DNA of 64,000 nucleotides from Candidatus Moanibacter sp. (GTDB taxonomy: Bacteria; Verrucomicrobiota; Verrucomicrobiia; Opitutales; UBA2987): NCBI GenBank assembly GCA_965215885.1, contig CBDCEW010000081.1, positions 12,527-76,526 on the forward strand, written 5' to 3'. Position 1 is the stretch's first letter, and each line of letters opens with the position of its first letter. The translations under genes were made by a program, and so were the position numbers. Under the pieces are notes generated by a model. That model was not told the DNA's origin. It searched no databases and saw only the letters and a program-made list of their open reading frames with translations. This document shows positions 1-64,000 of the stretch, piece after piece.

Positions 1-897
1 AAATGTGGCCTCGTCCTGCATGCGTTGCAGAAATCCGCGATCCTGCGTAAGGTTGAAAGCGCGAATGGCGGCAAAGGTACTCTTAATTTCCGGATCGCGG
101 AGCGACCACCGCCCGTCGACATATCCAAAATAGACGTCGTTTATGAGAGCGGCGGCGTTGTCATAATTCCAATCGCACTTACTCGCTACTTTCTGCGTCA
201 GTCCCTGGAGGAGGCGATCCAGCGCGGGCGAGCTACGATCCTTCGACCCGGCAAGGGGCACGATATCGACCTGTTTGCGTTCTCCATACTCCCTTGTCTT
301 CTCGGCGAGGGCGAGAAACTCGCGAAAATCTGTCGGCAGACGCGCCTCCGGTCCGTCGACGCGGGCCAAAAGGTCCAGGTTGATGAATATCCGCATCGAG
401 TTCGACCCGGTCGGGAGCGCATAAAACTCTACCAGGCTCTCGTTGAACGACGTCGCGAGGTCGCCGCCGAAAGTCTCGCGCCACGGTACGCCTTCGAGAG
501 ATGTCCCCTCGTTGTAGGGATTGGGCTTATCGATGTACTCGCTCATGGGTGCGAAATGCCGGACGAGGTTGAGGTCGTCGATAAATTGTGACAGGTAATT
601 GACGACGTCGGGCGGATTCTCGCCGATCATCCGGCTGAGCACCCACATCGGCCAAATACGCAATGGTACCGGGTTCTGCTGGACGATTACATCCGGGTGC
701 ATCTTCATGTAGGCGTCCGCCACCGCCTGGTAACCCGCAATGGTCGGCCCCTCCAATCGCCAATGAGCCATGCGAATGACCTTTCGGTCACCGGAGAACC
801 GGCGCGCGGTGCGGCCAAACACATTCCAAAGTGAAAAGGCGAAAGCCGTCGCCAGCAGCGCGAACCCGATCGTGTTGATTATCTTACCGCGGAACAT
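1..897 (-). CDS. ABC transporter extracellular solute-binding protein (runs off window start)
   Basis: Manual translation from ATG at 897: MFRGKIINTIGFALLATAFAFSLWNVFG (signal/TM), then VIRMAHWRLEG...AYMKMHPDVIVQQ...NPPDV...PNPYNEGTSLEGVPWRETF. Frame is open to position 1; sugar-SBP-like motifs. Confidence 0.75.
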   Translation of the reverse strand, partial: MFRGKIINTIGFALLATAFAFSLWNVFGRTARRFSGDRKVIRMAHWRLEGPTIAGYQAVADAYMKMHPDVIVQQNPVPLRIWPMWVLSRMIGENPPDVVNYLSQFIDDLNLVRHFAPMSEYIDKPNPYNEGTSLEGVPWRETFGGDLATSFNESLVEFYALPTGSNSMRIFINLDLLARVDGPEARLPTDFREFLALAEKTREYGERKQVDIVPLAGSKDRSSPALDRLLQGLTQKVASKCDWNYDNAAALINDVYFGYVDGRWSLRDPEIKSTFAAIRAFNLTQDRGFLQRMQDEATF

Positions 898-901
898 TCC
901 A

Positions 902-1873
902 TCATTCCATTTTTCCACCATTCCGGTTCGACTCCGTCACCCCACCATTCCAATCTTCCACTGCTCCATCACTCCAATCCTTCAGCTCTTCAATCCGTTC
1001 CCTAATCATGAACGAGAAGGAGCTTTCCGGACGCATCTGAAGAAAGCGCCGGTAGCTGCTCAGCGCCAAGTCTCGTTTTCCAAGCTCATAGGCGATGTTG
1101 GCGATTTGAAGGAAATCGTTGCCGAGATCGATGATTTCAAAGCTTCCCAAGGCCCTTGCTGCGAGGAGGTGCTCGAGCGCCTGCTCCCTGCCCAGCTCGA
1201 AAAAGAGGTAGCCGGCGGCCATTACAGTGTGGAACTGATTCCTTGCAAATGCTGATTGTAGAAAGCCCGCTTCTTTCTCCAGCGACAGTAAGGTCTCCGT
1301 CGACGGCCGATTCTTGGGATCGGCGTAAAGCCGAATGATGGTCATTTTTGTGAATGCCAACTGGGATGCTAAATGTTCCGGATAGAGTTCGATGAGGTCG
1401 CGGTAGAAACGGAGCGCCTGGGCCATATTTGGTTCCGTGCGATGGAGCTGATCAATCCGGCCGCGGTAGTAAAGCGTCCACGCTTTCAGGTCATCCCCCG
1501 CCGCCGAGGTGACGATCGGTTCAAGCAATGAGTAAGCCTTTTCAATATTGCCCGATGTGCGGGGCTGCACGCTCAGGAGTGTCACTGCCCGGGCGAATGC
1601 ACTTCGCCACGTTTCCTCGCCCGATTTAGGTTTGTAGTCCCGCAGACGCTTCTCCGCTTCCTTGAATTGCAGCGTTCGATTCAACGCCCAGGCCTCGTCT
1701 AAGGTTTGCGAGGAGGGGTAGGCTAAAGTGTTTGCCGCGAGAATCAACATCAGGAGAGTTAGGCGGTAGCGGCTCGACTTGCCGCCTTGCCGCAAAGATC
1801 GGCCAGGTTCCAATATTTGCCGTCTGTCTCTCAGTCCCGGTTCGGAGCCGAATCTCATCCTCACTAAGAGCAA
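902..1873 (-). CDS. Tetratricopeptide-repeat protein, probably exported (true start may be near 1750)
   Basis: ORF with hydrophobic N-terminal segment and TPR-like helices (AWTLYYRGRI...AQALRFYRDLIELYP; LQIANIAYELGKRDLALSSYRRFL). Confidence 0.65.
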   Translation of the reverse strand: MLLVRMRFGSEPGLRDRRQILEPGRSLRQGGKSSRYRLTLLMLILAANTLAYPSSQTLDEAWALNRTLQFKEAEKRLRDYKPKSGEETWRSAFARAVTLLSVQPRTSGNIEKAYSLLEPIVTSAAGDDLKAWTLYYRGRIDQLHRTEPNMAQALRFYRDLIELYPEHLASQLAFTKMTIIRLYADPKNRPSTETLLSLEKEAGFLQSAFARNQFHTVMAAGYLFFELGREQALEHLLAARALGSFEIIDLGNDFLQIANIAYELGKRDLALSSYRRFLQMRPESSFSFMIRERIEELKDWSDGAVEDWNGGVTESNRNGGKME

Positions 1874-1933
1874 TGAGACGGTAGCGCTGTGTCTAGCCTA
1901 ATTGCACGACCTCCGACACAAACGTGAAGTGCG

Positions 1934-2023
1934 ACCCACCCCTATCCCCTCCCAGGAGGGGATCTGTTCACTTTGGGGGTTTATCGATCAAGTTCCCCTC
2001 CTGCGGAGGGGTTAGGGGTGGGT
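1934..2023. repeat. REP-like palindromic doublet (CCCACCCCTAWCCCCTCCCAGGAGGGGA ... TCCCCTCCTG-GAGGGG-AGGGGTGGG), copy 1
   Basis: Inverted arms; near-identical copy at 28507-28594. Confidence 0.85.
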
Positions 2024-2055
2024 TCTTCCCAAGTGAAATTATCATCAAATAAACG

Positions 2056-2628
2056 TTAGACATTCGTCTGCCATAAATCCGCCAGCCGATCCGCGATATC
2101 CGGAAGCACCGGCAGCGGCGAGCTCGGTATTGGTTCATACCAGAAGCTGGAGCAGCACCAGTCGTCCTGCCGTTCAAAAAGAATCGCATTCTCTATGCCG
2201 AGTTGCTGGATGGTGACTCGAATGTCTTCTTTCCAGTAAACAGGATCGGGCAGATGCCAACGGTAAAAAGAGACAAACTCTTCGCGGCACAGAGTGCATC
2301 CTCCGTAGGGGTGGCAGGTTTCCTGGACCGCGAATCCGAGAGTAGCATAGTCTTCCGTACCCGTGAAGCAGATGGTCGGGAACTCGCGGTCCCCGTCGAG
2401 ATAGATCTTCGCCTCCCCTTCGCCCCACCAGTGCTCCAGATCCAGAATGAGGACACCGATGACAGTTCCCATATACCGACCTCTGCCACTGCGTCGGGGC
2501 AAAATTTCGAAATCCTCCTTTAAAGTAGTTGGATTTTCTAACGAGATCGACCGCGATTCCAGGCCAGCGTCCAGTTCGAATGGGCGGCCAACGAGGTCAA
2601 ACTGTGATAGAGATCCATCGAGTTTCAC
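2056..2628 (-). pseudogene. DUF2961 / GH172-like protein with internal in-frame deletion
   Basis: C-terminal motifs WWGEGEAKIYLDGD, FPTICFTGTEDY, FYRWHLPDPV, ERQDDW. N-terminal SRSISLENPT is joined directly to TLKEDFEIL; only 190 aa. Confidence 0.65.
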
Positions 2629-2866
2629 GACCGCAAGAGATTAGGCTGCTTTAAAGGATTGTCGAGAGTCATAAGCCAGGTGACGGCAACGCCATTTCTG
2701 TCACGCACGGGAGCCCAGCGCCGAGCTCTGAAACGCTCATACAGAAAACCGGAGGATGCCTTGTGATGAGGGCCTGATGAGATATTTCACTTGAGAATTC
2801 ATCACAGCTTGCAATGGGGTCGCTGGCTCTTTCAAGGATCATCGTGCGCCTTGTTTTACCGCGAGG

Positions 2867-2961
2867 GTAGGAAGCTCGCTCGCGAGCGATCCAGATCCCT
2901 TGATGTTCCCTTCGGCCGCCCCTCGACGAAGCTCGGGGTCTGCGACAAGCGGCCTTCCTAC
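2867..2961. repeat. GTAG-type REP-like element (GTAGGAAGCTCGCTCGCGAGCGAT...TTCCTAC)
   Basis: Same palindrome as at 16355-16423. Confidence 0.6.
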
Positions 2962-3088
2962 GCCTGACGGTCTTCGAAAAGCTAAACAGGGGCAATTCCG
3001 CTTAAGGGGGTTTCAGCCCGATCCGGATAGTCAATAAACTGTGATCGTGCCGCCAACGAAACATACTCGGGTGCTGAGATTTCCGGAA

Positions 3089-3829
3089 TTAAACCACCTG
3101 CTCGACCGAGCGAACGAGCACATCGCATACCTGGACGTGCCTCGGCGCGGAAAGTATATTCACCGCTACGTCAGCGATATCTTCCGGTTCAAGGGGGCGG
3201 TATTCGTATTCGTGCGGAGCGCGATCGTGCCATTCCGTTCGAACCAGGCCGGGAGATATCATGGCAACTTTAATCGTGCTCTTCCGTGATGCCAATTCCC
3301 CGCGAAGACCGTCGGTTAGGACTCGTAGTGTGTGTTTGCTGGCGCTGTAGGTTACGGAGCTGCGTCCAGCTACCACGCGATGCGCATTCATGGATGAGAT
3401 GTTGATGATAGCCGCATCCTCCTTCCCTTCCATGTCCTGAAGGGCTTCCTGCATGCAGAGGCCGACCGCACGCACGTTTAAGTCCAGGCAGCTCTCGATG
3501 GTCGCCCAATCGACCTTTGCGAATCCATGGCCGCCGCTCACACCAGCATTATTCACGAGGATGTCTAACCCGCCCCAGGAATCTCGAATCTTACGAAAGA
3601 AGCCGCGATTCGTATCTTCCTTCCGCTGGTCACCCTCCAACGCTAGGACTGCTCCGCCGTCCTGCTCGAGCGACTTTTTCAAGGCATTGAGTCGTTCAAC
3701 CCGGCGCCCCGTGATGGCGACCCTTATGCCAAGTCTCGAAAACTTAACCGCAATAGCGCGTCCGATTCCCGAGGTAGCGCCCGTAACCAGTGCAACCTTT
3801 CCTTTCCAACGTTCGATTCCGAAGCTCAT
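3089..3829 (-). CDS. SDR family NAD(P)-dependent oxidoreductase (YdfG-like)
   Basis: TGATSGIG, NNAG and YSASK motifs. Confidence 0.9.
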   Translation of the reverse strand: MSFGIERWKGKVALVTGATSGIGRAIAVKFSRLGIRVAITGRRVERLNALKKSLEQDGGAVLALEGDQRKEDTNRGFFRKIRDSWGGLDILVNNAGVSGGHGFAKVDWATIESCLDLNVRAVGLCMQEALQDMEGKEDAAIINISSMNAHRVVAGRSSVTYSASKHTLRVLTDGLRGELASRKSTIKVAMISPGLVRTEWHDRAPHEYEYRPLEPEDIADVAVNILSAPRHVQVCDVLVRSVEQVV

Positions 3830-4054
3830 GGGATGGCATTTTGACACCCGGATTCCAGAAGACAATACAGCAGGTCTTATTACTCCCCAATTGGATAGTA
3901 ATTCTCTGTCATCGCGAGCCGGTCGAAGGGAGGCGCGGCGATCCAGGTATCGAATCACGGTGTCATTGCGAGGAAGATGCAGAAAGGCCACCTACCGTAG
4001 CGGAATCCGGAAGGATTTCGATCAGATCCTAAAATTTGCCCGAGTCGTAGCGTC

Positions 4055-4855
4055 TTACCCCATCGTCAAACCGCCGTCTACAGCAATTGCCTGGCCGGTG
4101 ATGTTGCGGGCTTCCTCTGAAGCAAGAAAGACGACGAGATTACCGATATCCTCTGGTGATTGATCCCTCCCCATCGGCGTGTTCTTGGTGACGATGTCGT
4201 CATACATGGCTCGGGCTTCCATCCCCTCATAAGCTGGATTATCACGGGCAAGGAGAGGCGCCAACCGATGCCAGAAATTCGTCCAGACGAAACCGGGACA
4301 GACTGCGTTGACGTTGATGTTATGGGGACCGAGGTCCTTGGCCATGACACGTGTCAAACTTAAGAGGGCGTTCTTGGCTGCGGCATAGGCCGGAACAAAC
4401 TGCGGGTCACGTTTCGCCGCGATTGAAGAGATGTTGATGATCTTGCCGGACTTACGCTCAATCATGTGCGGCGCCAATGCCTTGCTGAGAAAAAATGGGC
4501 CTTTGACGTGTACCGCGAAATTATCGTCCCACTCAGCTTCGGTGTGCTGGGTGAAGGGTGCACCTACCACCTTACCGAAATGCCCCGCGTTGTTTACCAG
4601 AATGTCCACTTGGCCGAACGTCTGTATCGCCTTCTCCAGGAGGGTCCGGCAGTCTTCTTCTCGAGTGACGTCCGATTTCACGGCGAGCCCTCGGCGGCCT
4701 AAATTGCTGATCTCCTCAATGCGCTTCTCCGCCCTCTCTACCTCGAGGTCCGACACCACGATGTCGGCGCCTTCCCGCGCCAGGCAGCTGCAGATTCCGT
4801 TCCCCATCCCGCCACCACCGCCCGTAACAATCGCCACTTTGTTTTCTAACCGCAT
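4055..4855 (-). CDS. SDR family oxidoreductase
   Basis: TGGGGGMG, NNAG, YAAAK, NAVCPG and VDGG motifs. Confidence 0.92.
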   Translation of the reverse strand: MRLENKVAIVTGGGGGMGNGICSCLAREGADIVVSDLEVERAEKRIEEISNLGRRGLAVKSDVTREEDCRTLLEKAIQTFGQVDILVNNAGHFGKVVGAPFTQHTEAEWDDNFAVHVKGPFFLSKALAPHMIERKSGKIINISSIAAKRDPQFVPAYAAAKNALLSLTRVMAKDLGPHNINVNAVCPGFVWTNFWHRLAPLLARDNPAYEGMEARAMYDDIVTKNTPMGRDQSPEDIGNLVVFLASEEARNITGQAIAVDGGLTMG

Positions 4856-5063
4856 AGGCACATTTTCTACCGCTCTTTGCGAATAAGGCGAAGATAAAAT
4901 GTCAACCATGAGAACTTCATCGGGCCCCGCCTGAAAGGTGGTCTCAGGCGATGCCAGCACGTTGCTTTCAGAGATGCTGTCTTCCATCCGAAAACTAACG
5001 GTGCAAATCTTTATGAATCGATGTACCTGTTTAGCGTTTCTGAGGCTGCCTCGGTCTTGCGCC

Positions 5064-6437
5064 CATAAGCGCTAACTTGTTTGCTTGACATAGTGCATTT
5101 CCTGCTGTGGACTTCCGCAACAGGTTAGCAGAATTGAAGGGAGGTCGACCATGATGGATGAAGACTGGAGCGTGCTGATGTCTTTTTTCCCGCCGCAATG
5201 GAAAGAATTGGCTAAGAAGACCAACGCGTTGAAGGGATTGCGCCGGGACAAGGCACCTGGGAAGTTGCTGAGGATTCTGATGGTGCACCTGGCATGTGGG
5301 TATTCGCTGCGCGAAACCGTGGTGCGTGCGCGCCAGGCGCAGTTGGCGGAACTGTCAGACGTAGCGTTGCTGAAGCGGCTGCGCAAGTGCAAGGACTGGC
5401 TTTATTCGCTGTGCGTGGCATTGTTTCGCGAGCGTGGCCTGGATTTGGGGGCGGTGGGGCAACGGGAGTTTCGTCTGATCGATGCGACGATGGTGAAGGA
5501 ACCCGGGAAGACGGGCAGCTTGTGGCGTGTGCACTATAGCTTGCGAGTTCCTTCGATGGCGTGCGATTTTTTCAAACTTACGCCAGCGCAAGGTGAAGGC
5601 ACCGGCGAGTCGCTTAGACAGTTTCCGCTGGCAGCAGGTGACTACGTGATCGCCGATCGGGGATACTGCCAGGCTTCCGGGCTTCAATATGCAGCCTCCC
5701 AAGGGGCTTTTGTAAGTATACGGCTGGCACCGCACAACATACGGCTGCTCGATCCTCGGGGAGAGGTTCTGAACCTGACCGCCTGCCTGGAGCAGATCGG
5801 GGCCGGTGGCAAGGTGGGCGCTTGGCCAGTCATGGTGCCCGCATCGGATCAGCCCCCGTTGCCAGCGCGGGTGTGTGCCATCCGCAAAAGCGAGCAAGCG
5901 ATCGCCATGGCCCACAAGAGATTGCGGCGAATCGCCAGCAGGCGGGGCGAGAAGCTGATGCCCGAAACGCTCTATTACGCCGAATACGTCATGGTGCTGA
6001 CGACTTTTCCTGAATCGCTCTTTTCCGCACTGGAGGTGCTCGAATGGTATCGTATCCGCTGGCAGGTGGAACTGGTCTTCAAACGATTCAAACAGATCGC
6101 ACAGTTAGGACATCTGCCTAAGTATGACGATGAAAGCGCCAAGGCGTGGCTCTATGGCAAGCTCTTCGCGGCCCTGATCACCGAGAAGATCATTCAAAGT
6201 GCGATCTCTATTTCCCCCTGGGGATATGTCCTGGAGCCGGAAAAAACAGCAGAGTCGATGGCGTGAGTTTGCCTTCGTCTTCCATCAACTCCAGCGGGCC
6301 GTCGATCCCGCTGTGCCTTTGCGACAAGTGATAGAAAATTGGAACGATATAGCTCAAGGCTTAGCAGAGTCTCCACGGCAACGCCGACCACAGTTAGAGG
6401 TCAGATTCCCAGGTCAGCAAACAAGTTAGCGCTTATG
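5064..6437 (+). mobile_element. IS4-family insertion sequence
   Basis: TIR CATAAGCGCTAACTTGTTTGCT / AGCAAACAAGTTAGCGCTTATG. Flanks GGTCTTGCGCC / GGTCTTGTGCC (11-bp TSD with one mismatch; the boundary could equally be read as 7 or 9 bp). Confidence 0.9.
5151..6266 (+). CDS. IS4-family DDE transposase
   Basis: LIDAT, IADRGY, and YRIRWQVELVFKRFK (YREK motif). Confidence 0.92.
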   Translation: MMDEDWSVLMSFFPPQWKELAKKTNALKGLRRDKAPGKLLRILMVHLACGYSLRETVVRARQAQLAELSDVALLKRLRKCKDWLYSLCVALFRERGLDLGAVGQREFRLIDATMVKEPGKTGSLWRVHYSLRVPSMACDFFKLTPAQGEGTGESLRQFPLAAGDYVIADRGYCQASGLQYAASQGAFVSIRLAPHNIRLLDPRGEVLNLTACLEQIGAGGKVGAWPVMVPASDQPPLPARVCAIRKSEQAIAMAHKRLRRIASRRGEKLMPETLYYAEYVMVLTTFPESLFSALEVLEWYRIRWQVELVFKRFKQIAQLGHLPKYDDESAKAWLYGKLFAALITEKIIQSAISISPWGYVLEPEKTAESMA

Positions 6438-6491
6438 GGTCTTGTGCCGGGGTGGTGCACGCTATACAGCTACAATAGGCGATTGCCACCG

Positions 6492-6576
6492 CCCGCCCCT
6501 CCACCGTTCCTTTCTCGCCTCAGTCCCGGCGCGACGCGCCGGGACTGAGGCGAGAAAGGAACGCTGGAGGGGCGGG
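6492..6576. repeat. Near-perfect palindrome: 42-bp arms, 1-nt spacer, one mismatch
   Basis: CCCGCCCCTCCACCGTTCCTTTCTCGCCTCAGTCCCGGCGCG-A-CGCGCCGGGACTGAGGCGAGAAAGGAACGCTGGAGGGGCGGG. Confidence 0.95.
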
Positions 6577-6947
6577 TAGAAGCACACGGCTGATAGCAGG
6601 GAACGCGCGACACCCCGGCGCAAGACCCATAATTACGAAATTGGGTTGGAGAACCCAAAGTAAATGTTATTCAGGCACTTGCAAGATTCTATTGATTACA
6701 TAGTATGCCAGAATGGAGTTTCAACGATTGTTGTGTGTGGGTTCGTTAGAGGTAGAGAGCTTTTCTTGCAGGTTTGTTTTCAGTTAGAAACTTGTTGAGT
6801 ATTAATCAGTTACAAAAGCGCTTTGAACGGGGAGTTGATTTCTGGTGGCAATTGAGTAGAAGCGAAGGGAGCTGGAGAAAGTTGGTATTGGCATTGTATG
6901 TAAAAGAAAGTTTGCAGTTTTGCCTCCTTTCCATACTGTGCCGGTGC

Positions 6948-7664
6948 ATGCAAGAAGAGCTTTCGCGTAAAGAGAGGGAGGTGGTCGAAGCGGTACGGCG
7001 GGATCGGGTAAGCACGGTGTGGAGGCTGATGAAGGAGCAGAGGGTGTCGCGGCGAACGGTCTATCGGGCTTTGCAAAAATATGGCCATTACTCCAGTTAC
7101 AATGCCAATTGTGGCTACCTGAGCTTGAAAGACATTCCGCGCTTTGACGGGGCCGGTTTGTGGCGTTTTCGCAAGGGGCGCTTTTCGCGCCACGGCACCT
7201 TGGAGGAGACCGTGGAGGCGGTGGTGGGAGCTTCGCTTTGCGGCTACACGGTGGCTGAGTTGGAGACCCTCCTTGGGGTACGGGTGCACAACCCCATAAG
7301 CGTGCTTTGTAGAAAGAAGCGGTTGAGTCGATACGATGAAGGGCGTCACTGCGTGTATGTCTCGGCCGGGGAACAGGGCGGGGCCGAACAGAAAAAGCGG
7401 CGGCAAGGGCGAAGAACAGCGGCACAAGTTCAGGCAGGGGACCCCGGGGGCGCTTTGCAGGCAGCTCCCGAAGGGCTCGAAACGATGGTCGTGATCGCTT
7501 TGCTGGTCGCCTGTATCGGCCATCCCGAGGCCGGGGTCAAGGAGCTTGTCGAGCTTATGCAAGAGCAGGGAGTAGAGCTGAGCGGGGAGCAAATTGAGCG
7601 GGTGATGGCGTTTTACTCGCTCAAAAAAAAACCGGCCGATCGCGGTAGCGGAGCTGTTACATGA
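6948..7664 (+). CDS. IS ORF-A, HTH-like DNA-binding protein; probable N-terminal part of the transposase
   Basis: VSRRTVYRAL HTH-like segment; ends just after an A9 run that overlaps the open ORF-B frame. Confidence 0.7.
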   Translation: MQEELSRKEREVVEAVRRDRVSTVWRLMKEQRVSRRTVYRALQKYGHYSSYNANCGYLSLKDIPRFDGAGLWRFRKGRFSRHGTLEETVEAVVGASLCGYTVAELETLLGVRVHNPISVLCRKKRLSRYDEGRHCVYVSAGEQGGAEQKKRRQGRRTAAQVQAGDPGGALQAAPEGLETMVVIALLVACIGHPEAGVKELVELMQEQGVELSGEQIERVMAFYSLKKKPADRGSGAVT

Positions 7665-7665
7665 T

Positions 7666-9483
7666 TTGCGGGCAGAGGCTGAACGGGCCCTGCAAACGGT
7701 GGGGGCTGTGCCTGCGCAAACGAGTTATCGCTTCGATGCCCGGGAGGACGAAGAGGGTCCTTCAGAGGTGCGCAAGACCCTGCGCCGCAAGGTGGTCAGT
7801 TTCTCCTATGGATGCTTCCAGGCGGTGGAAGTTGTGCGCGAGCAGGGGCAAGGGAGCCACCGCAACAGCTACCGTTCTGCTCGCCTGGAACAGATCGTGC
7901 CCTCGCATAGTCGCTACGCTTACGATCTGATTGCCTATGTGGGCAAGCGATGTTTGTGCGAAAGCGCCACCCTCAAAGAGGTGCACAGGGAACTGCGCGA
8001 GGGCCCGGGGCAGCTGCAGATTGCTCAAAGCAGCCTCTATGAGATGCAGCAGAAGTTTCTTTTTTATCTGGGTCGGCTGCACGCCGCGGCCGCTCCGGTG
8101 CTTAAAGATTACCTGAGCGCTCGCCCTTGCCTGCGCTGGCTGGTGGATGGGACCGTGGAACCGCAGACGCCGGTTTTCTTCGCTGTTCAGGAAGCCGACG
8201 AAGGGATCCTTTTGGGCAGCTGGAAAATGCCTTCCGAACAGAGCGAAACGATCAGTGGCTGTTTTGCCCGGGCGGCCCGGGCTTTTGGCCAACCCCACCA
8301 TGTCTATCATGATTTAAGCGCTCAGATCAGCAAGGCCTGCGAGAGCGAAACCTTCCAGGCCCCCCATGGCGTCTGCCATTATCATTTCGCCCGCAATGTG
8401 GGCGAACAGCTTTATCGAAAACCCCAGCAGATGCTCAACGGGCGCTTGCGGCAATTGAAGCTCATGGAGCGCATGCGCGAGCAACGCAAACACATCACCG
8501 CAAAGCTCCGTGACGCCCTCCGTGAAAAACACGCCCTCGTCCTGGCCGATTTGCTCACCGCCAAAGCGCTCGCAGTGCCCTTCGATCCCACCCTTGCACG
8601 GGAACTGCTCATGGCCCTGCAATTGTGGATTTTGGATTATCCCTGCGACGGTCACCGCCAGGGCTTTCCCTTCGATCCTTACCTGCTTTATTGGCATCGG
8701 CGGGTCGTGCGCGCCCATGCCGCCCTGGAGCAGTGGCTTGCCCGCGCTCCTGCCAGTTGCTCTGTTCTGCGAAGCTTCTTTCATCTTTCGACCGGGTTGA
8801 AGCAGTATCTGGCTGATGCCCTCGTCATCGAAGCCGCTACTATCTATGAAAACGCTTTTTGCATTTTCAGCGCTTTGCGCGATGCCCTTTGGCTCAGCGC
8901 CAGCGGCCCCTGCCCTTTAAGCGACCCTTATCTGTTGCAAGCAGGACAAGCCGCTGAGCTCACCGAGGCTCTCCAGTTGCTGCGTGCCCAATATCGCCAA
9001 AAAGGCGCCTCCCTGACCAACCCCTCGAAAGCCAAACTCTACCGCACCGTGGTCACTCATCTGGACAAATACTGGCAGCGGCTGCTTCCCCCACCGGCCC
9101 ATCCAGACAGCGTACGCACGACCAATGAGCTGGAAGGCACCTGGCGCACCTCCAAGCGCAAACGCCGTCAAACCCACGGGCGCAAAAATCTGACGCGCGA
9201 CTTTGAAGCGCTCCCCGAAGAATACATGCTCCTGGCCAACTTACACAATCCCCGCTATGTGGAGCTGGTTTTAGGCAGTATCGATAATCTGCCCCAAAAG
9301 CTTGCCCAGGCTGCACAGAAAGCACCCCCCTTCAGTCACTGGCGGGCGAACAGAAAAACCCTCGCCGTGGGTCGATTGCCCAAAAAGCTCCTGCGAAAAG
9401 AAAACTTCCTTGAGGAACTCTTCGAAGTCTGTAATCGCCAGGATCAATCCTTAAACCCGCAACCCCATCGGATTGCCTCCTGA
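7666..9483 (+). CDS. IS ORF-B, Mutator/IS256-like DDE transposase
   Basis: WLVDGT (D), VYHDLS (D), VCHYHF (CxxH) and RTTNELEG (E). Confidence 0.82.
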   Translation: MRAEAERALQTVGAVPAQTSYRFDAREDEEGPSEVRKTLRRKVVSFSYGCFQAVEVVREQGQGSHRNSYRSARLEQIVPSHSRYAYDLIAYVGKRCLCESATLKEVHRELREGPGQLQIAQSSLYEMQQKFLFYLGRLHAAAAPVLKDYLSARPCLRWLVDGTVEPQTPVFFAVQEADEGILLGSWKMPSEQSETISGCFARAARAFGQPHHVYHDLSAQISKACESETFQAPHGVCHYHFARNVGEQLYRKPQQMLNGRLRQLKLMERMREQRKHITAKLRDALREKHALVLADLLTAKALAVPFDPTLARELLMALQLWILDYPCDGHRQGFPFDPYLLYWHRRVVRAHAALEQWLARAPASCSVLRSFFHLSTGLKQYLADALVIEAATIYENAFCIFSALRDALWLSASGPCPLSDPYLLQAGQAAELTEALQLLRAQYRQKGASLTNPSKAKLYRTVVTHLDKYWQRLLPPPAHPDSVRTTNELEGTWRTSKRKRRQTHGRKNLTRDFEALPEEYMLLANLHNPRYVELVLGSIDNLPQKLAQAAQKAPPFSHWRANRKTLAVGRLPKKLLRKENFLEELFEVCNRQDQSLNPQPHRIAS

Positions 9484-9730
9484 CAACGACTCCAGTGCCC
9501 TCCCTCTGCTCCCCATTTTCTTCATGCTCTAACCAGAGAACTCCACGCAATTTGCGGGCCAACCGAAATTCAGAACGATGGGCACAAGACCGGGGCAGCC
9601 AGCAATCGAAGGCATGACGCTAAACACGTACGATCCGATCGGATCATAAAGATTTGCACCGTTATGTGGAGAGCAACGAGTCAGGCGGTTTGGTAAACAG
9701 GCGGCTAAATGGTTACACAACAGAATATTA

Positions 9731-9836
9731 CGCGAATATAGCGATCATGGAGCGTTTTGAGATCGATGAGATCATCAGTTTTGATCGGGGATTCGACGAA
9801 TGTGCTGGGATTCGCCGGTTATCCGCGCCACACTGA
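9731..9836 (+). pseudogene. PIN-domain (VapC-like) toxin C-terminal fragment
   Basis: IAIMERFEIDEIISFDRGFDECAGIRRL matches the VapC C-terminal SFD..FD motif. Confidence 0.6.
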
Positions 9837-9994
9837 CCGAAGACGATTTTTCGATTTATTCAACCGGCAGTGCGTTCTGGTCCCAGTGAGAGGCGTTATG
9901 GTATTCCTTCAACTTCCTCTCTTTCAGGCTGATTCCTTGACAGTATTCAGAGCATGGAGCCATACTAGTCGGTAGAGGAACGATTTGAGTATCA

Positions 9995-11221
9995 ATGCAG
10001 TCGCGCACGCTAACTGAAGAGGAGATTGTTACTTATAGGGAATCCGGATTCATCAAGGCAGGCGGTATCGTCAGTAGCGATGAACTCGACCGCTTCGCCG
10101 GCGCAGTCGATAATGAAATTGAGAAAGGGCGGGTGAGGGACGTCTCTGGCCCGAAAGAGGGACAAAGTGCGACATTTTCGGTGCTCGTGGAAGGTTGCAT
10201 CCAGGAGCCGGGGATAAACTTCATGGTCGATCATCCAGGCATCGTGGGTGCTGTTGAGTGCCTGCTCGGTGGGCCGGCCCGTCTCTCTTCGTTTTCCATT
10301 CATATTAAGAGACCAGGATGGCTCGGCACGGATGGAGACTATGAGGGCACACACGGGCGCCGCCATTGTGATTACAAACCTTTCCGCCCGGTTGGTTCCT
10401 CCATGAACTGGCTTTTCACTATAATACCGCTTGTCGACTGCATTGGAGAAATTGGGCCTTTGCTGGTGTCGCCCGGTTCCCATCGGTGTTTCCGGACCGT
10501 ACGCTATGGCCGTGTAACAAAAGGGCAGCGCGCCAAGGGTACAGAGATCCCTGAGTTTGTGGACACAGAGTTGAAACGGGGAGAAGTGCTTTTCATGGAT
10601 GGTTTCACCTGGCATGAGGCATATCCGAATCGCTCCGATCGGAACCGAATTGGGATTTACAATAAGTACATGGCAGCGAACGCGCCGCCGGGTTGCGGTC
10701 CCTATCTCTTCAGTGATCGGAACTACAATGTAATCAAAAGCAGAGGCAGTGATCTTTTGAATAATCACAGTGATCGATTGATCGCTTCGACCCGATTGAT
10801 TCTGGAGTGCAGGGACAGGGTACTGTTCCTGAAATCGAAGAATGGTTTGATGTCACTTCCGGGCGGGTCTGCCCAAACAAAGAAAAAGATCTCCGGCTCG
10901 AATGATGACAACGTCATCGAACACCTCTATGCCTCCCTCAAAGAGCAATTGGGTATCGAATTTCCATGGGTCAGTTACGTGGGCGATTTCGCGGACAACG
11001 GAAATGGTGATCTCTGCAGAGTCTATGCCTACCCCGAGCTTGCAGAGTCTCAGATTGAGAATCTCAACGGAAAAGATGTGGCATGGCTGGGTGAAGCGGA
11101 AATCTCGTCGGAAGCTCGAAACGGGAAGTTGGAATTGGGGTTCGAGTTGGACGCGGTTCGCCGGTGGCTCCATGAACCGCTCCTCCGCGGCATCGGACAG
11201 TCCAGATCCCAGGTCACATGA
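9995..11221 (+). CDS. Phytanoyl-CoA dioxygenase (PhyH) family protein with C-terminal NUDIX-like domain
   Basis: HCD...H (WHEAYPN)...R facial-triad motifs; C-terminal VLFLK...SLPGG...LKEQLGI. Confidence 0.75.
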   Translation: MQSRTLTEEEIVTYRESGFIKAGGIVSSDELDRFAGAVDNEIEKGRVRDVSGPKEGQSATFSVLVEGCIQEPGINFMVDHPGIVGAVECLLGGPARLSSFSIHIKRPGWLGTDGDYEGTHGRRHCDYKPFRPVGSSMNWLFTIIPLVDCIGEIGPLLVSPGSHRCFRTVRYGRVTKGQRAKGTEIPEFVDTELKRGEVLFMDGFTWHEAYPNRSDRNRIGIYNKYMAANAPPGCGPYLFSDRNYNVIKSRGSDLLNNHSDRLIASTRLILECRDRVLFLKSKNGLMSLPGGSAQTKKKISGSNDDNVIEHLYASLKEQLGIEFPWVSYVGDFADNGNGDLCRVYAYPELAESQIENLNGKDVAWLGEAEISSEARNGKLELGFELDAVRRWLHEPLLRGIGQSRSQVT

Positions 11222-11390
11222 GGAATCTTAAGCTGAATCCCTTGGAAGGTGAATCGAATCTCACCCCTAACCCGAACAACGATCCCGTGTCGTCGCTCCG
11301 TATATGCGCGTGATGTCGAAGGTAAAAGATATTTTCCTGGCAAAGTCAGGACTTACAAGGGTTGTGTACGGTGATCGGTCATAATTGAGG

Positions 11391-11579
11391 CTAGCCCGAA
11401 CATTTCACAAACCATCTAATGCGACCACGGATGTCACTGCGCCTCAAGGTCTTCTCTTGTCCGGCGACCTCAGAGAGTTCCAACACACTGTCGCCCGCCG
11501 GACTGCGAAAAGACCTTGATCCGCAGTCCCGGCGCGCCGGGACAGTCTCGCTACGATGTGTGTGAAATGTCCGGGCTAG
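11391..11579. mobile_element. MITE with CTAG flanks and TIR CCCGRACATTTCAC, copy 1
   Basis: CTAG-CCCGAACATTTCAC...GTGAAATGTCCGGG-CTAG; diverged reverse-oriented copy at 53301-53482. Confidence 0.85.
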
Positions 11580-11976
11580 AGAAAGCCCGAGAGCAAAGAG
11601 TCGATCAATCGCGGTGCTTATTTCTAATTTTCAATAAATGAAAAATACGCCTCGATTATCATTATAACGACAGCTGTCAGCGGGGTGACGAACTCCTCCT
11701 CGGGGGTTGCCGCCTGTATCTTCTCTCGAGTGGAGACCGCCTACTTCACCATCGGTACCTACGCCCTTGGCAATACCGGTCACTTGCGCGACTTCGCCTA
11801 GCCGGTCGATCCATCGCTGGCGTGTAGCAGCGACAGCGGTGTCACCGAAGCAGTGCGAAAAAGCCTGCTTGGTCGAAATGAAGATCATGAGTCAACACAT
11901 TGCGAATCTTGAATTCGCCCATGACTACAAAACTGCTGCAATCCGTGAAGGAATATCCCTGATCGAATAGAGATCG

Positions 11977-12132
11977 GTTATAACTTTCGTCCTTCATCGC
12001 TCGATCACCGTAAGGAGCAGTGGTATGGCAACTGCATCAGCGGGCTAACTCTTTGTTATAACTTTCGTCCTTCATCGCTCGATCACCGTAAGGAGCAGTG
12101 GTATGGCAACTGCATCAGCGGGCTAACTCTTT
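11977..12132. repeat. Perfect 78-bp tandem duplication (2 copies)
   Basis: GTTATAACTTTCGTCC...GCTAACTCTTT at 11977 and 12055. Confidence 0.95.
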
Positions 12133-12140
12133 GCGAATCC

Positions 12141-13202
12141 TTAGAAACCTGTCCCGGCTTGCTGGGACTGGGAATGATCAAGTTCGACAGCTGTCCCCGA
12201 AGAGCTCGATTCCATAATGGCGCGGATGAGGCGAAGAGCTGCAATTCCCTCAGCGGCGCCTACTTGGGGCTGACTGCCGTTACGAATGCAGCGGGCGAAA
12301 TCCTCGAGTTCTGCCTGAAGCGCGGTAGTGAAGTTTTCAGGACCATCCCATTCCAGGGGTTTAATTTTCGGTTTTAGATGTTTAGCGCGTACCGGATCGA
12401 TAATCTCCTGCCAGAAAAGTTCCTGCCCGGCGCGTCTGTAATGAATTGCCGCTTTTGTCCCGAAGATTGAAATCTCACTAAGATAGGCGGAAACCTGGTG
12501 GGTCATGAGGGTGGCGAGGACCCCGGATTCAAACTCGAGGCTGGCCGTTGCCATGCTGGGAACTGCACTTGGAGAGAGGCGGTTGCTGACATGGCCCATC
12601 ACCCGCTTCACTGGTCCGAGAAAATAGAGGAGCAGATCGGCGTAGTGAACAGCGAGGTTATCGAGCGGACCGCCGGGTATTTTCTCAAGCTCCAATTCCC
12701 AGTCACCATCCGAGTACTGGGGAACGAGAGTGGCGCCTAAAGCCGCAGTGGCGAGAGCTATCTCGCCGAGGTCTCCATTTTCGATGAGCGCCTTGACCTT
12801 TCTGGCGGAGCCGACCCAACGGTGCTGCAGGCCAACAGCGAGAACGAGGTTTTTCTTCATGGCGCTCTCGCGCATCTCTTCTGCCTCTCCAATGGAGTTC
12901 GCGATGGGCTTTTCGACGAAGACATGCTTCCCGGCCGCAAAGCTGGCGATTGCTTGCGGGTGATGAAGGAAGTGGGGTGTTGGAAGCAGTACCGCTTCTA
13001 CCGTCTCGTCGGCGAGCATTTCTTCAAACGATGCATATGATCGGCCTCCATAGGTATTCAGGATGTCGTTGCGATTTGCTTCGTTTCGACTCCAGACGCC
13101 GGCCATTTGGAGGAGGGCGGATTTAGAGGCGGCGTCAAGGAGGAGGCGACCCCAGCGTGCCGGAGAAGCAATAGCAAATGAGACTGGATTCTGTTCGGTC
13201 AT
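12141..13202 (-). CDS. Gfo/Idh/MocA family oxidoreductase
   Basis: TPHFLH and GKHVFVEKP motifs. Confidence 0.9.
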   Translation of the reverse strand: MTEQNPVSFAIASPARWGRLLLDAASKSALLQMAGVWSRNEANRNDILNTYGGRSYASFEEMLADETVEAVLLPTPHFLHHPQAIASFAAGKHVFVEKPIANSIGEAEEMRESAMKKNLVLAVGLQHRWVGSARKVKALIENGDLGEIALATAALGATLVPQYSDGDWELELEKIPGGPLDNLAVHYADLLLYFLGPVKRVMGHVSNRLSPSAVPSMATASLEFESGVLATLMTHQVSAYLSEISIFGTKAAIHYRRAGQELFWQEIIDPVRAKHLKPKIKPLEWDGPENFTTALQAELEDFARCIRNGSQPQVGAAEGIAALRLIRAIMESSSSGTAVELDHSQSQQAGTGF

Positions 13203-13335
13203 GGTGAATCGATATGGACGTTGGGTCCGTAGAAGCATTCATTCTGCCGGAGCTTTTCCTTTATGCGGTTGGAGCGCACAGGACGAATTATTAGGTGAGC
13301 GGGTCGTCCTCGTCACGCGTTTATTGCAGGAGACA

Positions 13336-14391
13336 TCAACGGTAGAGCCACTCGATGGGGAAACGGACCATCTTGAGGCTTCGCGCACCATCGAATTGGA
13401 AGCGATGGGAATCGATGGAGGGCATATGGTAGTAGGTAATCAACACCTTGTCTTGAAAGAAGCTGCAACTCGGATAGCTGAATGCATCGTGTGGATCATC
13501 TTCCAAAACCCTTCGGGCCGTGTGTGGCCAGGAAGCTCCGTTGTCGCGGCTGAGAGCACAGGAGAGACGCCGGCGTTTTCCCCCGATTCCGTCCGTGCTG
13601 TCATAATGCCAGTTCCACAGGAGGAGAAGGTCTTTGGATTCCGGTATTCGGCGGATAATTGATGGTGCGATCGGGGCCACAACTTCCATGGAACGTAAGT
13701 TGTGCCATGAAACACCACTATCTTGCGACTCGGCCCGATAGATCGACCCCATTGCAGTGCGAGCGATGAGGAGGAGAGACCCGTCGGCGCGTTCGACAAC
13801 ATCGGGTTCAATGATCCCAGACTCCATGGCGTCGACTCGGGGGAGATTCAGTTTGTCGCTCGACTGCCACGAGCGTCCGCCGTCATCAGAACGGTTTACG
13901 ACTCCGTAGAGGTAGTGCGAGTCCCAGTCATCAGTACAGTGAAGAGGGGCGATAAGCCGTCCGCTGGACAGGACCGTAAAACGATCGTGACCACCGGTCT
14001 TGTAGCCGCCAGGCGCGACCACGATCGGTTCTGACCATGTGCTTCCTTCGTCCTCGGATCGACGAAAGTGGCGGCAGGCGTCGCGAACTGAATTGCGGAA
14101 GTTATAGAGCATACCGATGTCGCCGTCCGGGAGACGGCGCAGAGCGGGTGACATCACGTTCAAACCGGCTGAGTTATCTATGAGAGTTCGTTCCTCGGCC
14201 CAGGTATCACCGCCGTCGGACGATATCATCGCGCAGATTGCGGCACGGGCATTGTCGTGGCTACCGCCAAACTTTGACCACGCAATGAGGAGTCGCCCAT
14301 CCGCGAGTTCCACGATGGATGCTTCGGAATGCCGAGAAAATGTTTCGTCTGCACTTCTCACAGTGCTCTTGAGCGGAAAATCCGTTTTCAT
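13336..14391 (-). CDS. BNR/Asp-box sialidase-fold protein
   Basis: Asp boxes SSDGGDTW, SEDEGSTW, SDDGGRSW, SQDSGVSW, SRDNGASW; C-terminal FSYP. Confidence 0.88.
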   Translation of the reverse strand: MKTDFPLKSTVRSADETFSRHSEASIVELADGRLLIAWSKFGGSHDNARAAICAMISSDGGDTWAEERTLIDNSAGLNVMSPALRRLPDGDIGMLYNFRNSVRDACRHFRRSEDEGSTWSEPIVVAPGGYKTGGHDRFTVLSSGRLIAPLHCTDDWDSHYLYGVVNRSDDGGRSWQSSDKLNLPRVDAMESGIIEPDVVERADGSLLLIARTAMGSIYRAESQDSGVSWHNLRSMEVVAPIAPSIIRRIPESKDLLLLWNWHYDSTDGIGGKRRRLSCALSRDNGASWPHTARRVLEDDPHDAFSYPSCSFFQDKVLITYYHMPSIDSHRFQFDGARSLKMVRFPIEWLYR

Positions 14392-14535
14392 TCTCAGAGA
14401 TGGTAGGTCGACCGGAAATTGGCGGGATTTTCTTTTCGGATCATTTTTGTGAGGAGTGCAAGTTGGCTCAGTGCTCGGCGGACAGTTGTAATGCAAAGCT
14501 CCTACACAGGCTGGAAGCCTGTGCCACTTTACCCC

Positions 14536-14958
14536 TCAGTGGTGGACAACGACCAATCCGGAATCCACTGATACGGGGTAGGTCTCGGCGGATGGCCGAT
14601 TTGCGGAATCTTCCGGGCGGTCCTCGACGGTTACCTCGTAGGCCCGCGCCCGATACCGTTGGGGGCTAACGATGGACCGGCCGTTGGTAACATCGAATTC
14701 CCACCCGTGCCAAGGGCAGCGGAGAATCTCGCCTTCGCGGCTGAATCGAAATTCATGAGGTCGCGGCGAATCGCGGTATTCGACGAGCCGGCCATTGCAG
14801 AGCGGACCTCCCTGGTGGGGGCAGCGATTGCGAAGGGCATAGAACTTACCCTTCACATTGAATACACCGACAGAGATGCCATCGATTTCGACGATCTTAC
14901 GCTGGCCGGCAGCGATCTCGGCAGCGGGTGCGACTGCGTAGCGCTTTTCTTTGTTCAT
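14536..14958 (-). CDS. Rieske (2Fe-2S) ferredoxin
   Basis: CPHQG...CPWHGWEF. Confidence 0.92.
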   Translation of the reverse strand: MNKEKRYAVAPAAEIAAGQRKIVEIDGISVGVFNVKGKFYALRNRCPHQGGPLCNGRLVEYRDSPRPHEFRFSREGEILRCPWHGWEFDVTNGRSIVSPQRYRARAYEVTVEDRPEDSANRPSAETYPVSVDSGLVVVHH

Positions 14959-16070
14959 TCGGCCTTTGTAGTTTCGATAGCAACCCTATCAGTGAGACCG
15001 TAAAGTCTGGAGGCGTTTTCAAAAAATATGCGGTGGCGCCACTCCTCCGACAAGCCTGGCAGGGCGTGTCTGGGCGAATCGAAGTCGAAGTGGGGATAGT
15101 CGCTCGAGTACATGAGAAAATCCACAGCGTTTACCATTTCGAGGAGTTGCAGGAGGTGGCTGGGATTGTCAGGACTTTCCGCCGGTTGGGTCGTAATGCG
15201 AACGTGATCGGCAAGGTAATCGAGGGGGCGCCGGCTCATCCATGGGACTTCCATACGCATCGCTTTGTAATGATTGTCGAAGCGCCAGAGGAGGGGAACG
15301 ATCCAGGCGAATCCGCCTTCTACGAGAACGACTTTCAAATTGGGAAAGCGTTCAAAGACGCCTTCTGTAATGAAACTTACGAGGTGAGCCTGGAACCCGA
15401 GTGAGAGAAGGGTGTGCCATTCTATGATGGTCGAGGGAAAGCCGGGCGTCGGCTGGCAATTGATTCCGGAGCCGTCAGTTCCCGGATGGATTGCGAAGGG
15501 AAGCCCATTACGTTCGCAGGCCTCGTATATCGGATAGTACTGGCGTTGGCCAAAGGGCGCGCGGGCTCCGGAATCGACCATGACCTGCACGATGTGCGGG
15601 TGATTTCCGACCCGATCGATCTCGCGGGCGGCTGCCTCGGGGTCCTGCTGAGCGACGTTCATGGAACCCTTGAAAACGCCGTCGGAATTGTACTCTTCCA
15701 ACCATGTCTCGATCAACCAATCGTTAAAGGCAGAAGCCAGGGCCGCGGCGTAGTCGGGATTGGGGTACATATTGCAGAAGGCCCGGGGCATAAGAACTGC
15801 GTGATCGATTCCGAACTCATCAATGTGTTGCTGCCGCAGAAAATCCGGGTCGGAACCGGGACTGCCTCCATCGGGTGGAAATGCATCTCCCCGACCTCCG
15901 ATGATACGAGAGGCATTGTTGTAGAAGGGACGGGACTCGCCGTGATATGAGCCCTTCCAAGCGCGTGCTAGACGACTGTTGATCTCCTCGTCCGTTTTGG
16001 GATAAACGTGGACATCCGAGTCGATAATGGAGCTTCGTGCTCGATCGTGCCCGAAATTTGGATTCTTCAT
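14955..16070 (-). CDS. Amidohydrolase_2 family protein
   Basis: IDSDVH, IHPG, EGVFERFPNLKVVLVEGG and SSDYPHFD; overlaps the Rieske start by 4 bp. Confidence 0.9.
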   Translation of the reverse strand: MKNPNFGHDRARSSIIDSDVHVYPKTDEEINSRLARAWKGSYHGESRPFYNNASRIIGGRGDAFPPDGGSPGSDPDFLRQQHIDEFGIDHAVLMPRAFCNMYPNPDYAAALASAFNDWLIETWLEEYNSDGVFKGSMNVAQQDPEAAAREIDRVGNHPHIVQVMVDSGARAPFGQRQYYPIYEACERNGLPFAIHPGTDGSGINCQPTPGFPSTIIEWHTLLSLGFQAHLVSFITEGVFERFPNLKVVLVEGGFAWIVPLLWRFDNHYKAMRMEVPWMSRRPLDYLADHVRITTQPAESPDNPSHLLQLLEMVNAVDFLMYSSDYPHFDFDSPRHALPGLSEEWRHRIFFENASRLYGLTDRVAIETTKAE

Positions 16071-16354
16071 CGTTTTTTCAAGGCTTCTTTTCTTTGTGGG
16101 TATAGGAACCTTGGTAGGGTTCGGTTTCTGCATGACAATTCATTCTCATAGCGGTCACAATTGGAGCAAGCAGGGGCAGTTCCATATCCCCACCGTTCGA
16201 CTGACCGAAATTACAAACTCGAGTAATGAAAATCCAGTTAATTCTTGACAGAAATCGATACAGATTCCCATGGATTGCGATGAGCGAGTTGGCACTCGGC
16301 GGTTGTAACACGACAACTGATCATCGTGGCTTCGCACTTCGGAGACCAACAGGC

Positions 16355-16423
16355 GTAGGAAGCTCGCTTGCGAGCGATTCGACTGCCCAATCCATCCCGA
16401 ATCGCTCGCGAGCGAGCTTACTA
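16355..16423. repeat. GTAG-type REP doublet
   Basis: GTAGGAAGCTCGCTTGCGAGCGATTC ... GAATCGCTCGCGAGCGAGCTTACTAC. Confidence 0.75.
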
Positions 16424-16977
16424 CCCTCGCGGTGAAACAGAAAGAAATTGAAAAACGAATTGGATAATGAAGATGGGGACACCGCTGAAAGAGCCGCGTT
16501 CTTGCGAACACGGCTAAACTGCGACATATCTCTTAGCTGCAGATGAGAATGCACCTTTACTATGTCATTGTGAGCGGAGGCTTTTATGAGCGATAAAAAT
16601 TGTCAACTGACACGAACTGAACGGTGCCCGATCTGCGTGGTCGGCGCATCTCCAGCCGGGATTGTGGCCGCTGTGCGGGTCGCCCGGGAAGGGCAGAGGG
16701 TGATGCTAGTCTCGGGACACCGGCACATCGGAGGTGTTCTCTCAAATGGATTGAGCTGCTGGGACAGCTGGTACGACGGCTTCCGCGCTCCGATCCAGGC
16801 GGATTGGTTGGAGAAGATCCGCCACCACTACCGCGAAACCTATGGCGAGGATTCGGAGGAGTTTCGGATCTCGCAAAGCGGTCCTTTCGGCGGGGGAAAG
16901 TATAAGGGCAGCTATACCTGGGAACCACACATCGCGGAACGCATGTTCGAGGAACTCGTTTCCGCGGAAACGAATAT

Positions 16978-19351
16978 CAGAACTCGCTATCATGCGGGTT
17001 GGCGGGCAGGGGGCAATCGCAGATACAATTCCCGGCTTTTAAGAGCTAAAGAAAACGGTAGGCTTCATCTTCGAACCATCAAATTCGAAGAAAAATGGAG
17101 AAACCTACCGTCAAAGAAGAGACCTTCTTACAGTGCATCCTTGGAGTGGACAAGGGTAATCCCTCGATCACGGTCTATCGGGATCTGAGCGAAGGCAAAC
17201 TGCACGTCTATTACGGGCATGAGCTTTTTGAAGTCGTAGAGGACGATCGGGAGCAAGTTGAATTCAAGCTATTGGTGGGGCGCCTCTACAATGCGGGGTT
17301 GAAGAAAGGGCGCTTAGAGAAGCAATTTGAGGTTGACCCCAAAACGATGAAGCGGTGGGGGGAGGCGCTTCAAAGCGGAGATGCCGAGACCTTAGCGCGA
17401 GTGCTGGCGGGACGCAGCGCTCATCGCAAATTGACGAGGGAAATCCGGAGTTTTGTGCGGGTGCGCTTCGGGCAGATCTATGGGGAGAGTCGGTATGGCT
17501 ACAGCAAGAAGATACGGGGGGAGATCGAGGAGGTGTTCGGAGTTAACCTCAGTGGGGAAACTTTGCGCCCTGTCTTTAAGGAGCTTAAAGAGGCCCGGGC
17601 AAAGGAGGCCGAAGCCGAGAGGGCGCAAAATCGGGAGACTCCCTGGGATTGCCCGGAGGACTCGGGGAGGGACGAACAGGAGCAAGAAGCAGAAAATAGC
17701 CCCGAAAGCGAAGGGGACAATCGCAAGGAGTCTCCCGATTTTTCGAGGGAGAGCTCCGAAGCGGTGCAATGGTATCGGCACCTGGGAGTACTTCTGTTCA
17801 GTGCCGCGCTCAGAGAAGTCGCTCAGATTGATCGCGAAGAGGGCTGGCTTTTGAAACAATGGGTGGCTTGCGGGTTGTTGGCCGCGGTCAATATCGAGCA
17901 GAGCAAACTGCTCGATCTCGAAGACCTGCAAAAACTCATCGGGCGAGTCCTGTATACCCCCTATCTGCAACGCCAAAGCCTTAGCGCCCTGGCCGATGAA
18001 GGGCTTTTAAGAGAGATCCTCAGAGTGAACGCGAGGGGCCTGAATGCTTCGGATGAAGAGAGCTTTTATTATGATCCGCACACCAAACATTACACCGGAA
18101 TGAGCAAGGTGCTGGCGGGATGGTGTCCGGGTATCCGTCTGGCCGACAAAGCGCTCCACAGCGATTTTATTCATACCCTCAAGGGCTATCCGATCTATTT
18201 TGCGAGTACCGACAACTATGAGGATATAAGGGAACGGTTTATCCCCAACTGCGAAGCGATGCTCGAGCTGGTGCAGTTGCCGGCTGATAAGAAGGTGAGC
18301 ATTTACGTGGACCGGGCGATCGCCGCGGAGTGGTTTTACGAAGCCATCGTGGAGCATCCTCAACTCGAAATCATTACCTGGGAAAAAGGTTACAAGGCCA
18401 GCGCCCAGCCCCTCCAACGGATCGACGGGCAGTTGCGCCTGCAGCGCGCGCGCAACCATGCCGAAGATCTCCAGGAGTATCATCTTCGCTATCAGCGGGG
18501 CCCCTGGAAGAAAAATCCTCAACTGGTGCAGTGGATCGTGGAGGCGACCAATCCAAAAAATCGAACCATTACCGTGAGCATCCTGGCGACCGATCAGCAG
18601 GCCCGAAATGAAGAGGTAATCAAAGGGATGTTCAGTCGCTGGATTCAGGAGAATGACTTCAAATACCTCGATAAGCACTTTGGGATTAATCAGATCACCT
18701 CTTATCGCACCGTCCACTACAAGCGATTAGCCCAACACCTTGAGGACAAGCAGGAGAAAAGCGGTGCCGCCAAAGCCCTCCTGAAGCAAAAACAGCAATG
18801 CCCCGAAGAATTGAAAAGACTGCTCCTGGCCGAGCATGCCCACCCGGGCAAAAGCGCCTCAAGGGGCGAAAAGATCCGTCGACTCGATCAGGCCCTCAAA
18901 GCCCTCCAACTCGAACTGGAGCAAATCGACACCGAATGCTCGAGGCTGCAGCGCCTCATTGATGAAAACTATGTCCGCCTGGACACCGCTAACAAGTCCC
19001 TCATGGATGCCTTGAAAATCTTCGCCCGTAACAGCTTCTACAAGCAGCTCGAACCCTTTAAAGCTCGCTACAACAACTATCGTGACGACCACGATCTGTT
19101 TCGCAATTTGACTCACAGTGACGGCGTTCTTATAGAGAGGGGCTGTGCGGTCGAAGCGCATTTATTCCCCACCGCAACTTATCCCCCTCGGGTGCAGGCG
19201 GTGGTGCTTGAGTATCTGCAAACTCTCAATGAGAAGCCCTTACTGATGCCCGACGGTTCAGGCCGAAGAATCATCTTCCGACTGGGCAAAAAATCGGGAT
19301 TTAAACTTGCGATTGCATAGTGCCTTTAGAGGGGCAATATAGTGAGGTCTG
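16978..19351 (+). mobile_element. IS element, unclassified large DDE transposase, 5-bp TSD
   Basis: TIR CAGAACTCGCTAT / ATAGTGAGGTCTG; TSD AATAT at 16973-16977 and 19352-19356. Confidence 0.9.
17095..19320 (+). CDS. Putative transposase (741 aa)
   Basis: Sole long ORF between the TIRs; YYDPH, YVDRA and RWIQENDFK motifs; N-terminal HTH-like region. Confidence 0.82.
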   Translation: MEKPTVKEETFLQCILGVDKGNPSITVYRDLSEGKLHVYYGHELFEVVEDDREQVEFKLLVGRLYNAGLKKGRLEKQFEVDPKTMKRWGEALQSGDAETLARVLAGRSAHRKLTREIRSFVRVRFGQIYGESRYGYSKKIRGEIEEVFGVNLSGETLRPVFKELKEARAKEAEAERAQNRETPWDCPEDSGRDEQEQEAENSPESEGDNRKESPDFSRESSEAVQWYRHLGVLLFSAALREVAQIDREEGWLLKQWVACGLLAAVNIEQSKLLDLEDLQKLIGRVLYTPYLQRQSLSALADEGLLREILRVNARGLNASDEESFYYDPHTKHYTGMSKVLAGWCPGIRLADKALHSDFIHTLKGYPIYFASTDNYEDIRERFIPNCEAMLELVQLPADKKVSIYVDRAIAAEWFYEAIVEHPQLEIITWEKGYKASAQPLQRIDGQLRLQRARNHAEDLQEYHLRYQRGPWKKNPQLVQWIVEATNPKNRTITVSILATDQQARNEEVIKGMFSRWIQENDFKYLDKHFGINQITSYRTVHYKRLAQHLEDKQEKSGAAKALLKQKQQCPEELKRLLLAEHAHPGKSASRGEKIRRLDQALKALQLELEQIDTECSRLQRLIDENYVRLDTANKSLMDALKIFARNSFYKQLEPFKARYNNYRDDHDLFRNLTHSDGVLIERGCAVEAHLFPTATYPPRVQAVVLEYLQTLNEKPLLMPDGSGRRIIFRLGKKSGFKLAIA

Positions 19352-21098
19352 AATATCGAATTGATCCGTGAATATGTTCCAAAGGCGGTGGAACGAGCCA
19401 ACCGAAAGATTCGTGCCGTTCTTTTCGCTTCGGTCGAGGGTGGGGATTCGTTGCGTGTCGAGGCGGACTTATTCATCGACGCCACTTATGAATCTGATGT
19501 CGCCGCACTCGCAGGGGTGCCCTACCGCATCGGCCGGGAAGATCGCAATGAATACAACGAGATCTATGCGGGAAAGATCTGGGTGAAGCGGAGCGGGAAT
19601 GAGGCGAATTTTCTCCATGACAGCGATGAAGCATTACAGTGGCCGCGGGCAGCGCGTGCCGGGAAGCTCAATGTCCGGCCCTGGTGGGGAACAACCCAGG
19701 AGATTTTTTCGGAAAGCACGGGGGAAGGTGATGGGGGCGTTCAAGCGGCGAATTTTCGCGTGTGTCTCACTTCAGACCCCGAGAATCGCGTCGATGTTGC
19801 GGCGCCTGAGGGTTACAGGCGCGAGGATTTCTTACCCATCATCGAGAAGGATCCGGAGGGAGTGGAGTTATTTCCCCACCCCATCAAGTCAGGTCTCCTG
19901 AACTATCCGCTCGTGGCGTTCCCGGGAGTCATTCCGATTCCAGGAAAAAAGTGCGATTGGAACGCGGCCGCGATTCCCGGTGGTGTCGACAATTACCCGA
20001 ACGCTGATTGGGAAGGGCGCCGCGCCATTGTTAAGCGCTTCCGGGACTTCTCACTGGGATTGCTATATTTCCTACAAAACGACGAATCGGTATCCGAGAA
20101 AGTCCGCAGGGAGGCGAATGTATGGGGACTGCCGAAGGATGAGTTTCAGGACAACGGTCACTTTTCCCATGAGTTTTACCTGCGGGAAGCGCGGCGCATC
20201 GTCGGGCGTTATGTCATGCGGGAAAGTGACGCTTGCATCGGCCGAGGATTGCGTCGGGCGCCGGTGCACAACGACTCCATTGCGGTGGCCGATTGGATGA
20301 TGGATTCGCACGACTGTTCACCCGAACGGATTCGGGGGGCGGAAGGCGATGGGTTCACCAGCCTTTCGGAATACACTCGGCCGGCGCAGGTTCCCTATCG
20401 GTCGCTTCTCACGAATGAGATCGACAATTTGATCATGGGATTAGGAATCTCCGCAACCCATGTAGCGTGGGGATCGGTGCGCGTAGAGCCGACTTTAATG
20501 CATATTGCCGAATCGGCCGCTCTAGCGGCCGTTTCTTCGCTGGAATTGGGAAAAGCACCTGCCGACCTGGACGTTTGTCTGCTGCAGCGCAGGTTGGTGA
20601 ATAGTCGGATCATGTTCAGCTTCTTCAATGAGTTCGACATGGCAACGAAGGAGCCGTGGGTGCAGGCCGTTCAATTTCTTGGAACGAAAGGTTTTTTCTG
20701 TGACTACTTTGCCAATCCTGATGAACCCTTGACATCGGCCGTCGGGCGGGTTTGGGCAAGGGCGTTTGGGTCGCTTCTCGACGTTGAGACTGATTCAGGC
20801 AAGTGGGCGCGTGCGGTCCATCAGGCGGAACGCGGGAATCCTAACGAAGAGATCACGTTGGCTAAATATCAATCATTGTTGAAAAAGGAGATGGAATATC
20901 GGGATCGGACTGAACGGACCGATGTTGCCCACGAAATTGAGGGTATGGAGTTGTCTCCTTTGGCTACCCTAACCAGAGGTCAGGCTTGTATGCTGGTCTG
21001 TCGTCTCCTGGATGAATGATGGCTACGTGTAGCAAGTTTGCCGCTATACGAGTCACACAAGTGATTGAACTGACGTTGTATAATGCTATCTTCGAAGC

Positions 21099-21482
21099 AT
21101 GAGCCAACCTGTAAGGCTTCCGGACGAGTTAGTTTTGGACGCGCGCCGGACTGCGAAAGTCACGGAGAGGTCGATTGCCGGGCAAATATCATATTGGGCA
21201 AAACTGGGACAAGCCATTGAGCCACACTTGGAGGGCGCCGAGGCGATTTCGTTGTCTCGCGCGAGTGCTGCCACGCCGCTCTCAGCTTGCTTTGAGGCGG
21301 TCGATTCGGAAGAGGGTCTGCAGCGTATACATGAGCATTTGAACGAACAACCGTTCCCGCACTACGAACCGGTGGAAGATAAACGGGGCTTTCTCGTACG
21401 CATAGAGGAAGACGGCACGCGAACGCTCGGCAGGTTTGTTCATCGCAGATTCGTCGAAGCTGAACAGGAAGCCGATGCATGA
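21099..21482 (+). CDS. ParD-like antitoxin family protein
   Basis: MSQPVRLPDELV..AR....RSIAGQISYWAKLG signature. Confidence 0.8.
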   Translation: MSQPVRLPDELVLDARRTAKVTERSIAGQISYWAKLGQAIEPHLEGAEAISLSRASAATPLSACFEAVDSEEGLQRIHEHLNEQPFPHYEPVEDKRGFLVRIEEDGTRTLGRFVHRRFVEAEQEADA

Positions 21483-21640
21483 TGCTTTCTCGGCAGCTTG
21501 ATCGGCGTCCGCTTCTGGTTTACGATAACAGTGATCTTGCTAAGCTCTTCCACTGTGGCGCCCTATTCGAAGGGGAAAGGATCGATCATATTGTGAGACC
21601 TCTACCGGAATGGTTCGTGCCGATCACAAGGCGTGTTTGA
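21479..21640 (+). pseudogene. Zeta-toxin-like/P-loop ATPase remnant (N- and C-termini only)
   Basis: 53-aa ORF coupled to the antitoxin stop: LDRRPLL joined to VYDNSDL...PEW; no Walker A. Confidence 0.55.
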
Positions 21641-21742
21641 CAGGATCGAGATGACTGACTGGAAACTTGCTTGCCGTATGGTAGAGCAGGTTTCCCGTAG
21701 GTCCACAATAGCTCAATTCGGTGGCAACTCCATCGAAATGCA

Positions 21743-21789
21743 CCCGCATTCCGCTACATGCTTCGATTCGGATCGTCGCGGAATGCGGG
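21743..21789. terminator. Hairpin between convergent genes
   Basis: CCCGCATTCCGC ... GCGGAATGCGGG. Confidence 0.4.
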
Positions 21790-21816
21790 AGCATTTCGTT
21801 CTACCTGCCACATGGT

Positions 21817-22560
21817 TCACTCTGCCGTGCGGCAGCCTGTGTCACTGTCCTCCGACAGCGCCTTACGAATTTTTTCGAGATCCTTTAGGTAATCACCGGA
21901 AATCTTCTTCAAATCGGGAGAAATCTGCTGGGCGATGATTACTGTCTGACAGTAAGTCTCAAGATTCTCCAATTTCCAGTAGGCCTGTACGATATCGCCG
22001 GACCAGGTAATGACGCCGTGATTGATCATGAGAATGGCGGAATGATTCCTACTGGTTTGGCCTATTACCTCTGCGTTTGCCGGTGTTCCAGGTGTCCGGT
22101 ATTCGGCGAGACCGATTTCTCCCAAAAAGATCTCCGCTTCGGGTGTCAGGTGTCGGGGCGGGGCCATACCGGCCAGAGCATAGGCAGTGGCGTGCGGGGG
22201 ATGGGCGTGGCAGCAGGATTTTGCAAGGGGTTGCATTTTCATAATTCCCAGATGCGTTAGAATCTCACTCGTCCTTTTGCGCGAACCCGCGAGTTGATTT
22301 CCCTCCATATCGACAAGACAGATATCCACAGGATTCATAAATCCCTTGGAAACAAGCGTCGGTGTGCAAAGAACGAAGTTATCGCCAACTCTGATTGTTA
22401 GATTTCCCCCGTTGCCATCGGTAAAGTTCCTCTGCCACATCCGGCGACCGATATCGCACATTTGCTTTTTTAACTCCTCAATTTCAACTGATTGGAAAAA
22501 GAGATCGATCTTCTCCTGTGCGGGCGAGTTCGTTTCGTCATTTGGCTCGGAAGGGTTCAT
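21817..22560 (-). CDS. Class II aldolase/adducin family protein (fuculose/rhamnulose-1-phosphate aldolase-like)
   Basis: GNGGN, TPT..SKG, TSE..TH, HAHPP and NHG Zn ligands; divergent from the rhamnulokinase. Confidence 0.88.
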   Translation of the reverse strand: MNPSEPNDETNSPAQEKIDLFFQSVEIEELKKQMCDIGRRMWQRNFTDGNGGNLTIRVGDNFVLCTPTLVSKGFMNPVDICLVDMEGNQLAGSRKRTSEILTHLGIMKMQPLAKSCCHAHPPHATAYALAGMAPPRHLTPEAEIFLGEIGLAEYRTPGTPANAEVIGQTSRNHSAILMINHGVITWSGDIVQAYWKLENLETYCQTVIIAQQISPDLKKISGDYLKDLEKIRKALSEDSDTGCRTAE

Positions 22561-22763
22561 TGCGGACAAGAATTCGGGGTCAACAGCGAAACCGCAATGG
22601 AAATCTCTGAGAGTTAACCCATGTTGAAAATAAAACTGGAATTTGGTGGAAGAGCTTCAATTATGCTCGCAATGCGGAAATCAGGGCCAAAATGTCACCT
22701 TCAAGAAAAGAGTCATACGCACTCTTTGCCAGTCTCAAGGTGGGGAAAAGATGAAGTGAGGTA

Positions 22764-24245
22764 ATGAGTGCGAGGAGAGTCTATCTTGCGGTTGATCTGG
22801 GGGCGGAGAGCGGTCGGGTTGTAGCCGGAGTTTTTGAGCACGATACGCTCACCCAGGAAACTATCCATCGGTTTCCAAACGGAGTGTACGAACACGGTGG
22901 AACGCTTAGATGGAACATCGGCACTCTCTTTGACGAAATCGTAAAAGGAATCGACTTTGCCGCCGAACGATTTGGAGACGATTTGATTTCCATTGGTGTC
23001 GACAGTTGGGGTGTCGATTACGCCCTGTTGGATGAATGTGGCGATCTTATCGAACTCCCTTTCCACTATCGGGACTCCCGAACAGATGGAATCTTGAAAG
23101 AGGTCTTCCAGCAGATTCCGGAGCTGGATGTCTTTATGGCGACCGGAATCCAGCCTCTTTTCCTGAATTCCCTCTTTCAAATTTACTCCGAACTGCGCAA
23201 GGGATCCAACGTCCTTCATCGCGTTCGCCGGCTGCTGTTCATCCCCGACCTGATCAACTTTTGGCTGTGTGGTAGGCAGGCAAATGAATATACGATTGCA
23301 AGCACGAGCCAGATGATGGACATGAGGACGAAGGCTTGGGCCAAAGAGCTTCTGAAACGACTCGATATACCATCCGAATTACTAGGAGATATCGAGGAGC
23401 CGGGTGAGATTCTGGGCCACCTGCTTCCGCAGATCCGCGACAGAACTGGTGCGAGCGCTCTAACGGTTGTTGCGGTTGGTGCTCACGACACCGCTTCCGC
23501 TGTGGCGGGCACTCCCTTCAGTAAGGAAGGGAAATGCTTTATCAGCTCCGGGACATGGTCCCTCATGGGCGTTGAGGTGACCGAGCCCATAATTCGAAGA
23601 GATGCTCTCGATTTTGGATTCTCCAACGAAGGGGGCGTAGCCGGCACCATTCGTTTTCTCAAGAACATCAACGGTCTCTGGATCCTTCAGGAGTGCAGGC
23701 GGAGGTGGGAGAAGCGGGGCGATAGCTTCACTTATCCTCAGCTCATGAAATTTGCGATTGGAGCACATCCTTTTTCCGCCCTGATCGAACCCGACCATGC
23801 ACCTTTCAGCAAACCTGGAAAGATGCCGGAAAAAATCGCAGATTTCTGTGAAAAAACAGGCCAACCTGACCCTGGAGAGGTTGGGTCGGTTGTCAGAGTG
23901 GCCCTCGAAAGTCTCGCCCTGAAATATCGGGAAGTCTTGGAGAGACTCGAACTCACGACCGGTTTTCGCTTCCCGACGCTCAATATTGTCGGCGGAGGTA
24001 GTCAGAATGAACTGCTCAACCAGTTTACCGCCAATGCTACCGGAAGAGAGGTAATCTGTGGTCCGGTAGAAGCGACATCGGCGGGTAACCTGATCATGCA
24101 ATTGATGGCCGACGGCGAGATTGATTCGATTGGAGAGGGTAGAGAGCTGATTCGAAGATCATCGGAGATGCGTATTTTCGAACCGAGGGACGAATCCATT
24201 TGGGATGATGCCTATGGACGGTACCTTGCGATCAAAGGCAAGTGA
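22764..24245 (+). CDS. rhaB: Rhamnulokinase / fuculokinase (FGGY family)
   Basis: LAVDLGAESGRV, GVDSWGVDY, HYRDSRT, HDTASAV, ISSGTWSLMG and FSNEGG. Confidence 0.88.
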   Translation: MSARRVYLAVDLGAESGRVVAGVFEHDTLTQETIHRFPNGVYEHGGTLRWNIGTLFDEIVKGIDFAAERFGDDLISIGVDSWGVDYALLDECGDLIELPFHYRDSRTDGILKEVFQQIPELDVFMATGIQPLFLNSLFQIYSELRKGSNVLHRVRRLLFIPDLINFWLCGRQANEYTIASTSQMMDMRTKAWAKELLKRLDIPSELLGDIEEPGEILGHLLPQIRDRTGASALTVVAVGAHDTASAVAGTPFSKEGKCFISSGTWSLMGVEVTEPIIRRDALDFGFSNEGGVAGTIRFLKNINGLWILQECRRRWEKRGDSFTYPQLMKFAIGAHPFSALIEPDHAPFSKPGKMPEKIADFCEKTGQPDPGEVGSVVRVALESLALKYREVLERLELTTGFRFPTLNIVGGGSQNELLNQFTANATGREVICGPVEATSAGNLIMQLMADGEIDSIGEGRELIRRSSEMRIFEPRDESIWDDAYGRYLAIKGK

Positions 24246-24647
24246 CAGAATTAAGAGCCCGTAGGACTCTGATTCCATCTGTGTTAGGCGTTATGCCTTC
24301 GATTACTGTCTGCCCCGGTCTTGTGCCCATAATTACGAAATTGGGTTGGAGAACCCAAAGTAAATGTTATTCAGGCACTTGCAAGATTCTATTGATTACA
24401 TAGTATGCCAGAATGGAGTTTCAACGATTGTTGTGTGTGGGTTCGTTAGAGGTAGAGAGCTTTTCCTGCAGGTTTGTTTTCAGTTAGAAACTTGTTGAGT
24501 ATTAATCAGTTACAAAAGCGCTTTGAACGGGGAGTTGATTTCTGGTGGCAATTGAGTAGAAGCGAAGGGAGCTGGAGAAAGTTGGTATTGGCATTGTATG
24601 TAAAATAAAGTTTGCAGTTTTGCCTCCTTTCCATACTGTGCCGGTGC

Positions 24648-25364
24648 ATGCAAGAAGAGCTTTCGCGTAAAGAGAGGGAGGTGGTCGAAGCGGTACGGCG
24701 GGATCGGGTAAGCACGGTGTGGAGGCTGATGAAGGAGCAGAGGGTGTCGCGGCGAACGGTCTATCGGGCTTTGCAAAAATATGGCCATTACTCCAGTTAC
24801 AATGCCAATTGTGGCTACCTGAGCTTGAAAGACATTCCGCGCTTTGACGGGGCCGGTTTGTGGCGTTTTCGCAAGGGGCGCTTTTCGCGCCACGGCACCT
24901 TGGAGGAGACCGTGGAGGCGGTGGTGGGAGCTTCGCTTTGCGGCTACACGGTGGCTGAGTTGGAGACCCTCCTTGGGGTACGGGTGCACAACCCCATAAG
25001 CGTGCTTTGTAGAAAGAAGCGGTTGAGTCGATACTATGAAGGGCGTCACTGCGTGTATGTCTCGGCCGGGGAACAGGGCGGGGCCGAACAGAAAAAGCGG
25101 CGGCAAGGGCGAAGAACAGCGGCACAAGTTCAGGCAGGGGACCCCGGGGGCGCTTTGCAGGCAGCTCCCGAAGGGCTCGAAACGATGGTCGTGATCGCTT
25201 TGCTGGTCGCCTGTATCGGCCATCCCGAGGCCGGGGTCAAGGAGCTTGTCGAGCTTATGCAAGAGCAGGGAGTAGAGCTGAGCGGGGAGCAAATTGAGCG
25301 GGTGATGGCGTTTTACTCGCTCAAAAAAAACCGGACCGATCGCGGTAGCGGAGCTGTTACATGA
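24648..25364 (+). CDS. IS ORF-A, copy 2
   Basis: Near-identical to 6948-7664; A8 run near its end. Confidence 0.7.
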   Translation: MQEELSRKEREVVEAVRRDRVSTVWRLMKEQRVSRRTVYRALQKYGHYSSYNANCGYLSLKDIPRFDGAGLWRFRKGRFSRHGTLEETVEAVVGASLCGYTVAELETLLGVRVHNPISVLCRKKRLSRYYEGRHCVYVSAGEQGGAEQKKRRQGRRTAAQVQAGDPGGALQAAPEGLETMVVIALLVACIGHPEAGVKELVELMQEQGVELSGEQIERVMAFYSLKKNRTDRGSGAVT

Positions 25365-25365
25365 T

Positions 25366-27174
25366 TTGCGGGCAGAGGCTGAACGGGCCCTGCAAACGGT
25401 GGGGGCTGTGCCTGCGCAAACGAGTTATCGCTTCGATGCCCGGGAGGACGAAGAGGGTCCTTCAGAGGTGCGCAAGACCCTGCGCCGCAAGGTGGTCAGT
25501 TTCTCCTATGGATGCTTCCAGGCGGTGGAAGTTGTGCGCGAGCAGGGGCAAGGGAGCCACCGCAACAGCTACCGTTCTGCTCGCCTGGAACAGATCGTGC
25601 CCTCGCATAGTCGCTACGCTTACGATCTGATTGCCTATGTGGGCAAGCGATGTTTGTGCGAAAGCGCCACCCTCAAAGAGGTGCACAGGGAACTGCGCGA
25701 GGGCCCGGGGCAGCTGCAGATTGCTCAAAGCAGCCTCTATGAGATGCAGCAGAAGTTTCTTTTTTATCTGGGTCGGCTGCACGCCGCGGCCGCTCCGGTG
25801 CTTAAAGATTACCTGAGCGCTCGCCCTTGCCTGCGCTGGCTGGTGGATGGGACCGTGGAACCGCAGACGCCGGTTTTCTTCGCTGTTCAGGAAGCCGACG
25901 AAGGGATCCTTTTGGGCAGCTGGAAAATGCCTTCCGAACAGAGCGAAACGATCAGTGGCTGTTTTGCCCGGGCTTTTGGCCAACCCCACCATGTCTATCA
26001 TGATTTAAGCGCTCAGATCAGCAAGGCCTGCGAGAGCGAAACCTTCCAGGCCCCCCATGGCGTCTGCCATTATCATTTCGCCCGCAATGTGGGCGAACAG
26101 CTTTATCGAAAACCCCAGCAGATGCTCAACGGGCGCTTGCGGCAATTGAAGCTCATGGAGCGCATGCGCGAGCAACGCAAACACATCACCGCAAAGCTCC
26201 GTGACGCCCTCCGTGAAAAACACGCCCTCGTCCTGGCCGATTTGCTCACCGCCAAAGCGCTCGCAGTGCCCTTCGATCCCACCCTTGCACGGGAACTGCT
26301 CATGGCCCTGCAATTGTGGATTTTGGATTATCCCTGCGACGGTCACCGCCAGGGCTTTCCCTTCGATCCTTACCTGCTTTATTGGCATCGGCGGGTCGTG
26401 CGCGCCCATGCCGCCCTGGAGCAGTGGCTTGCCCGCGCTCCTGCCAGTTGCTCTGTTCTGCGAAGCTTCTTTCATCTTTCGACCGGGTTGAAGCAGTATC
26501 TGGCTGATGCCCTCGTCATCGAAGCCGCTACTATCTATGAAAACGCTTTTTGCATTTTCAGCGCTTTGCGCGATGCCCTTTGGCTCAGCGCCAGCGGCCC
26601 CTGCCCTTTAAGCGACCCTTATCTGTTGCAAGCAGGACAAGCCGCTGAGCTCACCGAGGCTCTCCAGTTGCTGCGTGCCCAATATCGCCAAAAAGGCGCC
26701 TCCCTGACCAACCCCTCGAAAGCCAAACTCTACCGCACCGTGGTCACTCATCTGGACAAATACTGGCAGCGGCTGCTTCCCCCACCGGCCCATCCAGACA
26801 GCGTACGCACGACCAATGAGCTGGAAGGCACCTGGCGCACCTCCAAGCGCAAACGCCGTCAAACCCACGGGCGCAAAAATCTGACGCGCGACTTTGAAGC
26901 GCTCCCCGAAGAATACATGCTCCTGGCCAACTTACACAATCCCCGCTATGTGGAGCTGGTTTTAGGCAGTATCGATAATCTGCCCCAAAAGCTTGCCCAG
27001 GCTGCACAGAAAGCACCCCCCTTCAGTCACTGGCGGGCGAACAGAAAAACCCTCGCCGTGGGTCGATTGCCCAAAAAGCTCCTGCGAAAAGAAAACTTCC
27101 TTGAGGAACTCTTCGAAGTCTGTAATCGCCAGGATCAATCCTTAAACCCGCAACCCCATCGGATTGCCTCCTGA
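25366..27174 (+). CDS. IS ORF-B Mutator-like transposase, copy 2
   Basis: Matches copy 1 except ARAARAF to ARAF. Confidence 0.82.
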   Translation: MRAEAERALQTVGAVPAQTSYRFDAREDEEGPSEVRKTLRRKVVSFSYGCFQAVEVVREQGQGSHRNSYRSARLEQIVPSHSRYAYDLIAYVGKRCLCESATLKEVHRELREGPGQLQIAQSSLYEMQQKFLFYLGRLHAAAAPVLKDYLSARPCLRWLVDGTVEPQTPVFFAVQEADEGILLGSWKMPSEQSETISGCFARAFGQPHHVYHDLSAQISKACESETFQAPHGVCHYHFARNVGEQLYRKPQQMLNGRLRQLKLMERMREQRKHITAKLRDALREKHALVLADLLTAKALAVPFDPTLARELLMALQLWILDYPCDGHRQGFPFDPYLLYWHRRVVRAHAALEQWLARAPASCSVLRSFFHLSTGLKQYLADALVIEAATIYENAFCIFSALRDALWLSASGPCPLSDPYLLQAGQAAELTEALQLLRAQYRQKGASLTNPSKAKLYRTVVTHLDKYWQRLLPPPAHPDSVRTTNELEGTWRTSKRKRRQTHGRKNLTRDFEALPEEYMLLANLHNPRYVELVLGSIDNLPQKLAQAAQKAPPFSHWRANRKTLAVGRLPKKLLRKENFLEELFEVCNRQDQSLNPQPHRIAS

Positions 27175-27382
27175 CAACGACTCCAGTGCCCTCCCTCTGC
27201 TCCCCATTTTCTTCATGCTCTAACCAGAGAACTCCACGCAATTTGCGTGCCAACCGAAATTCAGAACGATGGGCACAAGACCGGGGCAGCCTCAAAACGC
27301 TAAATAGGTACCTAAGTCCGACAGATTCCTACCGTTAGCGAGAAGGGAAGGAGAGAGATCGAACTGGTTGACTCACGATCGT

Positions 27383-28459
27383 ATGGGAATAGCGTTGGCG
27401 AGCGTGAATAGAGAGACTGAAGTAGGATTTGCTATTGTCGGGACAGGAAACATCTCCGGTATGCACGCTGACGCGATTTCCGGCGTGCCCGGCGCTGCGC
27501 TTCGCGCCGTGCATAATCGCGGGGAGAGCAAGGGGCGAAAATTTGCGGAAGAACAGAAGGTCGATTATGCTCCCTCCCTGGATGAGCTATTGAAACGCAA
27601 CGATATTGACGTGGTCTGCGTTGCGACGCCCAGCGGCGCCCATGCGGATGTCGCTATTCCCGCTCTCCGCAGTGGTAAACATGTGCTCTGCGAAAAGCCG
27701 TTGGAAGTGACCCTTGAAAAGACAGACAGGATGATTAAGGAGGCGAACGAGTCAGACCGAATTTTAGCGGCGATCTTCCAATCGAGGATGAATCCGCAGG
27801 CGAAGACTATCAAAGATGCCCTCTCTGAGGGTCGCTTTGGACGCCTGGCGTTGTGCAGCGCCTATATAAAATGGTGGCGCGACGACGCCTACTATCAAAG
27901 TGCGGACTGGCGGGGCACCTCGTCGTTGGACGGTGGCGGCGCGCTCATGAACCAGAGCATTCATTACGTGGATCTTCTGCAATGGCTCGTTGGTATGCCG
28001 GAGTCGGTTTCCGCCTACATTGCGACGCGAGCTCACGAAGGGCTCGAGGTTGAAGATGTCGCTTGCGCTAGTTTGCGTTTTGCAAATGGCGCATTGGGTG
28101 TCATTGAAGCGGCCACGGCGTGTTATCCGGGATACGAACGCAGAATTGAAATATGTGGTGACCGTGGGTCCGCTGTGCTGGAGGATAACAGTCTGGTTAA
28201 ATGGGAATTCGCGGAGAAGCGTCCGGAGGACGACGATATCCTTCAATCTCAGAGCGATTTGCAGCTGGGAGGCGGGACATCGGATCCTATGTCGATCAGC
28301 AGCGATGGTCACCGTCTGCAGATTCTCGATTTGGTCGGTGCAATCAGAGAGGGTCGCAAGCCGGCGATTCCGGGGGAAGAGGGTAGGAACGCTGTTCAGT
28401 TGGTCGAAGCCATTTATGAATCGGCGAGAACCGGGAGGGTTGTGGATCTCGAACTCTAA
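27383..28459 (+). CDS. Gfo/Idh/MocA family oxidoreductase
   Basis: VGTGNI, TPSGAH, GKHVLCEKP and DGGGALMNQSIH. Confidence 0.92.
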   Translation: MGIALASVNRETEVGFAIVGTGNISGMHADAISGVPGAALRAVHNRGESKGRKFAEEQKVDYAPSLDELLKRNDIDVVCVATPSGAHADVAIPALRSGKHVLCEKPLEVTLEKTDRMIKEANESDRILAAIFQSRMNPQAKTIKDALSEGRFGRLALCSAYIKWWRDDAYYQSADWRGTSSLDGGGALMNQSIHYVDLLQWLVGMPESVSAYIATRAHEGLEVEDVACASLRFANGALGVIEAATACYPGYERRIEICGDRGSAVLEDNSLVKWEFAEKRPEDDDILQSQSDLQLGGGTSDPMSISSDGHRLQILDLVGAIREGRKPAIPGEEGRNAVQLVEAIYESARTGRVVDLEL

Positions 28460-28506
28460 AATTCCAAAGCACATTTTCGGTTCAAACAGGTATGAATTTT
28501 GACTCG

Positions 28507-28594
28507 ACCCACCCCTAACCCCTCCCAGGAGGGGATCTTTACATTTTGGGGCTGGTTTATCAAGTTCCCCTCCTGGGAGGGGCAAGGGGTGGGT
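28507..28594. repeat. REP-like palindromic doublet, copy 2
   Basis: Matches 1934-2023; lies between convergent genes. Confidence 0.85.
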
Positions 28595-28643
28595 TTCTTC
28601 CAAGCCCGTTACAACCTTCACAAAACGTTAGTCAATCGCCACG

Positions 28644-29498
28644 CTACTTTCCAGTCCCGGGCACTGCGCCGGCAAACTTGCTGATCCATCCCTTTAGAGG
28701 GACGTCCTCCTCTTTCGGCGAGGTGTAGCCGAAACCTCCGGTTCCCGCACCGAGGAGCTGTTTCTGTATGGGGTCGCAGCGATCCATGAGGTGGGACACC
28801 GTCATGTTGTCCCTTGGTCGAAGCCAGCGGTAGCTGTAACCGTAAAACAGAACCTTGCGGGTCCGATGGGACCGATTCGGCGAGCCGGTGTGCCAGATTC
28901 TCCGATCAAAAAATACTGCCGTACCGGCGGGGACTTGAACCTGGATCGCGCCTTCCGGATCAGCGGGAGGGTCGGTCGGGATTTCCAGATTGTTCTTCAA
29001 GTGACTTCCCGGGACGACCGAGAAATTACCGCAATCCGGGGTGGTAGTATCGGTGAGGAAAAAGCCGATCTTGAGGGAAACACGCGGTCGTGGGTCGCCC
29101 TCCAATTCCACATTGAGACGCCCGCTGTCCTGATGCCAGTTGCCCACCCGGGGCGCAGGATCGTCACTAGCGGCCGTTTGAGGCGGTGTGACGATCAGGT
29201 GCGAGTGATAGAGCTGGATATTCCATCCCAGAATTCCCCAGACCTTCGGGAAGGTTTTCGGCCAGTCGAGAAGATCGAGGTAGGACTCTTCCCAGCCGAT
29301 GAAGTCCAACAAATTGACGCGATCATTTGGTCCCACTTTGTGCTCCGATCGATAACGATCACAAGTGGCGTCGACTGCGGCCGTCATCTTTTCGACCTTC
29401 TCAAGAGGGAGCGCTTCTCGGACGACAAAATAGCCCTCGTCTTCAAACTGAGTTCGTTCTTCCTCAGTCAGGCAATACTTTGTGCACTCGCTGTCCAT
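28644..29498 (-). CDS. PhyH family 2OG/Fe(II) dioxygenase
   Basis: WHQD, VPGSH, AGTAVFFDRRIWH and R..LFYGY. Confidence 0.9.
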   Translation of the reverse strand: MDSECTKYCLTEEERTQFEDEGYFVVREALPLEKVEKMTAAVDATCDRYRSEHKVGPNDRVNLLDFIGWEESYLDLLDWPKTFPKVWGILGWNIQLYHSHLIVTPPQTAASDDPAPRVGNWHQDSGRLNVELEGDPRPRVSLKIGFFLTDTTTPDCGNFSVVPGSHLKNNLEIPTDPPADPEGAIQVQVPAGTAVFFDRRIWHTGSPNRSHRTRKVLFYGYSYRWLRPRDNMTVSHLMDRCDPIQKQLLGAGTGGFGYTSPKEEDVPLKGWISKFAGAVPGTGK

Positions 29499-29583
29499 GG
29501 CTTTCGTTAAAATCCGCTTGGCGGAATCGCAATGAAAGTAGCGAGAGTATTTCGAAGCAAGAACGGATTGCTGCTTTCGAAAT

Positions 29584-29970
29584 TCACCAGACTACTGCGA
29601 CAGGATATTTTCGGAATACACTGTCAGGGGATACGATCCTGATTCCCTCTTCGATTGATTGGGCAATAAGCAATCTGTCGAATGGGTCCTGATGAACGAG
29701 ATCCAGTTCGCTTGTTCTGTAGACGTGAATTTTCTCAATTTTCAGTTCCTTGAGAAACCAGTGAGCTTGTTGCTCTTCAATCCATATTCGTGGAGGAGAG
29801 AGTAAAGACAGTTTACCGCTCCGCCATTTTACGCAGATTTCCCAAGCAGAGACGTCGCTCAGAAATATCTGGTTCTCCTCGTTGTCGATCGCCTCAGCGG
29901 CCGTTTTACTCAACCTGTTCGGTTCACCGGCGAGCCAGATGAAAGTACACGTGTCGAGTAGCAGATTCAA
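29584..29970 (-). CDS. vapC: VapC (PIN-domain) toxin
   Basis: LLLDTC, S.VSAWEI and HQDPFDRLLIAQ. Confidence 0.9.
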   Translation of the reverse strand: MNLLLDTCTFIWLAGEPNRLSKTAAEAIDNEENQIFLSDVSAWEICVKWRSGKLSLLSPPRIWIEEQQAHWFLKELKIEKIHVYRTSELDLVHQDPFDRLLIAQSIEEGIRIVSPDSVFRKYPVAVVW

Positions 29971-29971
29971 A

Positions 29972-30220
29972 TCAGTTAAGACCCCAATCCTCGAGTTCCT
30001 TGTCGCTCAATGGTTCGAAACAGTCCTTCGAGTAGGTTACCGTCCCACCCGTCAGTGTTCCAACTTTTGGTCGTCGGGGTTTTTCCTTCACTTTCTTCGC
30101 CGATACCAGCTTTGCGGCCGGTTCCTTACCGCGGCAGATGATAATCTCTTCTCCTCCTTCGACTTCCAATATCAGGCGCGAGAGATGGGTTTTTGCCTCA
30201 TGTGTCGTGACCGATTTCAT
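29972..30220 (-). CDS. Phd/YefM family antitoxin
   Basis: HEAKTHLSRLI..VE.GEEIII.RG.EP.AKLV. Confidence 0.9.
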   Translation of the reverse strand: MKSVTTHEAKTHLSRLILEVEGGEEIIICRGKEPAAKLVSAKKVKEKPRRPKVGTLTGGTVTYSKDCFEPLSDKELEDWGLN

Positions 30221-30240
30221 ATAAATGGTAAGAAGACCTC

Positions 30241-30269
30241 GAAACTAAACTTAGTCAAGACTTAGTTTC
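30241..30269. promoter_or_regulatory. Inverted repeat upstream of the TA operon, candidate autoregulatory operator
   Basis: GAAACTAA...TTAGTTTC about 20 bp upstream of the antitoxin start. Confidence 0.5.
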
Positions 30270-30404
30270 TAATGATCGGCTTATAGAATGAGGTTGGAAT
30301 GTAGGGTCTATGAAGTATTCCAGCCAATGGTTTGGCTTCGATTCCTTCGCTTTCAAGAATGCAGGCAATAGGGAGTATCGTGCCCATCATCTCTTCATTG
30401 TTAC

Positions 30405-32741
30405 TTATTCTTTAGCGATGGATCTATGCCCAACCAAGGATTTACCTGCGATTCCCTTGCCGTCAGAGGCGTAAGCAAGCGGGCATTTGGTGCCCATTTT
30501 TGTCTTTTGATCCTGCATCGTAATCTGTTCGATGGATCCGTGCCAGAAAGCAATGCGCTCCCGTTTCCAGGTGTAAGTGATTGCCATGCCGAGGGTAGTG
30601 GGAATGATCGTTGGATAGGAGAATTCACCGGGCTCGGTTTCAATATCGAGTCGGTATGGCCAGGTCTCTCCGTTGTTGAAGGATAGGGCAATGGACAGCG
30701 GTGTGCGCACCCCGCTTGTTTCGACGGGGTTGTGGACGAGAGCAAGAGCTCCGTCGTGGAGTTTTGCGATATCGATTCCGCTGTTGTTGTTCGGGAGGTC
30801 AGTTTCGTAAAGCGGTTCCCAGGATTTGCCACTGTCGGTGGAATCGCTCCTCCAGATTCTGCCGCTCGTCGTTCTCACGAGCATGTGAACGTGGCCCGGA
30901 TTCGATTCCCAGAGTGTCGGTTGAATGGCGCCCTTTCCCGAGCACTCGTCATGATTGAGAGCGATGAAATTGCCACGATTCCAAGTGGCGCCATCGTCGT
31001 TGCTCCGGTCCACGAATACCTCCCATTGGCCATCGATGGTCGTCGAATTGGGAGCGATCCAGGTCCTATCCTCCAGTATGATCGGTTTATTCTTGGAAGG
31101 TCCCGGGGTGATCGCCTCAAGGGGCGCCAACTCATTCGGCTCACTCCAATATGCCCCGTCGTCGTCGCTTGTCATAAACCACGTCCGCCATTTTCGGTGA
31201 GTCCCGAGCCCGACCTTGAAGTAGAGATGGACGTTGCCACTCGGCGTAGCGAATAGGACAGGATTCCAATGCGGTTCATTCTTCACTTTGGCCATCAATC
31301 GCGGCGCGCTCCAACGCCCTTGGTACCTCTCCGCCAGCCAGATACCGACGTCATTATCCCCCTCGCGCGTGCCCCCAAACCAGGCCGCAAGAATGCGGTT
31401 GTTGCGCAATTGGACGAGGGTTGAGGCGTGACATTGGGCAAAGGGACGATCGCAATCAAAGATGTGCTCTCGGATGAGAAGCAGTTTTCGTTGATAGTCG
31501 CCGTAGTAGGAGAGGTCGAGCGACTGCCCATTTGCTTCAATCGTCGATTGAAGTATCCGGATGTTGATTCCCGGCAGGTCGGTGTCGTCCTCAAGGCATT
31601 GTCTGACTGCCGTTCCCGCGCCATATCCCATTGCCTGCACAATGGCCATGACCCTGAATGAACTCATCGCCAGCTGTTCGGCCGACGCCCCGCGACCCGG
31701 AACGAGGACGTTCTTTGCCCCTTTTGGGATGAGGGCGCGAAGGGGTATATGATAGGGTTCCACATTGTCGAAAATGCCTTCTTTGGCGAAATGTTTCGTA
31801 TCGCTGCGGTGGTAGTCGAAGTGATAAGTATTGATGGCAATGGCATCGTCAAAAACGACGGCATGGTGGGCTTCCTCGTTCGTGAGAACGTGCTCTCCGA
31901 CAATCCTCCGTTCTTCCCTTACGCCGATCCCCCTGGAAACCGAAGCGAGAACGTGCCGGTCAAAAACCTGGCCGCGAAACCCTTGTGTCTGGAGGTAGTA
32001 GATCATCGCCACCATCCGCTGACGAGCGAAGATCTCGGCCTGTGAACGGCCGAATCCGTCGGCGGCGTCGAAACCCGTGATCTTCATCTTTACCTCGACC
32101 TTTCCACTTTCAAAAACGTGGGTGTCCATCAGCGGTGTCTCCTCGAGTTTTGTCCAGCGAGGCAGTCCCGGCGGTAGAAACGGCTTTACCGGTTTCCCGG
32201 AATCCCAGAGCGTGAAATAGAGGCTCATGGGAAGGTGTTTGTTGGCGGCCTCGGTGACGACGGGGTAACCCAGGATATGCGGCACTACACAGATGCCCGA
32301 TGCATCGATAACAAAGCGCGGCCGGCACTTGTAGAGTGTGCTGGCTGTCGAAATGGTGAGTTCCGTGACCTGTCCATCTACTTCATATGCATCGATGACG
32401 CGGGAGTGGAGAAGGATTTCAATGTTCCTTTCCAATACCATCTCCTGCAGAAAGTAGGCGCACCATTCCAGATCGTAAGCGCGGCGGTCATCATTTGGAT
32501 TGTAGTCACTGATAAAGTTGTGCTCCGACAAACGGTCGATCAATTCGCGAAACAGGTTATTCACCCGATTGGAGTCACCGCAAAATCCCGCTACACCGCC
32601 AGCAGTTCCCTGTCCACCGAGGACATTGCTCGGCTCGACGATGAGGACACGATTGTCATCAGTTTTGGCAGCCATCGCCGCCATTAAGCCAGACATACCG
32701 GCACCCACGACGACGAGATCATACTCCTCAGGTAGGGACAT
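30405..32741 (-). CDS. Fusion of FAD-dependent oxidoreductase and BNR/sialidase-fold domain
   Basis: N: VVGAGMSG, IDASG, GVREERRIVG, IPLRALIP. C: CHAST, AWFGGTREG, several Asp boxes, EFSYP. Confidence 0.85.
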   Translation of the reverse strand: MSLPEEYDLVVVGAGMSGLMAAMAAKTDDNRVLIVEPSNVLGGQGTAGGVAGFCGDSNRVNNLFRELIDRLSEHNFISDYNPNDDRRAYDLEWCAYFLQEMVLERNIEILLHSRVIDAYEVDGQVTELTISTASTLYKCRPRFVIDASGICVVPHILGYPVVTEAANKHLPMSLYFTLWDSGKPVKPFLPPGLPRWTKLEETPLMDTHVFESGKVEVKMKITGFDAADGFGRSQAEIFARQRMVAMIYYLQTQGFRGQVFDRHVLASVSRGIGVREERRIVGEHVLTNEEAHHAVVFDDAIAINTYHFDYHRSDTKHFAKEGIFDNVEPYHIPLRALIPKGAKNVLVPGRGASAEQLAMSSFRVMAIVQAMGYGAGTAVRQCLEDDTDLPGINIRILQSTIEANGQSLDLSYYGDYQRKLLLIREHIFDCDRPFAQCHASTLVQLRNNRILAAWFGGTREGDNDVGIWLAERYQGRWSAPRLMAKVKNEPHWNPVLFATPSGNVHLYFKVGLGTHRKWRTWFMTSDDDGAYWSEPNELAPLEAITPGPSKNKPIILEDRTWIAPNSTTIDGQWEVFVDRSNDDGATWNRGNFIALNHDECSGKGAIQPTLWESNPGHVHMLVRTTSGRIWRSDSTDSGKSWEPLYETDLPNNNSGIDIAKLHDGALALVHNPVETSGVRTPLSIALSFNNGETWPYRLDIETEPGEFSYPTIIPTTLGMAITYTWKRERIAFWHGSIEQITMQDQKTKMGTKCPLAYASDGKGIAGKSLVGHRSIAKE

Positions 32742-32789
32742 CGATCTCGATCTTCAGCTCACCGTCGCTACCCTTCAAGCATCAATTAC

Positions 32790-32835
32790 CTGGCTCGACC
32801 ACGTTCTTGTCCCGCCGAGCGGGACAAGAACGTGG
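32790..32835. repeat. Hairpin CCACGTTCTTGTCCCGC-CGA-GCGGGACAAGAACGTGG
   Basis: Long perfect stem visible directly. Confidence 0.7.
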
Positions 32836-32867
32836 GAGTTTTTCAGCAGAATCGGTTCCTCTATCTA

Positions 32868-34783
32868 GACCTTATCCGAAAAGCTACTGATTGGCCGCAA
32901 AGAGGCGCAAAAGGCGCAAGAAAAACTTGAGAAAAATCATTTTTTGGCTTGATAAAAAGTGTCGCAACATGCTAGTGTTTAACAACCTAAGATTAAGAAA
33001 GGAGTTAAACATGCCAACATGTGCGACAGAGGAGAACAAAAGCGATAAGACGCCCCTTAGCAACCTCATTCTGCCGGTTCCAGACACGGATTTCCGTGAT
33101 TTTCTGGATGAAGTTGAAGAATTGGCCGGGTTCGCGCCGCAAATCATCGAGGCGATCGAGAAGGATCTGGACGCCCATGCGCGTGAGAAGAAGAAACTTC
33201 GATTGGAAGATCGAAGGTTCTTTGAAGGGCGCACAGCGGAGCTGCCGGAGCTGGACATCGAGGAGGAGAATATTCTGGCTGCTGAATTGAATCTTGCGGC
33301 AGGCCGGCCGCGGATGCCGGCTTATGCGGTATACGTGTTCGTGATGATTCGTGGGTTTCTCGGTTCGTTGACCACGAAACCGGCACGGCGGTTTCTGCGC
33401 GAGTCGATGAGCTTGTACGGATTTCTTCAGAGGCGGGGACTGAGGATGCCGGCGGTGACGACGATTCTGGAGAACGTGAACCTGGTCAGCCATAGGACCC
33501 GCGAGCTGATCTTTGATAAACAGATTGGGTTTATCCTCCAGGAGCAATGGGACGATTTCGGGAAGCTGACGATCGACAGCACCTCGGTGAAAGCAAACAG
33601 CTGCTGGCCCACCGATGGGAGGATTCTGAGCGGTCTTTTGATGCGGGCCAATCGTTTGGGTCAGAAGTTGCATATATTCGGGCTGGAGGATTTTCGCAAA
33701 GGATGGGTTGGGCGTTGGCTGCAGGAGATGGACAAGCTGGAGTTTCAGATTTGTCTGGCCGCGGGCAAACCGAAGTCGAAGGGCAAGCTGAAGAAACACT
33801 ACCGGCGGTTGCTCAAGCGGGGCCGCAAGGCGGCCGACTCACTAACGGGGGAACTGAGCCATCTTGAAGAGGGCCTGTCGATGGATTCACTGCCTCCCAC
33901 TCGCCGGGAGCTTCTGGAGCGGGCATTGAGCCAGATCAGGGGCGATATTGCCGACGCCAAGCGGGTTGTTGAGTATGCTCATGATCGGGTGTTTCACGAA
34001 AAGAAGCTACCGTCCACACAGAAGGTCCTGAGCCTCTCGGACGGATCGGCGGCCTACATCAAGAAGGGCAGCCGCAATCCAGTGATCGGGTACAAGCCAC
34101 AACTGGTTCGCAGCGAAAACGGTTTTGTCACCAGCCTGATCGTACCGCAAGGCAACGCGGCAGACTCCATTGAGCTGGCGCCGGCCATCGGCGATTCGAT
34201 CAAGCGCACCGGTGTCATTGCTGAACTGGTCAGCACCGATGACGGATATGCTTCGGCGAAGGGACGCAAGGAGGTGCTGAGCATGGGGGTAAAGCAGATC
34301 AGTATCAGTGGGGCGAAGGGCAAGAAGTTGACCACCCCGAGGACTGGGAGAGCGAGGCGTATCGCGAGGCACGCCGCGATCGCTCCGCAGTGGAGTCGCT
34401 GATCTTCACGATTAAAGATGGATTTGCCTTTGGCGAACTCGGCCGCCGCGGCATCGATGCGGTAGGCGATGAACTGCTCGAGAAGGTTCTGGCCTACAAC
34501 TTCTGCCGCATCATACTGATGAAGAAACGCCGAGGGGAGGAACTGGAACAGGCAGCCTGAATCTGACCGCTTTGAAGCTCAGAGAAAAAAGCACCACGGG
34601 ATGAGTATGCCTCCAGACAGCGGCAAATATACGTATTGTGCAGCAAGCCACGCCGATGGCCGCTCAATACCTGCTCATCGGCAGCGCCGGCAGCCTAAAA
34701 CCCGAAACCTGCCAGCCATAGGCTGGTCCGCCCGTGGCGGAGAACCTTAAACCGCCCGCTCGAAAGGCTTTTCGAATGGGGTC
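32868..34783 (+). mobile_element. IS element (IS5/IS1182-like DDE)
   Basis: TIR GACCTTATCCGAAAAGC / GCTTTTCGAATGGGGTC; TATCTA on both sides (4-6 bp TSD depending on boundary). Confidence 0.82.
33011..34560 (+). pseudogene. Transposase with a frameshift near 34335
   Basis: IDST.V.AN..WPTD, LSLSD..A.YIKKG, STDDGY. The catalytic RSAVESL..K segment continues in another frame to a stop at 34560. Confidence 0.78.
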
Positions 34784-34903
34784 TATCTAACGAGCGGGCT
34801 AATTCTTTGCCGTTCGTGTGTCAGTCGATGTCTTCCTCTCGGAAAATTGACAACTGCGCGATACTCCAGAAGATATTCTCAGTTTCCGAGATACTGAGTA
34901 ACG

Positions 34904-35689
34904 ATGAAGTTTCGATCGATGACTACAGGCTCACCTCATTCCTTAAAGCCCGACGAATGCCTGCACTACCATGAGAATGGTGTGATTGGGCCCTATACAT
35001 TGTGTGAACCGGAAGAGATGGCTGCCTACAGGAATCGAATTGAGGAGGAAGTATTGGCGATTCAGCCGTCCTTCAAGTCACTCGGTGCCACTCCGAACAG
35101 CCCGCGTCACTATCGACATTTGGACTGCCGCGTTGTGAATGATCTATGCGCTCACCCCGCTATTGTCGATCGTCTCGCTTCCCTGTTTGGTCCGAATTTG
35201 CTTCTCTGGAGAACATCGATTCTCCTAAAGGAAACGGGGGCGGACGAAGGTTTGCGCTTCCCCTGGCACCAGGACGGTACTTACTTCAAGCTCGTTCCAG
35301 AAGCGAATGTATCGTTCTGGCTCGCGATCGATGAGGCGACCGAAGAAAATGGTTGCGTCCAACTGATTCCCGGAACCCATACATTCATTTTACCTGAAGT
35401 CTCCAGTGCAGATGATGATTTTCTCGGGAAAAAATCGGACATCAAAGGGATTGATACCTCAAATCCTATCAAGATGATTCTTCGGCCCGGTCAGTTCTTC
35501 ATCTTCAGTAACCGCACCCTGCATTCTTCCCAGGCGAACCTCTCGGGAAAGAGACGAATGAGCCTGGTCGGGCGGGTAGTGCCGACGATCGTTAAGGTGG
35601 ACCGTCCCTTTGAAAAGGAGGAGGGGGTTCTTCTGCTCTGCGGAAAGGACGAAATGGGTTTCAACCGCGTCGTCGATCCGCCGGCGTGA
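34904..35689 (+). CDS. PhyH family dioxygenase
   Basis: PWHQDG, W.AIDEAT.ENGC...PGTH and LHSS..N...RR. Confidence 0.9.
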   Translation: MKFRSMTTGSPHSLKPDECLHYHENGVIGPYTLCEPEEMAAYRNRIEEEVLAIQPSFKSLGATPNSPRHYRHLDCRVVNDLCAHPAIVDRLASLFGPNLLLWRTSILLKETGADEGLRFPWHQDGTYFKLVPEANVSFWLAIDEATEENGCVQLIPGTHTFILPEVSSADDDFLGKKSDIKGIDTSNPIKMILRPGQFFIFSNRTLHSSQANLSGKRRMSLVGRVVPTIVKVDRPFEKEEGVLLLCGKDEMGFNRVVDPPA

Positions 35690-35751
35690 GAGTTGGGAAT
35701 TTTCTCCAAGCAAGTGCATTGAAAGGTTTTGTTCTCTAGGAATCTATCGGC

Positions 35752-36606
35752 ATGCAGTTTGGAGTTAATGTGCCCAACTATGGGGTTCACGCATCTCTAG
35801 AGACGATGGTCCGGGTTGCTGAGGCAGCGGATGAACTGGGCTACGACATGCTCTGGGTGGCGGAACGCCTGGTGGTGCCCGATCCGGCGAACCAGGGTTG
35901 GAGCAAGAGGGATCCTACCGCTTATGAGCCTTTGGTCACTCTTGCCTTTCTGGCTTCGATGACGCGGAAAGTTAGGCTGGGAACGAACATTCTGATTGCG
36001 CCCTTTCGAAATCCTCTCGTGCTGGCGAGACAGGCGGCAAGCCTGGACAGGCTCTCAGGAGGACGTCTGATCCTCGGCCTGGGCCTGGGTTGGATGACAG
36101 AAGAGTTCCAAGCCGCCGGAATCGAATTCAAGGAGCGAGGCCTGCGCACCGATGAGACGATTGATCTTCTCCGGGAAGTATGGGAAAATCGTCGACCGAG
36201 TTATTCCGGACGGTTCGTTCAATTTCCACCCGTGCACTTCGAGCCAAAGCCGTTGCAAAAGAGGATCCCGATCTGGATCGGGGGTACGAGCGACGCTGCG
36301 CTCCGCAGAGTAGTGCGCCGGGGCGACGGCTGGACGCCCACCGGCTTGAGTTTGGAACAGCTGGAGGAAAGGATCTGTTTCATCAAGGAGGAAGCCCGGT
36401 GCCGGCAGCGCGGGGTTGAAGAGATTACTCTATGTTGCGGCTGTCCGTTCGAAGGCGATGGACGCGGCGTCGCAGCGATGCGGGAAGCGTTGGAGACTTA
36501 TCGGGGGCTCGGCATCAGTCACTTCCGGCCCGGCTTTAACTACGAAACCGTGGACGAATTGATCACGCAGATGCAAGTCTTTGCCGAAGAGTTCGTGCGA
36601 GCTTAA
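35752..36606 (+). CDS. LLM-class (luciferase-like, probably F420-dependent) oxidoreductase
   Basis: LGTNILIAPFRNPLVLARQAASLDRLSGGRLILGLGLGW, PIWIGG, GDGW. Confidence 0.88.
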   Translation: MQFGVNVPNYGVHASLETMVRVAEAADELGYDMLWVAERLVVPDPANQGWSKRDPTAYEPLVTLAFLASMTRKVRLGTNILIAPFRNPLVLARQAASLDRLSGGRLILGLGLGWMTEEFQAAGIEFKERGLRTDETIDLLREVWENRRPSYSGRFVQFPPVHFEPKPLQKRIPIWIGGTSDAALRRVVRRGDGWTPTGLSLEQLEERICFIKEEARCRQRGVEEITLCCGCPFEGDGRGVAAMREALETYRGLGISHFRPGFNYETVDELITQMQVFAEEFVRA

Positions 36607-36699
36607 TTTCTTCCGGTTTCTTGTGAAACCGGCTACATTGATTAACGATTTTCGATTCCAGAGTAGCCGGATTCGCAAGAATCCGGGCAGTCCACTTCA

Positions 36700-39600
36700 T
36701 CAAGGGTGCGCACGCGCATACGGCCAAAAGAGGAGACGTGCGGCTCGCGTCCTACCACCCCGTAGTGCAGTCCGATTGCGTCCATTCCGCGGTATTGCGG
36801 TCTCGTGATATCGGAGAGAAAGGGAATCCAGTAACCGGGAATCCTCGAATCCGGGAATCTCCTGGTACTCTCCCGTGTAGCGCGAAAGAGCCGTAAATTT
36901 CATTGGAACTCCGTCGAGCCACCAACGGTATCGCCCCGACGCCTCCCACCGTATCTTTAAATGGTATATCTTATCGGAAATCGGAACCGGCTCATCGCAA
37001 TAGGCCTGGTCGCCGGCGGCATGGAGCCTTTTCGTAACGTCACTGTAGACCGTAAAGGCGTACTCGCAAAAGAACCTTCCGAAAATAATCCCTACTTTGA
37101 CCGGCCAATTTGACTCGGCTACGGAATCAATACCGTCGAGCTGGTGTGTTTCGATGACAAACTCCTTTCGAACATCCTCAGTCTTAAATTCGCATTCCAG
37201 CTCCCCGCTGGACAGAGATTGGGGCAGCTCTCCCGTGGTCCATCCGTATGGACTGGTTATCTCCAGCCAGCGATTATCGACTGGGCGCGTCCGGGTTGCC
37301 TCCATGCGGTCATGCGGGTAACCGGGCGCCACCTTTGACCAGGGCTTCCAATGAATCGGGAAGACTTCCTCTTCCACTAGCCCTCGAACAAGTGTGATTG
37401 GAATATACCTAACGCAATAAAAAGCTCGAAACGCGCTTAGATACTGGGAAAACTGTTAATCGACCAAAAAAACCACCCAGAAAAAAAGGACGTTTCGAGT
37501 GAAAAGAAGATACCGCAAGAACCTCCACAATAGCAAGAGAAGAATAAAGCATCGGCTTAGAAATCGGGGCTGGCCTGAACAGGCCAAACCGATGTTCAAA
37601 GCGAGCAACATCCACTACGAGACGGCCGAACGAGGCAAAGGGGTGAGTTGTGGAGGGATAGGAGCGATTCACCTGATGGTGAAGAGACTGGGGTTGGTGG
37701 AAGAGCTCGACCAGAGCGTGCAGTTGCTCAAGCGCCACCTGCCGTATCATGAGAGTGATCGTCAACTAGCCGACAACGCAATTGGGAGGGATCCGGCTCG
37801 AAGACATCTTGCGCCGAAGGACGAGGTTTTTCTGAATGCCTTCCCGGATCCGACGACCTTTCACCCGACGCTTTGATGAAGGGCGATCAATTTGGAAGGG
37901 ATCAACCGGATACGGCAAGGGGCTGGAACAAGCAGGCAAAAGGACATGGAGGATCATCGATGTGGACGGGACGATAGCGCAGACGAGAGGGAAGTGCAAA
38001 GGGGGTATGGGAATAAGCTTAAGGGGATCTGGGGCTATGCACCGCTGATCGTGAGTTTGGCAAATACCAGGGAAGTGCTCTACATGGTGAATCGACCGGG
38101 CAATGAGACTAGCCATGAGGGATGCGTAAAGTGGATTGATCGGGCGGTGGACTTGTGCGTGCGCATGCGGGGAAAATCTGCTTGCGAGGGGATACGGACT
38201 TTTCGTTGACAGAAAACTTCGATCGGTGGGATGAAGAAGGAACGGGATTTATCTTCGGAATGGATGCGCATCCCAAAGTGGTGGGACTGGCCGAGGAGTT
38301 CAGAGAGACGGCCTGGAGCGACTGGAGCGGTTGCCCAAGCATGAAATAGCGACCGAATCGGAGCTAAAGCGCCGCGAGTGAAGGAAGGGATCGTCACCAG
38401 AAGGGTTTTGAAAACAAGGTGCTGGAGGCAGAAAGTGTGGCCGAGTTGGACTATGGCCCAACAAGTGCAAAAAGACCTATCGGATGGTGGTGGTCGTAAG
38501 AACATCAGTGTGCAAAAGGGCGAAGTAGTGCTCTTTGATGAGATCCGCTACTTTTTTTATATCACAAATCGTAGGGACCTGACTAAGGAGCAGGTGGTCG
38601 CCTTTGCGAATCAACGCTGCGATCAGGAGAACGTTATTGAGCAACTCAAAAACGGGGTTAATGCGATGCGTATGCCCGTGGATGATCTTTTGAGCAATTG
38701 GGCCTATATGGTAATGACAGCATTGGCCTGGAACCTGAAGGCGTGGTATGGATTACTCATGCCCAAGGCCAGCGGGGGTTGGAGATCGTGAAGATGGAGT
38801 TTCGGCGCTTCCTTCACGCCATCATCTTGCTCCCCGCGCAAATCATCCGAAGCGGGCGCCGAATTGTTTATCGGCTCTTAAGCTGGAACGAGTGGATGGG
38901 AGATTTTATCAGCACCTGGGAGCGATTCCGATCTATGTGCCTGGGTAGCAGATCAAGTAACCGCGAACGCACAGCCACAACGGAAGGACTGTCGGCGTAT
39001 CCCAAAAAGGGGACAGAACTAACGTTAAAACAGAACGGATATGATCAAAAAAAGCAAAACATGAAACCAGCCCAAGGGTGGCGGCGGCAAAACTACCGCC
39101 AGCATGGCAAATAACGTTAGGAATAACGAAGTTTCCTGTTCAACCTTTAAAGCGCTTATTTTAGGACTAGCGTGTCGTTCCGGTACTCACAATAATGACC
39201 CAGCCGGATTCTCAAGGCCGATGGCTTCCCGCGGAGTAGGGATGGATGCAGAATGCACGCAGCTCCAACTTGCTGATGTCCTGGCCATTCCCGATGAGTC
39301 CAATAGATATCGCCAGCGGATCATCATCGTCGAACGAGAAATCGAATGTCCTGTTTGTGAAATCAAAATTGTGGAATCCAAACCTATGTAGATCCGTCTC
39401 GAGACCGTAAGGAATCTGTGGCGGCGGAAAGGAGATTTTCGGGTCAACAAGACACCGTCCCCGGCACCAGGTGATCGCTTTTCCCGTGTCGAATTTGGCG
39501 ACCTCCTCTACCTTGAATCCATCATATTCATCGTCAGATTGCATGAGGCGGATCCAGCCGTCCCTATCGACCCGGCAATCGACCATGAGTTCATCGTCAC

Positions 39601-39874
39601 TGTCGTAAAGACGAATGGCGTAGATCTTCCCGATATCGATTCTGTCTTCGCCGCCGAATCGCCAGACCTTTCCGGGAATGACTCTCATTCCCACCTCGAC
39701 CTTTCCACGCCCGTCAGTAATCGGCTCTTTGAGAAAGCGGCAACATTCAATTCCCTCTTTGCCGACCCCCTCAAGGGAGCCGTCCATCACGAGATACCCG
39801 TCCCTGCCGAACTCGTAGGAGCCACTGTCGATGGTATCATGCCAGTTAAAATCCTGCGAAACGATTTCTTCCAT
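36700..39874 (-). pseudogene. Hypothetical gene split by an IS1380-like insertion, with an extra frameshift near 39230
   Basis: Removing the IS and one CTAG joins ...YRNDTL|VEEEVFPIHWK in frame. Confidence 0.65.
37381..39166 (+). mobile_element. Degraded IS1380-family element
   Basis: CTAG TSD at 37377-37380 and 39167-39170. Multiply frameshifted transposase with HLPYHESD, IDVDGT, WGYAPL, LRGDTDFS, RCDQENVIEQLK and LAWNL. Confidence 0.82.
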
Positions 39875-40257
39875 TGGTATCTCCAGCTTGGCTGAATATG
39901 CTAATCTCTCTTTTGGGTAGTCCTCCTTCTCAGTGTTACTATTCGTCAGATCTTAGTTTCTTGAGCAAGTTTTTTCTTTCAAAGAAGTATAAGATGCTGG
40001 AATTCAAAGTGTTGTGATCGACAAGGTTCGCGACGAGGTTTCCAAGGGAAGTAGGAGTTTCCTTCTGCATTCGCGTCCATCTGCGTGTATTTGCGGTTCT
40101 CTTCTTCTTTTTTGGTTGCGGCTTTGCTGCTCTTGGATATATACGGACTGAATCCGTTTCCGGCCCGTCCTGAGCGTAGTCGAAGGAAGGCCACGGTTCA
40201 CTCTGGCTCGATAGAACCTGTTTCGATGGGCGCGGTCCTACAAAAGAAGGCGTTGAC

Positions 40258-40816
40258 TCACTCCCCAATAACCCGCCTACCCGAAAGCAACCAATCCTCA
40301 TCGAACGACACGTGCTCGATGTGGTGATAATTTTGCGAATAGAAGAGGTGCCAAATGCCATCGCTCGTTTGCAGAAGTTTCGGATAGCCGTAGCTACCGC
40401 TTTTGGCCTCAACGTCCCTTACACTCAGAGTCTTGCCCCCGTCACCGGATATCCCGACGGAGAGCGGAACTCGTTCCGCGTAGCTGTCGTTATACACGAT
40501 CAGAAAGCTCTCGGATGTCCTGCTCAGGGAAATATCGATTCCGGAGCTCGGGTTTCTCAAATTGGTTTGCACCGGCGCTGAAAACGATTCGCAGTCATCC
40601 GTGGAGCTTGCCTTCCAGATATGTCCGGGCATAGGACTTTCGTATCTTGCTTGAAAGGAGAGGTAGCAGCAGGGCGCCGGCAATCCGCTGATCTTCACAG
40701 CTCTCATGTGTCGCGCAATACCATGTGACAAATATGCCACCATCCTCCAGCTCAATGGCGTTCGGCGCATGACCGAAAGGCATTACATTCTCGATTGATT
40801 CTCTTTGTGGTTCCAT
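40258..40816 (-). pseudogene. BNR/sialidase-fold protein, internally deleted and frameshifted
   Basis: N-terminal HAPNAIEL.DG...TWY; C-terminal NPSSGID, SGDGGKT and YGYP in another frame. Confidence 0.7.
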
Positions 40817-42419
40817 TATTTCATTCGCTCCGCCATATGTTCGGCGATCATTACCGTAGTTAAGTGAGTATTGGCGCGAGGAATCTCAGGCATGATCGAG
40901 GCATCAATGACGCGTAGTCCTTCAACGCCGATGACTCGGCAGTCCGGGTCTACGACGGAACGCACGTCATCCGGCGGCCCCATACGGCAAGTCCCGGAGA
41001 CATGACTGGGCTCGCCGCAGTTTGTCAGGAGCCACTCTTCGATTTGTGCATCTTCGGCAAATTCTTCGATCCCTCGACCGGTACCGCCGACCTGAACCTT
41101 TTCCGCGATCGCCGCGAAAGCCGGATGCTCTGCAATTTCAATTGCCCTCCTTATGCCGTCACGCAATCGAACGAGATCGCGCTCGTCAGAAAGCATTCGC
41201 TCATCGAATTCGGGATCCGATTCAGGGTGCCGCGAAGTAATGCGCAATCGGCCCCGAGAGAAGGATTGGAAAACGGAAAGAAAGATTGAACCCTTGGTCA
41301 GTGCCTTTTCGTCGATGCAGCCACCCCATATATTCTCGGAGACGAGAATCATGTCATTGGGGCCGGCTCCGGCCAGACCGGAGCTGTAGCGCACGCAACA
41401 GTTGTAGGGCCGCAGGTGAATGGATTCTGCTCTGGCTTCAGGTCGCAAAATGAGGGTGAGTTTTACGGCCGGATGATCAAGCAGATTCTGTCCGACCGAA
41501 GGAGCATCAACGATGGAGTCAATGTTGAGGGCCTGAAGCTCATGGGCGGGACCGATGCCCGACCGCATCAGGATAGCGGGGGAGTGAATCGCACCCGCGC
41601 AAAGCACGATCTCCGAGCCTGCGAAATTTGTCCACCCCTCGCTCGTGTAGACACGAATTCCGGAGGCGCGCCGACTCTTTAATCCGTTGGAAGAACCGTT
41701 TTCGAATAGCACTCGGTCGACGAGCGCTCCTCCGACAATCTCCAGATTGGCGCGGCCGCGCGATGGCTCCAGATATGCGTCATTCGTCGAGACGCGTGCG
41801 CCATCGCGGGCGTTCATTGCGAAAGGCGAGACGCCTGTGCTCTCTGGAGCGTTATGATCGTCGGACCAGCCGTAGCCAAGATCGAGCGCCGCGTCCCGTA
41901 GTGCATGATCGACGGCTCCCCAATCTTCGATCGGTGACCGATAGATCGGGATGGGACCATCGCGGCCGTGGTAGGGTTTGTCCGCGAAGTCGAGATCGTC
42001 TTCGAGGCGAATAAAGGCGGGCAATACCTCCTTAGCCGACCAACCGGCGCAGCCGAGCTCGGTCCATGTGTCAAAGTCTTCGGGCGACCCTCGGATGGCG
42101 ACCAGTCCATTGACGGCCGAGCTGCCACCCATGCCACGCCCCCGGGCGTAGTATCTCGGATCCTGTCTGTGAGTCCGCCGACCTCTGAGTTCGGGCCACC
42201 AGAATTTATCTAGGTACCTCTCCGATAGGGATATCTCGCTACCACGCAAGCTGCGTATCTCCGACGGTGTATTTATTGAACGGTAGTTCGGGCCGGCCTC
42301 GAGCAACAGTACCGAGACGGAGGGGTCTTCCGAGAGGCGGGCAGCAAGTGTCGCTCCGGCGGAACCGGCACCGACAACGATTATGTCGTAGCTCTTCGCC
42401 CCTCTTTACGTGAATTCAT
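40816..42419 (-). CDS. GMC family oxidoreductase (choline dehydrogenase-like); nearest ATG is out of frame
   Basis: YDIIVVGAGSAG at about 42390, GGSSAVN, GAIHSP.IL.RSGIG, H..GTCRMG, LRVIDASIMP and NT. Confidence 0.85.
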
Positions 42420-42530
42420 GGGCTAATGATTGTGAACGCCGGCGATGCAGAAGAGATGGGCAAGCATTGACAGCGTAAAGTGTCGTTTTCAATCTATGAT
42501 TCTGTCAATTGGTTTACAGTAATAACACCT

Positions 42531-43866
42531 CACTACTGTCCGGTTGTTTTTCTAGGAACGCAGGTTAATCGATTGATAACCAACATTTTACATATGATTT
42601 CTGCTGTTTTCGACTTGAAATTGCAAAAAGCCTTGTGGACTCTCAAAAATTTCGAGGGTCCAAATCATGTATACAGGTCGATTCGTTTTTTCTCAAATCA
42701 TAGATTATCTTCCGCGCCATCAGTTCCATCGTTGCGTCCAACGCTACGGAGGCGACTACAAAGTTCAAAAGTTCAGTTGCTTCGAACAATTTCTCTGCAT
42801 GGGTTTTGCCGAGTTGACCTACCGGGAGAGTCTGCGCGACATCGAAACCTGCCTGCGGGCAGTACAACCAAAACTATACCACGCAGGGCTTCGAAGCGGA
42901 GTATCCAAAAGCACGCTCGCCGATGCCAACGAGAAACGAGACTGGCGCATCTACGCCGACTTTGCACAGGTCCTCATCGCAATGGCTCGTCCTTTGTATT
43001 CAAACGAGGATCTGGGCATCGACCTGGACAATACGCTCTACGCTCTGGACTCCACCACGATCGATCTATGTCTATCACTCTTCCCGTGGGCACGTTTCCG
43101 CAAGCACAAGGGGGCGGTGAAGGTCCATACGCTTCTCGATCTCAGAGGCTCTATCCCTTATTTTATCGAGATTACCGATGGAAAAGTTCACGACGTAAAC
43201 ATTCTGGATCTCATCATCCCCGAGGCCGGTGCTTACTATGTAATGGACCGAGCCTATCTGCATTACGAGCGCCTCTATCGGATCGCACAATGCGGTTCTT
43301 TCTTCGTCACACGCGCCCGCCGCGGCTTTCAGTTTCGCCGCCTCTACTCTCAAAAGGTCGACAAATCAACCGGTCTGCGTTCGGACCAGACCGTTGCCCT
43401 GGTCAGCTTCTATCCTGCCAAGGCCTACCCCGAAAGACTCCGGCGTATCACTTACCTCGACCCCGACAGTTCCGAGCGCTTCGTGTTTCTCACCAACCAG
43501 TTTGCCCTCCCAGCCATAATCATCACCCAGATTTACCGTTTACGCTGGCAGATCGAATTGTTCTTCAAATGGATCAAACAGCACTTGCGCATCAAGAGCT
43601 TTTTCGGCACCTCCGAGAATGCTGTGAAGACTCAAATCTGGATTGCCGTCAGCGTCTATGTGCTCATCGCCATCATCCGCAAACGCCTTCGCCTGGAGAT
43701 CAGTTTGCACAAAATCCTACAGATTCTCAGCTTCACCCTATTTGAGAAAACTCCTATGACTGAACTACTTACAGAAACCGATTACACTTTCAATGAACAC
43801 CGCATTCCTAAACAGTTGGAGTTGTTTGACTTATAACCGGACAGTACTGATAACCGGACAGTACTG
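42531..43866 (+). mobile_element. IS4-family element with a tandemly duplicated right end
   Basis: TIR CACTACTGTCCCGGTT / AACCGGACAGTACTG; 9-bp TSD ATAACACCT at 42522-42530 and 43867-43875. Confidence 0.9.
42667..43836 (+). CDS. IS4-family transposase (DUF4372-type N-terminus)
   Basis: LDSTTI, MDRAY and YRLRWQIELFFKWIKQHL. Confidence 0.93.
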   Translation: MYTGRFVFSQIIDYLPRHQFHRCVQRYGGDYKVQKFSCFEQFLCMGFAELTYRESLRDIETCLRAVQPKLYHAGLRSGVSKSTLADANEKRDWRIYADFAQVLIAMARPLYSNEDLGIDLDNTLYALDSTTIDLCLSLFPWARFRKHKGAVKVHTLLDLRGSIPYFIEITDGKVHDVNILDLIIPEAGAYYVMDRAYLHYERLYRIAQCGSFFVTRARRGFQFRRLYSQKVDKSTGLRSDQTVALVSFYPAKAYPERLRRITYLDPDSSERFVFLTNQFALPAIIITQIYRLRWQIELFFKWIKQHLRIKSFFGTSENAVKTQIWIAVSVYVLIAIIRKRLRLEISLHKILQILSFTLFEKTPMTELLTETDYTFNEHRIPKQLELFDL

Positions 43867-43938
43867 ATAACACCTTACTTGCAAAAGGTAGGTTTGCGAG
43901 CGAGACGGGGCATGTAGGACTGCGCTCGCGCAGGATGT

Positions 43939-44016
43939 GTAGCCGCGTCCGCAAGGACGCGGAGCGACGATCCACGGTTAATGACGGAACGTCCGCGTCC
44001 TTGCGGACGCGGCTAC
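43939..44016. repeat. GTAG-type REP doublet
   Basis: GTAGCCGCGTCCGCAAGGACGCGGA ... TCCGCGTCCTTGCGGACGCGGCTAC. Confidence 0.82.
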
Positions 44017-44142
44017 GCCCTCGGCTGATATGTGGGGCGAAAATTCCATTTCGATCACTAATTGACACGAGGTCATAGCTTTCGGAATTCCAGTCGCTTA
44101 AACGGCTTGCGCAGAATGCAATTGTTGGAGAATGATTGAGCC

Positions 44143-45267
44143 ATGGTTATCAGATCGCCTGACCCAGCAATACTCCTCGAGGATGAAACGCTTCTGACCG
44201 ACCCCTCTTCCCTTCCTGAAGCTCCGGGGCGGACGAGCACGGTCTACCGGGCGGAAGAGGGCGGCTTCCAGTTTAACCTGCACTCCTACCTGGAGCACTT
44301 TGATGGTTGTTTCTGGGCAATCTGGTCGTCGGGATTAATCGACGAGGACAGTCCCAGCCAGACCATTCGCTACGCCTCCAGCGAGGACGGGCACAATTGG
44401 AGTGAAAGTTCCGTGTTGACCGGGCCGCCGCAAGTGGAAGATGGCCCGGGCATCTGCATCGCGCGGGGAATTTTCGTCCACTGCGGAGCGCTCACAGCGC
44501 TCATCGCCTTTCTCGACCGCGATTGTGGATCAACGTGGGAGAACCGGGAAGCGTGGCCTCGCGGCTGGCCCGAACGGTGGATCAACCTTCGCCTTATGAA
44601 ATTTCAGCGGGACGGCGAGAGATGGGAAAAGGGGAGCGTTTTTCTCGACGACGCAATGAGTAATTATCCACCCCGAAGGCTGGGCGACCGGCTGTTCATG
44701 ACGGTGCGCAACAGCTACGTAAAATTGCAAACCGCCCTGTCGGACACACTCGAAGGCGAGCTATGGACGCGGGTGATCCTTCCGGGAGAGCCACCGCACG
44801 ACTTCCTTACGGAATGCAGCTGGTACGTGGACCCGGACGGGATCGTGCACCTGTTGGGAAGAGACGACCGGCAGAGCAAGTATCTTTATCATTCCACCAG
44901 TAGGGATCGAGGTGTCGCTTGGTCTGCGCCTGTAAGAACGAATTATCCCGATGCGATGAGTAAGAATTACAGCGGTCTCCTCTCGAATGGCTGGTACTAT
45001 TTGATCAACAACCCGGTTAGAGAGGGCTTCACGACATGCGATCCGCTCACCATCTCATTGAGTCGAGACGGCTGGTCCTTTGCCCACCCGAAGAATCTGC
45101 GTCGGCATGCTCCACCACAGCGATTTACAGGTAGGGGAAAAGATGAGAACAGCTTTCAATATCCACACGCCCTTGAGCACGAGCAGTCACTTTGGGTCAT
45201 CTACTCGACGAACAAGGAGGATATCGAAATCAGCCAATACGACATCGAGCGGTTGGTGCCGGGGTGA
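44143..45267 (+). CDS. BNR/sialidase-fold protein
   Basis: SEDGHNW, SRDRGVAW, SRDGWSF, QYPHA and YSTNKEDI. Confidence 0.82.
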   Translation: MVIRSPDPAILLEDETLLTDPSSLPEAPGRTSTVYRAEEGGFQFNLHSYLEHFDGCFWAIWSSGLIDEDSPSQTIRYASSEDGHNWSESSVLTGPPQVEDGPGICIARGIFVHCGALTALIAFLDRDCGSTWENREAWPRGWPERWINLRLMKFQRDGERWEKGSVFLDDAMSNYPPRRLGDRLFMTVRNSYVKLQTALSDTLEGELWTRVILPGEPPHDFLTECSWYVDPDGIVHLLGRDDRQSKYLYHSTSRDRGVAWSAPVRTNYPDAMSKNYSGLLSNGWYYLINNPVREGFTTCDPLTISLSRDGWSFAHPKNLRRHAPPQRFTGRGKDENSFQYPHALEHEQSLWVIYSTNKEDIEISQYDIERLVPG

Positions 45268-45431
45268 GTGGAGATGCGGGATGCGGGGGCGGGATGCGGT
45301 TCAGAATAGGTGTGCGAAGTTTCGTGGGGAATCGGTAAAAACATGGCCTTGATCGTGGATTGGGCACGTGATTACGGCTGCATGTACTGTGAGATATCAA
45401 GGCGGCATGAAAAAAGGAAAGGGAGAAATGG

Positions 45432-46121
45432 TTGGCCGAGGTGGGGACATGGGAAGGCCGAGACCTGGTGGGCGGAGTCGACGTCTGGCCATGGGTCGAC
45501 TGCGAATGTGTGCTAGTCGATTACGAACTGGTTCTGGAAGCGCCGTTCTATTTGAATACCGCCGGCCTTGGCGATATTCTCTGCGAGTATGCCGGGCTGG
45601 TAGAATGGCGGTGGAGAGCTCGCAACGGCCAGGGCCCGCCTTTTGATGAGGCAATGACGGCTCCCGTTATACGTTACCATGAAGAGCTCACTCGGAATTT
45701 CGAGGAAACGCTCGATGGAGGAGGCAACCTGACGGTCGGGAGCGTGCAGAATATCATGAGACGACTACAGGAACGGGATTCCAAAGCTCTCCGACACCCG
45801 GCTGCGAAGAGTGGGGACCATCCTTTCTGGATGGCTCTGGAAATGCTGAATGACCGATCATGGATTCATGGAGAGGTCGTCGCCTTGGGCGCACTGATTA
45901 TCGCCTGGCACGGAGATGGGCAGCCCGAAGATCTGATTGGAAGGCTGGACCGATGCAAGGTGCGTCGCCGGCCAGACAAGATAGGTCTGAGCCGCGAGCA
46001 GCTGCGTGCCGGACTGGCATTCGTACCCGGATATTTGGAGGCTCGGGAGATCGACTCAATATTTCGCCACAGGCCGATTACGGGAGAGAGGTTCGAAGCG
46101 CTTTGGGATTTCCTAGAGTAG
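45432..46121 (+). pseudogene. Glycerol(-1-phosphate) dehydrogenase / Fe-ADH family C-terminal fragment
   Basis: AP..LNTAGLGDIL, SGDH and HGEVVALG; NAD-binding N-terminus is absent. Confidence 0.6.
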
Positions 46122-46168
46122 AAATCTTTGTTTGCCTTCGAGGTACCCTTTTCTATCTTGAGGACGGA

Positions 46169-46912
46169 ATGAGCGAAAGAAAGACATTCTTCGAAGAGAA
46201 CGGCTACCTTATCGCGAAGAGTGTATTTTCTTTGGAGAAAATCGGAGCTCTGGAAGAGGACTTTGATCGGATTGTTCAGCAGCTCGAGAGGGGTGATGAT
46301 GACGAAGCCCGAGCCAAGGGAAATATTCACACCCAAAATCCTCACCAATACTCCGGTAGATGGATGGCGGCGCTGCTGGAAGGAGGATTTCTCGATATTG
46401 TTGAAGGGCTGATCGGTCCCGATATCGTGCTCAGTCATTCCAATCTGACGGAGAAGAGAAAGAGCATCAACCGATCATCGATTGAAATGCACCAGGACTG
46501 GAGCTACATGGCGACGCTTGAGAACACTCTAATCACCGGCATGATCCACGTCAGTGAGGCTTCGAAAGAAATGGGTTGTCTCAGGGTCTTCCCCGGGTCG
46601 CATCAAAGGGGACGAATGAAACAATCCAAAAGGAAAGATACCTCATTCCAAGAGCGGTATCCCATAGAGGGCGCCACCCCGCTTGAAGCTGAGCCGGGCG
46701 ATGTCACCTTCTTCCACTATTTCATGGTTCACGGATCGATGCCGAACCTCTCGGAGAAGCCAAGAAAAACTGTAATTGTCCGGATGCTCTCGGGTCGGGA
46801 TCGAATGGAAGATATCTATGGGTCCAGCGAGAATCTTGTATTGCGTGGATTTAACTATCACACGACGTTCGGAACGGCGATGAAGGGAGTGGTGAAAGTT
46901 GGGGAGAAGTAG
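46169..46912 (+). CDS. PhyH family dioxygenase
   Basis: MHQDWSY, PGSH and PGDVTFFHY.MVHGS.PN...RK. Confidence 0.88.
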   Translation: MSERKTFFEENGYLIAKSVFSLEKIGALEEDFDRIVQQLERGDDDEARAKGNIHTQNPHQYSGRWMAALLEGGFLDIVEGLIGPDIVLSHSNLTEKRKSINRSSIEMHQDWSYMATLENTLITGMIHVSEASKEMGCLRVFPGSHQRGRMKQSKRKDTSFQERYPIEGATPLEAEPGDVTFFHYFMVHGSMPNLSEKPRKTVIVRMLSGRDRMEDIYGSSENLVLRGFNYHTTFGTAMKGVVKVGEK

Positions 46913-47214
46913 ACGCGGCCTTTTCCAAAGAGGCGTAGCTGCAACCAGAGAAGAAGAGGGGGAGAAATTGAGACGGGGAGATGGGAAAGCAACGAATAAA
47001 AGGACTGCAACGAATGGGGGGCAACCCTCCCCGATCCCGCTCAACGGGACACACCTCCAAGGAGGAGATTTCCCAACGGTAAAGCAGAATGTAGGACCGC
47101 GCTTGCGCGGGATGAACCAGGTTTGAATTTCGATCGGTGATTATCCTCCGCCCTTCGGCGAGGCTCAGGGCCTCCGGCAGGCGGAGTCCTACATCCTTCG
47201 GCGTTCAATGTGAC

Positions 47215-47352
47215 ATGAAAATCAAGGACATACGAGCCTTCCCCATCGACCTCACGCCGAGCATCCAGACAGAGCCTCGGGTTGAAACCCGAGGCTTCGC
47301 GACCATGCCCGTTCCGGGCAATCTGGCCAGACACGTGATTTTCAGTCGCTGA
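47215..47352 (+). pseudogene. Enolase-superfamily (mandelate racemase-like) N-terminal stub
   Basis: MKIKDIRAFPIDL..., terminates after about 45 aa. Confidence 0.4.
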
Positions 47353-47559
47353 GGGTTCGGTGATCCACGCTTAAGGTAACGCCAATGCGCTTAGCGGGAC
47401 TACACAGTCTGATCCAGAACGTAGCGAAAAGCGGCAGCTTTTCGATCTCTGTGAATATTCGAGAACGAGGACGAGCGCCAGAAAAAGAACTCTGTCTGAT
47501 CCTCCCAGCGGGCAACTTTCGCCGACGAAAGGTCTGAAAATCAAATCAGGATTTCCGGA

Positions 47560-48684
47560 TTAGAGATCCCGGCAGAGGTCCTCGAGCGAAAATTGCGAAA
47601 GCTCAATGTCTTCTTTGTTTATTGAGTAGATGACCCAGAGCGATTTGTCGTGCTCGAGCGCGTGCGGGTAGGAAAATCCGATATCCTTGGCGCGTCCTTC
47701 GAACCGGCGGGCAGGAGCGCCCGCCCGCAGCAAGCGTGGATGCGCAAAGGTCCACCCATCCCGGCTGAATGAAAGACCCAATGGATCCCGACTCTCAGCT
47801 GTTTCTCGAGGGCGTGGAGATTGCTTCGGATTATTGATCAGGTAATAGAGACCGTTACTCAGGCGTTGGCTGAAATTCTTGCTCGTAGCATCGGGATAAT
47901 CTGTCTGCACCGGTTGCGTCCACGTTTTCCCGCCGTCGCGGCTTAGCGATCGGAAAAGGAATCCGCCCCAACCCTTATCGCGAAATATCAGGTGAACGAT
48001 TCCATCGGGATCAAGATACCAGCTGGGTTCACTCATCGGGTGTTCAGGAGTCACTCCCGGAAGAAGCGAAACCTGCCAGATGTCACCCGACAGATCCTCA
48101 GAGAGTGCCGTGTACATCTTTCCTCCATCTCGACGCAGGGTCATAAAGAGGCGGCTGCCGATCGGACGGGGCGGATAGTTGTTCAGTGCATCTTCCAGGA
48201 TGACGCTGTCAAGTTCCCAGTCGGTTCCGCTCCAGAGATAGCGTTTAAGACGGCTGGTTGAGGCAGTATCAGGGTTATCTTTGGGATCGCGCTCATACAC
48301 CAGCGCAGTCAGAAGCCCCCGAATTAAAAAGATTCCCCGGGCGATGCACGTCGCCAAGCCCTTCTCTGAACTGGACGGCTCGGCCAGAGTTTCCGGTGCC
48401 GTCCAATTGTCCCCGTCAGCACTTCGAGAGTATCGGATAATCTGTCCGGGACGATCTTCATCCTTAAATCCTGCGGACCACATGGCCCAGAATTCGTCCT
48501 CGTATCGAGAAATGTAGGGATGGTGGGCATACAGGCGATCGCCCTCGGCCGCTCGATAAACGACACTTGTCTTTGAAAGAATCAGTGCGCAATCAGCGGG
48601 CGATTTCCACGCATCCGGATCATTCAGGAGCAGTGTGGGATCCTTACCGCTTGGCGAGGGTCGAATCCTTCGGTCAGAATTCAT
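47560..48684 (-). CDS. BNR/sialidase-fold protein (paralogue of 44143-45267)
   Basis: SADGDNW, SRDGGKTW, SRDGWTF, SYPHA and YSINKEDI. Confidence 0.82.
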   Translation of the reverse strand: MNSDRRIRPSPSGKDPTLLLNDPDAWKSPADCALILSKTSVVYRAAEGDRLYAHHPYISRYEDEFWAMWSAGFKDEDRPGQIIRYSRSADGDNWTAPETLAEPSSSEKGLATCIARGIFLIRGLLTALVYERDPKDNPDTASTSRLKRYLWSGTDWELDSVILEDALNNYPPRPIGSRLFMTLRRDGGKMYTALSEDLSGDIWQVSLLPGVTPEHPMSEPSWYLDPDGIVHLIFRDKGWGGFLFRSLSRDGGKTWTQPVQTDYPDATSKNFSQRLSNGLYYLINNPKQSPRPRETAESRDPLGLSFSRDGWTFAHPRLLRAGAPARRFEGRAKDIGFSYPHALEHDKSLWVIYSINKEDIELSQFSLEDLCRDL

Positions 48685-48800
48685 ACTATTTGTGAAACGA
48701 TTAGAATGTGCGAAAAAAATGCCGAGAATAAACCCTTCGCGCGACTTTGTTTACGAAATCATCGGCCCCGACCAAATTGAACAGAACTCCAGTTCAGCGG

Positions 48801-49077
48801 CGTGACTGTTTTTGAGTTATATCCATTTTAGCCGGATATGAAAGATAGGCCCTATTACGAAACGATCTGGGGATGATTTGACCGGGGAAAGCAGTAGAAT
48901 TGAAGCGGGCGACGCTGAGCTGGACAGCCTATGGATTGGGCGACTACGACCTTTGGTATTTGCGAACGAAGGACGGTGAGGAAGTGGATTTCCTGATTAC
49001 CCGCGATGGCGAATGGCGAACCGTGACTGTTTTTGAGTTATATCCATTTTAGCCGGATATGAAAGATAGGCCCTATT
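48801..49077 (+). repeat. Perfect 56-bp direct repeats (48801-48856, 49022-49077) flanking an ATPase remnant
   Basis: CGTGACTGTTTTTGAGTTATATCCATTTTAGCCGGATATGAAAGATAGGCCCTATT occurs twice. Confidence 0.92.
48838..49015 (+). pseudogene. AAA+ ATPase (AAA_14/DUF4143-type) remnant, ends only
   Basis: MKDRPYYETIW followed by LKR...W...G.GDYDLWYLRTKDGEEVDFLI. Confidence 0.6.
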
Positions 49078-49101
49078 CATGGGTTAATGGTATCTCATGG
49101 G

Positions 49102-50073
49102 TTAATGGTATCTCGGGGCAACCCATTGCGACAGGTCGTCCAACTCCTTGCGCTCATTTTCCGTCAGCACAACATCCAGGGCGCCAAAGGTTTCCTCGAC
49201 ATGTTCGGGTAGATCGGGGCCGATAATCGGGGCCGTAACTTCGGGGTGATCAAGAATCCACGCGATTGCAACTTGGGCTGGCGTGGCACCGCGGCTTTCG
49301 GACAGTTCAGCCAGTCTTTGGATCACACCTTGGCGACTTTCGGTCAGCGACTTCTCAAGATCTAATTGCTTCGCCCAGGGACTGGTTGGCGGCGGCTCTT
49401 CTCCCCGGCGAAAGCGCCCGCTCAACAATCCGACCGCTAAAGGGCTGTAAGTCATCAACCCAAGACCCCATTTCCGGCAGAGCGGCATCAGCTCGGGTTC
49501 AACCTCCCAGCGGTGGAGGAGGTTGTAATGATTCTGAAGGACACTGAATGTTCTCAGCCCGACCCGTTCCGCCGTCCAGAGCGCTTCCATCACCTGGGCA
49601 GCAGTGAAATTGCACACTCCCACATAACGAATCTTTCCCTGGCGCACAAGATCCCCCATGGCGGCGAATGTTTCCTCCAAAGGCGTCTCATAATCGTAAC
49701 TGTGTAACAAGTAGATGTCGATGTGCTCGACTTGCAGCCGCCTCAATGAATTTTCGATCTCACGCATGATATGAACTCTGGAGAGGCCCTGATCGTTAGG
49801 CCCCTCACCCATATTGCTGCGAACCTTGGAAGTGAGGACGATTTCGTCCCGGTTCTTCATGATCTTGAGCGCCTTTCCTACGACCTCTTCGCACCGTCCC
49901 TGGAAATACACATTCGCAGAATCGAAAAAGTTGCACCCCAGATCGACCGCCCGCTGAATGACTTCCAAACAGGTCTTCTCGTCGATGTGCCCATCCCAAT
50001 AGGCCCGGAATGCAGTGCCGAGACAGATGGGAGATACTTTGACTCCTGAATTTCCTATTCGTAAGTAGTTCAT
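49102..50073 (-). CDS. Aldo/keto reductase
   Basis: ICLGT, FDSANVY, SLRRL....IDIYLLH, GKIRYVG and YSPLA.G.L.G. Confidence 0.93.
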   Translation of the reverse strand: MNYLRIGNSGVKVSPICLGTAFRAYWDGHIDEKTCLEVIQRAVDLGCNFFDSANVYFQGRCEEVVGKALKIMKNRDEIVLTSKVRSNMGEGPNDQGLSRVHIMREIENSLRRLQVEHIDIYLLHSYDYETPLEETFAAMGDLVRQGKIRYVGVCNFTAAQVMEALWTAERVGLRTFSVLQNHYNLLHRWEVEPELMPLCRKWGLGLMTYSPLAVGLLSGRFRRGEEPPPTSPWAKQLDLEKSLTESRQGVIQRLAELSESRGATPAQVAIAWILDHPEVTAPIIGPDLPEHVEETFGALDVVLTENERKELDDLSQWVAPRYH

Positions 50074-50380
50074 TTATTCTGTCTCCTGTCAGTTAATGTT
50101 AACCCCATCATTTCAAACGGCTTCTTAAGGGCGGGTGATAAGTGGTTTGTAATAAGAGAGTTATGATGCAGATCTGGTTATTTTCAATCGCCTCAGAATG
50201 TGAATATAAGAAAATGCCCTTAAGAAGTCTAAATCCGACAAGCGCGAATAGCTGCGTTCCAGCCCGCAAACCGCTTGGTTATGTAGATTACTACGCTCCC
50301 GCGCGGATTTGCGGGCTGCGCCTTGCTCTTCATCAATTCTCGAATTTTTGAAACAATGGGGTTGATCCTTCAATGTTTCC

Positions 50381-52108
50381 TCACGATCGTCCGACTGTGG
50401 GTTCCACGCGCGCCAGAGCCTCATCCGAATTCGGGCGAAGGAAATCGAGGTCGCAACCTTCGTCAGCCCCCAACACATGCTCAGCGTACAAGCGCATATA
50501 GCCGCGAAGGTGGCGCTGCGTCGGCGGATTCCACTCCGAGGCACGTTTTTGCAGCTCCAGTTCTGTAATATCCAAGTCGATCATTCGCTTATCGACGTCC
50601 AACCGAATCGTATCACCATCGCGAACGATTGCCAACGGACCACCCACGGCAGCCTCCGGTGAGGTGTGCAGAATGACTGTTCCGAAGTGTGTTCCGCTCA
50701 TCCGGGCATCGCTGATGCGCACCATATCGCGAACCTTCTGCACGAGAAGCTTTCTCGGTATCGGAATGGCGCCCCATTCGGGCATTCCCGGTTGACCAAC
50801 CGGCCCGACATTACGAAGCACAAGAACAGTTTCAGGAGTTACGCTGAGATCGGGAGAGTCGATACGCTCCAGCATTTCGGCGTAACTGTCGAAAACCAGA
50901 GCGGGACCGGCATGCCGATGGAGGTGAGGAGAGGCAGCTGCCGCTTTCAGGACGGCTCCTTTCGGAGCCAGGCTTCCACCGAGAGTGACAATAGAATCCC
51001 GCTCGTAAATCGGATCGGTCGCTTCGCGAATGACGTCGCGATCGAAGCTCTGCGCACGACTCATTACCTCCCCAAGGTTTTCGCCGCTGATATTCAGACA
51101 GTCTGTATGGAGTAGAGATTCAATCTCCTTCATAACGGCCGGTATGCTTCCCGCCCGGTGCAGGTCGACGAGCAGGTAGCGACCGGCCGGTTTGAGGTTG
51201 ACGATCATCGGCGTCGTGGACGCGATTTTATTAAAGAGTGACGGTGGAAGTTGTATTCGCCGCCGGCCCGCGATGGCATGCAAATGGATCACTGCGTTGG
51301 TGGATCCTCCGATCGCCATAAGAACGCGAATGGCATTCTCAAAACTCTGTTGTGTGAGGATCCGGCTCGGCCGAAGATCCTCGTCCACCATTGCAACGAG
51401 ACGGCGCCCGGCCGCTTCCGCTGCCTGCAACTTGCGCGAGTCATGCGCTGGAATCGTCGAAGTGCCCGCCGGCATCAGGCCGAGCGCCTCCGACGTCGCG
51501 GCCATCGTGGAAGCCGTTCCCATCTCGTTACAGGCACCGCTCGAACAGGAGAGGCAGCTCTCCAAATGACCCCATTCCTCGGCATTGACTTCCCCAGCAC
51601 GGTATCCGTCCCAATATCTCCAGAAGTCCGTCCCTGAACTGACAGGTTCATTGCGCCAGAAACCTGCCGCCTTGGGACCGCCATTGAGTTGAATAGCGGG
51701 GAGGTCCGCGCTGGCGGCTGCCATGAGTTGGGCCGGGATCGTCTTGTCGCAATTGCAGAGCAATGCCACGGCGTCGATTGGATTAGCGCGTAGGGTCTCC
51801 TCGATATCCATGGAAACCAGGTTGCGATAGGGTAAATCGGAGGGCTTTAACAACTCGGCGCCCAGCGGCATGGCGGAAAATTCCAGGGGAATTCCACCCG
51901 CTTCCGAAACACCCCGTTTCACCGCCTCCGCAATTTCGCCTAAGCTCAGTTCACAATTGTTGAGTTCGCTTCTCGGGTTGCAGATGCCGATGACCGGACG
52001 GCCCGCGATGCGCTCCATGTCAAACCCTAGAGTGCCCAATACACTACGATGGCGGGTCCCGGACTCATCGTTCCGGGCAAACCATTGATCACTGCGTAAA
52101 CTCCTCAT
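50381..52108 (-). CDS. IlvD/Edd family dehydratase (sugar-acid dehydratase-like)
   Basis: CDKT, MGTASTM, IGGSTNA, GP.G.PGMPE, ISDARMSGT and PEAAVGGPLA. Confidence 0.9.
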   Translation of the reverse strand: MRSLRSDQWFARNDESGTRHRSVLGTLGFDMERIAGRPVIGICNPRSELNNCELSLGEIAEAVKRGVSEAGGIPLEFSAMPLGAELLKPSDLPYRNLVSMDIEETLRANPIDAVALLCNCDKTIPAQLMAAASADLPAIQLNGGPKAAGFWRNEPVSSGTDFWRYWDGYRAGEVNAEEWGHLESCLSCSSGACNEMGTASTMAATSEALGLMPAGTSTIPAHDSRKLQAAEAAGRRLVAMVDEDLRPSRILTQQSFENAIRVLMAIGGSTNAVIHLHAIAGRRRIQLPPSLFNKIASTTPMIVNLKPAGRYLLVDLHRAGSIPAVMKEIESLLHTDCLNISGENLGEVMSRAQSFDRDVIREATDPIYERDSIVTLGGSLAPKGAVLKAAAASPHLHRHAGPALVFDSYAEMLERIDSPDLSVTPETVLVLRNVGPVGQPGMPEWGAIPIPRKLLVQKVRDMVRISDARMSGTHFGTVILHTSPEAAVGGPLAIVRDGDTIRLDVDKRMIDLDITELELQKRASEWNPPTQRHLRGYMRLYAEHVLGADEGCDLDFLRPNSDEALARVEPTVGRS

Positions 52109-52232
52109 CGGTAAAGGCAAGGTCCCGCCTTTAACTTGCGCCATTCCCACAATCCAAGGGATTGGCACTTACTATCAGGAGATCTCTTCCCGATTTTTTC
52201 AATCTCAAAGGTCTTTGATGGGGAAGGCTATC

Positions 52233-53225
52233 CTATGAAGTATTCGTCTTGTTCTCCTCGACCATTTCCATGAGTTGCTCTTCAGTATATATTCCGGGCA
52301 ATTCCTGACTTCGAGCCATTTCCCCGGAAATCCGTTGCATGAGCTCATTATAGGGCGTCGGTATCTGATATTTTCGACCGAGCCTTACAATCTCTCCGTT
52401 GAGGAAATCAGCTTCAATGGATCCCTGTTTTCTAACGAGACTTTGCCAACTTGAACCCAATGTGCGAACCGGACTGGACTCGGGGTCCCTGTAACGATGC
52501 CGGTTGATGCGTTCCTGTAGCGAATCGGGCTCTTCCAGCGGCAATCTTGCGGCTTCGAGGCATCTGACTGCCTCTTCTCTCATTTTTGCCAGATACTGTT
52601 TGCGATCCCCCTTTCCGTCAGTAATTGCAACGAGGGCATTAGCGAGATTGCCCAGCATTTTTCCCGCTTTGGGTCCCATGACATCGGGGTGACTGAAGGC
52701 CACATAACCCGCTTTGTTGAGGTCAGCAACGAATGCTCCCACGAGTGAATCTTCTCCCTTCGGATATACTCCAAGTTCCACGTATCCAGCGTTGTCCAAG
52801 GCGGGATTATGCACCACTCCGTCCTCAAGGAATATGCCGGGAATGAAGATCATGGCGCCGTAGACGTATGGAAAGTAGCGAGCTGCCATCGATTCGTTAG
52901 CGATTCCGTTCTGAAAACAGACAATTCGCAGGTCCTCCGGCGCAACACCGGTCGCAACAAGATCACGCAGCGCCCCTTCCGTGTCTTGAGACTTCATTGT
53001 CAGGTATACAACATCGCCCTTCTTCAAATCCACGCAGCCGGGCGCGCTAACCGCCGGCACTTTCAGATGGAATGTCTCTTCTGGCGTAATCAATTCCAGG
53101 CCGTCGGATTGGATCTTCTCAATGTGGCTTCCACGCCCGATAAGAACAACGTCGTACCCATTTCGGAATAAATGGCCACCCAGGGCGCCTCCAATCGCTC
53201 CGGGTCTGTAAATGATATATCGCAT
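52233..53225 (-). CDS. Ketopantoate reductase family protein
   Basis: PGAIGG, KSQD, FQNG, K...N..N, SSWQSL and E.DFLNG.IV. Confidence 0.85.
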   Translation of the reverse strand: MRYIIYRPGAIGGALGGHLFRNGYDVVLIGRGSHIEKIQSDGLELITPEETFHLKVPAVSAPGCVDLKKGDVVYLTMKSQDTEGALRDLVATGVAPEDLRIVCFQNGIANESMAARYFPYVYGAMIFIPGIFLEDGVVHNPALDNAGYVELGVYPKGEDSLVGAFVADLNKAGYVAFSHPDVMGPKAGKMLGNLANALVAITDGKGDRKQYLAKMREEAVRCLEAARLPLEEPDSLQERINRHRYRDPESSPVRTLGSSWQSLVRKQGSIEADFLNGEIVRLGRKYQIPTPYNELMQRISGEMARSQELPGIYTEEQLMEMVEENKTNTS

Positions 53226-53300
53226 GCTTTTCTGTGGTATCGGGGTCAGTCCTTGATTAACTATGACCCCTTTTGAAGCCCCTTTATTGACCACGTCTAA

Positions 53301-53482
53301 CTAGCCCGGACATTTCACACACTTCGTAGCGAGACGGCGTAGATCGCTGCGTGTCAATGCCTTTCCGAAGCACGGCGGGCGACAGTGTGTTAAGACCCTC
53401 TGAGGTCGCCGGGCAAGGGAAGGCATTGACACGCTGTGAGATCCATCGTCGTAGTAGAAGGTTCGTGAAATGTTCGGGCTAG
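53301..53482. mobile_element. MITE with CTAG flanks, copy 2 (reverse orientation)
   Basis: CTAG-CCCGGACATTTCAC...GTGAAATGTTCGGG-CTAG; interior homologous to 11391-11579. Confidence 0.85.
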
Positions 53483-53486
53483 AAGA

Positions 53487-54257
53487 TTACGGGCGCACCA
53501 TGAGGCCGCCGTCTACCGTGAGATGGGCTCCAGTGACGAACGATGCCTCATCGGAGGCAAAGAAGACAGCAACCTCAGCCACTTCAGCTGGTTGTCCGAT
53601 GCGCCCGATGGGATGGTAGGCTACGACTTCGGTCCACGCGCTCTCAGGGTCAGGCTTCTGAGCTAAGTAGTGATCGAGTTCAGGGGTATGGATGAATCCA
53701 GGACAGATGGCATTTACCCGAATGTTCTCGGGTGCATAGTCGAGCGCCATCTGACGGGTGAGCATTAACAAACCACCCTTAGAGGCGCAGTAGGCCGCAT
53801 CGGCCGGGAACCCGACGAAGCTGGCCACCGAAGCAAGGTTGATGATGCTGCCACCACCTGAGCGGCGCAGGGCCGGAATGGCACACTTAGAGCAGTGAAA
53901 CACTCCATCGAGGTTAATAGACATCAAGTGACGCCACTCCTCCTCCGTGGTATCTTCCACGGTGCGCAGCATGCCGATTCCGGCATTATTGCAGAGCAGG
54001 TCCAGACGCCCCCACCTCTCGACCGTCGAATCGACCAACTGCTGAACATCAGACATCACGGAGACATCGGCCTCAATATACAGTGCTTCGCCACCCCCTT
54101 CACGAAGGGCAGCGGCTACGGCCTCGCCTTTATCCTTAGTGCTGGCGCGGCTGCAGATAGCCACGCATGCCCCCTCACGCACAAATGCGGTGGCAATGGC
54201 CTCGCCGATCCCCTTGCTGGCTCCCGTTACTATAGCAACTTTATCTTTCAATCGCAT
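53487..54257 (-). CDS. SDR family oxidoreductase
   Basis: TGASKGIG, NNAG and YCASKG. Confidence 0.92.
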   Translation of the reverse strand: MRLKDKVAIVTGASKGIGEAIATAFVREGACVAICSRASTKDKGEAVAAALREGGGEALYIEADVSVMSDVQQLVDSTVERWGRLDLLCNNAGIGMLRTVEDTTEEEWRHLMSINLDGVFHCSKCAIPALRRSGGGSIINLASVASFVGFPADAAYCASKGGLLMLTRQMALDYAPENIRVNAICPGFIHTPELDHYLAQKPDPESAWTEVVAYHPIGRIGQPAEVAEVAVFFASDEASFVTGAHLTVDGGLMVRP

Positions 54258-54279
54258 GAGCCTATCTCTCTCCATAACA

Positions 54280-55035
54280 TTATTTAATCAGACCCCCATC
54301 CACGATGTAGACTGCCCCAGTGACAAACGAGGCCTCATCGGAGGCCAGGAAAACAGCGAGATTTGCCACCTCCTCAGGCTCGCCGAACTTGCGAAGCATG
54401 GTGTTCTGAATGATTTGATTCACGGCTTCCGAATCGTTGAGTATTTCCTCATTCATCGGAGTCTTAATAAATCCCGGACAAATGACATTGGCACGCAGGC
54501 CCTGCGGCCCGTAGTGGTTCGCAATAGACCGAGTGTAGGCCAACAACCCTCCTTTAGCAGCTGCGTAAGCATGTGCCAGGGGATCCCCAGCATACGATGC
54601 CACTGATCCGATGTTCAGGATGACGCCGCTTCCACTCTTCAGGAGCAAAGGGATAGCATAGTGACAACAGAGGTAAACGCCTCGTAGATTCACGTCCATG
54701 ATCCGATCAAACACCGGCGGCGGTAAATCTGCCGTTGGCGCATCCTCGTGGGCTAAATAGATACCCGCATTATTGTAGAGCACCTGCAAGGCTCCATATT
54801 CGCGCCTTGTGGTCTCAACGATTGCGGCCACTTCCTCGGCGACCGTGACATCAGCCGTTACAGCGACGGCGGTCCCACCCTGTTTACGAATATCTGTCGC
54901 CACCGTTTCGACACCCTCCGCTTCCCGATCGGCGACGACGACCCGGGCACCCTCACGGGCAAACCGTCGGGCCACCGCTTCGCCCTGGCCTCGAGCCGCA
55001 CCGGTAACGATAGCTACCTTCTTTTGCAATCTCAT
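54280..55035 (-). CDS. SDR family oxidoreductase
   Basis: TGAARGQG, NNAG and YAAAKG. Confidence 0.92.
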   Translation of the reverse strand: MRLQKKVAIVTGAARGQGEAVARRFAREGARVVVADREAEGVETVATDIRKQGGTAVAVTADVTVAEEVAAIVETTRREYGALQVLYNNAGIYLAHEDAPTADLPPPVFDRIMDVNLRGVYLCCHYAIPLLLKSGSGVILNIGSVASYAGDPLAHAYAAAKGGLLAYTRSIANHYGPQGLRANVICPGFIKTPMNEEILNDSEAVNQIIQNTMLRKFGEPEEVANLAVFLASDEASFVTGAVYIVDGGLIK

Positions 55036-55113
55036 CAAGCCCACATCGCTCACCGGTTTCCGCTGAACGGTTTTAAATAGTTGAACTTGTGAGTGCGCAT
55101 CCGGAGCTGCCGA

Positions 55114-56874
55114 TTATGAGTTATTACGCAGCCGGATCGTCGCCTCAGGGTCCACGGCGCCATCTTCCCGCAGCACTGCCCTGTACTCTGCTTCGGCCTG
55201 TTCTCTGGAGATATACTGCTCGGCGATGTCACGTTCTATTCGTTCGAAGTCGCGTTCCAATGGGTCGCCGTATCCGCCACCGCCAGAGGTGACCAGCCGG
55301 ATTATGTCACCTTGATGCATATAGATATCGGAGAACTTTCCATCACACTTGGTGCTGAATGCTTCTTTCATCGTTTGGTAGGAATCGCGATTTTCCACTT
55401 TGACCAGGAAGGCCGATGTCTTACCAGGTTGTCCGCCAAAGAATCCCTCAGGCTCAATGATATTGCGCTCGATAAAGCCTGATACACGCAACTCTTCCGA
55501 CCGAATTTCGATCTCACGGGTATATCCAAGTCCGCCGCGATTCCGGCCGGCGCCACCTGATCCCACGTAGAGGGCGAATTCCCGGTGAAGAATCGGATAA
55601 CGGGTTTCCAACACCTCAATTGGGGCGATGGCGCAATTGCCGTTGGGGATGCACTGCCCATCATTACCATCTTTTGTAGCCCTCCCTCCCCAGCCGCAGC
55701 CTTCATTGGACAGGTTGGCAAACATCTCGCCCGTATCCGGATGTATCCCGCCAATAGCCAATAGCTCAGAAGTACCGCCATCAAAAGCCGAGACCCGGTC
55801 CGGAAGAGCGTCCTTCAGCGCTGCATAAATCGCCATCACCAGGTGCGGATGAATCTCGGAGTTTCCGCCTACGCTAGCGCCCGGATACTCCACGTTGACG
55901 ATTGTGCTCGGCGGTGCGATGATGGTCACGGGCCGGTAGCAGCCGTGGTTCGAGGGAATGTCTTTGTCGGTCAGGTGCAGCAACGCATTGTAGGTGGCCG
56001 AAGCCGTCACCCCATAGGTACAGTTGACCGGTCCACGGGCCTGCTTGGCCGATCCGGAGTAGTCCACGATCATCTCGTCATCCTCGATAATCACGGTCGT
56101 CCGCAGCTTAAGCGGTTCGTCTATGATGCCGTCGTTGTCAATGGCATACCCCTCATAAGTGTAAATCCCGTCAGGCATCTCCCGAAGCTCCTGCCGCATC
56201 CGCCGCTCGGAATAATCCTTGATGGCTTCCTTCATTTCAAAGAAGGTCTCAAGCCCATATCGGTCGATAAGTTCGAGCATGGATTTCTCGCCCACATATA
56301 GCGACCCGATCATGGCTTTGACGTCGCCGTAGGCATACCGGGGTGTCCGAACGTTTGAGAGGATGATATTCCAGATGTCATCCCGATCTTGACCGGCTTC
56401 CACGATCTTTACCGGAGGCAGCCGAATGCCCTCTTGAAATACTTCCGTGGCGTCGCCCGCAAACCCGCCGGGAACCATGCCACCGACTTCGGTCATGTGA
56501 CCGATGCAACAGAGAAATGCGATGATTTGATCCTGGTAGAAAACCGGCTTAATGACGCAGAACTCGGGAATGTGACAGCCCCCACGAAAGGGGTCGTTAT
56601 GGATAACAATATCGCCGGGGTGGAAATTCTCGAGACCGACCTCTTGGATCGTCCACTCGACGATGTAGATAATAGCCCCAAGATGAGCCGGACAGAATTC
56701 GGCTTGTGCGATCATCTCGCCCTTTTCGTCAAAGATAGCGCATGAGAAATCCAAGCCCTCATTGAATAGGGGAGAATAGGAAGTGTTCATCATCGCCACA
56801 CCCATCTCGCGGGCGGTCGTAACGAGGAAGTTATTGATTACCTGCAACGTGATCTGATCAATCTGCTTAGCCAT
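55114..56874 (-). CDS. Hydantoinase B / oxoprolinase family protein
   Basis: DFSCAIFD, NDPFRGGCH, GH..EVGG..PG, FQEG and GGGGYGDP.ER. Confidence 0.93.
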   Translation of the reverse strand: MAKQIDQITLQVINNFLVTTAREMGVAMMNTSYSPLFNEGLDFSCAIFDEKGEMIAQAEFCPAHLGAIIYIVEWTIQEVGLENFHPGDIVIHNDPFRGGCHIPEFCVIKPVFYQDQIIAFLCCIGHMTEVGGMVPGGFAGDATEVFQEGIRLPPVKIVEAGQDRDDIWNIILSNVRTPRYAYGDVKAMIGSLYVGEKSMLELIDRYGLETFFEMKEAIKDYSERRMRQELREMPDGIYTYEGYAIDNDGIIDEPLKLRTTVIIEDDEMIVDYSGSAKQARGPVNCTYGVTASATYNALLHLTDKDIPSNHGCYRPVTIIAPPSTIVNVEYPGASVGGNSEIHPHLVMAIYAALKDALPDRVSAFDGGTSELLAIGGIHPDTGEMFANLSNEGCGWGGRATKDGNDGQCIPNGNCAIAPIEVLETRYPILHREFALYVGSGGAGRNRGGLGYTREIEIRSEELRVSGFIERNIIEPEGFFGGQPGKTSAFLVKVENRDSYQTMKEAFSTKCDGKFSDIYMHQGDIIRLVTSGGGGYGDPLERDFERIERDIAEQYISREQAEAEYRAVLREDGAVDPEATIRLRNNS

Positions 56875-58933
56875 CGAAGTCGTTCCTTTCCCTTCCTTTA
56901 CGCGTTCGAATAACGAGGTTGCCCCAGTCATCAACCTGCATGATCTGGTCAGGCAGTAGCAGGGTTAGGGAGAAGTCCTCTTCTATGACCGCCGGTCCCT
57001 CCAGAGTATTTCCTGCCGCCAGTTCGTCACGCCAATAGATGGGGCAGGTAACGAACCCATCTTTCTCGGAGAAAAAAACATCGCGAGAACCCATTGCCGA
57101 GGGCGTACCGCCCTGGCGCAGCCTGGGTAAGGTGCACTTGTGGGTTGAACCATGCGCGGTGACGTGGAAGTTGACGAATTCGATGATCTCATGCGGAATG
57201 CTATACCCGTAAAGTGATTCGTGCTGGGCTGCAAACCGGCGGTAGATCTCGGCCAGATCCTTATCGTCCAATGTATCCTCGACCTTTGGGACCGCTACCT
57301 CTACGCCGTAGTTCTGCCCCATATAGCGCATCTCAATGGTTTTGGCCACTGTTGGGTCCCCCGCATAGCCCTCGCGGGCGATGGTATCGCGGGCCCGGCG
57401 CTCCAAGTCCTCCAGGGTCGCGTTTATGGTGGAGAGGTTCAGGAAGTCCGACCGCATATTCGCCGTTTGGGAAACATCGGCCCGCATATCGGCGATCGTC
57501 AGACCAAAAGCGGATAGCACCCCCTGATGTACGGGTACCAGCACTTCATGGATGTCCATCAACTCTGCCAAAGCAGCGGCGTGGGCTGAACCGGCACCAC
57601 CAAAAGCACTCAGGGTGAAATCTCGAGGATCGTGCCCCAAGTCAATTGAAACCAGGCGAATCGCGTTTACCATGTTCCAGTTGACCAGTTGGATAATATT
57701 GTGAGCCGTCTCGTATTGATCGAGTCCGAGCTTCTCTGCGTAGCGGCCAACAGCTGTCTCCGCGGCTGCCTTATCGAGCTTGATTTTACCACCCGCGAAT
57801 CGATCGGAGTCCAGTCGGCCCAGCACCAGGTTGGCATCGGTGACGGTCGGTTGGGTCCCGCCCCGTCCGTAACAGACAGGCCCCGGATTGGCTCCCGCGC
57901 TTTGTGGTCCCACGCGGAGCAGCCCGCCTTTGTCTATCCAGGCCAGCGAACCGCCGCCGGCTCCAATAGTCTTGACGTCGACCATGGCGGTCCGAATGGG
58001 GAGGCCCCATTCCAACTCGACCCCGTTGGAACGATTGAAGTGACCATTTACAATCAGGCTGACGTCGAAGCTGGTGCCCCCCATATCGGTGGCGATGAGG
58101 TTCTTCCGGCCGGTCATTTGGCCCACGTGCACCGCCCCGAGCACTCCCCCCACGGGTCCTGAAATCAGTATATCTATCGGCTTCCTGGCCACCGACCCAT
58201 AGTCGGTCAGGCCGCCATTAGATTTCATCATCAGTAAGTGAGTATCGATTTGGTTAGATATGAGACCTTCATGAAGATTGTGCACATAAGTATGCACCGA
58301 CGGCTTCAAAAATGCATCGAGAATTGTGGTACTGGCTCGCTCGTACTCCCGCCAGCGGGGATAGACCTCGTGGGAAAGAGAGACGTATGCCTCCGGGTAA
58401 TGCTCCTCGATGAGCTCCCGCATCCGCAATTCATGCCGTGGATGCAAATAGGAAAACAGGAAGCAGACCCCGATAGCCTCAATACCGCATTGTTTGAACT
58501 CGAGAATCACTTCGCGGGCTGACGCTTCATCGAGAGGTAAGAGCACTTCACCCTGGTAATTGACCCGCTCCCTTACCTCCCGACAGTCCCGCCGGTTTAA
58601 CGGAAGCTTCGGTTTATCCCACGTCAGGTCGTAATGATGTTTCCGGTTCATCCGCTGAATGAAGATGATGTCTCGGAACCCCTTCGTACAGATAAAGCCG
58701 GTTTTGGCGCCCTTGCGCTCCAATAATGCGTTAGTCGCTACCGTGGTACCGTGAATCAGAGCCTCAAACTCAGTGCTGTTCGCTCCTGATTGTTGAATGA
58801 CATCCATAACCCCAACGATGGGGTTATCCGGGGTGCTGCTGGCCTTGGTCGCCAGCACCTTCCCGGATGCATCGTCAATGAGAACCAGGTCCGTGAAGGT
58901 TCCGCCTACGTCAATACCCAAACGAATTGCCAT
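56867..58933 (-). CDS. Hydantoinase A / oxoprolinase family protein
   Basis: GIDVGGTFTD, HGTTVATNALLE, DMGGTSFD, IGAGGGS and GP.SAGA.PGP.CY. Confidence 0.93.
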   Translation of the reverse strand: MAIRLGIDVGGTFTDLVLIDDASGKVLATKASSTPDNPIVGVMDVIQQSGANSTEFEALIHGTTVATNALLERKGAKTGFICTKGFRDIIFIQRMNRKHHYDLTWDKPKLPLNRRDCREVRERVNYQGEVLLPLDEASAREVILEFKQCGIEAIGVCFLFSYLHPRHELRMRELIEEHYPEAYVSLSHEVYPRWREYERASTTILDAFLKPSVHTYVHNLHEGLISNQIDTHLLMMKSNGGLTDYGSVARKPIDILISGPVGGVLGAVHVGQMTGRKNLIATDMGGTSFDVSLIVNGHFNRSNGVELEWGLPIRTAMVDVKTIGAGGGSLAWIDKGGLLRVGPQSAGANPGPVCYGRGGTQPTVTDANLVLGRLDSDRFAGGKIKLDKAAAETAVGRYAEKLGLDQYETAHNIIQLVNWNMVNAIRLVSIDLGHDPRDFTLSAFGGAGSAHAAALAELMDIHEVLVPVHQGVLSAFGLTIADMRADVSQTANMRSDFLNLSTINATLEDLERRARDTIAREGYAGDPTVAKTIEMRYMGQNYGVEVAVPKVEDTLDDKDLAEIYRRFAAQHESLYGYSIPHEIIEFVNFHVTAHGSTHKCTLPRLRQGGTPSAMGSRDVFFSEKDGFVTCPIYWRDELAAGNTLEGPAVIEEDFSLTLLLPDQIMQVDDWGNLVIRTRKGRERNDFDG

Positions 58934-58968
58934 GTCGTTTTACTCCCGTATTCCGTAGGAGTAACGTC

Positions 58969-59157
58969 CTATCGAGCTCCGATTCTCTTATGCATTTCCT
59001 GTTCGGAGAGTTGGTCGGGGTGCAGTTTATGGAGCAACTGGACGCAACGCTTAGAGCACATTCGGTGCTCGCGAATTACTATGGGTTCGGCTTTCAGGGG
59101 AAGGATTTTGCCACAGAGAGTACAGCGTGGAAACTTCTGATTAATCAATATAGGCAT
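58969..59157 (-). CDS. Small CxxC...CSxxC (TRASH/zinc-ribbon-like) protein
   Basis: 62 aa, CTLC-x18-CSKRC; ends 35 bp upstream of hydantoinase A on the same strand. Confidence 0.55.
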   Translation of the reverse strand: MPILINQKFPRCTLCGKILPLKAEPIVIREHRMCSKRCVQLLHKLHPDQLSEQEMHKRIGAR

Positions 59158-59246
59158 GGCTGCGACATGACAGAAGGGCAGTTTTCTCTGATAGTGTCAA
59201 ACGATTGGTCCTGCGTTTAGCAGATCCGGTTGGAGTCTGACGCATT

Positions 59247-60401
59247 TTAGCGGGACACAACGCGGGCCCCATCACCCGGTTTGGTTTGGAATACTTGGGG
59301 CGCAGATCCGAATTTCCTGGCATAACTCTCCTTTATGGCCTCCCCATATTCGGAAAGGGCGGGATCGTCGTCCGTCAGCGCCATTACCGCTCCGCCGAAC
59401 CCTCCTCCGGTAAGGCGCGCTCCATAGACTCCGGGCAGGGGCGCAAGAAGTTCGACAAGCGCATCGAGCTCGGCACAACTGTTTTGAAAGAGGGTTCGCG
59501 AACTCTCATGCGAGGCATTGAGCAGCTGACCGATATTATCCAGATCTCCCCGCTCGAGTGCCCTAACCGTCTCTTCCACCCGAGCATTTTCCTCCGTCAC
59601 ATGAAGAGCCCGCCGGTAGCGAGTCTCGCCAAGTTTCACTCTTTTATCATGGACGACGGAAGATGAGACGTGGGCCAGGCAGGTCGCTTCCGGTTGCGCT
59701 TCGTTGAGGATTGCAAATGCTTCCCGGCATTCACGATGCCTCTCGGCGTACTTTGAATCGATCAATGTGTGCTTCGTCCCCGAATCGAAAATCCAGAATT
59801 GACAGCGAGCCGGCAGCGGAAGTTGGGTAAACGTTTCGGACAGGCAGTCGATGTGAACGAGGTGATCGGATCCTCCAAAGGCGGATACGCCCTGATCGAG
59901 AATCCCACAGGGGACGCCGACAAATTCATTCTCGGCCTTTCGGCAGAGTGTGACAATCCGCTTCCGCTCCAATTCAACTCCATTTAGAGCGAGGATTCCA
60001 AACGCTGTCGCGAGTTCGAGGGCCGCACTGCTGCTCATTCCGGCTCCCACCGGAAGATCGCTTTCCGCGAGCAGATTGAATCCGCGGCGGACTGAAATTC
60101 CCATGTCCATCAGGACTTTCAGCACGCCGAGAGGATAATTGGCCCAGGCACTCGGGCCCTTCCGGGGCGTGACATGTTCGAGCGAAGTGACGACACTTCC
60201 CTCCATTGCCTCGCTTACGAGATGAATCTGATCGTCATCTCTCGCCGCAATGGCGACACTGATTCCGCGATCAATGGCTGCTCCAATTACGCTTCCCCCG
60301 TTGTAATCGGTGTGGTTCCCGATAAACTCGATACGTCCCGGGGCGCGGGTCTCGACTTCGGCATGGCGGCCGAAGGTTTGGTAAAATTGATCTCGTAGCA
60401 T
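59247..60401 (-). CDS. galK: Galactokinase
   Basis: APGRIEFIGNHTDYNGG, P.GAGMSSSAA, GV.CGILDQ and GARLTGGGFGG. Confidence 0.92.
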   Translation of the reverse strand: MLRDQFYQTFGRHAEVETRAPGRIEFIGNHTDYNGGSVIGAAIDRGISVAIAARDDDQIHLVSEAMEGSVVTSLEHVTPRKGPSAWANYPLGVLKVLMDMGISVRRGFNLLAESDLPVGAGMSSSAALELATAFGILALNGVELERKRIVTLCRKAENEFVGVPCGILDQGVSAFGGSDHLVHIDCLSETFTQLPLPARCQFWIFDSGTKHTLIDSKYAERHRECREAFAILNEAQPEATCLAHVSSSVVHDKRVKLGETRYRRALHVTEENARVEETVRALERGDLDNIGQLLNASHESSRTLFQNSCAELDALVELLAPLPGVYGARLTGGGFGGAVMALTDDDPALSEYGEAIKESYARKFGSAPQVFQTKPGDGARVVSR

Positions 60402-60412
60402 TGTATGGGGGA

Positions 60413-60435
60413 CAGCCTCAGAAACGCTAAACAGG
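60413..60435. repeat. Solo remnant of the carrier-element end
   Basis: CAGCCTCAGAAACGCTAAACAGG is the exact reverse complement of 5026-5048. Confidence 0.75.
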
Positions 60436-60550
60436 AAGCCCGGCTTGCCTGGATCAGGAATATGTCGGTGGTTGAATCCTCCGCAACGCACGCTCGTACC
60501 CGGAAAAGGTATAATCTCCGCGAATTCGGATAGCTTAGGCCGACAGATTC

Positions 60551-61747
60551 CTAGCGCAATCGATCCCTGAACTCCGTCACCACTTTCTTCTTGGTGCCCT
60601 CGGGGCGGTGCAGATCGTATAGATCCACGGGAACATAGGGATGTTTTGCAGCAGCTTCCTCATTAAAATCGATGCCGAGTCCCGGGCGATCGGGAATAGT
60701 CAGCCAGCCGTCCTCAACCGTCATTGGATTCGGGCAGACTTCAAATCGCCATGGCTCCGGAGGGAAGTGTTCGAGGACGAGGAAATTGGGAATGCAGGCG
60801 GCGAGTTGAACGGCGGCTGCGTAAGCGACCTCGCCGTTCGGGTTGTGGGGAGCGACGGCGACATAGTGAGCATCAGCGATGGCCGCGATCTTGCGGGCCT
60901 CCAAAATTCCGCCGCAGTGCGACATGTCCGGCTGAATAATGTCTGCGCCTCCGCGTTCCAATAACTGCTGAAAACTGAAGATGGTAAAGAGGCGTTCTCC
61001 GGTAGCGACCGGCATTCCGACTTTTCTCCGCACGTATGCCATGGCATCGAGATTTTCATGGGGAACCGGCTCTTCGATAAAGCTGATATTGTAAGGTTCG
61101 ATGGCCTTGGCGGCACGGATAGCATTTCCCGTGGTGTTAAAGATGCCGTTGCAGTCGATGAAAATTTCGATATCGGGACCAACTGCCTCTCGAACGGCGG
61201 CGACACCATCGGCTCCTACGTTGAGGACACTGTTATCCAGCCGATAAAAATCAATTCCCGGTCGCCGCCCCCATGGATTGAACTTGAGCCCTTTAACCCC
61301 AAGTTCGACCACATGCCGGGCAGCTTCCGCCAGTTCTTCAGGACTCATACCCTGTTCGTACCATGCGTTGGCGTAGAGCTGAATACGGTCGCGCGTTCGA
61401 CCTCCCAACAATTCGTAGACGGGGACGTCCAAGGCTTTTCCCTTGATATCCCATAGCGCCATCTCCAGACCGCTAATGGCGCTGGTCTGTACCTCGCCAC
61501 CGGCGTAATAGGCGCGCCTGTACAATTCCTGGAAATGCTTTTCGATGGCGAAGGGATCCTTCCCCACGAGATATCGCGACTGTTCGTGAACAGCGGTCTC
61601 CACGGTGGCGGATCTCCCTTCAAGGGTGGCTTCTCCGATCCCGTGAATCCCATCATCGGTTTCCACCTTGACAATGAGCCAATTGCACCTCCGTTCACTC
61701 CCGCCGACGAGGAAAGTTTTGATTTCTGTTATGCGCATCTTGGACAT
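60551..61747 (-). CDS. Mandelate racemase/enolase superfamily dehydratase (galactonate dehydratase-like)
   Basis: GIGEATLEG, ALWDIKGK...VPVYELLGG, FIEEP, ATGER, QPD..HCGG and APHNP. Confidence 0.88.
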   Translation of the reverse strand: MSKMRITEIKTFLVGGSERRCNWLIVKVETDDGIHGIGEATLEGRSATVETAVHEQSRYLVGKDPFAIEKHFQELYRRAYYAGGEVQTSAISGLEMALWDIKGKALDVPVYELLGGRTRDRIQLYANAWYEQGMSPEELAEAARHVVELGVKGLKFNPWGRRPGIDFYRLDNSVLNVGADGVAAVREAVGPDIEIFIDCNGIFNTTGNAIRAAKAIEPYNISFIEEPVPHENLDAMAYVRRKVGMPVATGERLFTIFSFQQLLERGGADIIQPDMSHCGGILEARKIAAIADAHYVAVAPHNPNGEVAYAAAVQLAACIPNFLVLEHFPPEPWRFEVCPNPMTVEDGWLTIPDRPGLGIDFNEEAAAKHPYVPVDLYDLHRPEGTKKKVVTEFRDRLR

Positions 61748-61760
61748 TGTAGTGTGGAGA

Positions 61761-61949
61761 GGTGTCAGGTTTCAGTGTTCAGGTGTCAGCAGCGGATTGA
61801 ACAGCGAACAGTACTCAGTTAACAGGGGAATGTGAATTATGGGCGAATAAGCAGGTCGCTTTGGTGCGAGGCATTCCTTCGAAATCGGCAGTGCACGAAG
61901 TCCCATGTTTGTCGAGTCCTGACACCTGACACCCGAAACCTGCCACACC
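61761..61949. repeat. Inverted clusters of heptamer-like GGTGTCA/TGACACC repeats
   Basis: GGTGTCAGGTTTCAGTGTTCAGGTGTCAG ... CTGACACCTGACACCCGAAACCTGCCACACC. Confidence 0.65.
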
Positions 61950-61981
61950 TCTCTTTCCACACCCTTCATTCCAACGTTCCA

Positions 61982-62818
61982 TTACTCCAGCCCCAATAGT
62001 TCCAAGGAGTTCCGATTGATGATTCCCTCGATAACCTCCTCTCTTATCCGGGGCAGATTTGTGCCTTCGACCTGCTCGTTTAGGCGCCGCATTTTATCCA
62101 TTCCCTCTTGTGGAGTCCAAGCAGGGAAATCCGATCCAAAGAGCAACTTGTCCGTAACGCTCCATTCCTGCATGAGGATAAAAGCTTCCCATGCCTGCCA
62201 GGGCCGCACCCAACCGGAACCCGAAACATCGGCGTAGACGTTCGGGTGTTTGCGTAGAACGATTGCGCAGTCGCGTTGCCAGGGGTGGGCCATGTGGGCA
62301 ATAACGAATTTCAAGTCCGGAAAGGCCTGGGCGATCTCATCCACGAGCAACGGCATGCTATACTTCAGCATGGCACGCGGGTTGGGTTGTGTTCCCATGT
62401 GAGAGAGAATGGGTAAACCCAATCGCTGGGCCTTTTCATACAGAGGGAAAATTGTAGGATCGACGGGATTGAAGTGCGCGAGCATCGGGTAGATTTTGAT
62501 TCCTTTCAGCCCCAATTCAATTCCCCTGTCGATTTCGTTGAGGTAGCCCTCCTCCATGGGATCGATTCCCATCAGGCCAATCAATTTTTCGGGAGCGTGT
62601 GCGACCCACTCGGCAGTGTAATCATTTGGAGTGACGAGACCGTGGTTAAGCGCGCGTATTCCGAAAACGATGGCTCGATCGACGGGCGCCATCCCCTCGA
62701 GATACGCCTCCGGAGTGAGTTGTTGCATGGGAGGGTAACCGGCCCGCTCATCGGCCTCTCGTGATTTTGCACTGACGTGTTGGGGTTGCAGACAGTGGGT
62801 GTGGACATCGACAATCAT
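61982..62818 (-). CDS. Amidohydrolase_2 family protein
   Basis: VDVHTH, LKGIKIYP, HMG, AHMAHPW, NVYADVS and KLLFGSDFP. Confidence 0.9.
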   Translation of the reverse strand: MIVDVHTHCLQPQHVSAKSREADERAGYPPMQQLTPEAYLEGMAPVDRAIVFGIRALNHGLVTPNDYTAEWVAHAPEKLIGLMGIDPMEEGYLNEIDRGIELGLKGIKIYPMLAHFNPVDPTIFPLYEKAQRLGLPILSHMGTQPNPRAMLKYSMPLLVDEIAQAFPDLKFVIAHMAHPWQRDCAIVLRKHPNVYADVSGSGWVRPWQAWEAFILMQEWSVTDKLLFGSDFPAWTPQEGMDKMRRLNEQVEGTNLPRIREEVIEGIINRNSLELLGLE

Positions 62819-62907
62819 GGCAGATTCTTCCGGAAATCAGGTTTTCGATCAAAAGAGGGTCAGTGGGGGTTGGCAAGGGTTTAAAGAATGGATCAGGTTT
62901 CCCTATA

Positions 62908-63071
62908 GAAGTTCGTAGTCGTAATCGTAGTCGAAGGTCGGCTAGTACTCTCGAATTTCGACTACGATTATGACGACGATTATGGTAGGGAAGGGTGCTT
63001 ATCCACTCGAAGTTCGTGGTCGCAATCGTAGTCGAAGGTCGGCTAGTACTCTCGAATTTCGACGACGATTA
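62908..63071. repeat. Two 63-bp palindromic direct repeats, period 101 bp
   Basis: GAAGTTCGTRGTCGYAATCGTAGTCGAAGGTCGGCTAGTACTCTCGAATTTCGACKACGATTA at 62908 and 63009. Confidence 0.85.
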
Positions 63072-63115
63072 GGATTGGGAGGATCTATTCGGTGCTTCCT
63101 TTTCTACAGATTGCT

Positions 63116-64000
63116 TCAAGTTGCCGGAAAATGTGCAGAATTTGATCGCGGGGAGGTGTCGTCCAACCGGTAGCCGACGGGACTGCGAATTAGAGTATTC
63201 CTAAAAATACCCTGCTCGAAAAGTAGCAGTTTCTCGATAGCGATAAAGCCATCAAGATTGTGGGGCATACTCACCAAGCTTGCAAGTGGCGAGTGAATCG
63301 CCCTCGCTCTATCCATGTCTCCTGCAGTGAGAGAATTCCAGAGGTCAGTCATCACCCACGGACACTCTCCGCCCGGCATCGTTCCGGAAACGCCGCGAAT
63401 GTAGGATTCGACGAGGGCGAGCCCACCCGAGCCTTCGAAGATCCTCGAGCGGCCGCCGGTTGCCTCTACCAGAGCTGATACTGTCGGGCCCAGCGGTTGA
63501 GCCTCTGGCTTGAACATTACACGATCGGGTGCGCTGGCGAAGAGGTCGGCTTGGCTCTGAATGGTAAGGGCAGCGCCTACGTAGCTGCTGGCATCCTGAA
63601 TGATAACCGGGAGCGAGATGGCGCTGAGAAGCTCCTCATAGTAGGCTCCTACTTGATCGGCGGGACACCTGGTCATGACAGGCGGAATGGCCATAACCGC
63701 GTCCGCGCCCAAATCTTCAGCAGTTCGAGCATGTCGCACAGCTTGAACCGTGCTCTCCGCTCCAACGCTGATAATGACGGGGCCTCTCTCTTTAGCGAAT
63801 GCGACCGTTCGCTCTGCCAACTCATCTCTCTCTGCATCAGTCAGTCGAAAAAATCTCACTGGCCAATGCGAGGACTACTCCTGTTACGCCATGATGAAAA
63901 TTCCAGTCGATCTCACGAACCAGAGTTTCGTAGTCGATCGACAGATCCTCGTGATAGGGGAGTTGAAGAACCGCCAGTACCCCATGGAATCGATCAAGAG
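63116..64000 (-). pseudogene. Dihydrodipicolinate synthase-family aldolase with several single-base frameshifts (runs off window end)
   Basis: LPYHEDLSIDYETL.REID...GVTGVVLALASE|FRLTDAER, GADAVMAIPP, IIQD, FKPE; frame breaks near 63980, 63850 and 63150. Confidence 0.75.

Follow-up and report, generated by a model that had tools for sequence, protein, structure and literature searches.

In the window analysed here, a stretch of 64,000 nucleotides from Candidatus Moanibacter sp., two insertion sequences (IS) occupy the two small hairpins of a single miniature element, referred to here as the carrier, which lies in turn within a host palindrome (Table 1). We read this locus, with a probability of roughly two-thirds, as a three-layer nest in which the host palindrome encloses a foldback carrier with IS66-type ends and the carrier encloses one IS in each of its subterminal hairpins. 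Carrier and IS alike are multi-copy in this genome; both IS reside almost exclusively in the hairpin, hereafter the pad, and the carrier occurs independently of them.

Anatomy of the nested locus

With both IS and one copy of each target taken out, 260 bp remain, in agreement with the original prediction made from the sequence, which had also anticipated the terminal inverted repeats (TIRs) and the 42-bp arms of the central hairpin. The two small hairpins are present as well, the left one holding an IS4-type element (IS_A) and the right one a Mutator-like element with two open reading frames (IS_B), as proposed; the facing CCCCGG stems attributed to them do not hold on the left, where the window reads CCTCGG. 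Each IS is flanked by an 11-bp GG-N7-CC duplication centred on the axis of its hairpin, with 10 of 11 bases matching, bearing out the claim that both use the same site in the same register. Both had been said to start with CATAA, which is true of their left ends but not of the right end of IS_B (CATCG) or of any of 40 ends of IS_B relatives, and the CATAA match between the two IS is a coincidence. Their transposases are indeed unrelated and could not be aligned with each other (best E value, 0.22).

Table 1. Features of the nested locus, in window coordinates
Feature	Position	Strand	Remarks
Host palindromic repeat, left arm (pre-existing)	4996..5022	.	Intact palindrome at 6 other genome places
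Carrier 8-bp target duplication, left copy	5015-5022	.	Within left arm of host palindrome
Carrier left TIR, IS66/ISBst12-type	5023..5037	+	15 bp; consensus of autonomous elements
Left pad hairpin, outer half	5049..5063	.	5053-5063, IS4 11-bp duplication, left copy
IS_A (IS4-family element)	5064..6437	+	1374 bp; 22-bp perfect TIRs
IS4 transposase of IS_A	5151..6266	+	371 aa; Y(2)R(3)E(6)K motif; NF033592 match
Left pad, inner half	6438..6452	.	6438-6448, IS4 duplication, right copy
Carrier central hairpin	6492..6576	.	42-bp arms (6492-6533/6535-6576), 41/42 complementary; 1-nt loop
Right pad, inner half	6613..6627	.	6617-6627, IS_B 11-bp duplication, left copy
IS_B (two-ORF Mutator-like element)	6628..9580	+	2953 bp; TIR 16/22
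IS_B ORF1	6774..7664	+	Weak helix-turn-helix matches; likelier start, ATG at 6948
IS_B ORF2, predicted DDE transposase	7666..9483	+	D161, D216, C237/H240, E490; model fold
Right pad, outer half	9581..9595	.	9581-9591, IS_B duplication, right copy
Carrier right TIR	9617..9631	-	15 bp
Host palindrome, right part	9632..9664	.	9632-9639, 8-bp duplication, right copy, 6/8 matching left copy

Contig C85 independently replicates the arrangement, with both IS in one carrier, a carrier duplication matching at 8/8 positions and IS duplications matching at 11/11 each. No contig from eight sequencing runs spans the whole window locus and such repeats mislead assemblers, both of which would suit an explanation of the structure as an assembly artefact, or of the carrier halves as long ends of the IS. 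This explanation is largely refuted and has next to no probability in our view: empty carriers are plentiful, a relative of another genus (G006) has carriers without the IS, relatives of both IS share their termini but have other flanks, and in runs X1 and X2 contigs extend from unique flanking sequence across the end of the carrier and reach 27 bases into IS_A (below the 31-base bridging rule). G006 holds 134 pads, one match to IS_A at 25% identity and none to IS_B.

The carrier and its target duplication

The original prediction withstood both of its refuting checks: empty copies of the carrier exist, the sequences around either IS are not carried along with it, and further copies of both IS keep almost wholly to the pad. 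Among 105 merged profile matches, 18 are near-full empty carriers with a median pairwise identity of 76%; the carrier is noncoding and 194 to 250 bp long in the 16 copies measured. The whole ~250-bp element forms one foldback, within which a subterminal inverted repeat of ~27 bp has the two small hairpins as its cores. The arms of the central hairpin vary between copies with their complementarity kept, and folding of an empty copy gave z = -17.4. No Rfam family reached its gathering score, the matches below it being to generic hairpins only. Empty pad motifs with at most two mismatches number 98 in the genome versus 0 in one dinucleotide shuffle which, together with the fold score, argues that the structure of pad and carrier is not due to chance.

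The 3-bp GAT duplication originally ascribed to the carrier is really 8 bp long, based on the following: (i) over 55 carrier end pairs, flank identity was maximal at 8 bp (0.59), other lengths giving 0.21 to 0.28, (ii) in 16 near-full empty carriers, the 8-bp flanks agreed at 6 or more of 8 positions in 12 and a 3-bp repeat was present in 0, and (iii) reconstruction of the empty host site with 8 bp gives a sequence present at 6 genomic places, against 0 for the reconstruction with 3 bp. The middle of the window carrier and its mismatched duplication also occur in a copy on contig C105 with different flanks, and a duplicate of the window locus on C38 lacks IS_B, a distribution that fits a patch copied by recombination.

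IS66-type parentage of the carrier

By sequence comparison, the carrier is a noncoding miniature element whose end motif (GTAC-S-TGTTTAGCGT) and 8-bp duplication match those of single-ORF IS66 elements of the ISBst12 type, a putative link that draws on 15 terminal bases and the duplication length. At locus L044, a carrier-type end motif lies upstream of an IS66 zinc-finger ORF, and a full-length relative of L044 scores above the IS66 cut-off. A TIR pair was found in 53 of 80 related loci, 25 of these with an 8-bp duplication; the TIR consensus of autonomous relatives is GTACTTGTTTAGCGT, 20 of the 53 paired elements agree with the carrier end in at least 14 of its 15 bases, and autonomous relatives with near-identical ends are 1.5 to 1.6 kb long.

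The search for an autonomous transposase with carrier-type ends, suggested by the original prediction, thus yielded related loci elsewhere but none in this genome (G000, 90% complete), and no cognate transposase was found in G006 either. The only IS66-type sequences here are a classic IS66 with GTAAGCGACC ends, which exclude it as the parent, and one short fragment. Another candidate parent, C27:14271-16127 (1857 bp, 8/8 duplication, 490-aa ORF), is actually a sister MITE holding another multi-copy element. Mobilization by a RAYT or IS200 is unsupported, pads having been found near only 1 of the 21 Y1 loci examined among 29 matches, an IS200 beside a carrier. The carrier is likely a now-immobile MITE with IS66 (ISBst12-type) ends. 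Its description as a structured nonautonomous element stands, with a likely parent family found, while the idea of a host-element/passenger system is unsupported, since nothing shows the carrier moving an IS and the search of the genome gave no cognate transposase.

The two insertion sequences

IS_A is present in six full copies and one cut by a contig end, 99.6 to 100% identical. Its transposase (translation, YRIRWQVELVFKRFK) is a single-ORF DDE enzyme with a Y(2)R(3)E(6)K motif that scores 131.6 bits against NF033592 (cut-off, 115), and the 11-bp direct repeats (about 10 bp in the family) and 22-bp TIR also fit the IS4 family. By comparison with PMC2266710, IS_A shares with IS231/ISH8 the CAT ends, the YREK motif, the 11-bp duplication, a G...C symmetric target and insertion into another mobile element, but its 1374 bp is under the typical size range of both; set against Table 1 of that source, it agrees with ISH8 in its CAT end and in having T at position 15, and with IS231 in AA at positions 11 and 12, but TAA misfits.

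The genome contains 33 left ends of IS_B and 33 right ones. A run of nine A residues (7623-7631), length-polymorphic among copies, directly precedes the ORF junction, and residues D161, D216, C237, H240 and E490 of ORF2 are invariant in 44 sequences. The DDE triad, C(2)H motif, helical insert, two ORFs and A run at the junction recall p-MULT/IS256, although the motif lies 21 aa after D216 (11 to 19 aa after D2 for the C/D(2)H motif of p-MULT/IS256), the D216-E490 gap of about 274 aa, helical in the model, is outside the published insert range of 99 to 138 aa, and the score against the IS256 family model is 28 bits, below the cut-off of 150. IS_B had no match among PDB sequences. The structural model of ORF2 predicts a fold of the RNase H-like type that includes an insertion domain, apparently near Hermes (E = 2e-6) and ISCth4 (E = 2e-5), the top Foldseek matches, with low TM-scores of 0.2 to 0.3. 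Among the assembled contigs, a single opposite-strand joint was seen in run X6, giving no evidence for a circular transposition intermediate.

Targeting of the pad by both insertion sequences

A pad-like 11-mer adjoins 12 of 13 IS_A ends, the 13th lying in a variant carrier and pad, and 61 of 66 IS_B ends, five being off pad; beyond the window locus, too, this hairpin is thus the almost exclusive site of both IS. IS_A ends beside non-pad sequence were seen in single contigs of two runs. IS_B is co-resident in 3 of the 7 IS_A carriers, judged by eye to be near its occupancy of roughly 30%, and no enrichment is claimed. No carrier was seen with two inverted copies of one IS, an arrangement that insertion into a folded stem predicts and that would assemble poorly.

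Relatives of IS_A have an 11-bp duplication (at least 10/11) at 14 of 35 loci, exactly GG-N7-CC in 8 of the 14. Relatives of IS_B, found by an alignment-based scan where a single-protein scan gave none, have both ends at 13 of 30 loci and an 11-bp duplication (at least 9/11) with C-rich/G-rich arms at 6. Both lineages therefore make 11-bp duplications centred in G/C palindromes, including in carrier-free genomes, so that the shared register follows from geometry and calls for no common mechanism. However, the arms used by relatives of IS_A are mostly of the G-run/C-run type, opposite in order to those of the pad, and none of the 56 GGGG-N7-CCCC sites of this genome is used by IS_A, so inherited preference alone does not explain 7/7 IS_A copies.

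The pattern could also result from broad insertion into G/C palindromes with only intergenic copies surviving, and from gene conversion between carriers. Duplications are unmatched in 14 of the 30 paired IS_B copies, and the patch shared with C105 and C38 would fit as well. Yet 227 other GG-N7-CC hairpins have stems of at least 6 bp, of which 75 lie outside long ORFs and are unused, none of 19 intact CTCG-loop hairpins is filled, matched duplications flank 16 IS_B and 5 IS_A copies in carriers of differing sequence and in both orientations, and the classic IS66, another multi-copy IS of this genome, has varied flanks. We hold this explanation to be improbable. Insertion confined to the pad likely lets both IS multiply without breaking genes.

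Conservation of the pad

In the same 15 empty carriers, pad cores show 15 mismatches in 570 positions versus 55 in 450 for the TIRs (P = 2e-9), with 12 of the 15 pad mismatches confined to two variant copies; in G006, pads have 0 to 1 mismatch where TIRs show 5 to 8 of 15. In all of 81 pads, loop positions 7 and 13 are T-G, C-G or G-C, and the enclosed sequence is C-T-Y-G in 82 of 83 intact stems. Counting against the IS66 account, 24 of the 81 G000 pads, and 12 of the 15 G006 pads sampled, have no recognizable IS66 end close by. Pads lie outside long ORFs in 51 of 65 cases (rough mask), and those listed in G006 are mostly inverted pairs of fixed polarity. The pad is thus an abundant extragenic imperfect palindrome in inverted pairs, as REPs are, and its constraint appears older than both IS.

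The three-layer account does not explain this strong conservation. A different, rather unlikely, history would make the pad doublet the older unit, a REP-like imperfect hairpin maintained by selection or recopied by an HUH (Y1) enzyme and captured once by IS66 ends, with both IS recognizing the extruded hairpin or a bound protein instead of the duplex. The mismatch counts, the persistence of G006 pads beyond their TIRs, the constrained loop, the fixed polarity of the pairs and the CTTG cap, common to the end hairpins of resident IS200 elements and several REPs (PMC2817692, Table 1), speak for it. Against it, the pad is preceded by GCTG/GCTC or GCCA and not by a GT(A/G)G head, pads flank 0 of the 21 Y1 loci on both sides, the IS200 ends of G006 are not pad-like, and the palindromes into which relatives of both IS insert have unrelated loops. 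Moreover, young G006 carriers have intact IS66 ends and perfect 8-bp duplications, arguing that IS66 did the spreading. A search of 400 other genomes from the phylum gave no exact pad, and the 43 metagenome matches to pad-plus-CAT had no carrier or IS context, nor had the 4 viral matches.

Discussion

We propose a model of nested insertion in which an IS66 transposase, since lost, would have spread the carrier, which inserted into the host palindrome with an 8-bp duplication. Each IS would have come later, bringing a preference for G/C palindromes that marks its whole lineage and a symmetric transposase complex whose staggered cut spans 11 bp, which would force the same register. The pad would be the commonest intergenic site meeting both preferences, selection against insertions in genes would sharpen the pattern, and recombination between IS_B copies may later have exchanged flanks.

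IS231A has a GGG-N5-CCC target and inserts into the ends of Tn4430. The homing of IS into repeated palindromes is already known. In Sinorhizobium meliloti 1021, as described in PMC1525189, ISRm22 (IS4; 10/10), ISRm19 (IS110; 4/4) and ISRm5 (IS256; 5/7, adjacent) target REP sequences. As here, unrelated IS families use one class of GC-rich extragenic palindromes, with an IS4 element at the palindrome axis, and hybrid copies with unmatched direct repeats are put down to recombination; unlike there, the target here is a hairpin within an IS66-ended element with an 8-bp duplication, the two DDE families duplicate an identical 11 bp, and both occur together within single carriers. In Pseudomonas putida KT2440, ISPpu9 and ISPpu10 likewise occupy precisely the same site of a repeat, but both belong to IS110, whereas the present IS are of different DDE groups with unalignable transposases (PMC1525189). 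The original prediction of a possibly undescribed host-element/passenger system was overstated in this respect, the meeting of unrelated IS families on a single class of palindromic repeats having been published.

According to PMC12898284, ISBst12-group IS66 elements have a single ORF, and ISDge4 has GT..-type TIRs and an 8-bp repeat. The carrier shares the terminal repeat and the 8-bp duplication with this group but has no ORF, is a foldback of 250 bp whose subterminal hairpins are conserved, and takes hairpins as its insertion sites. The pad resembles REPs and BIMEs in being a multi-copy, imperfect, GC-rich palindrome in inverted pairs with a CTTG cap, and differs from the REP/RAYT systems of PMC2817692 by the missing GT(A/G)G head and pad-flanked RAYT gene. 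The main text of the p-MULT/IS256 comparison paper contains the word "palindrom" 0 times. In the literature covered (without supplements, ISfinder and most subscription papers), we found no report of two DDE families on one MITE hairpin or of GTAC-ended IS66 MITEs. What is new is the co-targeting with an IS4 element, the probable IS66 origin of the carrier, and hairpins far more conserved than the carrier ends.

A tentative extension, which we think less likely to hold than not by a wide measure, is that selection has kept the 19-bp pad as a strand-asymmetric hairpin signal like those read by HUH transposases, and that an IS66 MITE captured it and spread it in inverted pairs; the pad would outlive the MITE ends and now be a public landing pad that two unrelated DDE transposases read as structure or via a bound host protein. 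If so, a sink for IS would be maintained in this genome, and the enzyme pair would be a natural experiment on how DDE transposases attain near single-site specificity.

Our study brings together a pair of DDE transposases from unrelated families with a single defined target of 19 bp that is cut in a fixed register, so that readout of sequence, extruded structure or host protein by palindrome-targeting IS can be tested in parallel. Beside this, it places a widespread class of miniature elements with GTAC ends in ISBst12, a group of IS66 that has been little studied, and it indicates how intergenic repeats can confine about 40 IS copies along with the rearrangements that occur between these.

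RESULTS

Once IS_A (the IS4-family element in the left pad) and IS_B (the two-ORF, Mutator-like element in the right pad) are taken out of the window locus, a 260-bp carrier remains, bearing out the layout of terminal inverted repeats (TIRs), two IS, and central hairpin in the original prediction. Each IS lies between the copies of an 11-bp duplication, GG-N7-CC, that agree at 10/11 bases. The original prediction needs correcting in that the whole carrier folds as a single foldback (z = -17.4). Compensatory changes affect 22 of the 81 predicted pairs, nearly all within the central hairpin.

Coordinates of the features (window positions unless a contig, C, or database locus, L, is named)
Feature	Position	Detail
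Carrier TIRs	5023-5037 and 9617-9631	
IS_A	5064-6437	1374 bp
Central hairpin of carrier	between the two IS	41/42 bases complementary
IS_B	6628-9580	2953 bp
A run at IS_B ORF1/ORF2 junction	7623-7637	two phases across 34 copies
Second IS_B copy between two outer carrier ends	24281-27311 (IS_B, 24328-27271)	loops inverted
Lone piece of carrier left end	60413-60435	23 bp
Single-pad carrier derivatives	L030 (C44), L031 (C103)	~80 bp, both ends kept
Sister MITE family	L026-L029 (C23, C83, C67, C86), L011	~245 bp
Third repeat family with pad hairpin	C80:24970-25200, C85:38401-38631, C100:196116-196346	mostly CTCG loop
Unit with IS200-type end hairpins	L280-L285 (G006)	~465 bp
Palindrome-flanked ISBst12-type loci	L206, L213, L214, L216, L217, L225, L226, L227, L233, L234, L242, L250	

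The 3-bp GAT duplication originally assigned to the carrier was wrong: the duplication is 8 bp, its flanks matching at ≥6/8 positions in 12 of 16 near-full empty copies, none of which has the 3-bp repeat. Over 55 end pairs, among them pairs from a sister family and some that are spurious, flank identity is maximal at length 8 (0.59 versus 0.21 to 0.28 at other lengths). Rebuilt with 8 bp, the window host site is a perfect palindrome found at six other places; rebuilt with 3 bp, it is absent from the genome. A palindrome centre lies at the duplication edge in 11/27 rebuilt carrier targets, compared with 1% of random sites, and the carrier itself favours hairpins as target.

As anticipated, empty copies exist: a carrier profile search gave 105 merged matches, including 18 near-full empty copies (median pairwise identity, 76%). 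Among 40 relatives, one, G006, a 96%-complete genome of another genus, has the carrier (73 to 83% identity in the best matches), together with 134 pads; there, IS_A searches gave only a 25%-identity match, IS_B searches none, and no pad-CAT junction was found. Searches for the pad in 7 other family members and in 400 genomes of the phylum gave none. The carrier is independent of both IS. The sister MITE family shares its IS66 ends and 8-bp duplications and has another interior, and one copy contains a ~1575-bp multicopy element. The third repeat family forms inverted pairs spaced by ~212 bp; its flanks differ, and it lacks IS66 ends. In G006, the ~465-bp unit (at least 5 full copies, 96 to 99% identity) holds a decayed carrier, which hitch-hikes on an IS200 derivative.

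An end-motif scan gave 49 loci; many of these elements are short, have 8-bp duplications, and come from Planctomycetota, cyanobacteria, and other groups. In two loci, a carrier-type end precedes an IS66 transposase start, and a full-length relative scores above the IS66 cut-off. A TIR pair, set automatically and in a few cases mis-set, was found in 53 of 80 related loci, 25 with an 8-bp duplication; the TIR consensus of the 53 is GTACTTGTTTAGCGT, and 20 agree with the carrier end at ≥14/15 bases. The related autonomous elements have a single ORF and measure about 1.5 to 1.6 kb, in agreement with the description of the ISBst12 group (PMC12898284). The anticipated autonomous transposase with carrier-type ends was found at related loci, but searches of the source genome and G006 gave none of ISBst12 type; the resident IS66 was ruled out as parent by its different ends. 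Because IS66 elements share the ends and the 8-bp duplication and no such transposase was found in these two genomes, the carrier is likely an orphaned IS66 MITE. In G006, one young carrier subfamily whose ends are intact shows perfect 8-bp duplications.

Of the 21 ISBst12-type autonomous elements whose 8-bp duplication is intact, 12, all from Chloroflexia MAGs, have an AGAAC-N4-GTTCT-like palindrome, which we take to be a LexA/SOS box, exactly 3 bp from the duplication and in one register throughout. A literature search on this arrangement gave no match.

Tabulating the flanks of all copies in the source genome confirmed that both IS sit almost exclusively at the pad. For IS_A, 12/13 ends adjoin it, the 13th lying in a variant carrier, and duplications match in 5/6 pairs; against exclusivity, single contigs in sequencing runs X2 and X20 place IS_A ends beside non-pad sequence. 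For IS_B, 5/66 ends are off-pad and the other 61 adjoin a pad-like 11-mer; 2 of these 61 lie in a different repeat family that shares the hairpin, and 1, by reading, in a look-alike. Duplications match in 16/30 IS_B pairs; the 14 unmatched pairs are consistent with recombination among copies, the explanation advanced for ISRm22 in PMC1525189. Insertions occur in either pad and in either orientation. Of the 29,852 GG-N7-CC sites in the genome, 310 have stems of ≥6 bp; 227 of these are unrelated to the pad, 75 of the 227 lying outside long ORFs. None of 19 intact CTCG-loop hairpins is occupied (Fisher p = 3e-4, taking all 40 insertions as CTTG, about 3 too many; the flanks of these hairpins also differ). 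On C85, an independent carrier holds both IS, and the duplications of the carrier and of each IS are perfect; a third such carrier, on C14, is cut by the contig end. The second IS_B locus of the window is a recombinant without the central hairpin.

C38 carries a duplicate of the window neighbourhood (99.7% over 10 kb) in which IS_A is present and IS_B is not; therefore, IS_A likely arrived first. The middle of the window carrier is 98.9% identical to the C105 copy, compared with 93.7% to C38. The C105 copy, though differently flanked, holds IS_B in the pad used at the window and shows the identical mismatched duplication. IS_B at the window may be a recombination patch. A mis-assembly is also possible; contigs from 8 runs cover pieces of the locus, none spanning it whole.

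The IS_A transposase belongs to IS4 (NF033592, 131.6 bits; cut-off, 115). The first ORF of IS_B is helix-turn-helix-like. The second, of 605 aa, matches IS256 weakly (28 bits versus a cut-off of 150), and its D161, D216, C237, H240, and E490 are invariant among 44 homologues; its predicted fold is nearest Hermes and ISCth4 (mean pLDDT, 83.7). Direct comparison of the two transposases gave no alignment. The CATAA start attributed to both IS is common to their left ends only and occurs at 0/40 ends of IS_B relatives. The IS_B junction A run has one length in 16 copies and is one base longer in 18, which suggests that production of a fused transposase is controlled by frameshifting or slippage. 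On C72, C79, C85, C89, and C96, IS_B copies are themselves interrupted by elements of about 1.4, 1.9, and 3.8 kb.

DISCUSSION

The original prediction saw two DDE families converging; the same pad and 11-bp register stand, and lineage preferences would account for the register. Among 35 IS_A-like loci examined (47 found), 14 have an 11-bp duplication, 12 beginning with GG and 8 being exactly GG-N7-CC, in mostly G/C-rich context. Among 30 IS_B-like loci, both ends were found in 13 and an 11-bp duplication in 6, the left arms being rich in C and the right arms in G. Each lineage therefore contributes its own 11-bp stagger and symmetric G/C preference. By established DDE chemistry, a symmetric complex centred on the palindrome axis would force the same register on both. 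This geometry would explain the coincidence but not fully the 7/7 pad use by IS_A, because the relatives of IS_A favour arms in the reverse order and the genome has 56 sites of that kind with no insertion.

Across 15 distinct empty copies, pad cores have 15/570 mismatches versus 55/450 in TIRs (p = 2e-9, overstated as copies are related). G006 copies with 5 to 8 mismatches in 15 TIR positions hold pads at 0 to 1, and a recognisable IS66 end is missing at 12 of 15 sampled G006 pads. Loop positions 7 and 13 are T-G, C-G, or G-C in 81/81 pads. Foldback repair would act equally on TIRs and pads and yield compensatory drift, which is seen in the central hairpin; it would therefore not explain pad conservation. 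The likeliest reading is that the pad has been under constraint older than both IS. That the pad is maintained as a hairpin signal which both of the unrelated transposases read is doubtful, at roughly one chance in five. The CTTG cap also occurs on end hairpins of resident IS200 elements and on several REPs listed in the available part of PMC2817692. No RAYT association of pads was found at the Y1 loci examined. Both genomes hold many diverged ~330- to 440-aa RAYT-like genes (PF01797), several preceded by a GGGACAG/GGGTCAG motif resembling the sister-MITE interior.

IS231A has the target consensus GGG-N5-CCC and inserts into the ends of Tn4430. Our comparison draws on the accessible parts of PMC1525189, PMC2266710, PMC3942029, PMC12898284, PMC2817692, and PMC6199540. 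As far as the first goes, IS4, IS110, and IS256 elements are associated with REPs in one Sinorhizobium meliloti genome, and two IS110 elements share one REP position in Pseudomonas putida. The window system resembles the S. meliloti REPs in that unrelated IS families occupy one palindromic repeat class in one genome (PMC1525189, in part). The suggestion that the system may be undescribed thus holds for the combination, a literature search of main texts giving no report of two DDE families sharing a hairpin of an IS66-type MITE, but not for the convergence of IS families on REPs, which is published (PMC1525189, in part). The two-IS, shared-pad system is real and well supported, as a variant of the known targeting of palindromes by IS.
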